Assembly: GCA_963732385.1 (NCBI GenBank)
Contig: CAVSZB010000003.1
Span: forward strand, 320,001 to 384,000
Direction: 5' to 3'
Source: an uncultured bacterium
GTDB taxonomy: Bacteria; Krumholzibacteriota; Krumholzibacteriia; LZORAL124-64-63
Length of the DNA: 64,000 bases
In this document: piece after piece, positions 1 to 64,000 of the stretch
Layout of the letters: every line of letters begins with the position of its first letter
How positions within the stretch are numbered: the stretch's first letter is position 1
The notes under the pieces: generated by a model
The model's input: the letters and a program-made list of their open reading frames with translations, nothing else
Told to the model about the DNA's origin: nothing
Databases searched by the model: none
Made by a program: the position numbers and the translations under genes

Positions 1-515
1 TCTCCGGGGCGCGCGGTGCTGTTGCGCACGATGCGGTCGGGGTGGACTTCGCCCGTGACCGAGAGGCCGAACTTCACTTCGCTGTCGCGCACCGTGTGGC
101 CGCCCGCCACGGCCACGCCCGCTTCGGCGCACTTGGCGGCGGCGCCTTCGAGGATCGCCCGCAGCACCGTCGCCGGCAGTTCGGTATGTGGGAAACCGCA
201 CAGGTTGATGGCGACGAACGGCCGGCCGCCCATCGCGTAGACATCGCTGAGGGAGTTGGCTGCCGCCAGGGCCCCGAAGTCCTCCGGTACATCGACGAGC
301 GGCGTGATGAAGTCGGCGGTGACGACCACCGCGCGATCGGTCGTCAGCAGATAGACCCCGGCGTCGTCCGCCGTCTCGAACCCCACGAGCAGGGCCGGGT
401 CGGTGGTGGGGGCGAGTCCCGCGAGCGCCTGGGCCAGGTCCCCCGGCCCGAGCTTGGCCGCTCAGCCGGAGCTCTTGGCGTAGCGTGTCAGATAGACCTG
501 CTCGTCCGGAAGCAC
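1..515 (-). CDS. selD: Selenide, water dikinase SelD, selenocysteine-containing (3' end runs off the window)
   Basis: Manual translation from GTG at 515 (GGAGG upstream): MLPDEQVYLTRYAKSSG-UGA-AAKLGPGDL...VGFETADDAGVY...TADFITP...AAANSLSDVYAMGG...GGHTVRDSEVKFGLSVTG. These are SelD motifs. The in-frame TGA at 462-464 occupies the G[C/U]xxK catalytic position. Confidence 0.95.
431..449 (-). promoter_or_regulatory. Candidate bacterial SECIS hairpin in selD
   Basis: GGGCCGGG-GGA-CCTGGCCC stem-loop starting 12 nt after the UGA, with G at the start of the loop. Confidence 0.6.
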
Positions 516-524
516 GACACCTCC

Positions 525-1445
525 CTAACGGCCGGCCTGGAAGCCGCCGGGCCGCGATGGCGGCGGACAGTCGCCGCCGCCCCCCCCCTCGCCACGGCGC
601 GGGATCGGCAGCATGCCTGCCAGTTCGCCGATGACATTGACCAGGTCGGAGCCGGTCGGCACGACGATCTTGGCGTTGTGCGACAGCGCCTTCTCCACCG
701 TTTCGAGGCGACGCAGCAGCTGGGCGTTGCCCACGAAGTACTCGTTGGCCGCCTCGTTGATCAGCTTGATTGCCTGCGCCTCGCCCTCGGCTTCCAGCAC
801 GCGCGCCTGCTTGACGCCGTCAGCCTTCTTGATCTCGGCGCGGCGCGCGCCGTCGGCCACGGTTTCGGTGGCGGTGGCATAATCGATGGCCGCGATCTTC
901 TCGTTCTCCGCCTTGACCACCTTGTTCATCGTCTCCTGGACGTCCTTGGGCGGGTCGATCTCCTTCAGCTCGGTGCGGACGATATCGATGCCCCAGTCCG
1001 CGGTCTCCTTGCGCAGCGTCTTCTGTAGTTCCTCGTTGATGCGGCCGCGCTCGCTGTTGGCAGACTTCAGGGTCATGGTGCCGATGATGTTGCGCAGCGT
1101 GGTGCGGGCAAGGTTGACGATCTGCCAGCGGTAGTTGTTCACGAAGTACAGCGAGTTCTTTACGCTCGCTTCGTCTTCCTTGACCTTGAAGTAGACCTGC
1201 GCATCGACGCGGGCGTTCAGATTGTCGTTGGTGATGATCTCCTGCGGCTCCGCGTCGACCATCACCTCCGTGATGTTCACCTGGTACATGCGGTCGATGC
1301 CCGGGATGATCCAGTTGAAGCCGCATCGCGCGAAACTGTGGTATTTGCCGAGGCGCTCGATCAGGCCGCGGTGGGTCGGCCGCACGATCCGGATCCCGAG
1401 CAGAAGGTAAAATACCACCACGACGACAATGATGGGCGTGAACAT
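525..1445 (-). CDS. SPFH/band 7 (stomatin/QmcA-like) membrane protein
   Basis: N-terminal TM segment, ERLGKY, QEIITNDN, TTLRNIIG, WGIDIVRTELKEIDPP and an AEA-rich coiled coil. Confidence 0.9.
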   Translation of the reverse strand: MFTPIIVVVVVFYLLLGIRIVRPTHRGLIERLGKYHSFARCGFNWIIPGIDRMYQVNITEVMVDAEPQEIITNDNLNARVDAQVYFKVKEDEASVKNSLYFVNNYRWQIVNLARTTLRNIIGTMTLKSANSERGRINEELQKTLRKETADWGIDIVRTELKEIDPPKDVQETMNKVVKAENEKIAAIDYATATETVADGARRAEIKKADGVKQARVLEAEGEAQAIKLINEAANEYFVGNAQLLRRLETVEKALSHNAKIVVPTGSDLVNVIGELAGMLPIPRRGEGGGGGDCPPPSRPGGFQAGR

Positions 1446-1467
1446 GGCTGGCCCTCCCCGATGGCGG

Positions 1468-2760
1468 TTAGAAATTGAATCGATCCCCGAACAGGAAGAC
1501 GTTCTCGCCTTCGCGCGTGTGCGCGAGCTCGAATCGCAGGTTGAGCGACGAGAGATTGACGTGCACGCCCCCGCCCCAGCTCATCAAAGGGGCGCCGGGA
1601 TCGGCGCCGTCGTACCACGCATCGCCGGCGTCCCAGAAGAGATGCAGCCCCACGCCGATGACGTGGCCCTGGGGGGAAATCGGCATCAGGAACAGCGGCC
1701 AGCGCAACTCGCCGCTCAGCAGCCAGCCCTCCTCGCCCTCGAGTGAAGCGTAGCGGTGGCCGCGGATCGTTTCAGGACCGGCCCAGTAGAGACGGTCCTC
1801 AAGGGGGACGGCGTGACTGACGCGGCGGCCGAAGGCGCGCAGCGCCAGCACCTTGTGCCAGGGCAGGGGGACGAACTGGCGCAGGTCGCCCGAGACCTCG
1901 CTGAAGGAGTCGAAGCCGTCGCTCATCGCACGGGTCGCGCGCAGCCGATGCCAGGCGCCGCGCAGCGGATAGAAGTTGAGGTCGCGTGAGTCGTAGCCGA
2001 GGGTCAGGCCGGCGGTGAAGCGGTTGCGGCAGCCGTGGACCCAGAGAAGGTAGCCGGAAGAGCCGTCGCCGCGGTCGGGAGCGGTCTCGAGCACGTCGCT
2101 GTGCTGGCGGAAGCCGAGCAGCGTGCCGTCGGCTTCCAGGTAGGCCGGTCCGTGCAGGCGCGCGCGGGCATGCAGGCCGGCGTCCCAGCGGGAGTACCTG
2201 GTCGGTCGCCAGACGAACTGCGCCTGTTCCCAGCCCGCGGACACGCCACCCTCCAGCCAGCGCCGGCCGGCGAGCCAGGGGCGGTCCCAGGTGGCCCGGT
2301 AACCGTGCACCCTGATCCAGGTCGCCTCGAGGGAGGTGTGCTCGCCCCGGCCACGCAGGTTCTTCTCCTCCACCCGCGCGCCGAGCCGGTACTTGTGGCG
2401 GCGGTCGTATTCGATGAGCGGGTAGTAGTGGAGGGTCTTGTCCTCCTCGACCATGATCGTGAGCGGCACGCGGCCGTCGTCCGTCTCTGCTTCCTCGGAG
2501 AAGTCGACGAAAGCGAAGTCGCCCAGATCCTCGAGGCGGTCCCAGGCCCGTTCCACGGCCCTGGCGTCCCAGGGGTCTCCCTCGCGAAAGCCGAGCTCGC
2601 GCAGGATCAGGCTGGTGGCGGTGCGGGTGTTGCCCTGGACGCTGATGGGGCCGAAGCGGCGGACGACGGAGTCCGCGGCCACGCTCGTGTCCGGTCGGAT
2701 CGCGCCGGCAAGCACAAGCAGGCCGGCGTAAATGAGCACCAGGGGGCGCAATCGCAGCAT
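1468..2760 (-). CDS. BamA/TamA (Omp85) family outer membrane protein, one POTRA domain
   Basis: Signal peptide, GNTRT...ILREL POTRA motif, GYDSRD..YP..G, IRGH motif, terminal Phe. Confidence 0.8.
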   Translation of the reverse strand: MLRLRPLVLIYAGLLVLAGAIRPDTSVAADSVVRRFGPISVQGNTRTATSLILRELGFREGDPWDARAVERAWDRLEDLGDFAFVDFSEEAETDDGRVPLTIMVEEDKTLHYYPLIEYDRRHKYRLGARVEEKNLRGRGEHTSLEATWIRVHGYRATWDRPWLAGRRWLEGGVSAGWEQAQFVWRPTRYSRWDAGLHARARLHGPAYLEADGTLLGFRQHSDVLETAPDRGDGSSGYLLWVHGCRNRFTAGLTLGYDSRDLNFYPLRGAWHRLRATRAMSDGFDSFSEVSGDLRQFVPLPWHKVLALRAFGRRVSHAVPLEDRLYWAGPETIRGHRYASLEGEEGWLLSGELRWPLFLMPISPQGHVIGVGLHLFWDAGDAWYDGADPGAPLMSWGGGVHVNLSSLNLRFELAHTREGENVFLFGDRFNF

Positions 2761-2806
2761 GGTGGAAGGCCCTTTCGGCAGTGGCGGAGGTTCGCCGACC
2801 GAGCCG

Positions 2807-3496
2807 TCATTTAACATGCGCCGGGGCGGGTTGTCCAGCCGGACGGGAGACTTCGCGGTCGCGCTCGGCGCCGGTCCGGTCGCACGTCAACGCAATCAGG
2901 GCCACGCCCAGCTCGTTCCAGCCGCCGGAGAGATCGGCCGGCGTCAGATTCGCCGGCAGCAGGCGCGGGGGGAACGTCGCGTTGGCGGGATCGGCCAGCC
3001 GGACCTCGATGCGCGTCTGCAGCAGCGTGCCGAGCAGGCGACGGATGAATGCCTCGCCGGTCGTTTCGGCGTGCCGCAGGAAGACGTCGTAGAACAGCGT
3101 GGGGGCGACGATGTGAAACGTGCAGCTGCCACGCGGTGCGTCGGTACGGCCGGCGGCCTCCGGCGGTACCGTCTCGCCCCAGCGACAGGTCAGAGCCGTG
3201 TCGGTGGCGATCATGAAGAGCCGTCCGTCGGGCGGGACCTGCCCCGAGCCGTCGCCGACGCGCAGGAGATGCGATCCCTCGAACCAGGTCGCGCGCACGG
3301 CGTGGTTGTGCGCCAGCAGCCCCGTCTGGCCCCGCGTCAACTGCAGGTGCAGGCCGCCTCCGGTGAACGACCTCAGCTCGAGCGGACCCTGCACCGCGCC
3401 ATCGCGCGGGTCGAACGACCAGGGGGTAGGGGGGGCTGCATCGTCCGGCCAGACATCCCAGGTCGCGTTTTTCCGTTTGTTGCCGTGCGTGCTCAT
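2807..3496 (-). CDS. Hypothetical protein, weakly similar to YdjI-type SPFH (Band_7_1) domains
   Basis: AAGGAG RBS before ATG 3496; residue pattern LQLTRGQTGLL...GSHLL...LFMI...RWGETVP...RGSCTFHIVAPTLF. Confidence 0.5.
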   Translation of the reverse strand: MSTHGNKRKNATWDVWPDDAAPPTPWSFDPRDGAVQGPLELRSFTGGGLHLQLTRGQTGLLAHNHAVRATWFEGSHLLRVGDGSGQVPPDGRLFMIATDTALTCRWGETVPPEAAGRTDAPRGSCTFHIVAPTLFYDVFLRHAETTGEAFIRRLLGTLLQTRIEVRLADPANATFPPRLLPANLTPADLSGGWNELGVALIALTCDRTGAERDREVSRPAGQPAPAHVK

Positions 3497-3519
3497 GCCT
3501 CGTCTCTCCTTGGCCGCGT

Positions 3520-4032
3520 TCATGCCGGCGCGGTGTCCAGGCCCAGCCCCAGCAGGAAATTGCGCGCCTCGGCGACCGCGCCGATGGCGTCCAGATCGCG
3601 CGAAAGCCGCGGCGCCTCGCGCCCGAACCAGCTCGACGAACGGGCGTCGCGCGCGAGCGCCGACACCAACGCGTGCGCCTCCTCGATCAGAAGGATCAGG
3701 CGCAGGTCGTGCTCCTCGAGTTCGACCACCGTGTCGGCATCGCCAAGGCCCAGCCGGACCTGTCCCTGCCGGTTGAGGCGCCGGAAGATGACGCTGATCT
3801 CGTCGACCAGGCTGTCGATCGTGTCGTGCTGTTCGTCGGTGATGATTTCCGGCTGCATCTCTACGACCCGCAACAGCCGGTCGCCGCACTCCTTGAGTTG
3901 ACGGCCGAGCGCCAGACGCCAGGCGCGCTCTTCGGCCGCGGCCCGCAACGTACTGCCGTAGCAGTCGTAGGAGGGCATCCTCTGGATGACGTGCGCGAGT
4001 CTGGTATAGGAGACGGTGGCGGTCACGGTCAT
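3520..4032 (-). CDS. Hypothetical alpha-helical protein
   Basis: GGAG/AGGG RBS, GC3-biased codons, helical periodicity; directly upstream of 2807-3496. Confidence 0.65.
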   Translation of the reverse strand: MTVTATVSYTRLAHVIQRMPSYDCYGSTLRAAAEERAWRLALGRQLKECGDRLLRVVEMQPEIITDEQHDTIDSLVDEISVIFRRLNRQGQVRLGLGDADTVVELEEHDLRLILLIEEAHALVSALARDARSSSWFGREAPRLSRDLDAIGAVAEARNFLLGLGLDTAPA

Positions 4033-4296
4033 CGTCCCTGCTCCCCCGGTTGTCCTCCGTGCTGTCGTGGCCGGACGTCGGCCGGTGTTCACGCACGCAA
4101 CCCGCAAGGAACGTTCCCGTGGCGGGCGCGCCACGAGCCCGTCCGACCAGCGGAGCGAGGCCATTAACTCGTTGTGATCGTGCTATTTATGTGTCGTGGA
4201 GATTCCTGCCGACCCGGCAAAAACGCCGCCGCGCCGGAGCGCCGCGGGCAATTGTTCAAGGTGGCGCCGACGCGCGATGCAGATTGCGGCGGGCGC

Positions 4297-5181
4297 TCAG
4301 CGTGCGACGACGGGATTGAGCAGACGGCCGATCCCTTCGATCGCCACCTCGACCGTGTCGCCCGGCTTCAGGAAGACCTGCGGATCGCAATACGCCCCCA
4401 CCCCGGCGGGAGTGCCGGTGGAGATGATGTCGCCCGGCATCAGCGTCATGTGGCGGCTGGCGTAGGCGATCAGCGCATCGACCGGGAAGATGAGCTGCGA
4501 CGTCTGCGATGTCTGCATGACGGTCCCGTTCCAGCGCGCGCTGATGGCGAGCCCGGCCGCGAGATCGGGCAGTTCGTCCGGCGTGACAAGCCACGGCCCG
4601 CACGGGCCGCCAGTATCGAGACTCTTGCCGCGGAACCACTGGCTCTCGGACTTCTGTGCCCGACGGTCGGAAACATCGTTGAAGCACATATACCCCGCGA
4701 TGTGCTCCCGGGCGCTTTCGCGCGCGATGCCCCGGCCCCCACGGCCGATGACCACCGCGAGTTCCGCTTCCGCGTCCACCTGGTCGAGCCCGGCATCGAG
4801 TTCGATCGGACCGTACGGCCCCTGCAGGCACGACGGCGCCTTGGCGAACAGCAGCGGCGCCGCGGGCGCCGGCTTGTGCTGTTCCTCGGCGTGGTCGCGG
4901 TAGTTCAACCCGACCGCCACGATCTTCGACGGCTCGGGAATCGGCGGCAGCAGCGTGACCCCGTCCAGCGCGAACAGCGCCGTGGCCGGCCGCAATTCCC
5001 CCGGCTGACGCGCGCGCTCGCCAAGCGCGCGCACCCGCGCCATCAGCGCGGGGTCGGGGAGGATCTCGTTCCAGCGCGGCGGCAGTGACGGATCGATTCC
5101 GAGCAGGTCGAGTGCGATGCCGTCATCGAGAACAAGGCCGGGCCGCGCGGCGGCCCCCAGACTGAAAGTGATGAGTTTCAT
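4297..5181 (-). CDS. Fumarylacetoacetate hydrolase family protein
   Basis: KIVAVGLNYRDHAEE, DAEAELAVVIG, NDVSDR, GKSLDT..PCGP, PGDIISTGTPAGVG. Confidence 0.95.
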   Translation of the reverse strand: MKLITFSLGAAARPGLVLDDGIALDLLGIDPSLPPRWNEILPDPALMARVRALGERARQPGELRPATALFALDGVTLLPPIPEPSKIVAVGLNYRDHAEEQHKPAPAAPLLFAKAPSCLQGPYGPIELDAGLDQVDAEAELAVVIGRGGRGIARESAREHIAGYMCFNDVSDRRAQKSESQWFRGKSLDTGGPCGPWLVTPDELPDLAAGLAISARWNGTVMQTSQTSQLIFPVDALIAYASRHMTLMPGDIISTGTPAGVGAYCDPQVFLKPGDTVEVAIEGIGRLLNPVVAR

Positions 5182-5644
5182 GCCGCCGACTATAAGAGGA
5201 AGGCCATGACACTTCATAATGAAAAGGTGCATCGGCCTGGAATTCCGGAGTTAGCATGTTCTTCGGGACCTCGACCCATGCGCTGAAGATCAATAATTAG
5301 ACAACATTGATCGCGATTCAGCCGCGCAAATTTCCGCAGAGGAAGACTTGGCTGGTCGTAGTCCGATCTGGTCGCGCTGTTACGGTGGAACCTGTCCACA
5401 TATCGAGACCCATAGAAATAGATCGATGATCCGTTCGGAGCGCCGCCGGAAACTCCGCAAACGGTGCAGTTGGAATTGGCGTGGTGAGATGTCGGACCGC
5501 AACGGGGGGCCTGGTCCGGTGGCCGGGCGGGACCGGTGCGAATTTGCTAATCAAGAACCGAATTCAGTAGAAATCAAGCGGGGGGAAAGTGTATTTTAGA
5601 CAGCGGTGGGATTTTGGAGGGGCACCGACGAATGGGGGGGGGCA

Positions 5645-6847
5645 ATGCGAGCGAAATATACGTGCATGTTCGGATTGTTGATTCTGGTGTTCGCGATCAC
5701 GGTCGGCTGCGGGGATGACAATGATAATCCTGTTGCACCGCAGATCGGCGCAATCACGATCAACCCCGAGCCGAACAGCATCAGCGCGCCGTGGCAGATC
5801 ACGGGGCCGAACAACTTCACCCTGTCCGCCTCCGGCGACACGACGCTTGCGGGCGTGGTGGCAGGCAGCTACACGCTGACCTGGGAGTCGGTGGATGGGT
5901 GGATGACACCGACTCCGGTGGCGGAAACACAGACGCTGACCCTTGACGGTGTCGTGACGTTTGCGGGGCAGTACTGTCCGGGGTGCTACGTATCGGTTCC
6001 CTCCGGCACCTTCACGATGGGCAGCCCGACGACCGAGCCGTTACGCTTCACCAATGAGACCGAGCATCAGGTGACGTTGACTCACGGCATCTACGTCCAG
6101 ACCACCGAGGTGACCAACCTGCAGTACATGGAGCTGGCGCAGTGGGCGTACGATAATGGTTACGTGACGGCGACGAGCGCCAGCCTGACCGACAACCTGG
6201 ACGGCTCGACCCAGATCTTGAAGACTCTGGGCGAAGGAAACTACGAAATGTCTTTCAGTGCCGGAGTCTTCAGCTGCACCAACCCGACCCACCCGGTCAA
6301 GTACGTGTCCTGGTACGGGTCGGTGGCGTACTGCGACTGGCTCAGCCTGCAGCGGGGGCTGCCGCGAGCGTACAACCACAGCACCTGGCAGTGCAACGGT
6401 GGCGATCCTTATGCGGCCACGGGGTACCGCCTGCCGACGGAAGCGGAGTGGGAGTATGCGTGTCGGGCGGGGACTCAGACCCCATTCAGCTCAGGGTCCT
6501 GCCTGGCCGCCGGCGTCGAGGCGAACTACGACGGAAGACTTCCCTACACCGGGTGCGCGGTCGAGTCGTTCGTCGGCTACTCGGTGCCCGTGGGGAGCTA
6601 TTCGGCAAACGTCTTCGGCCTGTACGACATGCACGGCAACGAGTGGGAGTGGAGCAACGACTGGTACGGCGATTATGTTGGAGCTGTGACTGATCCGGTG
6701 GGCCCGGGGACGGGCTCCAACCGGGTGATCCGCGGTGGTTACTGGTTCGCCGACGCGCGCGGCTGCCGCTCGGCCTACCGGGGCAACACCGACCCGAGCG
6801 GCGCACTCCTCACGGTCGGGTTCCGTACTGTGAGATCGGCCGACTGA
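5645..6847 (+). CDS. Lipoprotein with formylglycine-generating enzyme (FGE/SUMF1-like) domain
   Basis: Lipobox ITVGC; FTMGSP, TEVTN, HPV..VSW, RLPTEAEWEYACRAG, N.FGLYDMHGN.WEW, RVIRGG, GFR. Confidence 0.92.
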   Translation: MRAKYTCMFGLLILVFAITVGCGDDNDNPVAPQIGAITINPEPNSISAPWQITGPNNFTLSASGDTTLAGVVAGSYTLTWESVDGWMTPTPVAETQTLTLDGVVTFAGQYCPGCYVSVPSGTFTMGSPTTEPLRFTNETEHQVTLTHGIYVQTTEVTNLQYMELAQWAYDNGYVTATSASLTDNLDGSTQILKTLGEGNYEMSFSAGVFSCTNPTHPVKYVSWYGSVAYCDWLSLQRGLPRAYNHSTWQCNGGDPYAATGYRLPTEAEWEYACRAGTQTPFSSGSCLAAGVEANYDGRLPYTGCAVESFVGYSVPVGSYSANVFGLYDMHGNEWEWSNDWYGDYVGAVTDPVGPGTGSNRVIRGGYWFADARGCRSAYRGNTDPSGALLTVGFRTVRSAD

Positions 6848-7030
6848 GACGGCGCAGCCAGCCGACCCGCAGGGCCGTGGCCCGGCGAGCGGTTGATGCT
6901 GGTGTTGGAGCACGAGGAGCTCGCGGGCGCGCGATCGTCCGTGCGCGCGCGAGCGTCCTCGTGGAGACGTATCCATATCGGGTTGCATCCCCCCACGAAG
7001 CTCCCCCCACAACAGGACGTCAGCCCGCTC

Positions 7031-7052
7031 CGACTTGCGCCGGCGCAAGTCG
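7031..7052. repeat. Perfect 22-bp palindrome CGACTTGCGCCGGCGCAAGTCG
   Basis: Self-reverse-complementary; lies between the convergent FGE and Hsp20 genes. Confidence 0.8.
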
Positions 7053-7271
7053 CTGCTTGCCGCGGCTGATCGTGACGGCAGCGCGTCCACAATCGGGACA
7101 CTCACAGGTTGTAGTGAAGTGATCCGTGTCCAGCCGCAGGCTCCTCAGGTGGACCTGACGGATGCCCGGAGCGGACCCGCGGGCCGGGCGGCGAGAGAGG
7201 GGGCGTCGAGGCAGGCTCGGCGCCCCCGACCCGTTCCGGCCGCCGGCGGGGGGAGATGGCGGCCGCCGACG

Positions 7272-7694
7272 CTACCGGACTTCGATCTTGCGCGGCAGCA
7301 TCTGCTCCGTCTTGCCAAGCGTCAGGTGCAGGATTCCCTGCTCGATGCGGGCCTCCACGCGCGCGGGATCGACGCCGCGTCCGAGGGTGAAGGTGCGGCG
7401 GAACTCGGCCTTGTCGGACCGTTCGCCGTGCAGGACCCTGAATCCTTCCGGCGGCGGACTCTGGCGGCGCGCGGTGACCGTGAGAGTCTGGCCCTCGATT
7501 TCGATCGCGAGCTCCTCGCGTGACACGCCCGGCAACTCCATCACGATGCGGAACTCGCGCTCGCCCTCGAGGATGTCTGCCCGGGGAAGCAGTTGGGCGC
7601 AGGCGTCCCCGCAGCCGCTGGCGTCGGTGCGCGGGTCGAACATGCCATCGAAGAGGGAGTCGAGGCGGCGGAAGGGCATCAGACCGGTCATCAT
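7272..7694 (-). CDS. Small heat shock protein (Hsp20/alpha-crystallin)
   Basis: PRADILE, ELPGVSREEL.I.IE...LTV, FRRTFTL, A.IEQGILHLTL.K; GGAGG RBS. Confidence 0.95.
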   Translation of the reverse strand: MMTGLMPFRRLDSLFDGMFDPRTDASGCGDACAQLLPRADILEGEREFRIVMELPGVSREELAIEIEGQTLTVTARRQSPPPEGFRVLHGERSDKAEFRRTFTLGRGVDPARVEARIEQGILHLTLGKTEQMLPRKIEVR

Positions 7695-7828
7695 GCTGTT
7701 ACCTCCTGGTTTCTTCACGTTTGCCGCTGGCTCCGCGGGGCGGGGCCGCGTTATCATGCTGGTTCAGGGATCGGGGCCGGAGCCGCTCTGTGTGGTTGGT
7801 GGCTTCGCGTCCCATGGCGTGGGGAATA

Positions 7829-7843
7829 TCAAGGGGCGTGCCG
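7829..7843 (-). promoter_or_regulatory. Candidate sigma54 -24/-12 promoter for hsp20
   Basis: CGGCACG-cccc-TTGA versus consensus TGGCACG-N4-TTGC, with an AT-rich tract just upstream. Confidence 0.5.
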
Positions 7844-7894
7844 TTCGGGGCGCGATTGGCCATTGCAGCGTAACACCATGAAGTAATTGTTTTT

Positions 7895-9643
7895 ATGACG
7901 CAAGAAGTCGCGGACAGGTCGCGGGGTTGGGGGCTGGAGAGATTTCTGGCTTCGCTTGTGTCATGTCATCGTGTCTGCATCACTGCCGCCGTTGTCACTA
8001 TTCTGACAGGATTTCCCTGGCTCGCTACGGCCGCGTCCCTGCGGATCGATCGGGTCACGGTCACCGTCGATGGCATCTACACCGCGTCGGAAGTGGCGGG
8101 ATCGCACGGTCTCGTACGGGTGGTGCGACGGAGCCTGAACGCTCTGCACGTCGACACCCGGGAGCGGATCATCCGGCGCGAACTGCTGTTCGCTCCCGGC
8201 GACACGCTTGACGCCGCGCGGCTGGCCGAGACGGAACGCAATCTGCGCGGCCTCGGCTATCTCGCCGAGGTCAGCGTGGCGGCGGGCGACACGGTGGCCG
8301 GCGGGGGGGTGGAGGTCCTCGTACGCGCGCGGGAAACCTGGTCGTTGCAGCCCCAGCTCGCCTATGCGCGCTCCTCGGACGGCGAACAGCGCTGGAGCGT
8401 CCTGCTGGAAGACGATAATTTCCTCGGCTATGGCACCCAGCTCTCCGCCGGCGTGGGGCGCGACGAGGACCGGCGCTCCTCCTCGCTGGGGTGGCGCAGT
8501 CGCCGCGTGTTCGGCAGCCGGTGGCGCGTCGGGCTGGCCGCGGCCCATCTCAGCGACGGCCACATCACGACGCTGGCGGTCGAGCAGCCGTTCTACGAGC
8601 TGGCGGATCCCTGGGCGCTGGAGGTGCGCGGGGTTGATCAGGCCCTGGCTCCGCGCTTCTACCTGAGCCACGCCGGGCCGGCGGGCGTCGATCCGGGCGC
8701 GACCGCCAGTCTCTGGGCGGCGATCCCGTACGCCGAGACGTGGCTGAGGCTGACGCTGCTGCGGCGGGTGGGTGGCGCCCGGGCGGGCCGGGTCTGGCGC
8801 GTGGGCGGGGGGATGCTGGCGGAGGACGTCGACTATGCGGTGACCGGCCCCGATCTGGCGCTCTCGGACGGACGCATCATCGACAACGGATTCCTGTTCG
8901 AGGTCGGCACGCCGCTGCGGCTCGATGCCGAGCCGCGGCTGGGGCCGCTGGTGGTGGTGCAGAGCGTGGGGCGGCGCTGGACGAAGGGGCGTTACCTGCT
9001 CAAGTACGGCGCGGTGGAAGACGTCCCGCTCGACCCCGCTTTCCGGTTCCAGGCCGCCTGGGCCAGACGCCTGTTAGGGTCCGCGCGTGACGTGGCGCTG
9101 CTGGAGTGGACAGCCAGCGACTGGTCGCGCGTGGCGGGCGGCTTCCTCACCGTGCAGGCGGAGGGGAGCGCCACGCTCGGCGGCGCAGCGGCGACACGCA
9201 CGGCCCGGGTCGACGCGGTCGCCGGCTGGTTCGGGCAGGGGCCGGCCGGATTGACCCGCATCAGCGCGGAGGCGGCCTGGGGAGACCGGCTCTGCGGCCG
9301 GGAGGCGTTCATCCTCGGCCTGACACGCGGCCTGCGGACCCTCGCGTACGATGGCATGGCGGGCGACCGCCTCGTCCGTTGGAATCTCGAGCAGGGGTGG
9401 CCGCTGCCGGATGAGCTGCTCGGGTTCTATCGCGTCGGTTTGGCGGCCTTCTACGCCGGCGGCGCCGCCTGGTGGCGCGGCGAGCCGCGCGGCCTCGGCG
9501 AGGCGCGCCACGAGGCGGGCGTTGGCCTGCGCCTTGGCGCCACCCGTGCCGCGCGCGCCGAAGTGGTGCGCCTTGACGCGGCGTGGTCCCTGGATGCCGG
9601 CGGCGGACCGGTTTTTACGGCCGTGACCGGCTGGTTATTCTGA
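7895..9643 (+). CDS. BamA/TamA family outer membrane protein (start uncertain)
   Basis: TRERIIRRELLF..GD...LAETERNLR POTRA motif, DDNFLGYG, GLRT motif, terminal Phe. Confidence 0.8.
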   Translation: MTQEVADRSRGWGLERFLASLVSCHRVCITAAVVTILTGFPWLATAASLRIDRVTVTVDGIYTASEVAGSHGLVRVVRRSLNALHVDTRERIIRRELLFAPGDTLDAARLAETERNLRGLGYLAEVSVAAGDTVAGGGVEVLVRARETWSLQPQLAYARSSDGEQRWSVLLEDDNFLGYGTQLSAGVGRDEDRRSSSLGWRSRRVFGSRWRVGLAAAHLSDGHITTLAVEQPFYELADPWALEVRGVDQALAPRFYLSHAGPAGVDPGATASLWAAIPYAETWLRLTLLRRVGGARAGRVWRVGGGMLAEDVDYAVTGPDLALSDGRIIDNGFLFEVGTPLRLDAEPRLGPLVVVQSVGRRWTKGRYLLKYGAVEDVPLDPAFRFQAAWARRLLGSARDVALLEWTASDWSRVAGGFLTVQAEGSATLGGAAATRTARVDAVAGWFGQGPAGLTRISAEAAWGDRLCGREAFILGLTRGLRTLAYDGMAGDRLVRWNLEQGWPLPDELLGFYRVGLAAFYAGGAAWWRGEPRGLGEARHEAGVGLRLGATRAARAEVVRLDAAWSLDAGGGPVFTAVTGWLF

Positions 9644-9717
9644 GTTAGCATCGCCGCGTCCACGCCGCCGGCCGCCTTCAGCGGACGCCGGAGGGTCGTC
9701 TCCCGGCAGGAGCAACC

Positions 9718-11229
9718 GTGGCCTCCACCCGCACCGTCGCCAGGAACACCGTCTTCCTGACTGTCGGCCTGATGTCGGGCCGCCTGCTGTCGGTCTTTGT
9801 TTTCCGCAAGATGAGCGGGACGCTCGGCCCCGAGGGCGTGGGCGTGGCCAACCTCGCCATCGACGTCGCCTCCATCCTGCTGGTCGTCGCCAACTACGGA
9901 CTCGGCAGCCTGATCACACGGGAAATCGCGCGCGAACGTCGGATGACGCTGCCGATCATGTGGTCGGCGCTGCAGATCCGCCTCGTGCTGGGTCTGGTCT
10001 GCTACGTACTGCTGCTTGGCTACGTCTGGGCCTCGGACTTCGGCGTGCTGCAGCGCGAGGCGCTGCTGATCATGGGCCTGGGCATCCTGCTCGAGGCGAC
10101 GGCCATGTCGTGTGACGGCGTCCTGCAGGCGCACGACATGGCGGAGAGCCAGATGTGGGGCCAGCTCGCCTCCGCCGTGGCTTACTTCGCGCTGGCCATC
10201 TGGTGGCTCGACGCCGGCTTCGGCGTGATGGGGGTCATCTGGGCCAACGTGGCGAGCAAGGTGGTGCGGCTGGTCGTCATGGTGCCGCTGATGTTGTTGC
10301 GCACCGGTCCCTGGGAGCGGCGGCCGACGGGCTACGAAGGGGTGCCGGCGGCGCACTGGCGCAGTCTGGCGGCGCTGTCGTGGCCGGTTTTCCTGTCCAC
10401 AACCTTTGGCATCCTCTACGTCAAAATCGACACGCCGCTCCTGCGCGCGTTCCGTGACAGCTCCGCGGTCGGCGTCTACACCCTGGGCCACCGGGGCCTG
10501 GACGTGCTGGCCATGGTGCCTGCCCAGTTCGCTACCGCGCTCTTCCCGGCGATGGTGCGGGCGGCCGCGGTCGGACGCCCCGAATTCGAGCGGATCAGTG
10601 AGCGCTCTCTCCGGTTCCTGCACCTGATCGTGCTGCCGCTGACGCTGTTGTGCGCGCTGGCCGCGGCGCCGTTGACGATGTGGCTCGCCAAGGGCGAGAG
10701 CGCCTTCGGAGATTCGGTCATCGTCTTCCGCATCGTCGTCTGGGGGCTCCCGTTCATGGCGGCGATGACGGTACTCAATCGCATGCTGTTCACGGCGGGT
10801 CGCGAGCGGGACTTCATCGCGATCGCGCTCGTGTCGCTGGGCGTCAATCTGGGGCTGAACGTGCTGCTGATTCCGCGCTTCGGCTACTTCGGCGCGAGCG
10901 TGGCGGTCGTGGCGAGCGTCGTGACGAGCACGGTAATGCACTGGTGGTTCGTGCGCCGAGCCGGGCTGCACCTGCCGATCATGCGCTCGTTGGTGCATGC
11001 GAGCGGGGCGCTGGGCGCCGCCTGGCTGACCGCCGCCGGTCTGGCGCAGTTGTGCGCGCCACGCTGGGGTACGACCTGGACCGCGTTGCCGGTCGCGGCC
11101 GGCTGGGGCCCCACGCTCGTGGTGATCAGCCTGACGACCCTGCTCTACCTGCCGGCGATGTGGTTCACGCGCGCGCTCACGCCGCAGGACCTGCCGGTGA
11201 TCACCTCCATGTTCCGCCGCGGCGATTGA
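9718..11229 (+). CDS. Wzx-like polysaccharide/oligosaccharide flippase
   Basis: VARNT...LGPEGVG, GLGSLITREIAR, KIDTPLL...VGVY, NVLLIPRFGYFGA; many TM segments. Confidence 0.9.
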   Translation: MASTRTVARNTVFLTVGLMSGRLLSVFVFRKMSGTLGPEGVGVANLAIDVASILLVVANYGLGSLITREIARERRMTLPIMWSALQIRLVLGLVCYVLLLGYVWASDFGVLQREALLIMGLGILLEATAMSCDGVLQAHDMAESQMWGQLASAVAYFALAIWWLDAGFGVMGVIWANVASKVVRLVVMVPLMLLRTGPWERRPTGYEGVPAAHWRSLAALSWPVFLSTTFGILYVKIDTPLLRAFRDSSAVGVYTLGHRGLDVLAMVPAQFATALFPAMVRAAAVGRPEFERISERSLRFLHLIVLPLTLLCALAAAPLTMWLAKGESAFGDSVIVFRIVVWGLPFMAAMTVLNRMLFTAGRERDFIAIALVSLGVNLGLNVLLIPRFGYFGASVAVVASVVTSTVMHWWFVRRAGLHLPIMRSLVHASGALGAAWLTAAGLAQLCAPRWGTTWTALPVAAGWGPTLVVISLTTLLYLPAMWFTRALTPQDLPVITSMFRRGD

Positions 11230-11248
11230 GCGCGGCGAAGGGAGTGGA

Positions 11249-12097
11249 ATGGATCTCGGTCTGACCGGGCGCGCGATCGTCGTGACCGGGGCTTCGAGCG
11301 GGATCGGCCTCGCCTGCGCCGAACTGCTCGCCGCGGAGGGGTGCAGCCTGGTGCTGCAGGGACGCGGCGGTATGGGCCGCCTCCAGGACTGGATCGACGC
11401 GCGCGGGCTCGCCTCGCGCGCGGTGGCTGTCGCGGCGGACGTGACGGACGAGGCGGCCGTGGAGGCGCTGTTCGCCGCCGGCGCGGCGCGCTTCGGCGCT
11501 CTGCACGGCTGCGTGGCGAGCGCGGGCATCTGGCCTGCCGAGGCGCGGGCGCTGATGGACGAGACGCCGGTGCGCATTCGCGAGGTGCTCGACGTGGATC
11601 TGCTCGGCGCGGTATGGACGACGCGCGCCTTCCAGCGGCAGGTCGCCGCGTGCAAGACGCGCGGATCGAGCCTGGTGCTGATCGGCTCGACGGCCGGCCG
11701 TTTCGGAGAGGCGGGGCACGCCGCCTACGCCGTGGCCAAGGCGGGCCTGCGCGGCCTGATGCTCTCCTGCAAGAACGAGATCGTGCGGATCGATCCCGAC
11801 GGACGGGTCAATCTGGTCGAGCCGGGCTGGACGCTCAGCCCCATGACCGAGGAGGCGCTGCAGGACGACGCTGCCGTTACCGGTGTCGTTCGTACCATGG
11901 CGCTGCGGCGCATCGCCGCCGCTCGTGACATCGCTGCCGCGTGCGCCTTCCTGCTCTCGCCGCTGGCCGCGGCCCACGCCTCCGGCCAGACTCTGACGCT
12001 GGCCGGAGGGATGGAGGGGCGTCTGCTGTGGCGGCGCGACGAGATCGATCCGGAGGCCATCCGGGCGCGCCTGCGCGGGGAAGGTGACCGGTCTTGA
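11249..12097 (+). CDS. SDR family oxidoreductase
   Basis: VVTGASSGIG, GSTAG, YAVAK catalytic motif, VNLVEPGW. Confidence 0.93.
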   Translation: MDLGLTGRAIVVTGASSGIGLACAELLAAEGCSLVLQGRGGMGRLQDWIDARGLASRAVAVAADVTDEAAVEALFAAGAARFGALHGCVASAGIWPAEARALMDETPVRIREVLDVDLLGAVWTTRAFQRQVAACKTRGSSLVLIGSTAGRFGEAGHAAYAVAKAGLRGLMLSCKNEIVRIDPDGRVNLVEPGWTLSPMTEEALQDDAAVTGVVRTMALRRIAAARDIAAACAFLLSPLAAAHASGQTLTLAGGMEGRLLWRRDEIDPEAIRARLRGEGDRS

Positions 12098-12208
12098 ACG
12101 GTCCAGGCCGCCTCGCGATCGCGGGGGGGCTTCATCCACACAGCGGGAGGCCGCCGCGTCGCTGGGCGTGAATCGGTCGGTCGTCTGCGAGGCGCTGGCC
12201 TGGGCGCG

Positions 12209-13768
12209 TTACCGCGTGTTGCTCGCGGCGGAGGAGAGCGTGAGGCAGCTGTCCGGGGTGCTCGCCGAGGGGTGAGTGGTCGCGGCAGCGTTGGCGTCGG
12301 CGGAGCCGTCGGGGCCGCGCGGGGCGTCGTCAGCCACCTCGAGCGTCACTTCGAACCAGAAGGTAGAACCGCGTTCCGGTTCGCTCTCCGCTCCCATGGT
12401 GCCGCCCAGCCAGGCGACCAGCTGGTGGCTGATCGCCAGTCCGAGTCCCGCCCCGCCGTACGGGCGGCTCAGGGAGTTGTCGGCCTGGTTGAAGCGGTCG
12501 AACACCGTGGCCAGCCTGTCCGCCGGAATGCCGATGCCGGTGTCGGTCACGGCGAAATGGAAGCAGGCGCGCCGCGGGGCCACCGGTCGCGCGCGGACGG
12601 CCAGCGTGACGCCGCCGGTCGGGGTGAACTTCACCGCGTTGTCGAGCAGGCCGTTGAGGACCTGCGTGAGGCGGTCCGCGTCAACCACGACCCGTTGCGG
12701 CGTCTCCGGGTCATAATCGACGACGAGCCTCAGGCCCCGCTCCCGACACGACGAAGTCTGGCGATCCGCCGCCGCGCGCACGACCTGCGCGAGGTCGCAG
12801 GCGGCCGCCGCGCGCGGCAGCTGGCCCGACTCGATCCGCACGTACTCGAGGATCGCATCGATGATCTCGAGCAGGCAACGGGCCGAGTCGTCCACGGAGG
12901 TGACATACTCCCGCTGCTCGACATCGAGCATCGTCTGTTCGAGCAGCGAGGTCATGCCCATGACGCCGTTGAGCGGCGTGCGCAGTTCGTGGCTCATGTT
13001 GGCGAGGAACTGGCTCTTGGCCTGGCTGGCTGCGTCGGCCATCTTCCGGGCCACGGTCAGAGATGCTTCACGCTCTTCCACCCGCGCCAGCATGGCGTTG
13101 AAGGCGTCGACCAGCCTGCCGGTCTCGTCTCCGGTGACGCGAACCGCGCGGGTGGTGTAGTCCTGTGCGTTCGTGACGCGGCGCGCCGCTTCGGCCAGCC
13201 CCGAGATCGGCTCCGAGATCAGTCGCTGCAGCCGCGCGGCCAACAGGAACGCGCATGCGGCGGCCGCGGCCATCAGCGCCAGCATCATGCCGATATGGGC
13301 GGCGATGCGCCGGCGCAGGTCGGCAAGGTTCGTGCGCAAAAAGACCGTGCCGACCCGCTCCCCGTCCAGCATCACCGGTCGGAACATGATCAGCGAACCG
13401 TTCACGGAGCGCGCCAGGCCGCCCTCCCTGGGCGGCCGTGGCGCATCCCTGGGCACCTCGCCGCGGAAGTAGGCGGCGAACAGGTGTCCCCGGGAATCGT
13501 AAAGATAGGCGTCATCGAGATGCGGTGCGGCGCTCAGTCCGGCCAGGAGGCGCTCGGCATCCTTGACGTCGCCGAAGGCGAGGGCCGGGGCGCAGCTGGC
13601 GCCCATCAGCTCGGTGAGCATGGAGAGGTCGCGGTAGCGCGCCAGGCGGGTGTCGCGCGCGTCCTGCAGGGCCGCGCCAGCGCCGACGATCAACAGTCCG
13701 GCGACCGTGGTGACGGTGATGATGCACATCAGCTTGGTGCGGATCGGGAAGTCGCGGAAACGGATCAT
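12209..13768 (-). CDS. Membrane sensor histidine kinase (CHASE8-like sensor, HAMP, HisKA, HATPase)
   Basis: PALAFGD, DETGRLVDAFNAML, AKSQFLANMSHELRTPLNG, NAVKFT, DTGIGI, GAGLGLAIS; ATG overlaps the YfiR stop. Confidence 0.92.
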   Translation of the reverse strand: MIRFRDFPIRTKLMCIITVTTVAGLLIVGAGAALQDARDTRLARYRDLSMLTELMGASCAPALAFGDVKDAERLLAGLSAAPHLDDAYLYDSRGHLFAAYFRGEVPRDAPRPPREGGLARSVNGSLIMFRPVMLDGERVGTVFLRTNLADLRRRIAAHIGMMLALMAAAAACAFLLAARLQRLISEPISGLAEAARRVTNAQDYTTRAVRVTGDETGRLVDAFNAMLARVEEREASLTVARKMADAASQAKSQFLANMSHELRTPLNGVMGMTSLLEQTMLDVEQREYVTSVDDSARCLLEIIDAILEYVRIESGQLPRAAAACDLAQVVRAAADRQTSSCRERGLRLVVDYDPETPQRVVVDADRLTQVLNGLLDNAVKFTPTGGVTLAVRARPVAPRRACFHFAVTDTGIGIPADRLATVFDRFNQADNSLSRPYGGAGLGLAISHQLVAWLGGTMGAESEPERGSTFWFEVTLEVADDAPRGPDGSADANAAATTHPSASTPDSCLTLSSAASNTR

Positions 13769-14373
13769 CGCGATACCTCCCGGGGCTGAGCCAGCACTTC
13801 GTCGGCGAGCTGCAGCAGGGGGGCGCCGACCCGCAGACCGACGGCGCGCGCGGCGTCCGGGAGGATCCGGAAACGCAACCGGTTGTCGCGGGTCAGCAGT
13901 TCGATCATACCGCCGCAGTCGGTGAAGTTCCGGCCCTCGCCGACGGTCAGGACCGGATGTCCCCGGGTGCCCGCAAGCAGCGCGGTCAGTTGCGCCGCCG
14001 AGGCGTCGTGGCAGTAGAGCAGGTGGCAGTCCGAGGGGTCGTCGACGGGACCGAGCGGCACGATGCGCACGACATGCCCGCGCACCAGCCGGCCCTGGAG
14101 CGCGACGAAGGCGGCAGGGACCTTGTCCGGCGTGAACACACCGAGGCGCAGACTCGCGGTGTCGGGCAGCGCCTCGCGAGGCCATTCCACGAAGCGCGCG
14201 AAATTGAAGACGAAGGCGGCGCGGAGGTTCAGTTCACGGGCCGCGTCATTGCCGTCCGGATCCGGAGCCGGAGGCGGCAAGGCGCGGGCCGTTGCGGGCG
14301 CGAGCAGGCACCCGGCGAGCGCGATGGCTGCCAGCCGCACGGCCAGTGAGTGGATACAGACGCGGTCGCCCAC
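13765..14373 (-). CDS. YfiR family periplasmic protein
   Basis: LRAAFVFNFARFVEWP, CHLLY, VLTVGE..F...GGMI, LLQLA. Confidence 0.9.
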   Translation of the reverse strand: MGDRVCIHSLAVRLAAIALAGCLLAPATARALPPPAPDPDGNDAARELNLRAAFVFNFARFVEWPREALPDTASLRLGVFTPDKVPAAFVALQGRLVRGHVVRIVPLGPVDDPSDCHLLYCHDASAAQLTALLAGTRGHPVLTVGEGRNFTDCGGMIELLTRDNRLRFRILPDAARAVGLRVGAPLLQLADEVLAQPREVSR

Positions 14374-14555
14374 TGCGCTCCCTCGGCTCGGGGTGACGGA
14401 GTGGATATCGTCAAGAAGCCGGGGAGCTTGAGCGATTGAGGGGGTCGGAGTGGCGGGAGGATGTCGGCGCGCTTAGCATGCCCTCATCGGATAATGATTG
14501 CCGGCATCAATGCGTCGCCGGGCCGCGGCCCGGCGACGGAGGGAGGGCGATCCCC

Positions 14556-15308
14556 ATGTCGACGCGACGTGAATTCCTGGGTCGGACGCTCGCGACCGGA
14601 GGTCTTCTGGTACTGCCGGGATTGCTGCGCGCCGATCCCGCGCCGGCCCGCGTCTCCTCCGCCGGCGCCGCCCCGCCGGCCGGCGGCGGCGCGCCCGGTG
14701 AACATCAGTTGCCGCCGCTCCCCTACGCCTACGACGCGCTCGAACCGCACATCGATGCCCGGACCATGGCGCTCCACCACGACAAACATCACCTCGCCTA
14801 CGTAAACGGCCTGAACGCCGCCGAGAAGGCGCTGGCCGAGGCGCGTGCCCAGGGCAGGTTCGACGACCTCGAGAAGCTGATGCGCCAGGTCGCCTTCCAC
14901 GGCAGCGGCCACTACAACCACGTCGTGTTCTGGAACAACCTGCGCCCCGCCAGCCAGGCGAAGCCGCGCCCCGAGGGGGACCTGCTGCAGCGGATCGAAC
15001 ACGATTTCGGCAGCCTCGACGCCTGCAAGGCGCAACTGACTGCGGCCTCCGTGAAGGTGGAGGGGAACGGCTGGGGCGTGCTGGCCTGGCATCCCGGCTT
15101 CGGCACCCTGGTCACCCTCGCCTTCATGAACCACCAGAACTCCATGCAGAGCGCCACCCTGCCGCTCCTGGTCTGCGACGTCTGGGAGCACGCCTACTAC
15201 CTGAAGTACGAAAACCGCCGCGCCGACTACGTGACCGCCTGGTGGAAAGTCGTCGACTGGGCCGACGTCGAGCGGCGCTTCGCGGCGGCGCGGGGACTGG
15301 TGATCTGA
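14556..15308 (+). CDS. Fe/Mn superoxide dismutase with Tat signal peptide
   Basis: TRREFL Tat motif; LPPLPYAYDALEPHID, HHDKHH, GSGHYNH, DVWEHAYYL. Confidence 0.95.
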   Translation: MSTRREFLGRTLATGGLLVLPGLLRADPAPARVSSAGAAPPAGGGAPGEHQLPPLPYAYDALEPHIDARTMALHHDKHHLAYVNGLNAAEKALAEARAQGRFDDLEKLMRQVAFHGSGHYNHVVFWNNLRPASQAKPRPEGDLLQRIEHDFGSLDACKAQLTAASVKVEGNGWGVLAWHPGFGTLVTLAFMNHQNSMQSATLPLLVCDVWEHAYYLKYENRRADYVTAWWKVVDWADVERRFAAARGLVI

Positions 15309-15519
15309 ACGGGCGGTGGGCCGGCGCTCCGGCAGGAAGTCGAAGCACACCAGCGCGACTGCGCGCAATGTCGCGACCTGATCGGGCTGCTCGCCTCGAC
15401 GATGAATCAATGCCCGGCAATGCGAGGGGTTTTCAAGCCTGCCGGTCCACGCTAAGGTCTCCTCGCCGGCCGCGTGGCGAGCTCCCGCGCCTGCAGCGTC
15501 GCCGGCGAGGAGGTTCCGC

Positions 15520-16923
15520 ATGCACTATCCGTGGTGGCACATCCCGTTTCTCACCTCGCCGATGCTGATCGCGCTCATCTCCACGGTACACATCTATGTG
15601 TCGATGTATGCCGTGGGGGGCGGGCTGTTCCTGGCCGCCGAGACGCGGCACGCCCACGCCACGGGCAACCGTGCCTACCTCGACTACCTGCACGATCATG
15701 CGCGGTTCTTCATTCTGCTGACGGTGGTGTTCGGGGCGATCACCGGGGTGGGGATCTGGTGGACGATCGGGTTGGCGTCGCCGCTGGCGACCGAGACGCT
15801 GATCCACGCTTTCGTCTTCGGGTGGGCGATCGAGTATGTGTTCTTCGTGATCGAACTCGTGGCGGCGTTCGTTTTCTATTACTACTGGGACCGGCTCGAG
15901 CCGCGAACGCACGTGCGGATCGGTATCATCTATGCGGCGGCGGCCTGGATCAGCCTGGTCCTGATCACCGGCATCACCGCGTTCATGCTGAACCCCGGGC
16001 GCTGGCCGCAGACCCACGACTTCTGGGACGGCTTCCTGAACCCGCAGTTCCTGCCGCAGACCGTTTCGCGCACCGGCGGCGCGCTGCTCATGGCGAGTCT
16101 GTACGTCTTCCTGCACGCCGCGTTCCGCGCCAGGGATCCGCAGCTGCTGACGCTGATCGGGCGGCGGTCGGCGCGGCCGGGGCTGCTGGGCGCCGGCCTG
16201 GTGACGCTCGGCGGGTTGTGGTGGTACGCGGCGCTGCCGGCGTCGGCGCGGGCGGCGCTGGTGGCCGCGGCGCCGCTGAACATCCTGGTGCTGCTGCTGT
16301 TTGCGGTGACCATCGTCGTGTTCGTCATGCTCTACGTCGGTCCGTACCGCAAACCGGGATGGGTCTCGCCCGGCTTCGCAGTTCTGCTGTTCACGTTCGG
16401 GCTGGCGGCGATCGGCGCCGGCGAGTTCGTGCGCGAGGCGGTGCGCAAGCCGTACATCTGTTACGACGTGGTGCTGAGCAACCAGATCCTCAGGGAGGAG
16501 CTGCCATCGCTGCGGCGGCACGGCTACCTCGAGGGGGGCACCTGGACGCGGGCCTGGGTGGCGCGGCAGTGGCCGAGCGCGGTCACTCCGGACGGACGGG
16601 TGATCGAGGACTCGCTGCTCGCGCTGCCGGCGGTGGAAAGGTTGAAGGTGGGCGAGGTCCTGTTCCAGTACCACTGCAACGATTGCCATGCCGCGCGCGC
16701 CGGCCTGAGCGCCGTGGCCCAGCTCACGCGTGGCTGGACCGACGAGATGCTGCACGAGGTCGTGCAGCATCCGGAACGGTCGCACTTCTTCATGCCGCCC
16801 TGGGCCGGCACGCCGCAGGAGGCGCGTCTGCTGCAGGGCTACCTCGGGTCGATCGCCCTGCCGTTCCCGGAGGGGCTGTCGCTTGGCGGCGCCGGCGGCA
16901 GCGCGGGCGGGGCCGGGCGCTGA
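15520..16923 (+). CDS. Cytochrome bd subunit I (CydA)-like membrane protein fused to a C-terminal c-type cytochrome
   Basis: STVHIYVSMYAVGGG, GAITGVGIW, WAIEYVFF, ITAFMLNP, EFVREAVRKPY, then CNDCH with distal MPP. Confidence 0.85.
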   Translation: MHYPWWHIPFLTSPMLIALISTVHIYVSMYAVGGGLFLAAETRHAHATGNRAYLDYLHDHARFFILLTVVFGAITGVGIWWTIGLASPLATETLIHAFVFGWAIEYVFFVIELVAAFVFYYYWDRLEPRTHVRIGIIYAAAAWISLVLITGITAFMLNPGRWPQTHDFWDGFLNPQFLPQTVSRTGGALLMASLYVFLHAAFRARDPQLLTLIGRRSARPGLLGAGLVTLGGLWWYAALPASARAALVAAAPLNILVLLLFAVTIVVFVMLYVGPYRKPGWVSPGFAVLLFTFGLAAIGAGEFVREAVRKPYICYDVVLSNQILREELPSLRRHGYLEGGTWTRAWVARQWPSAVTPDGRVIEDSLLALPAVERLKVGEVLFQYHCNDCHAARAGLSAVAQLTRGWTDEMLHEVVQHPERSHFFMPPWAGTPQEARLLQGYLGSIALPFPEGLSLGGAGGSAGGAGR

Positions 16924-16951
16924 GTTTGCGAGTCGCGAGGAGGACGCACGG

Positions 16952-18109
16952 ATGGAGACCAGTCTGATCGGTCCGGCCAGTCCGCTGGGCTCCCCTGCCC
17001 CGTACTGGTTCCTGGTCGGCTTCAAGGCGCTGGGGCTGGCGCTGCACCTGTTGCCGATGCACCTCTGGTTCGCCGGCATCCTGGTCATGCTGCTGCTGCG
17101 CCGCGGGACCGACCCGCAGGCCGGGCGCCTGAGTGACCGGATCATGAGCCAGATGCCGGTGATCGTGGCGGTCGGCGTGAACCTCGGCATCGTGCCGCTG
17201 CTGTTCACGCAGGTGGCGTACTACCGTGTCTTCTATCCGGCCGGCGTGCTCATGGCGTGGCCTTGGTTCATGGTGGTTCCGCTGCTGTGCCTCGCCTACT
17301 ACGGCGTCTACGCCTATGCTTTCGGGGTGCGCGCGGGGCGGCTGGCGCCATGGCGCGGGGCGGCAGGCTGGACGGCCTGCGCCTTCTTCATCGTGATCGG
17401 CTGGCTGTTCACCAACCTGTTCGCGCTGATGGTCAACGTGCCGGCATGGCGTCGTCTGTGGGCCGCCACCAGCCTGGCGGGCGCCCCGCTCGGCATCGCG
17501 TTCGACACCGCCGATCCGACGCTCTGGCCCCGCTGGCTGATGATGTTCGGTCTCGCCATCACCACGACGGCGGCCTGGGTGGCGTTCGACGCCGGCGTGT
17601 TCGCCGGGGGCGAAGCGGTCGCTTACCGGCGCTGGGCGCGGGGTTTTGCGCTGCGCCTCCACACGGTGGGGATCGTCTGGTTCGCGGCGGCCGGTTCCTG
17701 GTACCTCTTCGGCGCGCTCAACCCGGGTATTCGCGCCCGGCTCACGAACGGTCCGCTGCTGCTGCTCACCGCACTGACCGCCCTGAGCCCCGGTCTGGTC
17801 TGGCTGCTGCTCCTGCTGACGGCGCGGCGCCGGGACGGCGCCCACGCCCACGCCTGGGGGCTCGCGCTGCTGGGTATGCAGTTCCTTGTGCTGGCCCTGA
17901 ACGTTGTCAGTCGGCAGATCGTGCAGAACCGCGAACTGCGCCCGTTTCTCGACGTGACCTCCGAGCTGGTCCGCGCGCAGACCGGTCCGCTCCTGCTGTT
18001 CCTCGGGCTGTTCGTGGCGGGGGTGGGCGTCGTGATCTGGATGCTGCGACAGGCGGTGCGCGCCGACCGGTCGGCGCGCGCATCCCACCGGACCGCACCG
18101 ATCGCCTAG
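16952..18109 (+). CDS. Multi-TM partner subunit, CydA-like fold
   Basis: GGAGG RBS; LHLLPMHL, VNLGIVPLLFTQVAY, PRWL; about 9-10 TM segments; same strand and adjacent to 15520-16923. Confidence 0.7.
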   Translation: METSLIGPASPLGSPAPYWFLVGFKALGLALHLLPMHLWFAGILVMLLLRRGTDPQAGRLSDRIMSQMPVIVAVGVNLGIVPLLFTQVAYYRVFYPAGVLMAWPWFMVVPLLCLAYYGVYAYAFGVRAGRLAPWRGAAGWTACAFFIVIGWLFTNLFALMVNVPAWRRLWAATSLAGAPLGIAFDTADPTLWPRWLMMFGLAITTTAAWVAFDAGVFAGGEAVAYRRWARGFALRLHTVGIVWFAAAGSWYLFGALNPGIRARLTNGPLLLLTALTALSPGLVWLLLLLTARRRDGAHAHAWGLALLGMQFLVLALNVVSRQIVQNRELRPFLDVTSELVRAQTGPLLLFLGLFVAGVGVVIWMLRQAVRADRSARASHRTAPIA

Positions 18110-18783
18110 CCCCCGACGATTTCCGGCGGATGCACCTCCGCCTCGGCGCGAAAGCCGCTGATCAGCGTGTCGAAGTACGTCTCCACCCGGCGGGCCGCCA
18201 ACTCCGGATCGCGGTTCTGGCAGGCGTCGGCCAGGTCGCGAAGGCAGCTCTCGGCGAGGCGCCGGAGATTGTCGCTCATGTACAGATACACGCGGTAACG
18301 ACGGCTCCGCATCTGCAGCGCTTCCAGCAGTCTCATCAGGCGCGGGCGATCGGGCGCATTGAACAGAAGCGCGTGGAATTCCGAGATGAGCGCGCCCCAG
18401 CGGTGACCGTCCGGCTCGATCTCCATCGCCGCCAGCAGGTCGGTCAGACGTTGCAGGTCGGCATCCGAGAGGCGGGGCAGCGTCCGGCGCACCGCAAGCT
18501 GCAACAGGGCGCTGCGCATCTCCGCGATTTCCACGCCGTCTTCCACCGTGATCGGAGTGACGATCGCCCCGCGATACGGCTGGATCTCGACATACTCCTC
18601 GGCTTCGAGTCGTCGCAATGCCTCGCGCAGCGGAATGCGGCTGACCTCGAACTGTTTTGCCAGATCCGCTTCCCGCAGCGCTCGCCCCGGGGTGTAGACC
18701 TGGGTGATGATGTTCTCGCGGATGGTTTCAGCCAGGTGCGTCGCAAGCGTGCAGTGGCCGGCCGGATGGTCGCGTGTGGACAT
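18106..18783 (-). CDS. GntR family (FadR/FCD subfamily) transcriptional regulator
   Basis: PG.ALREADLAKQFEVSRIPLREALRRLEAE wHTH; FCD-like EFHALL. Confidence 0.92.
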   Translation of the reverse strand: MSTRDHPAGHCTLATHLAETIRENIITQVYTPGRALREADLAKQFEVSRIPLREALRRLEAEEYVEIQPYRGAIVTPITVEDGVEIAEMRSALLQLAVRRTLPRLSDADLQRLTDLLAAMEIEPDGHRWGALISEFHALLFNAPDRPRLMRLLEALQMRSRRYRVYLYMSDNLRRLAESCLRDLADACQNRDPELAARRVETYFDTLISGFRAEAEVHPPEIVGG

Positions 18784-18946
18784 GTCGCCCCCATGTCTAT
18801 TGAAAGAGAGCAGGCCGTTCCGAGACGGCCTGTGGCGCCGGCGTCCCGCGTCTATATCCGTCCGCTGGGCGATAGCGGTCGGGATCGCGGGAGCGCCGGC
18901 GCGCGGATTCGCCATGGGCGAGGGCGTGGACGATCCGACATGTAAT

Positions 18947-18975
18947 ATTGTATACAATCCGTCGCAACAGGGCAA
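18947..18975 (-). promoter_or_regulatory. gntR promoter (TTGCCC-17-TACAAT) overlapped by palindrome ATTGTATACAAT
   Basis: Perfect 12-bp palindrome at 18947-18958 of the GntR GT-N-AC type covering the -10 element. Confidence 0.7.
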
Positions 18976-19159
18976 GATTATATTCCAGGCTTGGGTGATC
19001 TAGTTTTCTGTAGGGGACGATAATGCTATTGTTTTTCCCTTCGCCGGTGGGCGCGAGGTGCCCGTCACCCTGGCCGGTTGACCCCGCGAAGGGAGATGCG
19101 GTCCGCCCTGCGTCGGCCGACACTGGCTCGCCACAAACCGCCGGGCTATGATTCCTCTC

Positions 19160-19957
19160 ATGAAGATGACGCGCCGATATCTGGCCCTGTTCGCCTTCGC
19201 GGCGGCAACTGTCCTGCTGATTCCCGCGGCCCGCTTCGGCTCCGGCGCCATGGTCTGGGCAGTGGCTCTGCTGCTGGCGCTGCGCGACCCCGAGCCGGCG
19301 TTCCGGCGACGGATGGGCTTGCTGCTCGGCGTGATCGCGTTGCTCGCCGCCGCGCCGATCCACACCGCGCTCGACAACCTGCATTTCGCCAGGCTGGGGG
19401 CGTTTTTCCTTGCGGTGGTGGTGGGGCCGGCGCTGATATTGCGGCGCACCGACCCGGGGCTGCTCGAATTCCGGCTGTGGCCGCGGCGGCTGCGGTGGCA
19501 GGACTTCGTCTACACGGCGCTCTCAGTGCCGCTCGCCTGGGCCGTGATCCGGCTGTACTTCCTCCACCTGACCCCGGAGATGCCGACCCACTGGTGGCTG
19601 CCGGCGCAGCCGGGCCACGACGGGATCTGGCGCCTGATCGTCGGCATCAACTGCGTCGGAATCTGGGACGAGTTGTTCTTCGTCAACACCGTGTACGCCC
19701 TGCTGCGTTCGCTCTTCCCGCGGCGCGTGGCCAACGCGGCGCAGGCGGTCGTCTACACGTCGGTGCTCTACGACATGGCTTTCACCGGCGCCGGACCGGT
19801 CATCGTGTACCTGTTCGCGCTGACGCAGGGGGCGATGTACGAAGGGTCGCGCTCGTTGCTGTGGGTGCTGGTCGTCCACCTGATCGTGGACTTTTTCCTG
19901 GTCGCGGCCATTCTGCACCACTACTACGGGCCGGCCGTGTCTCACCTGGTGTTCTGA
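19160..19957 (+). CDS. CPBP/Abi (CAAX-like) intramembrane metalloprotease family protein
   Basis: WDELFF motif, QG.MYE.SRSL..VL.VHLIVD, many TM segments; start chosen 7 nt after TATGAT (alternative 19148). Confidence 0.8.
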   Translation: MKMTRRYLALFAFAAATVLLIPAARFGSGAMVWAVALLLALRDPEPAFRRRMGLLLGVIALLAAAPIHTALDNLHFARLGAFFLAVVVGPALILRRTDPGLLEFRLWPRRLRWQDFVYTALSVPLAWAVIRLYFLHLTPEMPTHWWLPAQPGHDGIWRLIVGINCVGIWDELFFVNTVYALLRSLFPRRVANAAQAVVYTSVLYDMAFTGAGPVIVYLFALTQGAMYEGSRSLLWVLVVHLIVDFFLVAAILHHYYGPAVSHLVF

Positions 19958-19994
19958 GCGACGGAGCGGTGGGCGCGGTCGCCAGGCGGCGCGG

Positions 19995-20711
19995 TCAGGG
20001 GCGCCGAAACGCGAAGACGCTGCCGCCCGGTGCGTCTGTGCGGAACGGCGCGCCGGCGAAGTCCCCCCAGTGTCCCTGTTCGACGAAGCCGGCCGCTGTG
20101 TGCAGGCGCCGGACCTCGTCGGCGCACACCGGGAAGAGGTCGACTTCGCCCTCGAATACGATGCGGTCAGGGAACGCCAGGCGGGTGGCGAAACGCAGCC
20201 GCTGCGGTGTGAGGTCGAGATAGGCGCGGGAAAACAGGGCGCCGTCAGGCAGGGAGCGTTCGGGGAAGCGGAACTCCGGCCGGCCCAGACCCAGGATGTG
20301 GTCCCAGTTGACGGTCTGCTGCACCCAGATACCGCCGGGCGACAGGGCGGCGTGGAGCTTCGCCAGCAGGCTCGGCAGCCGAGCCGGCGGAACGTGCGCA
20401 AGCACGTTGCCGATGCTGTACACCAGGTCGTACCGGCCGGAGACCTGGTCGAGATCGAGCAGGTCGAGCGCGTGGAAGCGGACCGCGGGGTAGGCGCGCG
20501 CGGCGGCCGCGATCATGGCGGGGTCGAGGTCCAGGCCGACTGCCGCGTGGCCGGTGGCGGCGAAACGGCCGCAGTAGTGCCCCGTGCCGCAGCCGAGGTC
20601 GAGCACGCGGCGCGCGCCGGGGGCGAGCCGGACCGCCAGGAACGCGAAGACCGGCTCCCGGAACGGGAAGACCGCCTCGTAGTGCGCGGCGAAATCTGAG
20701 TAGAAGGACAT
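19995..20711 (-). CDS. Class I SAM-dependent methyltransferase
   Basis: VLDLGCGTG, GLDLDPAMI, SIGNVLAH, LSPGG. Confidence 0.9.
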   Translation of the reverse strand: MSFYSDFAAHYEAVFPFREPVFAFLAVRLAPGARRVLDLGCGTGHYCGRFAATGHAAVGLDLDPAMIAAAARAYPAVRFHALDLLDLDQVSGRYDLVYSIGNVLAHVPPARLPSLLAKLHAALSPGGIWVQQTVNWDHILGLGRPEFRFPERSLPDGALFSRAYLDLTPQRLRFATRLAFPDRIVFEGEVDLFPVCADEVRRLHTAAGFVEQGHWGDFAGAPFRTDAPGGSVFAFRRP

Positions 20712-20864
20712 CGGAACGTCGGCCTCCCGGTGCTCGCGCGCCTGCTCGCACGGCCCCCGCCTTGCGCAGGGGGATCTTGCCCACGCGCAGAGCCGTTCAT
20801 ATTGTACAGTCGACCTGGCGGGAGCGCTGCGGCTCGCCCGGAAACACCGCCGACCGGAGGCCGC

Positions 20865-21866
20865 ATGAAGCCCGATTTCTGGCCCGAGCTGCCGCAACCC
20901 TTTTTCTGTCTTGCCCCCATGGAGGACGTGACCGACACCGTCTTCCGCGAAATCGTGCTGCAGGAATCGGCGCCCGGCTGCCTGCACGTCCTCTTCACGG
21001 AGTTCACTTCGACCGACGGACTCTGTCATCCCAAGGCCCGCGCCCGGGTGGCGCTGCGCCTGCGGGTGAACGAAAGCGAGCGACGCCTGCTGCGCGAGCG
21101 CGGCGCGAAGATCGTGGCGCAGATCTGGGGGAACAACCCGGAGAAGTACCGCCAGGCCGTGCGCCTGATCCGCGACGAGATGGACTTCGACGGCATCGAT
21201 GTCAACATGGGGTGCCCGGTGAAGGAGGTCGTCAGGCGGGGCAGCTGCGCCGCCCTGATCGGCGATCCCGAGCGCGCGAAAGAGATCGTGCTCGCCGCGA
21301 AGGAGGAGGCCGACGTTCCGGTGAGCGTGAAGACCCGCACCGGCCTGAACGAGCATGTCACCGAGAGCTGGATCAGCCACCTGCTCGACGTCGCACCCGC
21401 CGCGATCATCCTGCACGGCCGCACGCAGAAGGCGCTGTCGAAGCTCCCCGCCGACTGGGACGAGATCGCCAAGGCGGTGCGTCTGCGCGATGCGCGCGGC
21501 TCGACCACGGTCATCGCCGGCAACGGCGATGTGGCCTCGCTGACCGACGCGCGGGTGAAGGCGGCTGCCTCGGGCGTGGCCGGGGTGATGGTGGGCCGGG
21601 GGATCTTCCGCGATCCGTGGTTCTTCCGCGACCGGCCCCCGGAGGCGACGCGCGAGGAGCGGCTGGACCTGCTGTGGCGCCACACCCGGCTGTTCGCCGA
21701 GACGTGGGGCGACACCAAGCATTTTCCTATCCTCAAGAAGTTCTACCGGATCTACGCTTCAGGTTTCCCCGATGCCTCGGGGCTGCGCGTACGTCTGATG
21801 GCGGCGTCGAATCCCGCCGACGTGCGCGCAGCCCTCGACGCCTGTGCCGGCGTTGGAGAGGCCTAG
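20865..21866 (+). CDS. tRNA-dihydrouridine synthase (Dus family)
   Basis: LAPMEDVTD, AQIWG, DVNMGCP, SVKTRTG, HGRT, GNGDV, GVMVGRG. Confidence 0.95.
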   Translation: MKPDFWPELPQPFFCLAPMEDVTDTVFREIVLQESAPGCLHVLFTEFTSTDGLCHPKARARVALRLRVNESERRLLRERGAKIVAQIWGNNPEKYRQAVRLIRDEMDFDGIDVNMGCPVKEVVRRGSCAALIGDPERAKEIVLAAKEEADVPVSVKTRTGLNEHVTESWISHLLDVAPAAIILHGRTQKALSKLPADWDEIAKAVRLRDARGSTTVIAGNGDVASLTDARVKAAASGVAGVMVGRGIFRDPWFFRDRPPEATREERLDLLWRHTRLFAETWGDTKHFPILKKFYRIYASGFPDASGLRVRLMAASNPADVRAALDACAGVGEA

Positions 21867-22609
21867 AACCCGCCCGCCAGCACCACGCCGAACAGGATGT
21901 TGTCCGGCTCGGCCGCCGCGTCGCGCAGTTCCGTGGTGAGCAGGGCCGTGTAGCCGAGCGTCGGCCGCACGGTCAGCAGCGGCGTGACCGCGATGTCCAT
22001 GGAGAGCGTCAGGCCGGCGTCAGTCGGGCCGGCGGTCGGCGCGCCGTAGTTGTAGCCGTTGTGCTTCTCGTCGCCCCAGCCGAGCGATGCGGCCAGATCG
22101 AGCGCCGTGGTCCCGATCGGCAGTGCGTGACCGACGCCGAACAGCACATAGGTGCCTTCGCTTTCGTCGATGTCGCGATAGATCCCGAGAGAGGGGGAGG
22201 CCAGAACGCCGACGCTCCCGCTGACGAACAACTCGGTCGTCGCCGCGAAGTCGTCCTGCGGGAAGGCGTAGTGCAGGGCGCCGGCCGAGAGTTCCACCAG
22301 CGCCACGCCCAGGGTATAGGCGGCCGTATAGTCGATCTCGCTGAGATTGTTCTGGTGGTCGTTCACATCGTCGAGGTCCAGGTTGCCCCACGCGCTGACC
22401 TCGAACCCGCCCAGGCCGAGCGCGACATTTGGCTGGACGACCCAGCCGTCGGTCATCACGCCGCCCCGCCACAAATACTTGTTCAGCACCGCGGCCTCGG
22501 CCGAGATACTGGGGGTCAGCTGGGCCGCCACGTTCGTCGCCAGGCACAGGCAGACTGTCAGACAGGCGAGGCTGCCCGTTGTCCGGCGGAGAGCGCAATT
22601 CCTGTTCAT
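21863..22609 (-). CDS. TorF/Gcw_chp-like putative porin
   Basis: Signal peptide, KYLWRG, VQP, EIDY...Y, beta-strand periodicity, terminal Phe. Confidence 0.7.
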   Translation of the reverse strand: MNRNCALRRTTGSLACLTVCLCLATNVAAQLTPSISAEAAVLNKYLWRGGVMTDGWVVQPNVALGLGGFEVSAWGNLDLDDVNDHQNNLSEIDYTAAYTLGVALVELSAGALHYAFPQDDFAATTELFVSGSVGVLASPSLGIYRDIDESEGTYVLFGVGHALPIGTTALDLAASLGWGDEKHNGYNYGAPTAGPTDAGLTLSMDIAVTPLLTVRPTLGYTALLTTELRDAAAEPDNILFGVVLAGGF

Positions 22610-22727
22610 GATTCGATCCTCCCTGAAAACCGTTCGCCGCCAGGCATTGCGCCCGCACCGACCCGGCCCGGCCGCTGGTGCAACGCCTGCCGCACTGATT
22701 CCGGATTATCGGTCAGGCGGGAAAAGA

Positions 22728-22755
22728 GTTGAGCCGGTGTTTCCGCCGGCTCAAC
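22728..22755 (-). terminator. Intrinsic terminator after 22803-23591
   Basis: GTTGAGCCGG/CCGGCTCAAC stem followed by TCTTTT on the minus strand. Confidence 0.7.
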
Positions 22756-22802
22756 GAACCAATGGCAACGCCGGCTCTCGTCCGGACAGGCTGAACGACG
22801 CC

Positions 22803-23591
22803 CTACTGCCCGTCGCCCGGCTGTTCCGCCGGGCGCGACTCCTCCGCCGGAGGCGCGTCAACGGGCGGCGCCATCATTGCCGGCGGCGGCGACGCGGCGG
22901 CGCGCGAACAGTCGGGGGAAAGCACGGCGTCCGCCGGGGTGTATTGTCCGGCGCGGCCCTCGGCGTCGGTCAGCGTCAGGATTCCGTTCTCGATCCGGAA
23001 AGATGCCTTGCGCGCGGGGGCCTCCGCCAGCCGCAGTTCGACCGAGTCGGCGGTCACCGTGTAGGTTCCCTCGATCGTCTGCATCGGCAGCCGGAAATAG
23101 AAGGCGCCGCCGGGCGCGTAGGCTTCGTAGGCCGAGGCGCCGGCAGGATGACGATAGGTCCAGGTTCCGGACACCAAAGTGCCCTTGACCTGCCTGCCGC
23201 TGCGGACCAGCACCTGCTGCCGGCCCTCGACGGTCGGGATGATCGTCAGGGTGTCGCCCTGGACGCGGAAGCCGGTCACGCGGGATTGCCCTGCGCTGTC
23301 GCCCACCGCGACCGTCAGCTGATCGCCGGCGACGGTGTACTTGCCGTCCACCATGGCCCCGACGGTGTAGTAGACCTTGTTGTCGGCGGTCATCTCCATC
23401 GTGTTGCCGATCGCCCCCTGGGAGCGCTCCACGGACTCCCAGCGTCCGACGAGCCCCTTGTTCGCGCCGCCGGCTTTGCCGCCCTTGCCACTGCACGACG
23501 AGAGACCGACCGCCAGCAACAACGTCAGCAGCGACAGCAGAAGCGGGCGAACAGGAACTGAAAGCGACCAGCGACAATGCGCCCCGGACAT
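22803..23591 (-). CDS. Hypothetical lipoprotein with two lipocalin-like beta repeats
   Basis: Lipobox LSSC; repeated LVG.W / GxYxVxxDxL motifs; Pro-rich tail. Confidence 0.7.
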   Translation of the reverse strand: MSGAHCRWSLSVPVRPLLLSLLTLLLAVGLSSCSGKGGKAGGANKGLVGRWESVERSQGAIGNTMEMTADNKVYYTVGAMVDGKYTVAGDQLTVAVGDSAGQSRVTGFRVQGDTLTIIPTVEGRQQVLVRSGRQVKGTLVSGTWTYRHPAGASAYEAYAPGGAFYFRLPMQTIEGTYTVTADSVELRLAEAPARKASFRIENGILTLTDAEGRAGQYTPADAVLSPDCSRAAASPPPAMMAPPVDAPPAEESRPAEQPGDGQ

Positions 23592-23962
23592 GGCGGCGAC
23601 CTCCGGAAACGGGTGGCAGGCATGGCGAGATCGGCCCCGCGCTCCACGTCTCGAGGCGCGCGCGCGAGAAGTGCCAATAGTAGGCCGGAGAGGGGGGCGG
23701 CGCCACGGCAATTCCGGGCGGGACCGGTGGCGGCGGTGAGCAGGGACACGGGCAGCTCCGTTCTCAAGGTGGCGCGCGTGGTCCCGCGCGGAGTAGGATC
23801 GGCCCGTTCGGGCGGTGCGTTCGCGACTTCCCCCCGCTTTCCCGCCCGGACAGGCCGCGTGCCGTCCCTGGAGGTGCCATGGTTCCGCCGCCGGAGCTCC
23901 GGATCCTGGGTCGCAGATGCGCCTGGGGCGCCACACGGTCCGTCCGCGCCGGCAGGTACGCC

Positions 23963-25771
23963 ATGCCGTGGGCGCTGGTCGTGCTCGTCGCAATCTTCGC
24001 GGGCGCCGCGCCGGTTGATCCGGCTGCTCCGGCCGCTCCGCTTGCCCCGCCGCCCGGCGTGCCCGACTCCCTAGTCACCTGCTTCGAGCGCTCGGGCGGC
24101 ACGGAGACCCCGCGCTACGACGAAGCGGTCGCATGGTGCCGCACCCTGGATGCCGCCTCGTCCCGGGTCACGTACACGACCTTCGGCGTGAGCCCGCAGG
24201 GGCGACCGCTGCCGCTCGTGATCGTCGACCGCGACGGTCTGGCCACGCCGGCCGCGGCGCGCGCGGCCGGCCGCGCGGTCGTCTGGGTGCAGGCCTGCAT
24301 CCACGCCGGCGAGCCGGACGGCAAGGACGCCGGCTTCCTGCTGCTGCGGGACCTGGCCGTGACCCGGCGCCTCGACCGTCTGCTCGACGGTGTGACGCTC
24401 CTGTTCCTGCCGATCTTCAACGTGGACGGCCACGAGCGTTGCGGCCCGTACAACCGCATCAACCAGGACGGCCCCCTGGAGATGGGGTGGCGCACCACCG
24501 CGGCCGGCCTCAATCTCAATCGCGACCATCTGAAGGCCGACACGCCGGAAATTCAGGCGTGGCTGCGGCTGTTTACCGCCTGGCTGCCCGACCTGCTGGT
24601 GGACTGCCACGTCACCGACGGCGCCGATTACCAGTATGTTCTCACCTACGCCCTCGAAACGTGCGGCAATCTCGACGCCGGACTGACTGCCTGGACCCGG
24701 GACGAATTCCTCGCGTCGCTGCAGCACGCGCTCGCGGCGCGCGACCTGGAGATGGCCCCCTATGTGATGTTCCGCGAGTGGCACGACCCGCGCAGTGGCC
24801 TCAGGGCCGGCGCCGCTCCGCCGCGGTTCATGACCGGCTACGCAGCCCAGCAGAATCGTCCGGCCCTGCTGCTCGAGACGCACATGATGAAGGACTACCG
24901 CACGCGCGTGGCGGCGACCCGCGCCGTTCTCGATGAGGTGCTCGGCGTGGTGGCGCGCGACCATGTCCGTCTGCGGCGGCTCACCGCGGCGGCCGACAGC
25001 GCCGTCGCCGCCCCCGCCTTCCGCGCGACGCCATTCCCGCTCGAGTTCGAAGCCACGTCCGACAGCACGCTGATCGACTTCCGCGGCGTGGCGTTCGACG
25101 TCGTCACCAGCGACCTGACCGGCGGACCGTGGGTCCGCTATGACCGGAGCCGCCCGCTCGTCTGGCGCGTGCCGTATTTCGACGACGTGCATCCGTCCGT
25201 CAGCGTGCAGCTGCCGGCGGCCTACGTCATTCCCCCGGAGTGGGAGGATCTCACGCAGCGCCTGCTGCTGCACGGCGTGGCGGCGCGTCGCCTCGAGCGC
25301 GATACCGCGCTGCCGGTGGCGGCTCAGCGCCTGAGCGCCGCGAAGTGGCGGGAAAAGCCGTACGAGGGGCGTCACACGCTCACCTGTACCGTGGAGGAAT
25401 TCGCCGAGACGCGCCTCTTCCCGGCCGGCAGCGCGGTGATCGACCTCGGCCAGCGCACGGCGCGCGTCATCGCGCACGCGCTCGAACCGGCCGGCCCCGA
25501 CGCCTTCGTGCGCTGGGGTTTCTGCGATGCGATCTTCGAGCAGAAGGAGTACGCCGAAGCCTACGTGATGGAGGTCAAGGCGCGCGAGATGCTGGCCGCC
25601 GACCCGGCGCTGCGGGCGGAGTTCGCGGCCGCTCAGGCGGCCGATCCGGAGTTCGCGCAGGATCAGGACGCCATGCTCAACTGGTTCTTCCAGCGCACCC
25701 CGTGGTGGGACCAGCGGATCGGCGTCTACCCGGTCGGGCGGATCATGAATGGGGCGGATGTGCCGCAGTGA
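23963..25771 (+). CDS. Secreted M14 zinc carboxypeptidase (start uncertain)
   Basis: IHAGE.DGK, FNVDGHER, NLNRD, DCHVTDG. Confidence 0.9.
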   Translation: MPWALVVLVAIFAGAAPVDPAAPAAPLAPPPGVPDSLVTCFERSGGTETPRYDEAVAWCRTLDAASSRVTYTTFGVSPQGRPLPLVIVDRDGLATPAAARAAGRAVVWVQACIHAGEPDGKDAGFLLLRDLAVTRRLDRLLDGVTLLFLPIFNVDGHERCGPYNRINQDGPLEMGWRTTAAGLNLNRDHLKADTPEIQAWLRLFTAWLPDLLVDCHVTDGADYQYVLTYALETCGNLDAGLTAWTRDEFLASLQHALAARDLEMAPYVMFREWHDPRSGLRAGAAPPRFMTGYAAQQNRPALLLETHMMKDYRTRVAATRAVLDEVLGVVARDHVRLRRLTAAADSAVAAPAFRATPFPLEFEATSDSTLIDFRGVAFDVVTSDLTGGPWVRYDRSRPLVWRVPYFDDVHPSVSVQLPAAYVIPPEWEDLTQRLLLHGVAARRLERDTALPVAAQRLSAAKWREKPYEGRHTLTCTVEEFAETRLFPAGSAVIDLGQRTARVIAHALEPAGPDAFVRWGFCDAIFEQKEYAEAYVMEVKAREMLAADPALRAEFAAAQAADPEFAQDQDAMLNWFFQRTPWWDQRIGVYPVGRIMNGADVPQ

Positions 25772-25841
25772 GAGGGGCGCGGCAGGACACCGGCGCCACA
25801 GGCACGAAGGCGTTGGCGTCGTCGTCAGTGGCCCGAAGGTG

Positions 25842-26405
<564 letters not shown>

Positions 26406-26563
26406 ACGAGTATGTCGAAGCGGTCCGGTCCGCCAGCCGCCACCGCCAAAACATATATCTGACCGAACCTTCCCCGTGCCGCGTGCGTCCCGGGGAGCAG
26501 GATGGCGAAGCGGACCGATCCCGGCCGACCGGGATGACGAGACCGAGAAGACCGAGGAGACCG

Positions 26564-27130
26564 ATGGAGCTGCCCGAACTGCTCGCGCGCTGTCGCCATG
26601 GCGACGAGCTGGCCTGGGAGGAGCTGATCCGTCAGCACCAGGCCCGGGTCTACGGGATCGCCCTCGGGTACACCGGCAACGCGGAGGAGGCGAGGGACGT
26701 GGCGCAGGAGGTGTTCGTGCGGGTCTGGAAACGGCTCGACCGCTGCCCCGACCCGGCGCTGTTCCAGCCCTGGTTGATCCGCGTGGCGCGCAACGCCTGC
26801 GTGGATCACCTGCGTCGCCGCAAGGCGCGGCCGCCGGCGCAGGATGTCCCGGCCGACGAGCTGCGGCATCTCGCCTCCGCCGCGCCGACCCCCGCCGAGG
26901 CCTACGACGCCGAATCGCGCCGCCGCCTGGTCTACCGGGCGCTGCAGGCGCTGAGCGAAATCAACCGCGAGATGATCCTGCTCAAGGATGTGCAGGGACT
27001 CGCGCTCGAAGAGATCGCGTCGATGCTGAACGTTCCCCTCGGGACGGTCAAGTCGCGCACGAATCGCGCCCGTCTCGAGTTGGCGCGGGCGGTCATGGCG
27101 ATCGAGGGCGGCTCCGCCGCCGGCGTCTGA
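26564..27130 (+). CDS. ECF RNA polymerase sigma factor
   Basis: EARDVAQEVF, WL.RVARN.C.D.LR, EIA.ML.VPLGTVKSR..RAR. Confidence 0.95.
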   Translation: MELPELLARCRHGDELAWEELIRQHQARVYGIALGYTGNAEEARDVAQEVFVRVWKRLDRCPDPALFQPWLIRVARNACVDHLRRRKARPPAQDVPADELRHLASAAPTPAEAYDAESRRRLVYRALQALSEINREMILLKDVQGLALEEIASMLNVPLGTVKSRTNRARLELARAVMAIEGGSAAGV

Positions 27131-27150
27131 CCAGGGAGAGGAGGCACGTC

Positions 27151-28050
27151 ATGGACAGCAGGGACTGGGAAAAGCTCTGGGACGACCTCCTCGAAGGGTG
27201 TTCCGACGTCACGACCCCTGCCGACGCTCCCGACCTGACGGCGGCGGTGCTCGCGCGCACGTCGGGTTCGGCCTGCGGACGGGCCGGCGGCCTGCTCGCC
27301 GCGTTCGCCGACGGCGCCCCGGACCTCGGCGATGCGCAACTGCTGCACGCGCACCTCGAACGTTGCCCCGCCTGTCACGCTCTGGCCGCAACGCTCGCCT
27401 GGTTGACGCCCGAGCTGCGCGGCATGGCCGAGGTCGCGCCCGATCCCGCCTTCCTTGCCGACGTGTTGGCCGCCACCGCGCGCCTGAGGGCGTCGTCGTT
27501 GGCTCGCGCGCGGCGACAGGCCCGCTTCGCCGGCCGTATCGAAGCCGTGGCCGGGCTGGCCGGCGTCTGGTGGCGGCGACAGCTGGAGCGGCCCCGCTTC
27601 GCGCTCGAGTTTGCCTACGTGGCCACGATGATCCTGCTCGCGCTCTGCGCGACCCCCGTGTCGCCGCTGCGCTCGGCGCCGCAGAAAGCGCTCGCGGTCG
27701 TGGAGGCGAGCCCGGCCGGCCTGGCGACCGTTTCAGCCTGGGTCTGGAGGGCGTTGCCAGCGAGCGTGGCCGATGTCGGTCGCGTTGCCTGGGGCGTTAC
27801 CGGCGGTCGGGTCACCGGCGCCATCAGCACCACCGCCGACCGGCTCGCGGCGCGCGGTCGCCGCACCGACCCGTTGCGCGCCGACCTGGCGCGGCATCTC
27901 GGCGACACCGGCCGCGCGCTCGTGCAGTTCAATTTCGTAAAGGCGGCCGGCGATTGGAACCAGGCCCGCGCCGATCTGTCGGCTCTATGGAGTGCGTGGC
28001 GCATGGGCGGGAGGATCCCCGCTGCCGGCGATGCGCGCACCCGGGCGTGA
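27151..28050 (+). CDS. Zinc-binding (zf-HC2) transmembrane anti-sigma factor
   Basis: HLERCPAC motif, TM segment, immediately after the ECF sigma gene. Confidence 0.85.
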   Translation: MDSRDWEKLWDDLLEGCSDVTTPADAPDLTAAVLARTSGSACGRAGGLLAAFADGAPDLGDAQLLHAHLERCPACHALAATLAWLTPELRGMAEVAPDPAFLADVLAATARLRASSLARARRQARFAGRIEAVAGLAGVWWRRQLERPRFALEFAYVATMILLALCATPVSPLRSAPQKALAVVEASPAGLATVSAWVWRALPASVADVGRVAWGVTGGRVTGAISTTADRLAARGRRTDPLRADLARHLGDTGRALVQFNFVKAAGDWNQARADLSALWSAWRMGGRIPAAGDARTRA

Positions 28051-28110
28051 TCCCGTGCCCACTCGAGTTCTGCAACCGTAGACGAAGACGATAGAAAGAA
28101 GGAGGCAGTC

Positions 28111-28731
28111 ATGAACATCCTGCATCAACTGCGTCGCGAAGATCGGCCCGGCGAAGTCGGCTCGGGCGCGGGCGCGGGCCCCGCCGCCGGCGCCGGCCCC
28201 GGCACGTCGCCGCCCCCGCCCCCCGCCTGGGCCCCGCCGCCCCGGCTGGCGGATGCGAACCAGAAGTCGACGGTTCTGGCCGGTTTCCTGTCGGCGATCT
28301 TTCCCGGCCTCGGGCAGATCTACGTCGGCTACTACCAGCGCGGCGCGACATTCACTCTCACGGAGGCCGCGATCATCTCGGTCCTGGCCGGCGGCTTGAT
28401 GCATGGGCTGGAGCCGCTGCTCGGCATCGCGATCGGCTTCATTTGGTTCCTCGGCATCATCGACGCCAATCGTCTGGCGAATCTCTATAACCAGGCGATG
28501 CAGGGACGTTCCGCCCTGAACCTGCCGGAAGGTTTCCAGCTGCCGCGTGAGCGCGGATCGTACGCCGGAGGCGCCGTGCTGGTCGTACTGGGCCTGCTGC
28601 TGTTCCTGAATCGCAACTTCGACTTCTCGCTCGAATGGCTCGAGGACTGGTGGCCGCTCGGCGTGATGGGCCTGGGCATCTGGCTGATCGTGAAGGCGCG
28701 CCGTGGACGCGCTTCGCGGGCGGACGCCTGA
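28111..28731 (+). CDS. Membrane protein, TM2-like N-terminus and DUF5668/LiaF-TM-like C-terminus
   Basis: LAGFLSAIFPGLGQIYVG; GAVLVVLGLLLFL...WWPL...GLG. Confidence 0.75.
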   Translation: MNILHQLRREDRPGEVGSGAGAGPAAGAGPGTSPPPPPAWAPPPRLADANQKSTVLAGFLSAIFPGLGQIYVGYYQRGATFTLTEAAIISVLAGGLMHGLEPLLGIAIGFIWFLGIIDANRLANLYNQAMQGRSALNLPEGFQLPRERGSYAGGAVLVVLGLLLFLNRNFDFSLEWLEDWWPLGVMGLGIWLIVKARRGRASRADA

Positions 28732-28789
28732 CCCCCGAACGTCCATCAGGAGCCGACCGAGTCGTACGGATTCGGTGGACCTAAACGCA

Positions 28790-28819
28790 AAGGCGGGGAC
28801 CCGTGAGGGTTCCCGCCTT
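28790..28819 (+). terminator. Terminator-like hairpin after the ECF operon
   Basis: AAGGCGGGGACCC-GTGA-GGGTTCCCGCCTT, 13-bp stem with GNRA loop. Confidence 0.65.
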
Positions 28820-28985
28820 CGTCGTGGCCGGGGATCTGTCCTGGCGCGTGCTCCGGCAGCCACCGCACGAACACGCTCCGCGGAACCCCTGTCGATACAA
28901 TTCTTGCATACCGGGCCGGGAAAGCGGCTAGAGTGGGCGCTGTTTCCCGCGCCGCGGCGCCATTCCCGTGCGAAAAGAGCGCCCA

Positions 28986-31004
28986 ATGACCGAATTCGAG
29001 ATCGAACAGCTCCGTCGCCTGCCGCAACGCGAGAGTGACACCTGGCAGGGGGGGTGGTGCCGTTACCCGTTCCGTCTTGCGATCGCCGGAGAGGACGGCA
29101 GCAGCTTCCGGCTCGCTTTCTGGGCCAGTATCGAGAGCGGCCTGGTCAACCGGGCGTCGGAGCCGGTCTGGGTCGGGGAGACCACGCCGGCGCGTCTTTT
29201 CAGCGCGCTGGTCCGCTACGCGATCGACCGCCGCGTGGCCGGTCATCGCCCCGGCCGCGTGCAGGTGGCAGATCGGGAGCTGGCCGACGCCCTGGGCCCG
29301 CCGCTCGGCCGCGCCGGCATCGTGGTGGAACTGGTGCCGGGCCCCGCTGAACGGCTGCCGGCGCTGGCGCCGGTGCTGGCCGCCATGCGCGAGGAGTTCG
29401 CGGATCGCTGTACCGGCGCCGCCATGACCGATGTCCCCGGTGTGACGGTCGGGCGGATGCGCGCGTTCTCCGAGGCGGCGCGCGAATTTTTCCTCGCGCG
29501 TCCGTGGGAGCGGCTCGACGGCGACACCGACCCCATCCGCATCGTGACCCCTGAGCCCGATCCGACGCGCGGCGTCGTGACGGTCATGGGGTCGGCCGGC
29601 GAAACGTTCGGGCTCGGCTTCTTCGCGTCGCTGGAGCAGTTCCGGCGGATGGTGACCGCCGCAGCGGCCGATGACGAAGACGAGAGCGAGGATCTCGCGA
29701 CCTCGGCGGAGCGCTGGTCGGTCGCGTTCGGCGATTTCGAGGACCTGCCGTACGAGGACGGCGACACCTGGCGGCAGCACGACCTCCCGGTAGCCGGCGA
29801 GGAGGCCTGGCCGCTGCTGCTTCACTTTCGCCCGCCGTACGAGTTTCTCGCGCCCGGTCCCGCCGATCTCTCGTTCATGGAGGCGATCCTGCGCGCCGTG
29901 GCGCAGGCCACGGAGGAACAGCTCGACAGCGGCCGCTGGAGCCTCACCGTGCCGACCTTCGACGGCCCGGTCGTCGTCGAACTGGAGCTGCCGGAACTGC
30001 TCGCTCCGCCCGACCGTCGCGAAATGATCGCGCGGGGATGGGAGCCGGACCGCCGCGCCTTCGAGCGGCTCCAGCTGATCATCGACCGGGAGATGGCCGA
30101 GAACCGGCCGCGGAACATCGATGAGGCGAACGCCCTCCTGGCCCGCAAGCTCGGACCTGGTCCGATCCCCGACCTCCCGTTCGAGCCGCGCGACGACTGG
30201 GAGCGCGCCCAGGAGTTGTGCTACCAGGCGTTCGATTCGCAGGGCCGCCGCCGGGTCGCCCTTGCCCGCCGCGCGCTCGCCGTCTGCCCCAACTGCGCCG
30301 ACGCGTACGTCCTTTTGGCCGAGAACGCCATGACGTCCGTGCAGGCGCACGCCCTGTATGAAGCCGGTGTCGCTGCCGGCCCCCGCCACCTGAGCGCGGA
30401 TTTCCTGGCCCGCTTCGACGGCAATCTGTGGTCCAACCCCCGCGGCCGTCCCTGGCTGCGCGCGCTAAACGGCCGGGCAAGGACCCTGAGCGAACTCGGC
30501 CGCAAGGACGAGGCGATCGCCGTCGGCGATGAACTCCTGCGCCTCGACCGCGAAGACCACCAGGGCATTCGCGAACCGCAGCTGATCCTGCTGCTCGACG
30601 CCGGCCGCGACGCCGACGCCGAGACCCTGCTCGCCCGCTTTGCCGACAATGTTACCGACCACGACGGCGGCTTCTGGTTCTGGGCCACCGCCCTGATCGC
30701 CTTCCGCCTGCGTGGTGACACCCCCGAATCTTCCGCCGCTCTCGCCAGGGCCCGCGCCACCAACCGCCACGTCCCCCGCTTCCTCAAGGAGCCCGAGCCG
30801 ATCCGCCTGGACGAAGAGGAGAATCTGCGCCCCGGCCAGCTCGGCGCCGCCCAGATCGTGGCGGGAATGCTGCACCGGTTCTGGAGGCAGACCCCTGGCG
30901 CGCTCGAGTGGGCTCTGGCCAGGAAGGCGAAGCCGGTCCGCCCCACCGGTGGGGGCGGGAAGGTAGGTCCCAGGGGACGGGGGAAGACGCGGGGCAGGGG
31001 ATAG
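28986..31004 (+). CDS. Hypothetical protein with C-terminal TPR/ST7-like region
   Basis: N-terminal LRRLPQ...WQGG; AQELCYQAF...ALARRAL...DAYVLLAE; RPWLRA...LLRLD.EDHQGIR. Confidence 0.75.
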   Translation: MTEFEIEQLRRLPQRESDTWQGGWCRYPFRLAIAGEDGSSFRLAFWASIESGLVNRASEPVWVGETTPARLFSALVRYAIDRRVAGHRPGRVQVADRELADALGPPLGRAGIVVELVPGPAERLPALAPVLAAMREEFADRCTGAAMTDVPGVTVGRMRAFSEAAREFFLARPWERLDGDTDPIRIVTPEPDPTRGVVTVMGSAGETFGLGFFASLEQFRRMVTAAAADDEDESEDLATSAERWSVAFGDFEDLPYEDGDTWRQHDLPVAGEEAWPLLLHFRPPYEFLAPGPADLSFMEAILRAVAQATEEQLDSGRWSLTVPTFDGPVVVELELPELLAPPDRREMIARGWEPDRRAFERLQLIIDREMAENRPRNIDEANALLARKLGPGPIPDLPFEPRDDWERAQELCYQAFDSQGRRRVALARRALAVCPNCADAYVLLAENAMTSVQAHALYEAGVAAGPRHLSADFLARFDGNLWSNPRGRPWLRALNGRARTLSELGRKDEAIAVGDELLRLDREDHQGIREPQLILLLDAGRDADAETLLARFADNVTDHDGGFWFWATALIAFRLRGDTPESSAALARARATNRHVPRFLKEPEPIRLDEEENLRPGQLGAAQIVAGMLHRFWRQTPGALEWALARKAKPVRPTGGGGKVGPRGRGKTRGRG

Positions 31005-31035
31005 CGGGGGGGTTTGCCAAGCGTTCCCCCACTTC

Positions 31036-31089
31036 TTGACGCCCCTCTCCCGCCCACCTACCGTTGCCCGTTCTGAGATTTTCGTCTCA
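31036..31089 (+). promoter_or_regulatory. Promoter TTGACG-17-TACCGT followed by inverted repeat TGAGA-N6-TCTCA
   Basis: -35 at 31036-31041, -10 at 31059-31064, palindrome at 31074-31089. Confidence 0.55.
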
Positions 31090-31105
31090 TAATCACGGAG
31101 AGAAC

Positions 31106-32473
31106 ATGTCCTGCATGAACATGCGCGCAGGGCCGCGGCTGGCGGCGGTCGTGGCCGCGATGGCAATCGGTCTGGCAGGGGCATCGATCACGGGCGCGGC
31201 CGGGTCGACCGGCGCACCCGCCGAAACCGTCATGCCGAAATTCGGCGGCGAACTGCGGCTGCGCGGGGAGTCGTTCGACAATATCCTCGACTTGTCCGAT
31301 ACGGGCGACGATTCCTACCAGTATTGGCGGCTGCGCTATCGCTTCTGGGCCGACGCCACGCCGCGCGAGGGGCTGCGGCTCTACTTCCGGTTCGGCAACG
31401 AGTACCGGATGGGGGTCTACTCGGGGGCGTCGAGCATACGGGATGCGGAGAGCCGGGTCAGCCTGGACAACGGGTGGGCCGAACTGAGCGATCCGGCGCA
31501 CAGGCTATCGCTGCGGTTCGGGCGGATGGACCTCGTGTTTGGCGAGGGGCTGCTCATTTGCGATGGCACGCCGGCGGACGGATCGGGTTCCGCGTACTTC
31601 GATGCCATCCGCGGTACCTGGAAGCGGGGCGACCTCGCGCTCGACCTGTTCACCGCGAAGCTGGCCGATGAGGGGCTCGGCGCCGCGACGCGCGACGAGG
31701 ATCTGTACGGCCTGCACGCGCAGCGGCACGACGTCGCGGCGTACGTCCTGCACCGCTTCAAGCGGGGGGCGACCGTGTTCCAGGACGGCAAGCCGTGGGC
31801 AGTGCCGTCACCGCGGCAGCGGACCACCGCGCTCGGGGCGCGGTGGGCGCATCTGCCGGGCGCGGGGTGGCGCGCGGCGGTGGAGGGGGCGTACCAGGCC
31901 GGGCGGTTCGAGGACGACCTCCTGGCGGCGCCGGGCGACGAGGGGAACGCGCGCCGGGCGTTCGGCGGTTACGCGCGCGCCGGCTGGGCCGCAGACTGCT
32001 GCTGGCGACAGGCGTTCGAGGCGGGCGGGCTCTACCTGTCGGGCGACGATCCCGGCACGGCGCGCTACGAGGGGTGGGACGATTTCTACGGCGAATGGCC
32101 GAAGTGGTCGGAGCTGCTCATCTACACGTTCCTCGATTGCGCCACGCGCGTGGGGGGCGATCCGGCGCGACCTGACGACGCCGGCGTCTGGAATAACCTG
32201 ACGGCATACTGGGCGGAGGTGCGGGCCGATCTGGCGCCGCAGTTGAGGGTGACCTTGCGCGGGACCGTGCTCGGGGCGCCCGAGGCGACCGGGCCGGGCG
32301 GCGGGCACGACCGCGGCACGCTGCTGTCTTTGCGTGCCGACTGTACGCGGTGGCGTGGCGTGGCGCTGCAGGCGCTCGGTGAGTTGTTCAATCCGGGCGA
32401 CTACTACAGCGGCCGGGGCGACTACGGCGACCACGCCTGGTATTCGCGTTTCCAGATCGTCACCACCTTCTGA
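31106..32473 (+). CDS. Alginate-export (AlgE-like) family outer membrane porin
   Basis: GGELRLRGE, RLRYRFW, FGRMDL.FG.G, FDAIR, EGAYQ.G, LSGDDP; terminal Phe. Confidence 0.75.
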   Translation: MSCMNMRAGPRLAAVVAAMAIGLAGASITGAAGSTGAPAETVMPKFGGELRLRGESFDNILDLSDTGDDSYQYWRLRYRFWADATPREGLRLYFRFGNEYRMGVYSGASSIRDAESRVSLDNGWAELSDPAHRLSLRFGRMDLVFGEGLLICDGTPADGSGSAYFDAIRGTWKRGDLALDLFTAKLADEGLGAATRDEDLYGLHAQRHDVAAYVLHRFKRGATVFQDGKPWAVPSPRQRTTALGARWAHLPGAGWRAAVEGAYQAGRFEDDLLAAPGDEGNARRAFGGYARAGWAADCCWRQAFEAGGLYLSGDDPGTARYEGWDDFYGEWPKWSELLIYTFLDCATRVGGDPARPDDAGVWNNLTAYWAEVRADLAPQLRVTLRGTVLGAPEATGPGGGHDRGTLLSLRADCTRWRGVALQALGELFNPGDYYSGRGDYGDHAWYSRFQIVTTF

Positions 32474-32484
32474 GCGGGAGGCCC

Positions 32485-34092
32485 ATGGAAGCGCTCGGCG
32501 TTCTGCTGGCTGTCAGTCCGGTCATCGTGATCTTCCTGCTCCTGCTGCTGCGGCGCACGCCGGCCGATGTGGCGGGGGCGATCGGCTGGATGGTGACGGC
32601 GGCGGTGGCGCTGCTGTGGTTCCACACCGCACCGGCGGTCGTGGCGAGGGCGTCGCTGGCGGGGGTCGTGGCGTCGTTCCCGATCAGCCTGATGGTCGGC
32701 GCGAGCCTGTTCCAGATGACGTTCATGCTCGAGACCGGGGCGGTGGAGCGGGTCGTCATCGCGATGCGGTCGGTGTCGCCACGCGACCGGATCGTACAGA
32801 TCCTGATGATCAACGTCGGGTTCGGCACCGTGGTGACGGCGTTGGGGGCGACACCGGTGTCGATCCTGCCGCCGATCATGATCGCGCTCGGATACTCGAG
32901 TTTCGTGGCGATCGCGCTGCCGGCGATCGGGTACGACAGCCTCTGCACCTACGCGCTGCTGGCGATCCCCGCGGTCGTCTTCACCGACGTGCTCGCGCCG
33001 CTGGCGCGCGAAGCGGGCCTCACGTTGACGCTGCGCGACGCCGGCCTGCTGTTCGCCCGCTTCATCCCGCTGGTCACGACCTGCATCGCCCTGGGAATGT
33101 TCTGGATCGTGGGGCGGTGGCGGCTGTTGCTGCGCGGGCTGCCGTGGGCGCTGCTCGTCGGCGTGACGGCGGGGCTTTGTTGCTGGGGGATGGCGCTCGT
33201 CGATCTCGTGCCGCTGACCGGGGTGGTGGCAGGGTCGGCTATCATCGCGGTGCTGGCGCTGGCGCTGCGGGCGCGGCGGCTGCCGGTGTTCGACGAGGGG
33301 GAGCTCACGCCGCGCGAGTGCGAGGTGAAGTCCGGCATGGGGCTCGTACGGGCCGTGAGCCCGTGGCTGTTGCTGCTGCTCTTCGCCGTGCTGGTCAACC
33401 TGAAGGCGCTGCCGTTCTTCGATCTGCTGTTCCGCAAGCTGCCGCTGGCGGTGCCGCTGGTGCCGGGGAGGCCCACGCTGACGCGCGCGCTGTGGCAGGC
33501 CTACACCTGGGTGCTGACGGCGACGCTCGTGTCGTCGATCTGGCTCCGCCCGACCGGCGTGCAGTGGCGCGCGATCCTGACCCGCACGCGCCGGCGCGCA
33601 CCGCGTCCGGTTCTCGCGGCCGCGCTCTTCTTCGCCATCGCCTACGTGATCGATCATTCGGGCAAGGTGGTGCAGGCCGGCGCCGCCGGCGCGACCTGGG
33701 TGCTGCCCGATCCTGACCGCAACATGGTGCGGGTGCTGGCCGCGGCGGCGGCGCAGGGATTCGGCCCGCTCTACGGGCTGGTGGCGCCATACCTCGGGCT
33801 GCTGGCCGGGTTCATCTCCGGCTCGGAAACGAGCGCCATCGCCATGCTCAGCCGTTTCCACATGGAGACGGCCGCCGCGCTCGGGCGGCCCGCGTCGCTC
33901 GGGCTGTTGCTCGCGGCGGCAAGCGCGGTGGGCGGCGGTCTGGCGTCGGTGATTTCGCCGGCGAAGCTGCAGAACGCCGCCGCGATCATCGACCGCATCG
34001 GCGAGGAGGGGAAGGTGCTGCGCACCACGACCGTTATCAGCCTCGTCATCACCCTGCTGACGGCGGTGGCGACGCTGCTCTGGGTCCGCTAG
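32485..34092 (+). CDS. L-lactate permease (LctP) family transporter
   Basis: Many TM segments, ALGATP, PYLGLLAGFISGSETSA, GGGLASVISPAKL. Confidence 0.85.
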   Translation: MEALGVLLAVSPVIVIFLLLLLRRTPADVAGAIGWMVTAAVALLWFHTAPAVVARASLAGVVASFPISLMVGASLFQMTFMLETGAVERVVIAMRSVSPRDRIVQILMINVGFGTVVTALGATPVSILPPIMIALGYSSFVAIALPAIGYDSLCTYALLAIPAVVFTDVLAPLAREAGLTLTLRDAGLLFARFIPLVTTCIALGMFWIVGRWRLLLRGLPWALLVGVTAGLCCWGMALVDLVPLTGVVAGSAIIAVLALALRARRLPVFDEGELTPRECEVKSGMGLVRAVSPWLLLLLFAVLVNLKALPFFDLLFRKLPLAVPLVPGRPTLTRALWQAYTWVLTATLVSSIWLRPTGVQWRAILTRTRRRAPRPVLAAALFFAIAYVIDHSGKVVQAGAAGATWVLPDPDRNMVRVLAAAAAQGFGPLYGLVAPYLGLLAGFISGSETSAIAMLSRFHMETAAALGRPASLGLLLAAASAVGGGLASVISPAKLQNAAAIIDRIGEEGKVLRTTTVISLVITLLTAVATLLWVR

Positions 34093-34150
34093 GCGCGCGC
34101 GACCGCCCGGCCGGCGCCGGTTCCGCCTCCACACAGCGGCTGATCCCCTC

Positions 34151-35521
34151 CTACTGCAGGGGCGTTCGCATGATCAGGAAATCGCGCCGAGGTTGGGCTG
34201 GTCGCAGGCGGCCGCCCGGACCGAAGCGGTTCAACTCGCTGTTGGCGACGAACAGGCAGTCGCCGCCGTCGATCGTGGCGGTGGTCGGCTCGTCGAAGCC
34301 GGGCAGGTGTGCGGCGAGCACCGTCATCCCCACGACCCGAAGCCCGGTGTCATCGAGGTAGAGGCGCGCCAGGCGGTCGAGGCCGCGGTCGTTCTGCACC
34401 ACGATCAGGCTGCCCTGGTTACAGAGCAGGCCGTCGGCATAGCAGATAGCGATCTCCTCGGGGTGCTGCAGCCGTGCGATGTCTCCGGTCTGCAGGTCGA
34501 TCACCGCGATTCCGAGCGCATACTCCGTGACATAGAGAAGCCGGCCGTCGTCCGAGAGTGCGATTCCGTTCGAGCCGACAAGCAATCCCGGTCCGACGAC
34601 GGTCTCGAGCCGGTTGGAGTCCGCACGCAGGAGGTACACGCCGCCCTGCATGGTGTCGGTGACGTAGACGTCGCCGTCGCGGTTCAGGCAGCAGTCGTTG
34701 AAGAAGTGGGAGCGGGTCGTGTCGGGCAGCATGACGCGCGTCACGGTGCGGCCGCTCTCGAGGTCGAAGGCGTAGAGGCCGGTGCGGGCGCTGTCGGCCG
34801 GCGTGCCGCCGCGCATCTGGACGCTCGCGCCGCTGCAGGCCCACAGCAGGCGGTGGTCGGCGTCCACCTTGAGCCCGGCCACGCTGTCGAGCCCGTCGCG
34901 CCCGGACGGCACGAAGTCGCTCACGGCGGCGTTTGCCGACACCCGCACGATCTTCCGCAGGTGAATGCTGCCGACGAACAGGTCCCCGTTGACCGGGTCG
35001 GCCGCGATCCCCTCCGGCATGAAGTCGGGCTCGTCGATGCGAGCCGCCGTCTCCGCCACCCCTTTGGGCTCGGCGTGCAGGGCGATGAGCCCGGCGGCCG
35101 CGGTCCATGCCGGCGTGCCGCGCACCGCCGCGAGGTCTGGCTCGCCCGACAGGTCGATCCGCACGCCGGTGGTGGCGGTGCGCAGCAGCCAGTCGCCGGC
35201 CCGCAGCGTGTCGCCGTCGAGAGCGCAGGCGCGCGCCATGTGCAGCATCAGTATGGGGTGGCCCGGCTCGAGATCGAGCGCGCGGGCGATCCGTTCGCGG
35301 TACACGCCGAAGACCCCGACCTGGCGCGCGGCCACGGCGGCGCGGTAAGCGTCGAGCACGCGGAAGGAGAGGGGGCCGACGTCTGCGGGCGCGACTTCGG
35401 CCGGAGATGCCGCTGTTTCCTGGGCGGCGACCGGCGGGGCCGGCATCATCGCGAGAGCGAAGGCGAGAGCGGTGACGAAAGACGTGGTCAGCCGCCTGGC
35501 CGAGCCCGGGATCCTGCGCAT
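34151..35521 (-). CDS. Secreted SMP-30/gluconolactonase-like beta-propeller protein with N-terminal TPR-like region
   Basis: Signal peptide; PEGIA.D, GLKVD....LW, FFND, VYVTD, NGIALS.DG..LYV, DGL, DEPTT. Confidence 0.8.
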   Translation of the reverse strand: MRRIPGSARRLTTSFVTALAFALAMMPAPPVAAQETAASPAEVAPADVGPLSFRVLDAYRAAVAARQVGVFGVYRERIARALDLEPGHPILMLHMARACALDGDTLRAGDWLLRTATTGVRIDLSGEPDLAAVRGTPAWTAAAGLIALHAEPKGVAETAARIDEPDFMPEGIAADPVNGDLFVGSIHLRKIVRVSANAAVSDFVPSGRDGLDSVAGLKVDADHRLLWACSGASVQMRGGTPADSARTGLYAFDLESGRTVTRVMLPDTTRSHFFNDCCLNRDGDVYVTDTMQGGVYLLRADSNRLETVVGPGLLVGSNGIALSDDGRLLYVTEYALGIAVIDLQTGDIARLQHPEEIAICYADGLLCNQGSLIVVQNDRGLDRLARLYLDDTGLRVVGMTVLAAHLPGFDEPTTATIDGGDCLFVANSELNRFGPGGRLRPAQPRRDFLIMRTPLQ

Positions 35522-35556
35522 GTCATCTCCTCCGGTGGCGCGCGGCGCGCGCCGCG

Positions 35557-38500
35557 TCAGCCTGGCGAAGCGGGTGTCATCGGCACCAGGAGGCCCTGGT
35601 GGCCTGCCTCGTCCCGCGCGTGCGTGAACAGCAGCGAGGTCGCGACCTCGCTGCCCGGAAACAGTTCGGCGACCGCGGCGCGATAAGCGGCGAGCTGCGG
35701 CGCATAGTGTGTGGCGAGGCGCCCGATCTCCGCCGCGATCCGCGCGGCGTCCCCCTCCAGCCGGTTCGACTTGTAGTCGATGATGTCCATGCGGTTCCCA
35801 CGCCGGACGAGCCGGTCGATCGCGCCGAAGACGCGTCGCGGAGCGCCGCCGGCCGTTGCCGGCGGGAGTTCGTGGATCACGCCCGTCTCGCTCCAGCCGC
35901 GCGCACCCATCGCTTCCGGATGGAAGATCCAGGCGAAGGCAGGATTCGCGGCGACTGCGCGCGCCTCGGCAAGGGGATCGGCGGAAGAGGCGACCGGAAG
36001 GGTGGCGTCGTCCGCTGGCAGGCCGCCCGGCTCGGTCGCCATCCGCAGCCAGAGGTGGATGGCGGTGCCGCGAACCGCGGCGGCGGCGGCATCGGGCGCG
36101 AAGCCGTCTTTGCCGGGGGCATCGAGCAGGGCGTCGAGGAGAGTGTCGGCGCGGGCGGACGGGCCCGCGTCGGGCGAGGTGTCCGAGCCCGACGCGGCGA
36201 GCGCGGAGGGGTTCTGCAGTTCGATGCGCGCGACGAGGGGCGGCGGAGTCCAGGCCCGGATGTCGTTCGCGACTGCCGCCGTGGTTGCGTCCGACGCCCT
36301 CCCGACAAGGGGCGGTGAATCGGCGAGCCATTCGGGACGCCCGAACCGCGCGGGCAACGGGCCGGCCTCCGCGTCGACCGCGTTCGCCGCCTCCTGCAGC
36401 CAGGTGAAGTAATCGGGACGGGAACTCTTGTTCGCGCCGCGCGAGCCGAGCACGTAGAGCCGGTCGCGCGCGCGGGTCATGGCCACGTAGAGGATGTCCG
36501 CGTCCTCGTTCTCGGTCGCGCGCTCGGCCGCCTCGAGCGCGGCCTTGAGGGCGCCGGGGCGGATCGGTGGTTCGCCGGGCGGCAGTTCCGGGCCGTCGCG
36601 CAGCGGTTTCGTGAGACCGTAGAGGATCGGGCTTGTGGAGTCGCCGGGAGCGAGCGGGACCCGCGTCTCGCCGCGTCGCAGGGGCCTGGCCGCGTCCACG
36701 AACAGCACGGCCGGCGCCTCCAGTCCCTTCGCGGCGTGGACCGTCATGACGCGCACGCGCCCGTTGCCCTGCTCGGGGACGGTCGCCTCCTCCTCGCCGG
36801 ACGTTTCGGCCGCGCGCGCGATCAGATCGGCGAAGCGGCGCAGCGACGGGTGCGGGCCGAGGTCGAGCGCCAGCGCCAGGTCATGCAGGCGCAGCAGATT
36901 CCAGCGTGCCTGCTCGCCGAGCGCCGCGGCGTAGCGCTCGGGCGCATCGGCGTCGCGGAAGATGCGTCGAAGCAGGTCGTGGCATCCCTCCACGCCGGCG
37001 CGACGACGCCACTCGGTGAGTGTGTCCCGCGCCTCCTCCAGCCCGAGGCGATCGGCGCGCGTGCGCAGGACGATCCAGAGCGAGCGCCGGTAGCGGCGCC
37101 CGCCGCGCCGGCCGTGGCGCAACGCGAGCGCCCGCTGCAATTGGGCCTCGGAGACGCGGAACAGCGGCGAACGCAGGGCCGACGCAAGGGCGGGATCGTC
37201 GTCGGGAAACGCGAGCCAGCGCAGCAACAGCAAAATGTCCTGCACCTCGCGGCTGCGGGCGAGCGAGCCGCGACCCGAGGGGACGATCGGCACGCCGACC
37301 CGGCGCAGCGCCTCTTCGTAGGCGCCGATGTGCGTCCGGGAGCGGCAGAGCAACAGGATGTCGCCCCAGATCAGCGGCCGGGGCTGCCCGGTTTCCCTGT
37401 CTGTTGTCGAGGCTTCGGCGCGCAGGCGCAGCACGATGCGCGCCGCCGCTTGCGCAGCCTGGTCGACGGGGCCGGCGCTGTCGTCGTCGCCTTCGCTCTC
37501 GAACGGCGGAATGACAAGAACCTCGTCCGCCGGGCCCGCCGCGCGGTTTGGGTATTGCCTGGCATGAGCCGCCTCGCCTGGCGGGAGCAGATCGATGAGC
37601 GGCGGCGCGGTAAAGAGGCGCCCCACGGTATTTACGATAGCCGGCACGCTGCGGAAATTGGTCGGCAGGCTCTCGATCCGCACGCCGGACGCCTCGCCGT
37701 TCGTTTCCATTCGCCGTGCGACATCGGCGAACAGGCCCGGATCCGCGCCCCGGAAGCGGTAGATAGACTGTTTCACGTCACCGACCACGAACACGGTGGG
37801 GGGCGTGTCGTGGGCCCCTTCGCCGGCGAGGAACTCCTCCGCGATGGGGCGCAGCACGTCCCACTGGTTGTGGTTCGTGTCCTGGAATTCATCAACCAGC
37901 AGGTGCTCCGTCACCGCGTCGAGCCGGTACTGGATCCATTCCTTCTGTGCGCTACGCGTAACGAGGTGACGGGCGAGACGCTCGAGGTCGTGAAAGTCGA
38001 TGACGCGGTCGCGCTGCTTCAACCGTTCGTAGATGTCGAGCGCGCCGAGTCCGAACCGGAGCAGCAGTTCGTTGCGCCGACAGAGGGCGAACAGGTCGTT
38101 GAGGGTCAGCACCTCGAGAAGGGGGCGCGCCGCGGACACGTAGACGGCGTCCCGCTCCTCCTTGCCGGCTTTGCCGCCCTTGAGGGCGCGCAGCTTCCCG
38201 CCCTGCGTCAGCAGGAGTCGCCGCAGGTCGGCCGCCGCCGCCGCGCGCGCTTCGTCGTCGTCTGCGGCGGCGGCGGCGAAGGCGTGGGCGTGTACCGGAG
38301 CGTTCGCGAAACCGTCGAGTTGCGTCCGCGCGGATGGTGTGACCGCCTGCGGCGCCAGCGTGGCGAGAGGGCCGCAAGCCGCTTCTGCCAAACGCTTCGC
38401 CGCGGCGATCAGCGCCGGCGCGAGGTCCGCCGGCCGCGGATCGGCGCATCCCTCGATCGGCGTGCCCCGGAAGAGAGTCTGCTGCAGGTCCTCCACCATC

Positions 38501-39204
38501 GCGGCGTGGAACGTCCCTCGCTCCGCGTCGAGCGCGGAGACGCCGCGGGCGTCGGCCAGGCGGCCGAGCCAGCGGTCGAGCGCGAGCCGGTCCGTGAAGA
38601 AGCCGGTCAGCGTTTGCCGCACTCCCGGCGGAGACGAGGCGAGGCTCGCCAGTTCGGCGCGTTGTACGGGATCGGACACGGTCTGCGCTTCGAGCCGATC
38701 GAGCGCCTCTTCCCAGAGATCCTCCGGCTTCTCGGCCACCTCGAACGACGGGTCGAGGCCGAGATCGGCGGGGAAGCGTCCGAGCAGGCGCTGGCACCAG
38801 GCGTGGATCGTGCCGATGGGCAGGCCGGGCAGGTCTTCGAGAAAACGGTCGTAGAGCTTCGCCGCCCGGTCCAGTTCGGTCGGTTCCGGCTCGCGCGCCA
38901 GCAGGGCGCGCAACGCGTCGCGCCGCGCCGGCGCTGCCATGACCGCAAAGGCGCGCAGTTCCCTCAGGAGCCGCGCCTTGATCTCGACCGCCGCCTTCTT
39001 CGTGAACGTCACGGCGACGATCGATTTTGGGTCAGCCCCCGCGAGGCAGAGGCGCACGATGCGGCTGACGAGCACGTGGGTCTTGCCGGAACCGGCGCCC
39101 GCGCGCACCGCGGCCGACACCCGGGGGTCGGCAACCTCCCGCTGGATGCGGGTCGCCTCCGCGATCGGATCCTCCGGCAGGCGGCCGGCCGGCGCGGCGC
39201 TCAT
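35557..39204 (-). CDS. addA: AddA ATP-dependent helicase/nuclease (UvrD helicase plus PD-(D/E)xK nuclease)
   Basis: AGAGSGKT, TFTKKAA, VDEFQDT, VGDVKQSIYRFRGA, TVHAAKGLE, YVAMTRA, GAIDRL...IIDYK, QL..Y. Confidence 0.92.
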   Translation of the reverse strand: MSAAPAGRLPEDPIAEATRIQREVADPRVSAAVRAGAGSGKTHVLVSRIVRLCLAGADPKSIVAVTFTKKAAVEIKARLLRELRAFAVMAAPARRDALRALLAREPEPTELDRAAKLYDRFLEDLPGLPIGTIHAWCQRLLGRFPADLGLDPSFEVAEKPEDLWEEALDRLEAQTVSDPVQRAELASLASSPPGVRQTLTGFFTDRLALDRWLGRLADARGVSALDAERGTFHAAMVEDLQQTLFRGTPIEGCADPRPADLAPALIAAAKRLAEAACGPLATLAPQAVTPSARTQLDGFANAPVHAHAFAAAAADDDEARAAAAADLRRLLLTQGGKLRALKGGKAGKEERDAVYVSAARPLLEVLTLNDLFALCRRNELLLRFGLGALDIYERLKQRDRVIDFHDLERLARHLVTRSAQKEWIQYRLDAVTEHLLVDEFQDTNHNQWDVLRPIAEEFLAGEGAHDTPPTVFVVGDVKQSIYRFRGADPGLFADVARRMETNGEASGVRIESLPTNFRSVPAIVNTVGRLFTAPPLIDLLPPGEAAHARQYPNRAAGPADEVLVIPPFESEGDDDSAGPVDQAAQAAARIVLRLRAEASTTDRETGQPRPLIWGDILLLCRSRTHIGAYEEALRRVGVPIVPSGRGSLARSREVQDILLLLRWLAFPDDDPALASALRSPLFRVSEAQLQRALALRHGRRGGRRYRRSLWIVLRTRADRLGLEEARDTLTEWRRRAGVEGCHDLLRRIFRDADAPERYAAALGEQARWNLLRLHDLALALDLGPHPSLRRFADLIARAAETSGEEEATVPEQGNGRVRVMTVHAAKGLEAPAVLFVDAARPLRRGETRVPLAPGDSTSPILYGLTKPLRDGPELPPGEPPIRPGALKAALEAAERATENEDADILYVAMTRARDRLYVLGSRGANKSSRPDYFTWLQEAANAVDAEAGPLPARFGRPEWLADSPPLVGRASDATTAAVANDIRAWTPPPLVARIELQNPSALAASGSDTSPDAGPSARADTLLDALLDAPGKDGFAPDAAAAAVRGTAIHLWLRMATEPGGLPADDATLPVASSADPLAEARAVAANPAFAWIFHPEAMGARGWSETGVIHELPPATAGGAPRRVFGAIDRLVRRGNRMDIIDYKSNRLEGDAARIAAEIGRLATHYAPQLAAYRAAVAELFPGSEVATSLLFTHARDEAGHQGLLVPMTPASPG

Positions 39205-42200
39205 CGCGATCTCCCCGACTGCGCCAGGCGCGCCCGCAATGGCGCCGGCAGGTCACGCTCATCGACGCGGCAGACGCCCCGGAAGGGGCAGAATGGACAG
39301 GGCAGGTTCCCGCGCAGGGTGCCGTCGCGGAACTCCGGCAGCAGCGGGTACGGCCGCTCGCGGTCGGCGGCGCCGAGGGTGTCCTGCAGGATGCGACGCG
39401 CGCCGGCCACGAGAGGGGCGCGACCCTCCCCGGCCTCAGCCAGGTCGAGGCGCGGCGACAGGCCCGCTTCCTCGCGAGCGAAGACGTAGTACCCGGCCTC
39501 GGTCACGGTGAGTCCGGCCGACTCCAATCCCGTCACCGCTCCGGTCTCCACCGCCACGGCATAGAGCGTCAGTTGCGGCTCATCGCCCGCTCGGACCGCC
39601 TTGAGATTCGGCGCGCGACCCGACTTGTAGTCGATGACCGCCGCGTGCCTGCCGTCCGCGTCGACATCGACCCGGTCGATCCAGCCGGTCAGGTTGATGC
39701 GGGCCTGGGCCGGCGTGAGCAATACGGGAGGTGCGGACGCGGCCCCGTCGCCGGCGTTCTCGAGTTCCCCGACCAGCCACGCGCGCAGTTCGCCGAGCGG
39801 GAGGCGGAACTCCTGCTCGAGCGCTCTGGGCTGCCAGGAGCTTCCGCGTTCCAGCTCATGGGCCACGATCGCGGGCGCGGCGGCGACGAATGTTTCCTCC
39901 CACAGGCCGCGCTGCGGCGCCGCGCCGGCGCCGGGAGAGAACTGCGCTGCCGCGAGACGCTGCAACTCGCGCACAGCCCCGTCTGCATCGCCCGCGGCCA
40001 GGCGCCTGCGCCCCGCGCTGTCGGACTCCAGGAACAACCTCAGGCATTCGTGCACCGCGTTCCCGTGGTCGAGCCTGCGGAACGATTCGAGCACCTCCTC
40101 CTGCTCGGCCAGCCCGTAGCCCTTCTCGAGCAGGAAACGGTACGGGCACTGGCGGTACTTCTCGAGGCCGCTGTGGCTGGTGCGTCGGAGCGGGATGCTG
40201 CGGGCCTCGACCCGCGGGCCGGCCAGAGGGTCAGCGCCCGGTTCGCCGGCGAAATCGTCCTGTGCGTGCCGGATGCTTTCGAGATCCGGCGCGCGGCGCC
40301 GGTAGAGCGGCCCGGGCCGCGCGGTTTGCGCCGTCCGGCCGAGACCGAGCGTGAGACGCTCCACCAGGGGCGATGGCAGCGCCGGCTGCCCGCCCCGCTC
40401 GCGCGCCCAGGTGATGACGACCCGCTTGGCGCCGTGGAGCAGGTGCAGGAACAGTTCACCCTGCAGGCCGAGGCGTTCGCGCCAGGTGGGCAGGCCGGTC
40501 GCGGTGCGCGCCGCGTCGCCGAGGAAGAGGGGGCGGCGCAAGCGACCGGGGAAGACCTCCTCGTTCGCGCCGGCGATCAGCAGCAGGTCGAAGCGCTCGA
40601 GACGCGCCTCGATCAGTCCCATCACCTGGACCGGCAAAAACGGCGAGCGATGCGGGCGCACCGATTCGGCCGCGAGCAGCCGGTCCAGCGTCGCCGCGAA
40701 TTCCTCGAGCGTGACAGGGGGGAGGGCGTCGGGCGCCGCGGCCAGACGATCGAGGCGGTCGATCAGCTCGCCGAGGGCGACGAGGCTAGCGTCGCGCCCG
40801 TCGCGCCCCTCGTCGTTGCGCGTGGCGGGGTCGGGCCGGAGGGAGGCAGCCGCGGCCGCTCTTGCCCAGGCGCTGCGCAGCGCGGCCAGGCGGTCGCGCC
40901 ACGGCGCCTCGCCCGGGGGCGCGTCGAGCAAAGGAGAGAGCGCGGCGCCGATGGCATCGACGAACGCCACGAGAGCGGCCGGAGCGCCGCCGTGGCTCTC
41001 GCGGTAAGCCCCGTCTTTCGCCTCCGCCCGCTCACGGTAACTGGCCAGGCCGGCGGGCGGGGCCTCGCCGCGCAGCACCAGTTTCTCCAGCAGGAGCGTT
41101 TGGCGGCTGTGCAGACCACGGTTGGCGAGCAGGTTCACCCAGGGGTGGGTGAGCACTTCGAGCAGGGGGGCGTGCCGCAGGCCGCTCACGGCGCACTGCA
41201 ACAGGAAGTGGCAGAGGCGTCCGGCGGGGAGCGCGGCGAGCGGGAGTCCGCCGGTGTCGTCGACGTCCACGCCGGCGTCGCGCAACTGGGCCACGATGCG
41301 CCGGGCGAGCGCCCGGTCAGCGGTGGCGACGGCGATGCGGACGTTGCCGCCCGTTTTCAGCAGTTCCTCGACGACCAGGCACGCAATGACGCGGCTCTCC
41401 TCCTCGGGATCGCCGCAGGAGAGAAGATCCGGAACAGCGCAGTGCGCATCGCCCGGCATGGGCGGCGGATCTGCCGCCCCAGGCGCGAGCAGGGTGCGCA
41501 GGCGGCGGGAGGGGGCCTGCGGATGGGTCGGCTGACCCGTCCCGTTGCAGGTCCGCAACAGCGCCCCGCAGAGGTCGTCGTCGGCGGAGTCGAGGCAGAC
41601 CTGCCCGTCGCCCGCGGACAGGGCCGCGCGCAGGATACGCGCCGTCACCGCATCGACTTCGGCAAAGCCCGCCACGATCACGCGCTCATAGGCCGGTCCG
41701 GGCCAGCCGCGGTCGAGGCGTGCCGCTACGGCGGCAAGAACATCGACGTCGTCCGCCGGCACGATGCGGCGATAGACGGCGAAAGCTGCGCGCAGGCGCC
41801 CCAGGTCGAGCGCGTGGAGCTCGGCGCGTCGCCCGGCGAGTTCCGCCGTACCGGCTTCCGCCGCGGCGGACGGGTCCAGCAACCACCCCGCGTCGGCCAG
41901 CCGCGCTTCGTCGAACGTGCGCAGCAGCTCCTCCGCCAGCCCCGGCGCGCTCTCTTGGCTCTGCGTCACCCACGGCAGCGCGGACAGGCGCCCCGCCAGC
42001 AGCAGCGGACGCAGCGCGGCGGGCGGTGTCGTCGCGGCTGCTTCGCCCAGGCCGAAACGACGCCGCGAGTTGCGCCGCGAGCTGGGGCGGCGTGAGGATG
42101 TCAGGCAGCAGCAGCGCCGCGCGCCCGCTCCGTTCCAGCAGCGCGTGGCGCAGCGAGGCGCAGGCGCGCACGGACGGCAGGACGACGAGCGCGCCGGTGA

Positions 42201-42306
42201 GATCGCCGGTGGCGGCCCCCTCGGGCGATGCCGCAAGCAACCGGTCGGCCAGCCGCGTCGTGAACGGTTCGTGCAACGGAATGGCGTGCAGGGTCGGTGT
42301 TCTCAT
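39201..42306 (-). CDS. addB: AddB nuclease subunit with a 1-nt frameshift near 42055-42057 (sequencing error or pseudogene)
   Basis: N-terminus MRTPTLHAIP...VVLPSVRA is in one frame and the body (EEESR, QCPYRF, GWIDRVD, IDYKSG, PQL.LY, CPFCPFRGVC) in another; the frames join if TCGTTTCGGC is read as TCGTTCGGC. Confidence 0.85.
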
Positions 42307-42329
42307 GTTCTCCCGGCGAAGGGCGTAGT

Positions 42330-43772
42330 CTAGCACGCTGACGGTGGTGACGGAACCGCGCATGGCCGCCGCGCGCGCCGCCCCCGCCAGATAGCCGGCC
42401 CAACCACCGCGAGAGAGACCGCCAGCCCCGGAAAAATCGCCTCCACGCCGAGGTACGGCTCCCCGCGTCCGAGCGCGAGCCAGCCGAGCCCGGTCGCGCC
42501 CGACAGCAGCATGGCGCTCAGCGCCGCGCGGCCGGAGATGCGCAGCGAGGTGTGGCTGAGCGCGAGCGGCGCCAGCAGCACCGGCGTGCCGATGCTGCCG
42601 AGGTGGTGCCACAGCGAGATGACCGAGCGCGCCCACAGCGCCATGCCGATCGCCAGCAGCGACGAAGCGAGCAGACTCCAGCGGATCAACGGGATGGCGG
42701 CGGCCTCACCCGCGGCTGACGAGAGATGATCCGCCCCGTCCGCCGCGCCGGAGGGGGATGCGAACGGTGCGCGCAGCCGCAGGATGATGTCGCGCCCCAG
42801 CGTCACGGCGCTGAGGAAGGCGTAGTCGTCGATCGTGGAGATGATGGTGGCCAGCAGTCCCACCATGAACAGGCCCTGCCAGATCGGAGCCAGCGTGCGG
42901 GCGGCCAGCTCGGGGTACGCGGACACCGGGTCGGCGAGAGTGGGCAGCACGGCGCGCGCGTAGAGGCCGGCGGTGGTCGTGAGGAAGTCGAACAGCACCC
43001 AGAAGGCGATCGCGATCAGGACGCCGCGGCGGGCGGTGCGTTCGTCGCGGGCGGCGTAGCAGCGGAGGTAGAAGGTAGGTTCGACGAGGGTGGCCAGGGC
43101 GATGAAGTACCAGACGAGCACGGCCTGGGCGCCGCGTCCGCCGTCCCAGGTCAGGTGGCTGGCGGGCAGGTTGGCGCGCAGGAAGTCCCAGCCGCCGTAC
43201 TTCGCCGCGCAGGCCGGCACCATGATCAGGAACGCCAGGAACATCAGGCAGAAGTGGACGATGTCGGTGCCGACGATCGCGCGCATGCCGCCGCGGAAGA
43301 CGTAGGCTACGGAGAAGAAGGCGCCCAGCGCCACGCCCAGGGCGAGCGGCCAGCCGGTGGCGAGGTGGACGAGCGAGCCGAGCATCAGCACGTAGGCGGC
43401 CGGGGCGGTCATCACGAAGAGCATCGCGGCGCCGGCCAGGGCCGTGGGGCGGCCGTAACGGGCGGCGAGCTGGTCGGGGATGGTCAGGGCGAGGCTGCGT
43501 CGGGCGCGCGCGGCGAGGAAGAGCGCGAACACCACCGCGTTCAGGTAGTAAGGGAGGCCGAAGACGAGCCAGTTGCTGGCGCCGTAGCGCCAGGCGTATT
43601 CGCCCACGCCGAGGATGCCGCCGTACCAGGTCGCCACCAGCGTCATCACGAACGCCGGCAGCGTCAGGCGGCGGCCGAGCACGATGTAGTCCGCCGCGGC
43701 TTCGCTCTGCCGCCAGAACAGGCGGGCGATGGCGTAGCAGAGGAACAGCACGTAGACGACGAGCAGGACCAT
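42330..43772 (-). CDS. Sodium:solute symporter family transporter, probable thiamine (precursor) permease
   Basis: DYIVLGRRL, ATWYGG, TIPDQL..RYG, GGMRAIVGTD, AARDE, LATIISTID; last gene of the TPP-riboswitch operon. Confidence 0.88.
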   Translation of the reverse strand: MVLLVVYVLFLCYAIARLFWRQSEAAADYIVLGRRLTLPAFVMTLVATWYGGILGVGEYAWRYGASNWLVFGLPYYLNAVVFALFLAARARRSLALTIPDQLAARYGRPTALAGAAMLFVMTAPAAYVLMLGSLVHLATGWPLALGVALGAFFSVAYVFRGGMRAIVGTDIVHFCLMFLAFLIMVPACAAKYGGWDFLRANLPASHLTWDGGRGAQAVLVWYFIALATLVEPTFYLRCYAARDERTARRGVLIAIAFWVLFDFLTTTAGLYARAVLPTLADPVSAYPELAARTLAPIWQGLFMVGLLATIISTIDDYAFLSAVTLGRDIILRLRAPFASPSGAADGADHLSSAAGEAAAIPLIRWSLLASSLLAIGMALWARSVISLWHHLGSIGTPVLLAPLALSHTSLRISGRAALSAMLLSGATGLGWLALGRGEPYLGVEAIFPGLAVSLAVVGPAIWRGRRARRPCAVPSPPSAC

Positions 43773-43812
43773 AAGCTCTCCGCGGGAGTCCGGCGGCGCG
43801 CCGGAGGGGACT

Positions 43813-44520
43813 TCACTCCAGTGTCGGCCACCCCTGGCGCTGCACGGTGACGAGCAGCGATCCGCTCCGCACCGACAGCGCGAGCGACGGCTGCTGGACG
43901 CGGTTGGAAACGGTGGCGGGGCCGCCGGCGCGCACGACGGCATCGGTGAGCGGCCACTGCGCGCCGGTCAGCGTGACGCCGGTGGCGGGGCCCGCGAGCG
44001 GCAGCAGCGAGAACAGCGTGCCCGGTTCGAGTGGCCAGACGACCGCTTCGCCTCCCCCGACGCGCACCACGTCGTGCGCCGGATCGGCGAGGCAGACGCG
44101 CAGGCGGTCGGCGAAGCGCTCGAGCAGGTGGCAGTTGTAGAGCGTGTGGTCAACGCGGCCGCCGGTCGCGCCGATCAGCACCGCCTCGCCCAGGCCGCGC
44201 GCCACCAGGTAGAGCAGCGCCTTCTCGGCATCGGTGGTTTCCTGATCGGGCGCGTGCAGGTAGAGCGGCCCGCCGCGCCCGGCGATGATCCGCCCTGAAA
44301 GGGAGTCGAAGTCGCCGATCACCACGTCCGGTGGGCGGGGGAGGTGCGTGTACGGATGTCCCGCTCCATCGGCGCAGAGGAACAGGTCGGCGCCGTCGAG
44401 CCAGTAATCGAGCAGAGGTGCGGGTGGCGGCTCGCCATGGCAGAGCACGACGCCACGCCGTCCGCGCAGGGGAAAAATAGGGCAGCGGACCCCGGAGGCC
44501 GCCTCGCGGTCAGAATTCAC
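43813..44520 (-). CDS. thiN: Thiamine pyrophosphokinase
   Basis: CADGAG, PDVVIGDFDS, DQETTDAEKAL, GATGGRVDHTL.N, G.QWPL, VSN; GTG start overlaps the receptor stop. Confidence 0.92.
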   Translation of the reverse strand: MNSDREAASGVRCPIFPLRGRRGVVLCHGEPPPAPLLDYWLDGADLFLCADGAGHPYTHLPRPPDVVIGDFDSLSGRIIAGRGGPLYLHAPDQETTDAEKALLYLVARGLGEAVLIGATGGRVDHTLYNCHLLERFADRLRVCLADPAHDVVRVGGGEAVVWPLEPGTLFSLLPLAGPATGVTLTGAQWPLTDAVVRAGGPATVSNRVQQPSLALSVRSGSLLVTVQRQGWPTLE

Positions 44521-47029
44521 AGCGTACCCCCGCAAGGTAGTTCCGGCCGGCCGCGGGGAGGTAGTAGTTGCCCGCGCCCCAGCCATCGTAGTATCCGCCT
44601 GTCTCGTAGCGCGCGTCCATGACGTTCCGGACCCGCAGCTCCAGTTGCGCGCCGCCGGCGGCCTTCCCGTCCGTCCGCCCGAGCCGCGCGCCGAGCGCGA
44701 GGTCGAGCGTGGCATACGGGTCGAGGGTCCGCTCGCGCAGTCCGCTGTTGTCGAGGTGCTGGCGCCCCACGGCCCGGATGCGCGCCGTCGTGTCGAACCG
44801 GCCCCACTGTGCGCGCCATGTCGCCGCGAGAAGACGATCGGGGAAGAGGGCGATCGGATGGCCCGAAAGGTCGCTGCGGGTGCCGTCCCAGTCGATGAAC
44901 AGGAAGCGGTCGAAACGGTCCCAGCTGCGGGAAGCGGCCACCGTGAGCAGGTGACCGGGGCGCGGCCGCCAGGTCAGACCGGCCTCCACGCCGCGGTGCA
45001 GCGTTCGCTCCGCGTTGCCCCGGATGCCGGCGCCGTCGTCGTCCACGCCGCCGTAGGCGACAATCTCGTCGCGGAAGTCCATCCAGTACCCGTTCAGCGT
45101 GAACGACAGCGCGCGGCCGTGCCAGGCCGCGCCCACCTCCCGGTCGACGACCCGCTCCGGCCTCACGCGCGGGCCGGACCACGCCAGGTACGCCACCGCT
45201 CCGTCCGGCGTCGTCACGGGGCGGCTCGTGTCGAACAGCGGACGGGCGCCGAGATCGTAGGCGTCCTGGAAAGTGTCGAACAACTCGGCGTCGGCCGGCT
45301 CGCGTCGCGCCACGCCCAGGTGCGCGTAGAGCGCCGCTTCGCCGCCGCCGGGCCGTCCCGGCAGCGTCCAGTGCACGCCCCCCTTGGGATTGAAGAAGTC
45401 GTAGGTCACGCGGTAGGCGTTGCGCAGGTCGCCGGTGAAGTTGCCGGTCTCGTTCTGCAGGAAGTCGACGACCTTGCGCTGGTACTGCAGGTCGAGCAGC
45501 AGGGTGAGACCGGAGACAGCCTCCCACTTTTCGTTGACGTACGCCGACCAGGCGCTCCGGTCGCCCTCGTAGTCCGCGTACTTGAGCGGGGGCGTGAGGT
45601 CGTCGGGGGTGAAGCCGGCCACGCCGATCACATCGCCCCAGTGGTTGCTGTGGAAGGTGTACCAGTCGCCCCCCGCCACGAGGCGGCCGCCCCGGTGTTC
45701 GACCATGACCTGCGGCACCCAGCCGAGCTGGTCCTTGCGCACCCACTTGCGCCTCACCAGGTCGACCGTCGCGTCGGAAGGCAGGTCGAGGAACTCGTCG
45801 AGGCTGAAGTCGTGCGCGCTGCGTCCTGCCTTGAAGTTCTCGTAGAATCCCTCGCCGTGGATCGCGAAGAGGCTGTTGCGCAGCAGCACCCGGTCCGAGA
45901 CTTTCCACCGCCAGTGCAGTTCGTAGTGCGGCTGCCGGAAATCGTCCACAGCATTGGCGTAGGTTTCGGGATTCCAGGTGCGATCGCGCGCGAGGGTTGC
46001 GGCGTCGATGCCGTCCCACGCGTGGTGGGACACCTCCCGGCCGGTGTAGACGTTCGCCTGTATCTGGTGGCCCGGCGCCACGTACTGCCCGCTCCAGAAG
46101 ACCGCCCACTGGTCGGAGCCGGCGCGCTGGCGATAGCCGTCGCTGACCAGGTGGCTGAGCCGCAGCGCGGTCGCGAAACGACCGCCCCGCAGACCGGACT
46201 GCCAGGCCAGACTCTGCTGTGACGTGCCATAGCTGCCGGCGCGCAGCGTGGCGCGTCCGGCCGGCTCGGGACCGAGCACCTCGGTGATCAGGTTGACCGT
46301 GCCGCCGATGGCCGTCAGGCCGCCCATCGAGTTGGTGATGCCGCGCTGCACCTGGATGTCCTCGAGCGACTCCGCGAGGTCCGGCATGTCGACCCAGTAG
46401 ACCTGGTGGTCTTCGGGATCGTTGAGCGGGATGCCGTTGATCATCACGCCGACGCGCCGCTGGTCGAACCCGCGGATGTTCAGATAGGTGTAGCCGACCC
46501 CGTTGCCGGCGTCGCTGCTGGCGTAGACGCCCGGCAGGTCCTCGAGCAGCACGGGTATGTCACGCTCCGACTGTCCGCGCGCGATCTCCTGCCGCGTCAG
46601 GTTCGCCTGGCTCAGGTGGACGTCGTCGCCGTAGCGGGACGCATCGATGACGATCTCCTCGCCGGCGTACACGGTCGGCTCGAGGGCGATCGCGAGCGTT
46701 GCCTCGCGCGCGTCGTCGACCCGCGTCAGCGCCGGAGCGTAGCCGAGATAGGTGACGACGAGCGTGAACGGCCCCGCCGGCGCGCCGCGCAGGGCGAACA
46801 GACCGTCGAGCGAGGAGATGGTGCCGGCCTGTCCGCCCTGCACGTAGACGTTCGCGCTGGCGAGCGGCTCGCCGGTGCGCGCGTCGGTGACGCGGCCGAG
46901 GCAGATACCGGGCTCGACGGCGGCACTGTCGACGGGGGCCGGTGCGACAGGCGGTGGATCGGCCGCGACGGCGAGCGCCGCCGGCAGCAGCCAGAGCAGG
47001 AACAGGCAGGGTGACGCGCGCAACGCCAA
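44510..47029 (-). CDS. TonB-dependent receptor, thiamine-uptake (OMR1-like) type
   Basis: N-terminal CarboxypepD-reg-like domain; plug SDAGNGVGYTYLNIRGFDQRR..VMINGIPLNDPEDHQVYWVDMPDL; terminal F; likely TTG start at 47029 after GGAGG (ORF extends to 47086). Confidence 0.9.
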   Translation of the reverse strand: MALRASPCLFLLWLLPAALAVAADPPPVAPAPVDSAAVEPGICLGRVTDARTGEPLASANVYVQGGQAGTISSLDGLFALRGAPAGPFTLVVTYLGYAPALTRVDDAREATLAIALEPTVYAGEEIVIDASRYGDDVHLSQANLTRQEIARGQSERDIPVLLEDLPGVYASSDAGNGVGYTYLNIRGFDQRRVGVMINGIPLNDPEDHQVYWVDMPDLAESLEDIQVQRGITNSMGGLTAIGGTVNLITEVLGPEPAGRATLRAGSYGTSQQSLAWQSGLRGGRFATALRLSHLVSDGYRQRAGSDQWAVFWSGQYVAPGHQIQANVYTGREVSHHAWDGIDAATLARDRTWNPETYANAVDDFRQPHYELHWRWKVSDRVLLRNSLFAIHGEGFYENFKAGRSAHDFSLDEFLDLPSDATVDLVRRKWVRKDQLGWVPQVMVEHRGGRLVAGGDWYTFHSNHWGDVIGVAGFTPDDLTPPLKYADYEGDRSAWSAYVNEKWEAVSGLTLLLDLQYQRKVVDFLQNETGNFTGDLRNAYRVTYDFFNPKGGVHWTLPGRPGGGEAALYAHLGVARREPADAELFDTFQDAYDLGARPLFDTSRPVTTPDGAVAYLAWSGPRVRPERVVDREVGAAWHGRALSFTLNGYWMDFRDEIVAYGGVDDDGAGIRGNAERTLHRGVEAGLTWRPRPGHLLTVAASRSWDRFDRFLFIDWDGTRSDLSGHPIALFPDRLLAATWRAQWGRFDTTARIRAVGRQHLDNSGLRERTLDPYATLDLALGARLGRTDGKAAGGAQLELRVRNVMDARYETGGYYDGWGAGNYYLPAAGRNYLAGVRCEF

Positions 47030-47134
47030 GGCGGTACCTCCGGTGACGAACGAACGCACGCCGGAGCCGTTCCCCCGCAAACGCAAGGCCGGCTCCGGAA
47101 GGGGGCCGGCCGCATACGCGCCGCGTTGAGCGAT

Positions 47135-47213
47135 CCCGTTTCCCTACGCCGGTATGACCCGGTTCAGGTTCGGAGGGTATCTCTCAGGCCCTCTCGGGCC
47201 ACCCCTAACGGAC
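47135..47213 (-). ncRNA. TPP (THI-box) riboswitch
   Basis: Minus strand reads ccgtt-AGGGGTG...CTGAGA-GATACCC-TCC-GAACCTGA-ACCGGGTCATACCGGCGTAGGGAA-acgg, with the conserved TPP motifs and a P1 helix. Confidence 0.95.
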
Positions 47214-47222
47214 CACGCATTC

Positions 47223-47250
47223 ACGATAGCGTGCGGGGCCGCGGAGTCAA
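47223..47250 (-). promoter_or_regulatory. Promoter for the TPP operon (TTGACT-16-TATCGT)
   Basis: -10 element ends about 10 nt upstream of the riboswitch P1. Confidence 0.55.
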
Positions 47251-47382
47251 GGGGCGACCGGAGGAGGTTCCCCAAAATCCTCAGCCAGTCCGGGGAAGAG
47301 CCCGAAAGCCAAAGCAAAAACTCTTGCCCGAGGCCTCATTGTCCGGATACGTTGCCAACCAACGACAATGCAGGAGGTTACC

Positions 47383-48363
47383 GTGACACTGTTGCTTTCC
47401 CGCCAGGATGTCATCCGAGTGCTCGACATGAAAGACTGCATGGAGGTTGTCGAAAAGGCGTTCGCCGAGATGTCCAACGGCACCGCCGTGATGCCGCTGC
47501 GCATTCCGATCACTCCTCCCGACGGGCTCTCGCTTTATATGCCGGCCTATCTGAAGGAGCTTGGTGCGCTTGCCTGCAAGATTGTCGCAGTATACAAGAA
47601 CAACCCGCAGAAACACGGTCTGCCGGTGACGGTCGGCAAGGTGCTGTTGCAGGATCCGGACACGGGCGATGTTCTCTGCATTATGGATGGCGGGTACCTG
47701 ACGGCGGTTCGCACTGGTGCGGCCAGCGGCGTGGCCACGAAGTATCTGGCCCGCGCAGCGGACGGACAGGTGGCCGGGATTTTTGGCGCCGGCGTCCAGG
47801 CCAGGGCGCAGCTCTGGGCAGTGGCAGAGGCCCGCAGACTGTCCAAAGCGCTGGTGTACGATGTCTCGGACGAGGCCACAAGGAACTTCATCGCCGAAAT
47901 GAGCGCCAGGCTCGGCATTGAGATCGTCAAGGTTGCTGCGGTCGATGAAATCCTGCAACAGGCCGATATCATTTGCGCCGCGACCTCGTCGGCGACACCG
48001 ATATTCGACGGCGCCAGGGTGCGCGAGGGATGTCACATCAACGGGGTCGGCTCGCACACGCCCAACGCCCGCGAACTCGACACCGCCATCGTCAAGAGAT
48101 CCATGCTGGTGGCGGACTCGTACGAGGCCTGTCTCAAGGAAGCCGGTGACATCATGATTCCGATCAGCGAAGGGGCGATCGACAGATCGCACCTGAAGGC
48201 GGAGCTGGGCGAGGTCATCACCGGCCGCAAGCCGGCCCGTTCGAGCGACCGGGAAATCACCCTGTTCAAATCCAACGGTCTGGCGATTCAGGACGCCGCT
48301 ACCGCGAAGCTGGTCTACGACAAGGCGGTCGCCGCCGGCATTGGCGCCTCGGTGAATATCTGA
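47383..48363 (+). CDS. Ornithine cyclodeaminase/mu-crystallin family protein (possibly archaeal-type alanine dehydrogenase)
   Basis: MPAY, CKIV.VY..NP.KHGLP, LTAVRTGAASGVA, GAGVQA, HINGVG, FKSNGLAIQD; AGGAGG RBS. Confidence 0.9.
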   Translation: MTLLLSRQDVIRVLDMKDCMEVVEKAFAEMSNGTAVMPLRIPITPPDGLSLYMPAYLKELGALACKIVAVYKNNPQKHGLPVTVGKVLLQDPDTGDVLCIMDGGYLTAVRTGAASGVATKYLARAADGQVAGIFGAGVQARAQLWAVAEARRLSKALVYDVSDEATRNFIAEMSARLGIEIVKVAAVDEILQQADIICAATSSATPIFDGARVREGCHINGVGSHTPNARELDTAIVKRSMLVADSYEACLKEAGDIMIPISEGAIDRSHLKAELGEVITGRKPARSSDREITLFKSNGLAIQDAATAKLVYDKAVAAGIGASVNI

Positions 48364-48447
48364 ACCACGGTCGGGATAGCGGATGCCACGGATGCAACAG
48401 CTGCGCGGACCTCGCAGCATCGACAGGGGTGACGGAGCCAGTAGTCG

Positions 48448-48543
48448 CAGCGATTGCTACGGGAGCAAAAAGTGCGCAGGCCGGTCCGGTTGGGCTCCGG
48501 TTCTCCCGACCCTGCGCACTTTTTGCTCCCGTGGCAACCGCTG
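48448..48543. repeat. 33-bp inverted repeat (2 mismatches) with 30-nt spacer
   Basis: CAGCGATTGCTACGGGAGCAAAAAGTGCGCAGG (48448-48480) versus CCTGCGCACTTTTTGCTCCCGTGGCAACCGCTG (48511-48543). Confidence 0.9.
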
Positions 48544-48647
48544 TACGGAAGGGGCGCTGAAGCCCTGTTTGAGCCAACCCGGACGACGGCGGCCGCCAAA
48601 GCTTGTCCCCGATTGCAGTTCCGCGCACTTTCCGTCATCCTGCCCGT

Positions 48648-49091
48648 ATGAGCACGCATCCCCCCCCGCGTCGTCGCACCGAACTGGATGATCTGGATCA
48701 GCCGACCGGCCCGCCCGGCGCCTGGTTCGCGTTCGCGCGTGACGCCCGGCTGTTCGCGCGACGCGCGGTCGATCCTCACCGCCTCGATGACAGACGCGAA
48801 ACGGTTCCGCTGCAGCCGAACGAGCTTTACCTGCCGCCGGTGCCGGCCGATGTGGCGGTGCGTCTCGGCCGGATCCGCGTCAGCGAGTTCCTGCCGGACG
48901 GTCGCGAGATCACGCGAGCGGTGTTGCAGGCCGGCGCGCTGTTCCGGACGCGCCCCTGGCCGCCGCCCCCGCAGATTCCGGCGCCCGGTTATGATCTGGC
49001 CTATGTTGTCCTGATGGCCCTCGACGACGCGGAGCTCTGGGTGTTGCCGCCGGGGGCCCTGGATGGCGCGGATGCGCCGTCCGTAAAATGA
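48648..49091 (+). CDS. Hypothetical protein resembling a stand-alone degenerate Crp-type cNMP-binding barrel
   Basis: VRLGRIRVSEFLPDGREITRAVLQAGALF...ALDDAELWVLP; no HTH. Confidence 0.55.
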   Translation: MSTHPPPRRRTELDDLDQPTGPPGAWFAFARDARLFARRAVDPHRLDDRRETVPLQPNELYLPPVPADVAVRLGRIRVSEFLPDGREITRAVLQAGALFRTRPWPPPPQIPAPGYDLAYVVLMALDDAELWVLPPGALDGADAPSVK

Positions 49092-49140
49092 CGGCGCCGC
49101 TGCGCCTTCCGTACGCCCCTCACGCCCCGGGAGATTCCTC

Positions 49141-50694
49141 ATGCCCGACCAGCCGAAACCGCAGGTCGTCCTCTGCATCCTCGACGGCGTGGGCTGGCGC
49201 CCTGACTCCGAGGTCGGCAATGCCGTCGCGCTGGCGAAGCCCGCCTACTGGCCGACGCTCTTCGCGCGCTATCCGCACACGACGCTCCACTGCTCGGGGC
49301 TGGATGTGGGGCTGCCGGTCGGTCAGATGGGCAACAGCGAGGTGGGGCATCTGACCATCGGATCCGGCCGGATCATCGACCAGGAGATCAATCGCGTGTC
49401 GCGCGCGCTTGCCTCGGGCGAGTTCGGACGGCTGCCGGCCTGGACCGCGTTCCTGGAACGGATCAAGGCGAAAGGTGGCGGCCTGCATCTGCTGGGCCTG
49501 GTATCGCCGGGCGGGGTCCATTCGCACACCGACCATCTCTACGGCATCATCGAAGAAGCGGCCCGCGCGGATGTCGGCGAAATCTTCGTGCACGCCTTCC
49601 TCGACGGGCGCGACACCGACCCGCACGGCGGGCTCGGCTACATCCGGGAGCTGGAGGCGCAGCTCGCGCGCATCGGCGCCGGGCGGATCGCCAGCGTGAG
49701 CGGACGGTACTACGCCATGGATCGCGATCAGCGGTGGGACCGCGTGGAGAAGGCGTGGCGGGCGCTGGTGCACGGCGAGGGGGTGGCCGCGTCCGGCGCG
49801 GCGGCGGCCGTGGAGGCAGCGTACGCCGCGGGCGTGACCGACGAATTTGTTCTGCCGACCGTGATCCACGGTGGCGATGGACGCCCCCTGGCCACGGTCG
49901 ACGACGGCGACGGCGTCTTCTTCTGGAATTTCCGCGCCGATCGCGCCCGCGAGCTGACCTGGGCGTTCAACCAGGACGACTTTGCCGGCTTTGCGCGCCC
50001 GCAACGGCCCGCCGTCGCCTGGCTCTGTTTGACCGTCTACGACGAGTCGCTTTCGCTGCCGGTGTTGTTCGCGCCGCATCCGCCGCGCAACATCCTGGCC
50101 GACGTCTTCGCGGCGCACGGCGTGACCAATCTGCGTGTGGCCGAGACCGAGAAGTATGCGCACGTAACCTACTTCTTCAACGGCGGCCGCGAAGAGCCGT
50201 ACCCCGGCGAGACGCGCATCATGATCCCGTCGCCGAAGGTCGCCACCTACGACCTGCAGCCGGAGATGAGCGCGGCCGAGGTGGCGCGCGCGGTGGGCGA
50301 ACAGGCGGCGTCGGGGCAACACGAGGTCATCGTGGTCAACTTCGCCAATGGCGACATGGTGGGGCACACCGGCGTGCTCGAGGCGGCCATCACCGCCTTC
50401 CGCACCCTCGATGTCCTGCTGGCGGAAATGATCCCGCCGATCGTGGCGCGGGGAGGCACCGTCCTGATCACGGCCGACCACGGCAACTGCGAGGAGATGA
50501 TCGGCCCCGAGGGGCAGATCCTGACGGCGCACTCGCTGAACGTGGTGCCGCTGGTGGCCGTTTCGGAGGCCCTGGAGGGGTGCCTCGACGCGATCCCACC
50601 CGGCCGCCACGCCCTATCCGATCTGGCGCCCACGATCCTGAAATTGCTCAATCTCCCGCAACCGGTTGAAATGACGGGCAGATCCGTGATTTAG
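49141..50694 (+). CDS. gpmI: 2,3-bisphosphoglycerate-independent phosphoglycerate mutase
   Basis: ILDGVG, GQMGNSEVGH, GGVHSH, DGRDT, GRYYAMDRD, NFRADRAR, AETEKYAHVT, DMVGHTG, ADHGN. Confidence 0.97.
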   Translation: MPDQPKPQVVLCILDGVGWRPDSEVGNAVALAKPAYWPTLFARYPHTTLHCSGLDVGLPVGQMGNSEVGHLTIGSGRIIDQEINRVSRALASGEFGRLPAWTAFLERIKAKGGGLHLLGLVSPGGVHSHTDHLYGIIEEAARADVGEIFVHAFLDGRDTDPHGGLGYIRELEAQLARIGAGRIASVSGRYYAMDRDQRWDRVEKAWRALVHGEGVAASGAAAAVEAAYAAGVTDEFVLPTVIHGGDGRPLATVDDGDGVFFWNFRADRARELTWAFNQDDFAGFARPQRPAVAWLCLTVYDESLSLPVLFAPHPPRNILADVFAAHGVTNLRVAETEKYAHVTYFFNGGREEPYPGETRIMIPSPKVATYDLQPEMSAAEVARAVGEQAASGQHEVIVVNFANGDMVGHTGVLEAAITAFRTLDVLLAEMIPPIVARGGTVLITADHGNCEEMIGPEGQILTAHSLNVVPLVAVSEALEGCLDAIPPGRHALSDLAPTILKLLNLPQPVEMTGRSVI

Positions 50695-50744
50695 GCGATC
50701 CGCGCGCCCCCGCCATTCTCATGGAATGAAAAGTTTTCCGAATA

Positions 50745-50774
50745 TGGACAATCCCCCTGCGCAAATGCTATAAT
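50745..50774 (+). promoter_or_regulatory. Sigma70 promoter with extended -10 (TGGACA-18-TATAAT, TGn before -10)
   Basis: Near-consensus elements about 220 nt upstream of ATG 50994. Confidence 0.7.
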
Positions 50775-50993
50775 GGCCGCCCAGCCAGGGCCCATTTCGG
50801 CCACGCAGTCACATTGCAACCGGGAGGTGGGCCTATCGGAGTTCCTGGCTCCTGACATCGTTATATTCTGAGGCCATATCGCGGACCGTGCTCATTGACT
50901 CGCCTTTCCGCTGCTTCGAGCGGTCCAGCACTTGACACTCGGCTTAGTGAGTCGCTGCGCACTCCCTCAGACTCAAGCGAGGAGACCGGAAGC

Positions 50994-53015
50994 ATGAAAA
51001 AGGTTTTCCTGGGCACCGCCATGTGCGCGTGCCTTCTGATGGCTGGCCTGGCGTCAGCCCAGTTGACCGCCATTGATACGATCCAGACCTACAACCCCGT
51101 CACCGGTGCGCCCACCCCGTTCCCCGTCTCGGGCACCATCGTAACCGTTCAGGGTACTCTTTATGTTCTCAAGGGCAGTTTCAACACCGGTTCCCACTAC
51201 ATCCAGGCTGCCGACGCTGGCATCCAGGTGTTCAACTCCACCCTGAACCTGGGCACGATCGGCGACCTGATCGAGGTCACAGGAGCGGTCGGGGTATTCT
51301 CGAACGAAATCCAGATCACCAACCTGACGAACAACTCGATAATCTCGCATCCGGGCGAGCCGGCCCCGCTCGTCAAGACGATTTCCCAACTGGTGCACTG
51401 GACCGGCGGCGTTCCTCCCAGAGTCAATGACTACGAGAGTGTCGGCAGTTTCGTCCGGGTGACGGGCAACATCGCTACCGCCCCCACGAACAACACCCCG
51501 ACCTCGGACAAGCAGTTCAGCATCATGGCGGACGGCGACACCGTGATCGTTTTCGTCGATAAGGACACCGCCATCGATGTCGGCGCGGTCGCCGTGGGAG
51601 ATCTCTATCAGATCGACGCGGCCTGCGTGCGGTACGGCACAGCGCCGCCCGTGATCGAGCTCAAGCCGCGCTCCCAGAACGACCTGGTCGAAAACCCGGG
51701 GAGTCCGGCTCCCGCCATCGAGAACGTGATCTCTTCGAACTATCATCCGCTGTCGACCACGGCGCTGACCATCAGCGCGGACATCACCAGCGGCGGGGGC
51801 ACGATCAGTGGCGCCACGCTCTACTGGCGCAACAGCGCGGGCGACAGCCTCGGCGCCTACACAGCCACTCCCATGACTTTGGGCACGGCGCCGAAGTACT
51901 CCGGCGTCATCCCGACGCCGCACTCGGGCATCCGGGTGGACTACTACGTCTCGGCGACCGACAACCTGGCGCAGACCACCCTGTCGCCGTCCGCGGCGCC
52001 GACGGCCCACAACGAGCTGGCGGTCGGCTTCACGACGATCCACGACATGCAGTACGTTGACCCGAACGCCGTGAGCCAGTCGTCACCGTACCGCTACAAG
52101 GTCGTCAACCTCGAGGGCATCGTCACCTACGGTACCGGCGAGGCCGGCGCGGTCAGCAAGTTCATCATGGAGACGTCCACGGGCGGCCCGTTCAGCGGCG
52201 CCCTGGTCTACGACGGGACCGGCACCTACGGCGCGGTCTACACGGGGGACCTGGTCCAGGTCGGCGGTCGCATTGACGAGTATCTCGGCTGCACCGAAGT
52301 TCTGCCCTTCCGCAAGCCCGACGGCGTGCTTGCCGGTTCCACCGGCGCTCCGGTCTCCGTGCTCGCCTACAACAGCAAGTTGCCGGCGGCGATGTACGTT
52401 TCGACCCGGGTCCTGGCCGACGGCGTCTCGACCGATGGCAACGGCTACCTGGGCGAGGCCTACGAGACCTGCCGTGTCCGCACGAAGGCCTCGCTGGTGC
52501 TTCCCAACGCCCCTCTTCCCTCCCGCGGTTTCGGGATTACCGACACCGGCGTCCTGGCGGATTCGGTGCGAGTGGTCCCGCTGGTCGACCTCACGTATCC
52601 GCACACCGCGGGTGACTTCGTGGTGGTCGAGGGCTGGATGGATTACAACGGCACGTACATGCTTCGCCCCGTCCGGGACGAGGACATCGCGTACGGCATC
52701 ACCGGCGTCGGCGACACCACGCCGCAGGTGCTGCCCGCGGGCGGTTTTGTCGGCGTGTCTCCGAACCCGTTCAATCCCCGCACGGAGATCGAGTTCGTCC
52801 TGACACGGTCGAATCTGGCCCAGTTGAACATCTACAACCTGCGCGGCCAGCTGGTGCGCTCGTTGGCCAATGGTCACCTGGAAGCCGGGACCTACACGCT
52901 GGTCTGGGACGGGACCGACGAAGCCGGCAACCGCATGGGCAGCGGGACCTTCTTCGCCCGCCTGCGCATCGGCGCCGAGGTCATGCAGGTCCAGAAGCTT
53001 TCGCTCGTGAAGTGA
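50994..53015 (+). CDS. Large secreted protein with repeated OB-fold-like modules and C-terminal FlgD-Ig/secretion CTD
   Basis: Signal peptide; repeated 'GD.I/V.VTG.V..F...QI' modules; C-terminus SPNPFNPRTEI.F...IYNLRGQLVRSL...G.Y.LVWDGTD..G...GSG.FFARL...KLSLVK. Confidence 0.85.
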   Translation: MKKVFLGTAMCACLLMAGLASAQLTAIDTIQTYNPVTGAPTPFPVSGTIVTVQGTLYVLKGSFNTGSHYIQAADAGIQVFNSTLNLGTIGDLIEVTGAVGVFSNEIQITNLTNNSIISHPGEPAPLVKTISQLVHWTGGVPPRVNDYESVGSFVRVTGNIATAPTNNTPTSDKQFSIMADGDTVIVFVDKDTAIDVGAVAVGDLYQIDAACVRYGTAPPVIELKPRSQNDLVENPGSPAPAIENVISSNYHPLSTTALTISADITSGGGTISGATLYWRNSAGDSLGAYTATPMTLGTAPKYSGVIPTPHSGIRVDYYVSATDNLAQTTLSPSAAPTAHNELAVGFTTIHDMQYVDPNAVSQSSPYRYKVVNLEGIVTYGTGEAGAVSKFIMETSTGGPFSGALVYDGTGTYGAVYTGDLVQVGGRIDEYLGCTEVLPFRKPDGVLAGSTGAPVSVLAYNSKLPAAMYVSTRVLADGVSTDGNGYLGEAYETCRVRTKASLVLPNAPLPSRGFGITDTGVLADSVRVVPLVDLTYPHTAGDFVVVEGWMDYNGTYMLRPVRDEDIAYGITGVGDTTPQVLPAGGFVGVSPNPFNPRTEIEFVLTRSNLAQLNIYNLRGQLVRSLANGHLEAGTYTLVWDGTDEAGNRMGSGTFFARLRIGAEVMQVQKLSLVK

Positions 53016-53056
53016 TATGGAACGGCTAGTCAAACGTTGATTAGTGCGCTCCTCGG

Positions 53057-53085
53057 GGGCCCCGGCGACAGCCGGGGCCCTTCTT
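53057..53085 (+). terminator. IS-borne terminator-like hairpin
   Basis: GGGCCCCGGC-GACA-GCCGGGGCCC-TTCTT inside the IS end, just downstream of the CTD gene. Confidence 0.65.
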
Positions 53086-53099
53086 ACGCCTGGTTGTTG

Positions 53100-53260
53100 G
53101 GAGCAGGGACTGCAACGACGGTTGATCAGACTGATATCCGCGGGTTGGTTACCGCACACAATTCTGTCCGTCTCGGGGTGACCTCCGTCTAACACCGCGG
53201 GTCCAGCTCATGGCCTGCCGCATACTTCAAACGAGGATTCCCCTGACCGGTCCCTGCTCC
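53100..53260 (-). ncRNA. Candidate IS110 bridge/seek RNA in the 3' non-coding region
   Basis: Closed by an 11-bp helix GGAGCAGGGAC/GTCCCTGCTCC; contains segments matching the target (TGAAGTA, GTGTTA) and the circle junction (ATATCAG, ATTGTGT). Confidence 0.7.
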
Positions 53261-53270
53261 ACTCAGCGTC

Positions 53271-54386
53271 CTAGTGTTGCTTCGTGGCTGCGACCCACAT
53301 CGCGGCCCACACGAATCCACTCAGTTCACGGGCCACCGCGACGGCGACCTTGTTGCGATGCTTCGTCTTCTCCAGGTGATGGAATCGCCTGCCGAGTCGA
53401 TGCTGGGCCTTCACGGCGATCGCGACCATTTCAGGATCCTGACCCATCCGGCGGCGATCGAGGATCAAGGTCGAGCCTACCCTGTACTGGTAGTGCCAAG
53501 CGGCTTCGACTAGGATCCGTCTTAGGAATGTGTTGCCCGCCTTGGTGATCGAACCACGATGTTGTTGCTCGCCGCTGGAGTGCTCCTTTGACACCAACCC
53601 CGTGTACCCCATCAGCCGGTCCGGGTGACTGAAGCGACGGATGTCTCCGATCTCGGTGACCAACGTCATCGCCGTCAGGGTCTTGATGCCGCGGAAGCAC
53701 TGCAGCGCCTCGACGGTCGCCCGCCAGGGCTCGCGACAGGACCACTGCTCGATCTCGGCGTCGAGCGACCGCTGCTGAGACTCGAGGTACTCCAGGTGGT
53801 CGAGGTCGTAGGCCAGGACCGTCTGCAGCGGGCCCGTCATCTCGCGGCGCAACGTGGCCAGCCAGGCGCGATGCTGCTTCGTCCAATTGCTTTTGGTCCC
53901 GGTGAAACGATGTCCGTGGGTAGCCAGCACCCGGACGATCCGATGCTTGCTGCGCACGATCTGACGCTGCAGCGACAGTCGGCATCGCACGAGCTGGCGT
54001 ACCGCCTCTTGCTCCTCATCTGGTATCGTCACCGCCCGCAGATGGCCGCTGCGATACATGCGCGCCAAGCGCACGGCATCCAGGCGATCGGTCTTGCGGT
54101 GATCGCCCGGGCAGCGGGGGATCAGACTCGGGGCGATCACCTCGCACTGGAACCCATCGTGGTCCAGGGCCCGCTGCAGGACGTAGCCTGCACCCGAGGC
54201 CTCGTAGCATGCCCGCGGGGAGCCCTGCTTGGTCAAGCGGCGGAAGAGCCGGCGAACCGCGTTGAGGTCCCCTGGCAACCGGACAATCTCCGGGATGTCC
54301 TTGTCTCCAAAGAGGATCGCCGCGGTGATGGACTCCTGGTGAACATCCATGCCCACCCAAACGGTCGCTGTGCTATCGTGTGTCAT
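53271..54386 (-). CDS. IS110 family DEDD recombinase/transposase
   Basis: VGMDVH, YEASG, KTDRLDA (DEDD); GIKTLTA..LVTEIGDI.RF, GLVSKEHSSG (Tnp20 Ser), ITKAGN..LR, VAVAREL; frame intact. Confidence 0.97.
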   Translation of the reverse strand: MTHDSTATVWVGMDVHQESITAAILFGDKDIPEIVRLPGDLNAVRRLFRRLTKQGSPRACYEASGAGYVLQRALDHDGFQCEVIAPSLIPRCPGDHRKTDRLDAVRLARMYRSGHLRAVTIPDEEQEAVRQLVRCRLSLQRQIVRSKHRIVRVLATHGHRFTGTKSNWTKQHRAWLATLRREMTGPLQTVLAYDLDHLEYLESQQRSLDAEIEQWSCREPWRATVEALQCFRGIKTLTAMTLVTEIGDIRRFSHPDRLMGYTGLVSKEHSSGEQQHRGSITKAGNTFLRRILVEAAWHYQYRVGSTLILDRRRMGQDPEMVAIAVKAQHRLGRRFHHLEKTKHRNKVAVAVARELSGFVWAAMWVAATKQH

Positions 54387-54515
54387 GGCTGGGTCCTTTC
54401 GTGAGCGGGAGTTTCGGCTCCCTAGTGTCCCTGGTCCGTGCGGACTAACACACGATACCCGAGGGGCCCAGCCGTTCCATTATGTCTAGCGCATTCCGCG
54501 CACGGAAAACGCAGG

Positions 54516-54553
54516 GCGACCCCGGGGGCTTCGGCTCCCGGGGTCGCGTCTTT
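54516..54553 (+). terminator. Native terminator of the CTD gene (possibly bidirectional), displaced by the IS
   Basis: GCGACCCCGGGGGC-TTCG-GCTCCCGGGGTCGC-GTCTTT, 14-bp stem with UUCG loop. Confidence 0.75.
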
Positions 54554-54576
54554 CCGGGAGGAGCGCGTGGAGCGGG

Positions 54577-55719
54577 TCAGACCTGCAGGGGAATATCGAC
54601 GGTGAAGACCGTGCCCACGGATTCGGCGGAGCGTAAGCTGACCGTGCCGGCCAGACAGCGCTCGGTCAAAAGGCGCGCGCTGTAGGTGCCAAGTCCGCGG
54701 CCGGGCGATTTCGTGGAGAAGGAGCGCTGGAAGAGCTGGCGCTGATGGTCGGGGGCGATGACCGCGAGATTGTGGACGCTGATCAGACAGCGGTCGTGGT
54801 CGACGCTCGCCGTCAGGGTGACCGTTTCCCCCTTGGCGCTCGCCTCCAGGGCGTTCTTGAGCAGGTTGCCGACGACCCGCGAGAGGATGCGTTCGTCGGT
54901 GACCAGGGGCGGATCGGCGGGGGGGGCGCTGAGCGCGATGGTACGTCCTTCGGCGACCGGGTGGTGGCTGTAGAGCCCGACGAGATCGTTCATCCACCCG
55001 CGCAGCCTGACCGGATCCGGCACGGCCTGCAGATCGCCCTTCTCGGCCCACAGCAGGTCGCGGTGGCCTCCGATCATGTCGGTCAGCTGCATGCTCAGGC
55101 GGTCGAGCAGCGACAGGCACTCGGCGCGATCCGTCTCGCCCATCTCCGGGATCAACTGCGCCAGGCCGCGGATGCCTCCGGTCACGTTGAGTACGTCGTG
55201 GAAGAAGAGACGCTGCAGCGCCTCCTTGCGGCGCTCCTCGCCGACGTCCCGCAGGCTGGCGACCCAGAGCGGCTCCGGAATGATGCCGGTGAGCCGTCGC
55301 ATGTGGACCTCGAACTCGCGCGTTTCAACGAAGTTGTTGAGCGACAACGAAACCCGCCACTCGCCTCGCGCGTCGCCCTCTGCGAGGCCGAGCGCGAGGG
55401 TGCGGTTGGCGCCGCAGGCGGCGCAGCCAGGATCGCGGGTGCAGATATCGGGGCCCTGCGCCGCCCGCGTGCAGCCGAACGCTTCACCCGGCCGCAGTCC
55501 GATCAGGGTGGCGCCGTCGCGCCCCTGTCCGAGTTCGCGCGCGCCGGCGCTGGCCAGTACGATGCGCAGATTTCCATCCAGCAACAACAGCGGTGATGGC
55601 ACGGCGGCGAAGAGATCGCACAGGCCGGGGGCTTGCTGGCGTACGGCGTCGGCCAGCGCACTGACCTGGCTGCAGCCTGGCGCCGGGGGCGCGATCCGGT
55701 TTGCTGTTTCTGCTGACAT
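54577..55719 (-). CDS. Cytoplasmic PAS-domain histidine kinase with Cys-rich insert
   Basis: LFFHDVLN H-box, NLLKNALEA, FSTK..GRGLG; PAS region with GEAFGC...C.....C..C. Confidence 0.88.
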   Translation of the reverse strand: MSAETANRIAPPAPGCSQVSALADAVRQQAPGLCDLFAAVPSPLLLLDGNLRIVLASAGARELGQGRDGATLIGLRPGEAFGCTRAAQGPDICTRDPGCAACGANRTLALGLAEGDARGEWRVSLSLNNFVETREFEVHMRRLTGIIPEPLWVASLRDVGEERRKEALQRLFFHDVLNVTGGIRGLAQLIPEMGETDRAECLSLLDRLSMQLTDMIGGHRDLLWAEKGDLQAVPDPVRLRGWMNDLVGLYSHHPVAEGRTIALSAPPADPPLVTDERILSRVVGNLLKNALEASAKGETVTLTASVDHDRCLISVHNLAVIAPDHQRQLFQRSFSTKSPGRGLGTYSARLLTERCLAGTVSLRSAESVGTVFTVDIPLQV

Positions 55720-55979
55720 AACGGGCTCCGAATTTGCGTCGCGGACCGATTCCGGTACGGCACGTCCGGCACGGGCGGGCGTCGCGGAATCCGGCTCCGG
55801 ACTACGGGATCGGCAGTTCACGCCGGGCCTTGAGCCTTGGTGCTAATCGATTCCCGGGCGCGCCCGGAGATCGTAGCGCCACAGTTGCATCTCTATAAAA
55901 ATGTCCTACCATGGTCCGGCAGTTTGTATAAGCAGCCCCGCGAGGGCCACGATTCTGGTCTCTTTCCGGGAAGGGTGAC

Positions 55980-56315
55980 GTGAACGAGCAAACCCTGGTC
56001 CGCGTCAGCGCGGACGCGCAGACCGCCTTGGGCGGCATCGACTTCACTGCGGCCGGCGCCGGCGCGGTGCGGGTCTACTTCATGGGCTTTGGCTGAGGCG
56101 GACCATCCCTCGGGATGGCTCTGGATGAGCCGAAAAACGATGACAAGATTGTCGATCTGGGCGCCTGCAAGGTTGTCCTCGCTCCCGATGTCCTGGAGAT
56201 GGTCCAGAAATCGGGCGGCGTGGATATCGACTTTGTAACGGACGACGCGCGCCGCGGCTACACCATCAAGCTCAGCAACAAGGACTGCGGCGGCGGTTGC
56301 GACTGCGGTTCCTGA
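55980..56315 (+). CDS. HesB/IscA-like selenoprotein
   Basis: GTG 55980 in frame through TGA 56094-56096: ...VRVYFMGFG-U-GGPSLGMALDEP...IDF...CGGGCDCGS; the ORF track has only the 3' part. Confidence 0.9.
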
Positions 56316-56401
56316 CCGGGCGCCGCGGGTGGGAAACGCGCAGGAGGAGGCCGGGGCCTCCTCCTGCGTTCACTTGGGGTGCCGGTCGCGACAGGTGAGA
56401 G

Positions 56402-56620
56402 CTAGTAGTTTCCCGCTTCCTTCTCGTCGTCGCCGTCAGACTCGTCGTCGTCGTCGTCGTCGAAGTCATCGTCCGCGTCATCCTCGTCGAGCTCGGCGTC
56501 CTCGCCTGCCTCCGCGTCCTCTTCCCACTCGTCGCGGCAGTCGTCCGAGCAGAAGCTCAGCTTCTTGAAGCTGACGGCCTTCCCGGTGACTTCATCGCCG
56601 CACCAGGCGCACTCGCTCAT
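56402..56620 (-). CDS. Small TRASH/YHS-like Cys4 metal-binding protein with long acidic tail
   Basis: GGAGG RBS; CAWC...FCSDDC followed by a roughly 40-residue Asp/Glu-rich tail. Confidence 0.75.
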   Translation of the reverse strand: MSECAWCGDEVTGKAVSFKKLSFCSDDCRDEWEEDAEAGEDAELDEDDADDDFDDDDDDESDGDDEKEAGNY

Positions 56621-56821
56621 GTCTGGAGCACCTCCGGAAAGCGGTTGATCATCTGGGCCGCCCGGCTCAGCGGCCCGCGACGACCGTGTCTGACCCGCTC
56701 GTGGGCTGCGGCGGGTCGGTGGTGATTGAAACCTCCGCACCGTCCGGGCGCGGGCGGTTTCGGCGCATAAATACACGGAAACCCGGGAAGCGCAAGGGAG
56801 AAACCGAGAATTTTCCGACCC

Positions 56822-57631
56822 TCAGCCCCGCCGGTAGGCCATGACATAAGCCACCCAGGCCGGGGCGGAGTCTCCCATGGTGCCTGGCCGGAAGATCCCG
56901 CTCGGCTGGCCGGTTTGATCGGTGCCCTCCCAGTAGACGGTCGTTTCGGCAAACCCGGCCGTCTGAAGCAGTTCGCGCACCTCCGGCACCGACCAGAGGC
57001 GCCAGTCGTAGCTGAAGGCCCGGCGCAGCGAAGTGCCGTCGGGGAAAGCAAAATGGATGTGGCAGCGGTAGGCGTGCGTGATCGGATTGAAGGAGGCCTG
57101 GTCCCAGAAGTAGAAAAACCCCTCGCAGCGGCGTTCCTCCTGTTGCGTGACCTGGGCTTCGGGGCCGCCGTAGATGTCGAGCGCGAGCATGCCGTCGTCA
57201 CGCAGGGAGCGGTAGCAGTTGCGCAGATAAGCCAGCAGATCGGCGTGCGTTTTGAAGGTCCACCAGGAAAAGTTGGTGGCCGCGAGGATGTCGGCGCGCG
57301 GACGCCGCACGCGGCGCACATCGTCCTGCACCAGGCGCACACGCAGCGAGGCGGCGCCAAGGGGGGACACGTTGTGGCGTCGCCCCCAGGCGAGGGTGGG
57401 GCCATGCAGGTCGACGCCGAGCGCGACATTGCGCGCGTTCTTTCGCACCCAGGCGCAGCTCAGGGCCGCGGTGCCGCAGAAATCCTCGCGCAGGAAGCTG
57501 GCCGGACGCTTGAACACACGCCGGTACGCGGTGTCGAGAAAGCCGGCTTCCCAATCCACGTTCTGCACGCTGTTTTCGTAGAGCCAGTGGCGGTCGGCGG
57601 TGGCGGCGGTCAGGGGCTTCCTAGCGGGCAT
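56822..57631 (-). CDS. Class I SAM-dependent methyltransferase of unknown substrate
   Basis: LYENSVQ, LREDFCGTA, GVDL, NFSWW, DIYGG, FSYDWRLW. Confidence 0.8.
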   Translation of the reverse strand: MPARKPLTAATADRHWLYENSVQNVDWEAGFLDTAYRRVFKRPASFLREDFCGTAALSCAWVRKNARNVALGVDLHGPTLAWGRRHNVSPLGAASLRVRLVQDDVRRVRRPRADILAATNFSWWTFKTHADLLAYLRNCYRSLRDDGMLALDIYGGPEAQVTQQEERRCEGFFYFWDQASFNPITHAYRCHIHFAFPDGTSLRRAFSYDWRLWSVPEVRELLQTAGFAETTVYWEGTDQTGQPSGIFRPGTMGDSAPAWVAYVMAYRRG

Positions 57632-57829
57632 GGGCTCTTCCTTCCCGGGACGATGTCGATGATGGGAGATCGCGCGGCGGTCGAGGCCGTGGCCGGCCCC
57701 GGCGGCTCAGAGCCGGCCGTGCGCGGCGAGGCATCCTGAACGACCGCGAGGCTCAAGTCAAGCCCCTGAAGGGTGTTGCGAGGGGGTGGGCGGATATTGT
57801 GAACGCCTCCGACAGCAAGGAGGAATTAG

Positions 57830-57851
57830 AGAATTGCTTATCGACAATTCT
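57830..57851. promoter_or_regulatory. Inverted repeat AGAATTG-N8-CAATTCT upstream of the octaheme cytochrome
   Basis: Perfect 7-bp arms; TTG-N8-CAA spacing typical of Crp/Fnr-family boxes. Confidence 0.55.
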
Positions 57852-57925
57852 GTTTGTCCTGCGCATACTAACACCAGTTCCGATCTGGCGCCCGACGGCG
57901 CGGAACCCTACCGAGGAGGTGCGCC

Positions 57926-59194
57926 GTGAAGCGCGAAGCGGGAATCGTGACGTTCGCCCTGACGGTGTTGCTGAGCGTGGCGACGGCGGCGGCGGCAACG
58001 CAGCCGTGCGTCAAGTGTCACGAGGGGATCACCCCGGGCGTGGTGGCCGACTGGCAGCTGAGCAGGCACGCGCAGAACTCCATCGGCTGCGAGACCTGCC
58101 ACGGCGACGGGCACACCACCGCGACTGACGTCGCCAGGGTCAAGCTGCCGACCGCAGACACCTGCGGTCAGTGTCATGAAACGCAGCTCGGCCAGTTCAG
58201 CAAGGGCAAGCACGCACTGTCGTGGGCTTCGTTCAACGCCATGCCGACCACCCACGCCCTGCCGCTGGCTCTGCGCGAAGGGATGAAAGGGTGTGGCGGC
58301 TGCCACAAGCTGGGGCTCAAGTCGCCGGCCGAGATCGAGCGGCTGGCGCAGCAGGGCGGCATGCACGGGAACGCCTCGTGCGACGCCTGCCACACCCGTC
58401 ACACCTTCAGCGTGGTCGAGGCGCGTCAGCCGCAGGCGTGCCAGACCTGCCACATGGGCTTCGACCACCCGCAGTGGGAGATGTACTCCGCGTCCAAGCA
58501 CGGCGTGCGCGCGCTGCTGAAACAGAACGGCATCCTGCCGGCTTCGGCTGCGGCGCCCACCTGCCAGACCTGCCACATGCCGGAGGGCAACCACGAGGTG
58601 CGCACGGCCTGGGGCTTCCTGGCGGTGCGGCTGCCGCTGTCAGACGATCCGCAGTGGAAGGCCGACCAGGTTACGATCCTGCAGGCGCTCGGCGTGCTCG
58701 ATCCGGCCGGGAATCCGACCGGACGGCTCGACGTCGTGAAAGCAGCCGACGTGGCTCGGCTCACGCAGGAGGCGTTCGACGTCGAGCGCCAGAAGATGCT
58801 CGTCGTGTGCGGGCAGTGCCACGCCGCGACCTTCGCCAGGGGCGAGCTGCAGAAGGGCGACGACATGGTCCGCGACGCCGACCATCTCCTCGCCGAGGCG
58901 ATCCGCGAGATCGCCGGGCTCTACCGGGATGGCGTCCTGGCGCAGCCGGCCGGTTACGCCGCGGCGTTCCCGGACCTGCTCGCCTTCCACGATGCCCCGA
59001 CCGCGGTCGAACAAAAGCTGTTCGTCATGCATCTCGAACACCGCATGCGCGCCTTCCAGGGCACGTTCCACGCCAATCCCGACTACGCGCTGTGGTACGG
59101 CTGGAGCGAGATGAAGCGGGATCTGCAGGAGATCAGGGAGCTGGCGACGCAGATGCGCGCCCGGCACGCGGCCGGCTCCAGGGCCGGGGGCTGA
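57926..59194 (+). CDS. Octaheme cytochrome c, hydroxylamine oxidoreductase (HAO)-like family
   Basis: Eight CxxCH motifs; CDACHTRHTFS..EAR.P.AC.TCHMGFDHPQWEMY..SKHG; C-terminal HANPDYALWYGW; signal peptide. Confidence 0.88.
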   Translation: MKREAGIVTFALTVLLSVATAAAATQPCVKCHEGITPGVVADWQLSRHAQNSIGCETCHGDGHTTATDVARVKLPTADTCGQCHETQLGQFSKGKHALSWASFNAMPTTHALPLALREGMKGCGGCHKLGLKSPAEIERLAQQGGMHGNASCDACHTRHTFSVVEARQPQACQTCHMGFDHPQWEMYSASKHGVRALLKQNGILPASAAAPTCQTCHMPEGNHEVRTAWGFLAVRLPLSDDPQWKADQVTILQALGVLDPAGNPTGRLDVVKAADVARLTQEAFDVERQKMLVVCGQCHAATFARGELQKGDDMVRDADHLLAEAIREIAGLYRDGVLAQPAGYAAAFPDLLAFHDAPTAVEQKLFVMHLEHRMRAFQGTFHANPDYALWYGWSEMKRDLQEIRELATQMRARHAAGSRAGG

Positions 59195-59294
59195 GCGCTG
59201 GCGGGCCCGCGCATCTTCTGTTACCGTGCATCGACGCGCGTCCGCCCGGCCGCGCGTCGTTGCATGTGCGGGTCATACAGGAGGAGAAGACGGC

Positions 59295-59927
59295 ATGAGG
59301 AAGACGTTCCTGCTCATCGCGATGTCGGCCCTGCTGGCGATCGGTTGCTCGGGAGACAAAGGCGCCGGCGCGGCGAAGTCCGGCGGCTCGCTCAAGGGGG
59401 CCGGGGGCGCGGCGCTCGATGGCAGTGAAGTCTCGATCGCCGGCGTGATTGTCAGGGCTCCCGGGGTCTGGAAGGACTTCGGCCCGAGCGGCATGCGCGC
59501 CGCCAGCTACGCCTTCGGTCCGGCCCGTGGCGATGCTGATTCGGCAACCGTGGCGGTCTTCTACTTCGGCAAGCAGGGCGGCGGCGCCATCGAGGATAAT
59601 TTCGACCGCTGGCTCGGCCAGATGGCGATGCCAGATGGCGGCGATCCGCGCCAGGCCGCCAGGCGCGCCGACGGCACGGCCGACGGCATGCCTTTCCACC
59701 ACATGGAAGTGGCCGGCGCCTACAACGGCGCCGCGATGGGCGGCGGCATGGGCGGCGGCATGGGCGGAGGCGGTGGCGGCGCGCGCGCCGGCTATTTCAT
59801 GTCGGCGGCCGTGCTCGAGGGGCCGCAGGGGAGCGTATTCTTCAAGCTTACCGGACCGGAGAAGACGGCTCGGGAGATGAACGACGCCTTCCTGGCGATG
59901 CTGCAGGCGGCGCGGAAGGCGCAGTAG
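59295..59927 (+). CDS. Hypothetical lipoprotein with Met/Gly-rich loop
   Basis: Lipobox AIGC; MRAASY, GGAIEDNFDRWLGQ, FFKLTGP; AMGGGMGGGMGGGG. Confidence 0.7.
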   Translation: MRKTFLLIAMSALLAIGCSGDKGAGAAKSGGSLKGAGGAALDGSEVSIAGVIVRAPGVWKDFGPSGMRAASYAFGPARGDADSATVAVFYFGKQGGGAIEDNFDRWLGQMAMPDGGDPRQAARRADGTADGMPFHHMEVAGAYNGAAMGGGMGGGMGGGGGGARAGYFMSAAVLEGPQGSVFFKLTGPEKTAREMNDAFLAMLQAARKAQ

Positions 59928-59965
59928 CGTCGTTCTCCGGTCAGGATGTCCGCTGACGGACCCGT

Positions 59966-60712
59966 TTACCGGTTCTCGACGTCGAGCCAGCGCGTTCGCT
60001 TCTTGATGGTCCTCAGCACCAGCCAGATCACCAGGCCGATGGCCAGCAAGGCGGTCCACAGGGGGTCCGGCTCCAGCCGTCCGTACAGGAAGTAATCCTC
60101 GGTGAGTTCCAGGACGAACATCGTCACGATGATCGCGAAGAAACCGTGATACTCGCGCCGCACGGCGTTGCGTACCGAAAACGGCAGCTCGAACGGGCGC
60201 CATCGCCGCAGGTCGGGAACGAAGGCGGGCACGCGGCTCGCCCACTCGTCGAACCCGGAACCGAACTTGCGCCGCAGGAAAGCCTCCTCCGCATACATGA
60301 TCCGCTCGTAGTACAGCCAGAAAGCGAGCACGCTGATGAGCGCCAGCCACCAGGTGTGCGCGAAAAGCCCCAGGGCGAGATAGATGAAGAAATTGCCGAG
60401 GTAGAGCGGGTGTCGGACAACTGAGTACAGCCCATCGGTGCTGAGCGAGTTGGCGATCTGCCGCTTCGTGTTCCGACCGGAGGTTCCCTGCGGGGCATGC
60501 CCTATCGCCACGATCCGGATGGCCAGGCCGATGAACGCCACAGCCAGACACATCATCTCCCACAGATGATCGCGATTCTCGTCGTGGTTCGACTGGTCCA
60601 CGTTCCGGAATCCCCAAACGATCACGACCAGCAGAATTAGCGGCAGGAGGCTTCGCCGCCTGAACAGCCAGTTGCCGTTGCTCTCGAACTCTTCGGGCAG
60701 CGCCACCGCCAT
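59966..60712 (-). CDS. ICMT/PEMT-family membrane methyltransferase, similar to lipid A 1-phosphate methyltransferase LmtA
   Basis: EEFE..GNWLFR.RS, GTSGRNT..Q.A..L.T.GLYS.VRHPLYLGN, YYERI..AEE.FL..KFG, W...VPAF.P, RREY.G. Confidence 0.8.
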   Translation of the reverse strand: MAVALPEEFESNGNWLFRRRSLLPLILLVVIVWGFRNVDQSNHDENRDHLWEMMCLAVAFIGLAIRIVAIGHAPQGTSGRNTKRQIANSLSTDGLYSVVRHPLYLGNFFIYLALGLFAHTWWLALISVLAFWLYYERIMYAEEAFLRRKFGSGFDEWASRVPAFVPDLRRWRPFELPFSVRNAVRREYHGFFAIIVTMFVLELTEDYFLYGRLEPDPLWTALLAIGLVIWLVLRTIKKRTRWLDVENR

Positions 60713-60985
60713 TCTCCTTCGTTTTCCGGATCGTCGTTTCGTTCGGCAGATGATCCGATACTAGCGTTGTCGAATGCACATCGTCAATCCGGAGCATTTG
60801 CCACCAGACATGGGTGGCCCGACAAGGCCCTTGTCTACGCGCCCGGAACTCGTATATGCTCGTTCCTCCTCGTCAGGAGCAGGAGTGGATGGTTCTTGGG
60901 GGCGATGATGCCTGGCCAGCAACCGCACATCAGCGGACAGCCACCGAGAATCCGCCGCAAGAAACCACCTGGAAGGGGCTTGGCC

Positions 60986-62392
<1,407 letters not shown>

Positions 62393-62467
62393 CACCGGGT
62401 GATGCGGGCCGGCCCGATTGATATTGCGAACCCGTCGGGCCGGAACCACCCGGATCGCTGGCAAGGG

Positions 62468-62504
62468 AAGACCCCGCAGGCACGGACTGCGGGGTCTTTC
62501 TCTC
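62468..62504 (+). terminator. Intrinsic terminator between the convergent S8 and lpdA genes
   Basis: AAGACCCCGCAG/CTGCGGGGTCTT stem followed by TCTCTC. Confidence 0.7.
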
Positions 62505-62530
62505 TGCCGGTATGGACCCGGCGTCGGCGT

Positions 62531-63973
62531 TCAGACGGACGGACGGCGCGCCTGGCGCTGCGCCGGCGTGAACATGGCTTCGGCCGCTTCCATGAGGGTT
62601 TCGGACAGCGTCGGGTGTGGGTGGATGGTGAGGCGTAAATCGTCCACGTTGGCCCCCATCTCCATGGCGAGCACAGCCTCGGCTATCAGTTCGCCGGCGC
62701 CGGGGCCGGCCAGGCCGACGCCGAAAACGCGGCCGGTGTCGGGGTGAGCCAGGACCTTGGTCAGGCCTTCGGCGCGTCCCAGGGTGGCGGCGCGGCCGGA
62801 GGCGCCCCAGGGGTACTTGGCGGCCTTGAACGGGCGCTTGTCGCGCCGCAGTTCGGTTTCGGTGGCGCCACACCAGGCGATTTCCGGATCGGTGAACACC
62901 ACGGCGGGGATGGCGCGCGGGTCGAACTCGACCGGTTCGCCGGCGATCGCTTCGACGGCGGCCCGTCCCTCGGCGGTCGCCTTGTGGGCGAGCATCGGCT
63001 CGCCGGCGAGGTCGCCGATGGCGTACAGGCCCGGCTCGGCGGTTTCGCGGCGGGGGTCGACCGTGACGAAGCCGCGCTCGTTTACGTGTGCGCGGGTTGT
63101 CTCGAGGCCAAGACCCTCGGAGTTGGGGCGGCGGCCGACGGACACCAGCACGCGCTCGAAGAGGCGGGTCTCCTCCTGGTCGTCTTTGCCGCGCAGCGTC
63201 ACCTTCACGCCGTTCTTCTGCGGCGCGAGAGCAGTCACGGTGGTGCGGAGCAGGATCGCCGCGAATTTTTTCTCCAGCCGGCGCGCCAGCATCGAGACCA
63301 GGTCGCGGTCGGCGCCGGGCAGCAGGCCGTCGGTCATTTCGACCACGGTCACCTCGCTGCCCAGGGCGGCGTAGACTGAACCGAGCTCGAGGCCGATGTA
63401 GCCGCCGCCGACCACGAGCAGCGTGCGCGGCACGTCAGGCAGGGCGAGGGCGTCGGTGGAGTCGAGCACGCGCGGCGAGTCGGAGCGCAGCGCGGCGGGG
63501 ATGGCGGGGCGCGAACCGGTGGCGACGATCGCGTGCGTGAAGGCGAGTCGCTCCTCGCGGCCGCCGGCCTCGATGACGGCCAGTTCGCGCGGGCCGTGGA
63601 GGCGGGCGGTTCCGCGCAGGTGGGTCACGCCGAGCTTCTTCATCTGGGCGCCGAGGCCGACGGTCAGTTTGGCGACGATTTCGTCCTTCCAGGCGCGGGT
63701 GCGGTCGAGGTCGAGCGCCGGCGCGCCGAAGGTGACGCCGTAGCGCGGAGCCTCCTTCGCCTCTTCCAGCGTGTGCGCGACGTGCAGCAGCGCTTTCGAC
63801 GGGATGCAGCCGCGGAAGAGGCAGACGCCGCCCGGATTGGGGGCAGGGTCGATCAGCGTGACCTGCATGCCGAGCTGCGCGGCGAGGAAGGCGGCGGGGT
63901 AGCCGCCGGGGCCGCCGCCGATGATCGCCAGCCGGATCGCGCCGGGGTCGACATGCTTCGTGCCGTCCGCCAT
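62531..63973 (-). CDS. lpdA: Dihydrolipoyl dehydrogenase (E3)
   Basis: GGGPGGY, GGVCLFRGCIPSKALL, GGGYIGLE, LAHKA, HPHPTLSE. Confidence 0.96.
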   Translation of the reverse strand: MADGTKHVDPGAIRLAIIGGGPGGYPAAFLAAQLGMQVTLIDPAPNPGGVCLFRGCIPSKALLHVAHTLEEAKEAPRYGVTFGAPALDLDRTRAWKDEIVAKLTVGLGAQMKKLGVTHLRGTARLHGPRELAVIEAGGREERLAFTHAIVATGSRPAIPAALRSDSPRVLDSTDALALPDVPRTLLVVGGGYIGLELGSVYAALGSEVTVVEMTDGLLPGADRDLVSMLARRLEKKFAAILLRTTVTALAPQKNGVKVTLRGKDDQEETRLFERVLVSVGRRPNSEGLGLETTRAHVNERGFVTVDPRRETAEPGLYAIGDLAGEPMLAHKATAEGRAAVEAIAGEPVEFDPRAIPAVVFTDPEIAWCGATETELRRDKRPFKAAKYPWGASGRAATLGRAEGLTKVLAHPDTGRVFGVGLAGPGAGELIAEAVLAMEMGANVDDLRLTIHPHPTLSETLMEAAEAMFTPAQRQARRPSV

Positions 63974-64000
63974 CGTCTGCTCCTTCCGGCGATCGCGCCG

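What the first reader, a model, noticed from the sequence alone, without database searches (positions are those of the whole stretch)
53007..54493. IS110 inserted inside a stop codon, rebuilding both the stop and a terminator
Seen: removing 53014-54487 gives GTG AAG T|AG CGC, so the CTD gene originally ended V-K-TAG, about 25 nt before a UUCG terminator now at 54516-54553. The IS end supplies GA, so the gene now ends V-K-TGA with an identical protein, and a replacement hairpin plus T-rich tail lies about 40 nt inside the IS (53057-53085). Inference: the element end is adapted for harmless insertion at gene termini.
Basis: partly seen in the sequence, partly recalled or inferred. Interest (0 to 1): 0.75.

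Follow-up and report, generated by a model that had tools for sequence, protein, structure and literature searches.

The report
RNA-guided transposon that targets stop codons
This jumping gene appears to use a guide RNA to land in the stop codon of a large family of secreted-protein genes; its end rebuilds the stop, so the protein is unchanged, and many relatives also bring a hairpin that looks like a spare transcription terminator.

Summary
Confirmed and extended. The 1,474-bp element (53014-54487) is an IS1111-group member of the IS110 family. The empty allele (V-K-TAG) was found in a same-genus genome and in 3 of 4 public DNA runs. All 3 copies in this genome split the stop codon of a FlgD/T9SS-like C-terminal-domain (CTD) gene, in one orientation. 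So do 28 of 31 relatives in genomes and 52 of 58 in metagenomes. The predicted bridge RNA has guides spelling hydrophobic codon-Lys-stop, which covary with the target (0 of 10,000 permutations). A second clade targets stops of another C-terminal motif (WGxxKxxYR). Correction: the GA that rebuilds the stop is a family-wide end, also found in relatives that do not target stops, so it is pre-adapted. The adapted part is the guide. The hairpin has its T-tail on the host strand in 62 of 62 ends, but one subclade targets CTD stops without it. The short guide alone does not explain the CTD preference. No RNA, circle or termination was shown.

The parts
50895..53015 (+). Host gene ending in a FlgD_ig / T9SS-like C-terminal domain (…KLSLVK*); ORF from TTG 50895, an in-frame ATG at 50991 may be the real start
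   Evidence: PF13860 40 bits, cut-off 27; TIGR04183 21.8 bits, under cut-off 23
53006..53013 (+). Left half of target: end of Leu codon, Val, Lys and first base of the stop; matched by the 5' target guide
53013..53015 (+). Rebuilt stop codon: host T plus element GA (was TAG)
53014..54487 (-). IS1111-group element, 1,474 bp, three identical copies in the genome
53017..53027 (.). Sub-terminal inverted repeat at the transposase-distal end (11 bp; 3-nt terminal extension)
53028..53033 (-). -35 hexamer (TTGACT) of the predicted circle-junction promoter
   Evidence: function inferred from IS1111 literature (PMC11187229)
53057..53085 (+). GC-rich hairpin (53057-53080) with pyrimidine tail on the host strand; candidate replacement terminator; lies outside the bridge-RNA closing stem
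53099..53260 (-). Predicted bridge/seek RNA: target-binding loop, then donor-binding loop, inside a closing stem (53250-53260 with 53099-53110)
53131..53137 (-). Donor guide matching the circle junction (invariant in 30 or more of 32 aligned relatives)
53189..53195 (-). 3' target guide; its last bases read the stop triplet
53224..53231 (-). 5' target guide (TTTGAAGT); spells hydrophobic codon-Lys-T and covaries with the target
53271..54386 (-). IS110-family DEDD recombinase, 371 aa; motif positions D14, E62, D100, D103 and S271 read from the sequence
   Evidence: (NF033542 239 bits, cut-off 140)
54470..54480 (.). Sub-terminal inverted repeat at the transposase-proximal end (7-nt terminal extension)
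54479..54484 (-). -10 hexamer (CATAAT) of the predicted circle-junction promoter, 17 nt from the -35 in the circle
54488..54489 (+). Displaced AG of the original TAG (right half of target)
54516..54553 (+). Native UUCG hairpin terminator between the CTD gene and the convergent kinase gene, now about 1.5 kb from the stop
54577..55821 (-). Convergent HATPase_c (histidine kinase-like) gene; marks synteny with the empty allele

Best explanation
An IS1111-group RNA-guided insertion sequence whose target-binding loop has evolved to read the last two codons and the stop codon of a multi-copy family of secreted-protein genes (FlgD/T9SS-like CTD, about 95 per genome). Inferred from family knowledge: the element circularises, the joined ends form a TTGACT-17-CATAAT promoter, and the recombinase binds the RNA from the downstream non-coding end. 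The RNA pairs with NTN-AAR-T on one strand and with the stop triplet on the other, and recombination occurs at the T of T|AG, T|AA or T|GA. Shown in sequence: the element always lands antisense to the gene, and its family-wide GAT end turns host T plus GA into TGA, so the protein is unchanged. The end was pre-adapted; the guide was tuned. Subclade A1 (this element) and clade B carry different GC hairpins with a T-tail on the host strand. These most likely terminate the host transcript, replacing the displaced terminator and limiting antisense read-through into the guide RNA and recombinase gene. Selection against in-gene insertions, plus an unidentified extra determinant, sharpens the preference for CTD genes.
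For: Empty allele in a relative and in 3 of 4 runs. CTD stops hit in 3 of 3 own copies, 28 of 31 clade-A genome loci with informative flank and 52 of 58 true metagenome ends. 28 of 29 clade-A right flanks complete a stop triplet. Junction present in 45 of 91 family genomes, reversed-pattern control 0. Guide-target identity 5.37 against 4.54 of 8 in permutations, 0 of 10,000 as high, n=51; Lys guide with Lys target 38, Arg with Arg 7, Lys/Arg swaps 3, other 3. The 3' guide matches the stop triplet exactly in 22 of 26 and by G-U wobble in 3 more. Clade B: 7 of 7 at WGxxKxx[YF]R stops with matching guides, plus one copy in this genome. L100 has clade-A ends but a WG-motif guide and a WG-motif target. 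RNA fold: 97% of cells paired, 0 of 500 shuffles as high. Hairpin tails: 5.06 T of 8 on the host strand against 0.68 on the element strand, 62 of 62. 13 of 14 truncated remnants extend past the hairpin.
Against: The guide core is short. It occurs at 164 free sites in this genome: 8 CTD stops, 6 other stops, 21 intergenic, 129 inside genes. Seven free sites score higher than the occupied ones, 6 of them not at the stop of a long ORF. A blind covariation scan (29 pairs) found no extended guide. A downstream hairpin is not enriched at occupied sites (12 of 29 against 32 of 92 CTD stops). 13 of 15 A2 elements lack the hairpin. Three of 31 genome loci and 6 of 58 metagenome ends are off the CTD stop. 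The window hairpin fails the strict T-tail rule. No circle junction was listed. Related elements are not independent, so permutation p-values overstate.
Confidence: 0.8

Rival explanations
1. Survivor bias. The element inserts at any match to a short core (hydrophobic codon-AAR-TAR). In-gene insertions are purged and stop-codon insertions survive because the ancestral end happens to give TGA. There is no real preference for CTD genes.
For: 129 of 164 free core sites lie inside genes. The GA end is family-wide. The 3' guide reads TAG also in cultured relative L153 and in outgroup L064. All data are fixed or assembled insertions.
Against: With in-gene sites removed, CTD stops are 11 of 38 harmless sites in this genome, against 52 of 58 observed in metagenomes (a rough comparison across genomes). 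Guides track Lys versus Arg and switch to a second protein motif.
Confidence: 0.2
2. The hairpin is mainly selfish. It stops the host transcript from running antisense through the guide RNA and recombinase gene; host benefit is incidental.
For: It lies between the host stop and the 3' end of the guide RNA, on the host strand. The element is always antisense to the host gene. It is present even where the target had no native hairpin to replace (12 of 29 clade-A right flanks have one).
Against: Remnants that lost the RNA and recombinase keep the hairpin: 13 of 14 extend past it and 9 of 14 break at nt 55-115 (p about 0.002 against uniform; biased by the search anchor). Four such remnants lie in this genome. 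A2 elements persist without it.
Confidence: 0.35
3. The hairpin is a structural 3' part of the bridge RNA on the element strand and only looks like a terminator.
For: It folds almost as well on the element strand (-26.7 against -28.4 kcal/mol). Loops are not uniformly stable tetraloops on the host strand.
Against: It lies outside the closing stem. At least 4 T follow it on the host strand in 54 of 62 ends and on the element strand in 0 of 62. It is absent from A2 and the outgroup, which keep the same RNA core.
Confidence: 0.08
4. Coincidence at one locus or an assembly artefact.
For: The element is a repeat in a metagenome-type assembly.
Against: Three copies with distinct flanks, the empty allele in independent data, and dozens of relatives with the same junction.
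Confidence: 0.01

Closest known systems
IS1111 group of the IS110 family (ISEc11, ISKpn4, ISPst6, ISPa11; seekRNA, PMC11187229; bridge RNA, PMC11208160)
   Same: DEDD plus Transposase_20 recombinase, 11-bp sub-terminal inverted repeats with 7/3-nt extensions, long downstream non-coding end, junction promoter, no duplication, one orientation, top-strand match 5' of bottom-strand match.
   Different: The targets named in what I read are a short linear site, attC sites and REP sequences. Here the target is the stop codon of a protein family, and the element carries a host-strand terminator-like hairpin.
ISEc21 (IS110 group; PMC11187229 passage)
   Same: [quoted passage not shown]
   Different: ISEc21 lands inside the catalytic codons of another element's gene. 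Here the insertion is at the last base pair of the reading frame and leaves the protein identical.
ISPpu10 (bioRxiv 10.64898/2026.03.19.712850)
   Same: A short guide that cannot explain specificity on its own; a second layer is needed.
   Different: ISPpu10 uses a target stem-loop next to the guide match. Here a downstream hairpin is not enriched at occupied sites; a stem overlapping the target was not tested, and the second layer is unidentified.
ISSfr2-family transposase (nearest named hit in plasmids, 42.6% identity)
   Same: Similar RNA scaffold motifs downstream of the recombinase gene.
   Different: Different end and guide sequences; not at a CTD stop as far as its flank shows.
TA-targeting miniature elements that fuse to stop codons (e.g. 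ERIC in Yersinia; recalled, from no call)
   Same: The element end completes a host stop codon and adds RNA structure to the 3' UTR.
   Different: Not RNA-guided, make target duplications, and are not aimed at one gene family.

Membership tests
IS1111 group | DEDD (PF01548) plus Transposase_20 (PF02371) recombinase | tested here: met
IS1111 group | Sub-terminal inverted repeats of 11-13 bp | tested here: met
   perfect 11 bp at 53017-53027 and 54470-54480; criterion from PMC11187229
IS1111 group | Terminal extensions of 7 bp (left) and 3 bp (right) | tested here: met
   with ends fixed by the empty allele
IS1111 group | Longer non-coding region downstream of the transposase gene | tested here: met
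   257 nt downstream, 101 nt upstream
IS1111 group | No target-site duplication; one orientation | tested here: met
IS1111 group | Circular intermediate whose junction forms a promoter | tested here: inconclusive
   joined ends give TTGACT-17-CATAAT in silico; no circle joint listed in 4 contig sets
IS1111 group | Non-coding RNA with matches to both target strands, top-strand match first | tested here: met
   covariation, fold; computational only
IS1111 group | RNA co-purifies with the recombinase and is required for movement | not testable with these tools
   needs biochemistry
IS110 group proper (IS621 type) | Bridge RNA upstream of the gene, only short inverted repeats, CT core shared by target and donor | tested here: not met
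   RNA is downstream, repeats are 11 bp; donor has CT but targets have GT or AT, one base shared
IS1111-attC or REP-targeting subgroups | Target is an attC site or REP palindrome | tested here: not met
   targets are coding ends; attC-like or palindromic flanks seen by eye only in the outgroup
Intrinsic terminator (hairpin 53057-53085) | GC-rich stem-loop | tested here: met
Intrinsic terminator (hairpin 53057-53085) | U-tract of at least 5 in 8 after the stem | tested here: inconclusive
   window copy has 4 of 8 and fails, as does the native hairpin; relatives average 5.06 of 8
Intrinsic terminator (hairpin 53057-53085) | Transcript 3' ends at the tail | not testable with these tools
   needs 3'-end RNA-seq or a reporter
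T9SS type-A cargo (host gene) | C-terminal sorting domain above the family cut-off, in a genome with SprA and PorV | tested here: inconclusive
   PF13860 met, TIGR04183 just under cut-off; SprA and 5 PorV-family genes over cut-off in the genome; secretion not shown

The most novel reading that the evidence does not exclude
A lineage of RNA-guided IS1111 elements has evolved silent docking at protein C-termini. The guide encodes the last codons and stop of a C-terminal sorting signal, has been pointed at two unrelated signals (FlgD/T9SS-like CTD and the WGxxKxxYR motif) at least twice, and follows Lys/Arg and stop-codon usage of its hosts. Host-strand terminators were gained independently more than once and are left behind as host terminators when the element decays. 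An unknown second specificity layer, possibly tied to transcription ends, picks these genes out of the roughly 15-fold larger set of guide-matching sites.
Probability: 0.55. Interest if true: 0.82.

Novelty: new variant of a known kind. Interest (0 to 1): 0.72.

Why it matters
Bridge recombinases are studied intensively as editing tools, yet how a short guide avoids damaging the host is an open question (stated in 10.64898/2026.03.19.712850). This clade shows a natural answer not found in my searches: use a protein family's conserved C-terminus and stop codon as about 95 safe sites per genome, rebuild the stop and replace the terminator. It provides more than 80 natural guide-target pairs with Lys/Arg and TAG/TAA/TGA swaps, a ready test set for IS1111 guide rules and for whatever adds specificity beyond pairing. 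It suggests a natural scaffold for scar-free insertion at gene 3' ends, and a route by which IS ends become host terminators.

Tried and rejected
Extended guide: a blind scan of 4,720 RNA-column by target-position tests on 29 pairs recovered the known guide diagonal (columns 43, 44, 46) but no second run; low power. Downstream terminator as a structural gate: 12 of 29 occupied clade-A sites against 32 of 92 free CTD stops, p=0.52; rejected as a requirement. Wobble-aware 13-nt guide score did not rank CTD stops first. Tetraloop strand bias: looked promising in the first loci but loops are mixed in the larger set; dropped. Rfam: only a weak hit under the gathering score on the hairpin. Viral contigs: 0 matches to the element end. 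Sequencing runs: no RNA holder listed. Circle junction not listed in 4 contig sets. The careful tree did not finish; the quick tree was used, midpoint-rooted, without L056, L003, L073, L019 and loci lacking the 3' end. Footprint pattern: 11 hits against 12 control hits in 91 genomes, so no overall excess. One search used an off-frame slice for the CTD and is not used; its WG-motif protein had no NCBIfam hit. One search had one helix out of register; one search is the corrected count. Earlier findings of the scan: four look-ups returned nothing.
Full report
OBSERVATION. The element runs 53014-54487 (1,474 bp) with a 371-aa IS110-family recombinase on the minus strand. The host gene ends K-L-S-L-V-K-TGA, the TGA being host T plus element GA. 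The empty allele exists. Same-genus genome G097 has V-K-TAG followed by the same UUCG hairpin and the same convergent kinase gene. Contigs of 3 of 4 public DNA runs join across the element: X1 exactly, X3 and X4 with a synonymous Lys codon. Paralogues of the gene hit by the second copy show that copy's empty form within this genome. Neither passes the strict terminator scan.

WHAT IT IS. The ends carry perfect 11-bp sub-terminal inverted repeats with 7- and 3-nt extensions, the long non-coding end is downstream of the gene, and the joined ends give TTGACT-17-CATAAT. These are the IS1111-group features listed in PMC11187229. The downstream end folds into a two-loop RNA (z = -4.3). An alignment of 32 relatives keeps the fold: 97% of cells paired, 7 of 30 pairs with changes on both sides, 0 of 500 shuffles as high on four of five measures and 6 of 500 on the fifth. 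One loop holds a near-invariant match to the circle junction. The other holds two variable guides.

TARGET. The genome has about 95 genes ending in a FlgD_ig/T9SS-like domain and encodes SprA and PorV homologues, so these are probably secreted cargo (inference). All 3 copies split such a gene's stop codon (T|AG, T|AA, T|AG), antisense to it. Of 208 genomes of the phylum, 49 have a related recombinase. Of 33 clade-A loci (53% identity or more, plus frameshifted L018) with the distal end found, 2 had too little flank, 28 are at CTD stops and 3 are not (L016, L033, L035); two of the 28 are this genome's other copies. A metagenome scan for the element end gave 70 loci, 61 distinct with 100 nt or more of flank. 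Three are chance matches with no other element feature. Of the 58 left, 52 are at CTD stops; the others are L096 (inside a CTD), L100 and perhaps L143 (second motif), L108 (a non-CTD frame ending in Lys), L093 and L134. Overlap between the genome and metagenome sets was not removed. 28 of 29 clade-A right flanks complete a stop triplet (22 TAG, 5 TAA, 1 TGA). The junction is in 45 of 91 family genomes, control 0. Named records among the relatives are titled Krumholzibacteriia, Fibrobacteraceae, Eisenbacteria, Gemmatimonadota and Actinomycetota, as deposited.

GUIDE. The 5' guide equals the sense strand over hydrophobic codon-Lys-T. Over 51 distinct clade-A pairs it matches its own target at 5.37 of 8 positions against 4.54 in permutations (0 of 10,000). 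Lys guides go with Lys ends in 38 pairs and Arg guides with Arg ends in 7; 3 are Lys/Arg swaps and 3 are other. Its first two positions match poorly. The 3' guide reads the stop: TAG with TAG 17, TAA with TAA 3, TGA with TGA 2, TAA guide with TAG target (wobble) 3, and one row whose guide call differs. The guide order fits the IS1111 rule in PMC11187229. Kin share guides, so these p-values overstate. A separate clade B (about 41% identity; support 100 in a quick tree) sits at the stop of genes ending WGxxKxx[YF]R in 7 of 7 loci, with guides to match. One such element is in this genome, which has 17 frames with that motif. L100 has clade-A ends with a WG-motif guide and target, a natural retargeting.

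THE GA. All 10 outgroup elements (38-45% identity) end in the same GAT but are not at CTD or WG stops. Two cultured relatives on Cupriavidus and Bacillus plasmids share the end and RNA scaffold. Any insertion of this group therefore makes TGA on the antisense strand. The stop rebuild is an exaptation of a constrained end; what changed is the guide.

THE HAIRPIN. 62 of 95 distinct ends have a hairpin of -15 kcal/mol or better (51 distinct stems). In 62 of 62 the T-rich tail is on the host strand (mean 5.06 against 0.68 of 8). It is in subclade A1 (this element), in clade B (different sequence, nearer the end) and in L042 (a third form). It is missing from 13 of 15 A2 elements, 12 of which subclade's 15 members sit at CTD stops, and from 10 of 10 outgroup elements. 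Different sequences suggest independent gains, but the tree is unrooted and quick. CTD genes have downstream hairpins three times as often as other genes (32 of 92 against 32 of 300), so displacing one is a real cost. Of 14 truncated remnants, 13 extend past the hairpin and 9 break at nt 55-115; the search anchor and assembly breaks bias this. Four remnants lie in this genome, and an orthologue in G104 ends in a decayed copy that keeps the hairpin.

WHAT IS NOT EXPLAINED. The guide core matches 164 free sites here, only 8 of them CTD stops and 129 inside genes by my rough gene caller. Purging in-gene insertions would give about 29% CTD (11 of 38), well under the 90% seen. I found no extended guide and no requirement for a downstream hairpin. 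A second determinant is likely; ISPpu10 is a precedent for one.

MECHANISM, SHOWN AND INFERRED. Shown in sequence: ends, empty allele, target class, orientation, guide covariation, hairpin polarity. Inferred from the family: RNA expression and binding, circle, junction promoter, RNA-guided strand exchange. Inferred from form: termination, and whom it benefits.

PRIOR ART. Ten full-text searches showed no report of an IS110/IS1111 element aimed at stop codons or at CTD genes. The library lacks most subscription papers and ISfinder was not available. What I saw: PMC11187229, parts 1-3 of 9, section 13 and passages; its preprint, passages; PMC11208160, passages; 10.64898/2026.03.19.712850, part 1 of 8 and passages; 10.64898/2026.10.21.760802, section 8 and passages; 10.1101/2025.05.14.653916, passages; 10.64898/2026.08.31.748434 and PMC13626964, abstracts and outlines; PMC3196728, passages, not relevant. 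I opened no supplements; the target tables of these papers could list members of this clade without comment. The nearest precedent is ISEc21, whose guide reads codons of a conserved motif inside another transposase gene.

VERDICT. Real, general and probably undescribed: a known kind of element with a new target class and an added terminator-like module. New variant of a known kind; interest 0.72.

Noticed in passing
L156 / L165 (G096:C14, about 54853-54858); also L166, L167, L171: The orthologous gene in same-genus genome G096 carries a 5-bp insert (GATCT) exactly at the insertion point: the first and last bases of the element, leaving TGA. 4 of 11 pattern hits in 91 genomes are at CTD stops. 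It looks like an excision scar; the mechanism is unexplained and the overall pattern count is not above control.
   Followed up: partly
G000 C6 (L003, about 3884-5399) and 17 frames listed: A second family of proteins ends in a WGxxKxx[YF]R motif. The one member tested, without its last residues, had no NCBIfam hit. It is the target of clade B and may be another C-terminal sorting signal (inference).
   Followed up: partly
G000 C8 445420-445524, C5 377575-377633, C4 12097-12184, C7 1435651-1435738: Truncated element ends that keep the hairpin; at C8 it follows a CTD stop and at C5 a WG-motif stop, the other two flanks were not checked.
   Followed up: partly
G000 C3 169064 (+), C7 1313176 (-), C7 161203 and C4 220801 (minus-strand positions): CTD or WG-motif stops followed by sequence resembling a decayed element end, three of them read with a hairpin or end motif by eye.
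   Followed up: no
L064 (G156:C310), L062, L063: Outgroup elements at about 38-40% identity: L064 sits in an attC-like flank; L062 and L063 sit in short palindromes (read by eye).
   Followed up: no
L032 (G012:C71): An A1 element with hairpin whose guide spells a Tyr codon plus T and whose target is TAC T|AG; possibly a third target family, but the flank is only 4 nt.
   Followed up: no
L019, L085: Elements with internal deletions inside the predicted RNA; L019 joins the start of the target loop to the donor loop at a shared short repeat.
   Followed up: no
G000 C3 187265-196562 (-), C4 90457, C7 175704: Five near-identical paralogues of about 1,050 aa ending KMTLVK, three of them clustered on C3; one carries the element.
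   Followed up: no
window 53013-53015 and all CTD stops: 56 of 95 CTD stops in this genome are TGA, yet 27 of 29 clade-A targets are TAG or TAA; insertion converts the site to TGA, which no longer matches this element's 3' guide and may prevent re-insertion (inference).
   Followed up: no

What the first reader, a model, noticed from the sequence alone, without database searches (positions are those of the whole stretch)
53100..53260. Readable bridge/seek RNA apparently programmed against the 'xK-stop' end of secretion-CTD genes
Seen on the minus strand, within an 11-bp closing helix: (1) UGAAGUA (53223-53229) is identical to the empty target top strand TGAAGT|A; (2) GUGUUA (53190-53195) pairs with target TAGCGC using two G:U wobbles, and the two segments overlap on a TA core; (3) AUAUCAG (53131-53137) matches the predicted circle junction exactly; (4) AUUGUGU (53156-53162) matches the other donor side ATTATGT at 6/7 with a wobble. 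Known: IS110/IS1111 recombinases use such non-coding RNAs with target and donor guides, located 3' of the gene in IS1111-like elements. Inference: [C/G]TG AAG TA encodes the typical L/V-K-stop terminus of FlgD-Ig/CTD proteins, usually a large paralog family in such genomes. The IS may use a protein-sorting-signal terminus as a multi-copy safe harbour, a target class I do not know to be described. Caveat: the matches are only 6-7 nt each.
Basis: partly seen in the sequence, partly recalled or inferred. Interest (0 to 1): 0.88.

Follow-up and report, generated by a model that had tools for sequence, protein, structure and literature searches.

The report
Jumping gene aims at secretion-gene stops
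A bacterial jumping gene carries a small guide RNA that steers it into the stop codon of secreted-protein genes and rebuilds that stop codon, so the host protein stays whole; the RNA-guided mechanism is known, but this kind of landing site did not turn up in our literature searches.

Summary
Real. Positions 53100-53260 (minus strand) are the two-loop bridge/seek RNA of a 1474-bp IS110-family element with IS1111 architecture (53014-54487). All 3 copies in the genome sit in the stop codon of different FlgD-Ig/T9SS-type CTD genes ending LVK, antisense, and the element's end rebuilds the stop. Empty alleles of this locus occur in 3 of 4 runs laid. Of 73 homologous insertions with readable flanks, 59 are at CTD stops by HMM, 2 more by eye; 0 of 48 more distant elements are. 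The guides covary with their targets, also with tree control: Lys/non-Lys switches agree in 75 of 77 elements. Corrections: guide 2 reads only the stop plus one base; segment 4 is in the right loop but 3 nt off register; 'xK-stop' is really xK/xR-stop; and the guide match alone (164 sites, 8 at empty CTD stops) does not explain the bias. Unexpected: a second IS lineage targets the stop of another, unnamed C-terminal motif (WGxxKxxYR, 10 of 10). No RNA or activity data. Known mechanism, apparently new target class.

The parts
50895..53015 (+). Host gene, 706 aa, with C-terminal FlgD-Ig / T9SS-type CTD ending LVK; its present TGA stop is made of the shared T plus two bases of the element
   Evidence: PF13860 above cut-off; TIGR04183 21.4 bits, cut-off 23
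53005..53013 (+). Host half of the target (last codons plus shared T at 53013); 53008-53013 is read by guide 1, and T at 53005 (-8) is conserved without a matching guide base
53014..54487 (-). IS110-family insertion sequence with IS1111 architecture, 1474 bp, no duplication beyond one shared base
   Evidence: joint skips 1474 nt
53014..53027 (-). Right end: 3-nt extension plus 11-bp subterminal inverted repeat (53017-53027)
53028..53033 (-). -35 box (TTGACT) of the promoter predicted to form across the circle junction
   Evidence: 17-nt spacer to CATAAT; function inferred
53056..53083 (.). 12-bp GC-rich hairpin in the right end, followed by a short T-rich run on the host strand; possible stand-in terminator
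   Evidence: fold; not called by the strict terminator scan; inferred
53100..53260 (-). Predicted bridge/seek RNA: closing helix, target-binding loop, donor-binding loop
   Evidence: 16 of 29 consensus pairs with two-sided changes; expression not shown
53223..53229 (-). Target guide 1 (UGAAGUA): last five coding bases, shared T and second stop base
53187..53193 (-). Target guide 2 (53193-53190: first base after the stop, and the stop) with a handshake-like extension matching the element's left end (53187 covaries with left-end base +3, 48/74 against 20 shuffled)
53160..53163 (-).
53130..53137 (-). Donor guide for the right end (AUAUCA) plus handshake-like base 53130, which follows the target's penultimate coding base (73/82 against 54 shuffled)
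53271..54386 (-). DEDD recombinase, 371 aa; D14, E62, D100, D103 and the S270-S271-G272 motif invariant in 8 aligned homologues
54470..54487 (-). Left end: 11-bp subterminal inverted repeat (54470-54480), 7-nt extension, -10 box CATAAT (54484-54479)
54487..54490 (+). Original TAG stop of the host gene and first downstream base: the other half of the target
54513..54550 (+). Original terminator-like hairpin of the host gene, displaced 1.47 kb by the insertion
   Evidence: function inferred

Best explanation
The element excises as a circle whose junction forms a sigma-70 promoter (inferred), which transcribes the recombinase and the 3' RNA (inferred from IS1111 elements; not shown here). The target loop pairs with both strands of T-N-AAR-TAR-Y, the last codons and stop of CTD genes (shown by covariation). 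The donor loop pairs with both sides of the circle junction (shown by covariation). Strand exchange at a shared T:A base inserts the element antisense to the host gene; the right end supplies GA, AG or AA after the T, so a stop is rebuilt and the protein and its sorting signal are unchanged (shown in sequence). The RNA reads only about 8-9 bases. A further T at -8, probably read by the protein (inferred), and purifying selection against the remaining intragenic sites (inferred) give the strong CTD bias. A family of about 90 CTD genes supplies many harmless sites, and guides repeatedly retune among Lys, Arg and stop-codon variants.
For: 3 of 3 copies at CTD stops of different genes. Empty alleles in 3 of 4 runs; empty paralogues carry copy B's reconstructed site. 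59 of 73 readable clade insertions at CTD stops by HMM, 2 more by eye; 0 of 48 outgroup insertions. Position-by-position covariation. Tree control: target AAx versus other agrees with the guide in 75 of 77 elements, 17 changes each, 13-14 of 15 independent pairs the same way and none opposite, p about 1e-4; second stop base 71 of 71, 7 of 7 pairs, p 0.016. All four guides fall in the unpaired strands of two internal loops, target-top-strand guide first as in IS1111 seekRNAs. A stop is rebuilt in 85 of 87 clade loci. T at -8 in 59 of 59 CTD sites and 10 of 13 other sites; adding it and a pyrimidine after the stop cuts the genome's sites from 164 to 21, 6 of them empty CTD stops.
Against: No expression, binding or recombination data. 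The RNA-matched motif is mostly not at CTD ends (8 of 164 sites), so the RNA alone does not give the bias. 11 of 73 readable clade insertions are at neither motif class: guide-matching off-CTD sites (L005, L085, L174, L185, L191), apparently retargeted elements (L148, L150, L082, L215) and flanks that do not match their guide (L040, L094). In this element the left-end donor guide matches only 2 of the 4 covarying positions. The right-end/guide pair has only 3 independent pairs, p 0.25. T at -8 is also in 87 of 90 CTD ends generally, so only the few off-CTD sites speak for it as a determinant.
Confidence: 0.88

Rival explanations
1. Same RNA-guided chemistry, but no preference for CTD ends beyond the short motif: the element hits all 164 or so matching sites equally and selection alone removes the insertions inside genes.
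For: 156 of 164 motif sites are not CTD stops; L191 lies inside a GH127-like gene (E 0.0011); four more guide-matching off-CTD sites.
Against: 3 of 3 at CTD stops has probability about 3e-4 if 11 of 167 sites are CTD (my arithmetic); off-CTD sites still mostly carry T at -8; guides switch between Lys and Arg codons while staying on CTD ends, which needs the CTD end to be the site the lineage is tuned to.
Confidence: 0.2
2. The complex also senses gene-end context (terminator hairpin, transcription-linked unwinding), so true gene ends are chosen among matching sites.
For: The guide match is too short for the bias; the window's empty site has a strong hairpin about 25 nt downstream; other IS1111 elements target potentially folded sites such as attC and REP.
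Against: A mid-gene insertion exists (L191); no covariation or conservation beyond the first base after the stop; an extended sequence motif plus selection can account for the counts.
Confidence: 0.1
3. The matches are coincidence or shared ancestry: the element inserted once at a CTD end and spread with its host gene or by recombination among paralogues.
For: Short matches; multi-copy host family; related elements are not independent.
Against: The three copies are 99.7-100% identical in unrelated host genes, with sharp ends; empty alleles exist; covariation survives tree control.
Confidence: 0.01

Closest known systems
IS1111-type elements with seekRNA (ISEc11, ISKpn4, ISPa11, ISPst6; PMC11187229, parts 1-3 of 9 and passages read)
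   Same: 11-bp subterminal inverted repeats with 7-nt left and 3-nt right extensions, 3' non-coding region, junction promoter, top-strand guide before bottom-strand guide, one orientation, natural reprogramming
   Different: Their targets are a short linear site, attC or REP. Here the target is the end of host protein-coding genes and the stop is rebuilt. The recombinase is 371 aa against the 330-350 aa given for IS1111.
IS621 bridge RNA with handshake guides (PMC11208160 passages and section 12; PMC11208158 passages)
   Same: DEDD plus serine recombinase, two internal loops for target and donor, guide extensions that match the non-cognate DNA after strand exchange
   Different: IS621's RNA lies upstream with a 2-nt CT core shared by target and donor. 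Here it lies downstream, only one base is always shared, and the second target guide covaries over just 3 bases.
ISEc21 (PMC11187229, passage)
   Same: IS110-family RNA aimed at conserved codons of a multi-copy gene family
   Different: It targets the catalytic Asp codons of IS3 transposases, inside another mobile element's gene. Here host genes are hit at the stop and the protein is left intact.
IS900 (PMC8141618, passages; the cited title says it targets translation initiation signals)
   Same: IS110-family element aimed at a translation signal shared by many genes (motif CATG-N6-TCTCCTT)
   Different: Start-side, generic signal. Here the stop side of one functional class of genes, read through its last codons.
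Tn7 at attTn7/glmS and integrative elements that rebuild tRNA or gene 3' ends (recalled, no call)
   Same: Harmless insertion at a conserved gene 3' end
   Different: Protein-specified and essentially single-site. Here RNA-specified and spread over a large paralogue family.
ISSfr2-family transposase
   Same: Best named match among the 10 plasmid hits listed, 42.6% identity over 96% of the protein
   Different: Distant; its target and RNA were not examined.

Membership tests
IS110 family (bridge recombinases) | PF01548 plus PF02371 with DEDD and catalytic serine | tested here: met
   (NF033542 239 bits, cut-off 140)
IS110 family (bridge recombinases) | Structured RNA with separate target and donor loops | tested here: met
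   consensus fold of 50 of the 84 elements; guides lie in the loops
IS110 family (bridge recombinases) | Guide-target and guide-donor covariation | tested here: met
   the right-end donor pair has too few independent changes for the tree test
IS110 family (bridge recombinases) | RNA is made, binds the recombinase and is needed for movement | not testable with these tools
   needs RNA-seq, RIP and a recombination assay
IS110 family (bridge recombinases) | Insertion without target duplication beyond a short core | tested here: met
   empty alleles, joint skips 1474 nt with one shared base
IS1111 group | Subterminal inverted repeats of 11-13 bp, 7-nt left and 3-nt right extensions | tested here: met
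   definition
IS1111 group | Long non-coding region downstream of the gene; top-strand guide first | tested here: met
   about 255 nt downstream against about 100 upstream; order
IS1111 group | Promoter formed at the circle junction | tested here: met
   TTGACT, 17 nt, CATAAT in the computed junction; sequence match only, activity untested
IS1111 group | Circular intermediate observed | tested here: inconclusive
   no such joint listed in the contigs of 4 runs; contigs show presence, not absence
IS1111 group | Transposase falls in the IS1111 clade (330-350 aa) | not tested
   no tree with ISFinder references was built; 371 aa is outside the range; best named hit is ISSfr2 family
T9SS type A CTD cargo (target genes) | C-terminal Ig-like CTD | tested here: inconclusive
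   PF13860 above cut-off; TIGR04183 21.4 against cut-off 23
T9SS type A CTD cargo (target genes) | Host encodes T9SS parts | tested here: met
   SprA and PorV over cut-off, PorU 416.8 against 420; other parts not searched, secretion itself not testable

The most novel reading that the evidence does not exclude
Conserved C-terminal sorting signals are a general, undescribed safe-harbour class for RNA-guided transposons. At least two separate recombinase lineages, plus a switch inside one of them, converged on the stop codons of two signal families. The second family (S/T-W/F/Y-G-x-x-K-x-x-Y/F-R-stop; 18 genes here; no NCBIfam model in 7 proteins scanned) is itself an unnamed export or anchoring signal that the element's guide points out. 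Decayed right ends stay behind as the host genes' terminators, so these elements rewrite the 3' ends of secreted-protein genes.
Probability: 0.45. Interest if true: 0.87.

Novelty: new variant of a known kind. Interest (0 to 1): 0.74.

Why it matters
It shows how an RNA-guided transposon with a very short guide can keep many copies without harming its host: it aims at the one stretch that a large family of otherwise unrelated secreted proteins shares at the DNA level, and rebuilds the stop. The clade is also a natural reprogramming series (17 inferred changes between Lys-type and other targets, with the guide following) that maps guide register, wobble tolerance and handshake positions for a 3'-RNA bridge system, for which the papers I read give less detail than for IS621. 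The second lineage flags an unnamed C-terminal motif as a likely sorting signal.

Tried and rejected
Rfam: nothing at gathering level. Sequencing runs: no RNA holder listed. No circle-junction joint listed in the contigs of 4 runs. The strict scan found no promoter in the integrated element and did not call the right-end hairpin a terminator; only 34 of 84 elements have a strong right-end hairpin, so a stand-in terminator is not general. Rejected: that a stop-forming right end evolved for this niche, since all 48 outgroup ends form one too (ATCA 44, CCTA 4) and 25 of 48 outgroup targets have TAG; it looks like a pre-adaptation. The antisense-ORF check of the 15 non-CTD motif sites did not discriminate, because CTD sites also have long antisense frames. 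NCBIfam gave no family for 7 WGxxK-ending proteins; Pfam gave only PPC domains in one of the 7; the ESM Atlas gave unnamed hypothetical clusters at 0.87-0.90, a lead only. Earlier findings of this scan: 3 look-ups, nothing.

Full report
Observation. They lie downstream of a 371-aa IS110-family recombinase on the minus strand (54386-53271; PF01548 and PF02371; NF033542). The element has 11-bp subterminal inverted repeats at 53017-53027 and 54470-54480, with 3-nt and 7-nt extensions, which is the IS1111 layout described in PMC11187229. Joining the ends in a script gives TTGACT, 17 nt, CATAAT, a junction promoter as reported for that group.

The target in this genome. BLAST finds three copies, 99.7-100% identical. 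All three lie antisense in the stop codon of different genes that end in a FlgD-Ig domain and LVK; in each, the element's end turns the shared T into TGA, and the old TAG or TAA sits at the other junction. Contigs from 3 of 4 public runs laid join the two flanks of the window's locus, skipping 1474 nt, with an AAG (X1) or AAA (X4, X5) last codon before TAG; one of these runs may be the window's own source and is then not independent. An HMM grown from the window protein's last 90 residues hit 100 ORFs, 90 with the domain at the C-terminus; 47 end in R and 36 in K. The genome encodes SprA and PorV above cut-off and PorU just below, so these are most likely T9SS-type cargo (inferred).

Homologues. 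From 231 locus records, 135 distinct right ends could be parsed; the rest were duplicates, truncated or had no recognisable end. 87 have recombinases at 55% identity or more, and these form one well-supported clade (79 of the 84 distinct elements had enough protein for the tree). Record titles include Krumholzibacteriota, Eisenbacteria, Latescibacterota, Bacteroidota and Ignavibacteriota. Of the 87, 14 have flanks under 60 nt. Of the other 73, 59 are exactly at a CTD stop by HMM, 2 more look so by eye (L179, L091), 1 is at a second motif (below) and 11 are elsewhere. None of the 48 more distant elements is at a CTD stop.

The RNA. A 50-sequence alignment folds into a closing helix with two arms, each with a large internal loop; 16 of 29 pairs show two-sided changes. 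Guide 1 (53229-53223) follows the target base by base; where the host ends in an Arg codon the guide reads that codon. On the tree, target and guide each change 17 times between AAx and other, agree in 75 of 77 elements, and go the same way in 13-14 of 15 independent pairs with none opposite. Guide 2 covaries with the first base after the stop and with the stop itself (74/74 at the second stop base; 7 of 7 independent pairs), but not further out. The right-end donor guide follows the end in 82/83 and 83/83 elements, though on only 3 independent pairs. Two further positions follow the non-cognate DNA: 53187 the left end and 53130 the target, as the handshake guides of IS621 do (PMC11208158); that reading is an inference.

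What the RNA does not explain. A T at -8, with no matching guide base, is present in 59 of 59 CTD sites and 10 of 13 other sites, including retargeted elements. Requiring it and a pyrimidine after the stop leaves 21 sites, 6 of them empty CTD stops. I infer a protein-read flanking base plus selection against intragenic hits. Off-target insertions exist: L191 is inside a GH127-like gene at a site that mimics the CTD end.

Stop rebuilding. The clade's right ends are ATC, ACT or ATT before the shared base, giving TGA, TAG or TAA; 85 of 87 loci have a rebuilt stop, and the two exceptions are not at CTD ends. All 48 outgroup ends also form a stop and TAG is their commonest target core, so this is better read as a pre-adaptation than as a new invention.

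A second target class. The other intact IS110 in this genome (C6, 41% identity) and its relatives sit at the stop of proteins ending S/T-W/F/Y-G-x-x-K-x-x-Y/F-R in 10 of 10 loci from 7 genomes, with guides that read the Y/F-R codons and stop, with some mismatches (each locus also printed a spurious left-end row, which I dropped). Two members of the main clade, L056 and L138, have switched to the same motif with exactly matching guides. The data reject one clade for all WGxxK-targeting elements (AU p 9e-68) and, more weakly, one clade for both lineages together (p 0.015) (29 rows, groups named after seeing the first tree). The genome has 18 ORFs with this ending. No NCBIfam model hit 7 such proteins; that it is a sorting signal is my inference from its position and conservation.

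Relics. Scoring 80 nt after each gene end against element ends, with 300 other long ORFs as control, finds clear remnants at 4 of 18 WGxxK ends besides the intact copy, and one clear and several weak ones (6 just above the control maximum) at CTD ends besides the three copies. Several keep a GC-rich hairpin followed by a T-rich run, which suggests that element ends can stay as terminators (inferred).

Literature. Eight searches found no paper describing IS110/IS1111 elements that target CTD or sorting-signal stop codons. I read parts 1-3 of 9 and passages of PMC11187229, passages and section 12 of PMC11208160, and passages of PMC11208158, PMC8141618 and 10.64898/2026.10.21.760802 (no mention of FlgD or Krumholzibacteria); PMC12288879 only as a listing. 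I read no supplements; the bridge-RNA papers' tables, ISFinder and subscription journals may hold these elements. Nearest precedents are ISEc21 (conserved codons of IS3 transposases) and IS900 (translation-initiation signals).

Verdict. The element works like a known bridge/seek RNA system and meets the IS1111 architectural tests; its place in the IS1111 transposase clade was not tested. What appears new is the target class, held across several phyla and reached more than once. Expression and activity remain to be shown.

Noticed in passing
G000:C6:54036-55399 (L229/L231) and L232-L240: Second IS110 lineage inserts at the stop of proteins ending in a WGxxKxxYR-type motif, 10 of 10 loci; 18 such ORFs in the genome; no named family found for the motif.
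   Followed up: yes
G000 C8:445413(+), C3:169061(+), C7 minus strand near 1313180; C4, C5 (two) and C7 WGxxK gene ends: Decayed element right ends with hairpins directly after CTD and WGxxK stop codons; possible domesticated terminators.
   Followed up: partly
window 53265-54460, run X2: One contig joins 53265 to 54460 with 10 other letters: a possible mini-element that keeps the RNA and both ends but lacks the recombinase (single contig, 31 letters on the short side, laid at 90% likeness).
   Followed up: no
L215 and L178: Clade members whose guide and target both differ from the CTD type; the empty site looks like a short palindrome, not a gene end.
   Followed up: no
L150 and L082: Two clade members at the same non-CTD site; L082 has lost most of its target loop.
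   Followed up: no
L133, L093, L149: Elements with internal deletions in the RNA (target loop or donor loop) that still sit at CTD stops.
   Followed up: no
L111, L102, L114, L112, L211, L126, L120: An outgroup lineage (47-49% identity; named records are mostly Gemmatimonadota) shares a recurring target flank, possibly a repeat or another conserved gene end.
   Followed up: no
G000:C5:387976-388398: A degenerate, distantly related IS110 fragment (31% identity).
   Followed up: no
window 50895-53015: The host protein has a weak ExeM/NucH-like stretch but no confident catalytic family.
   Followed up: no
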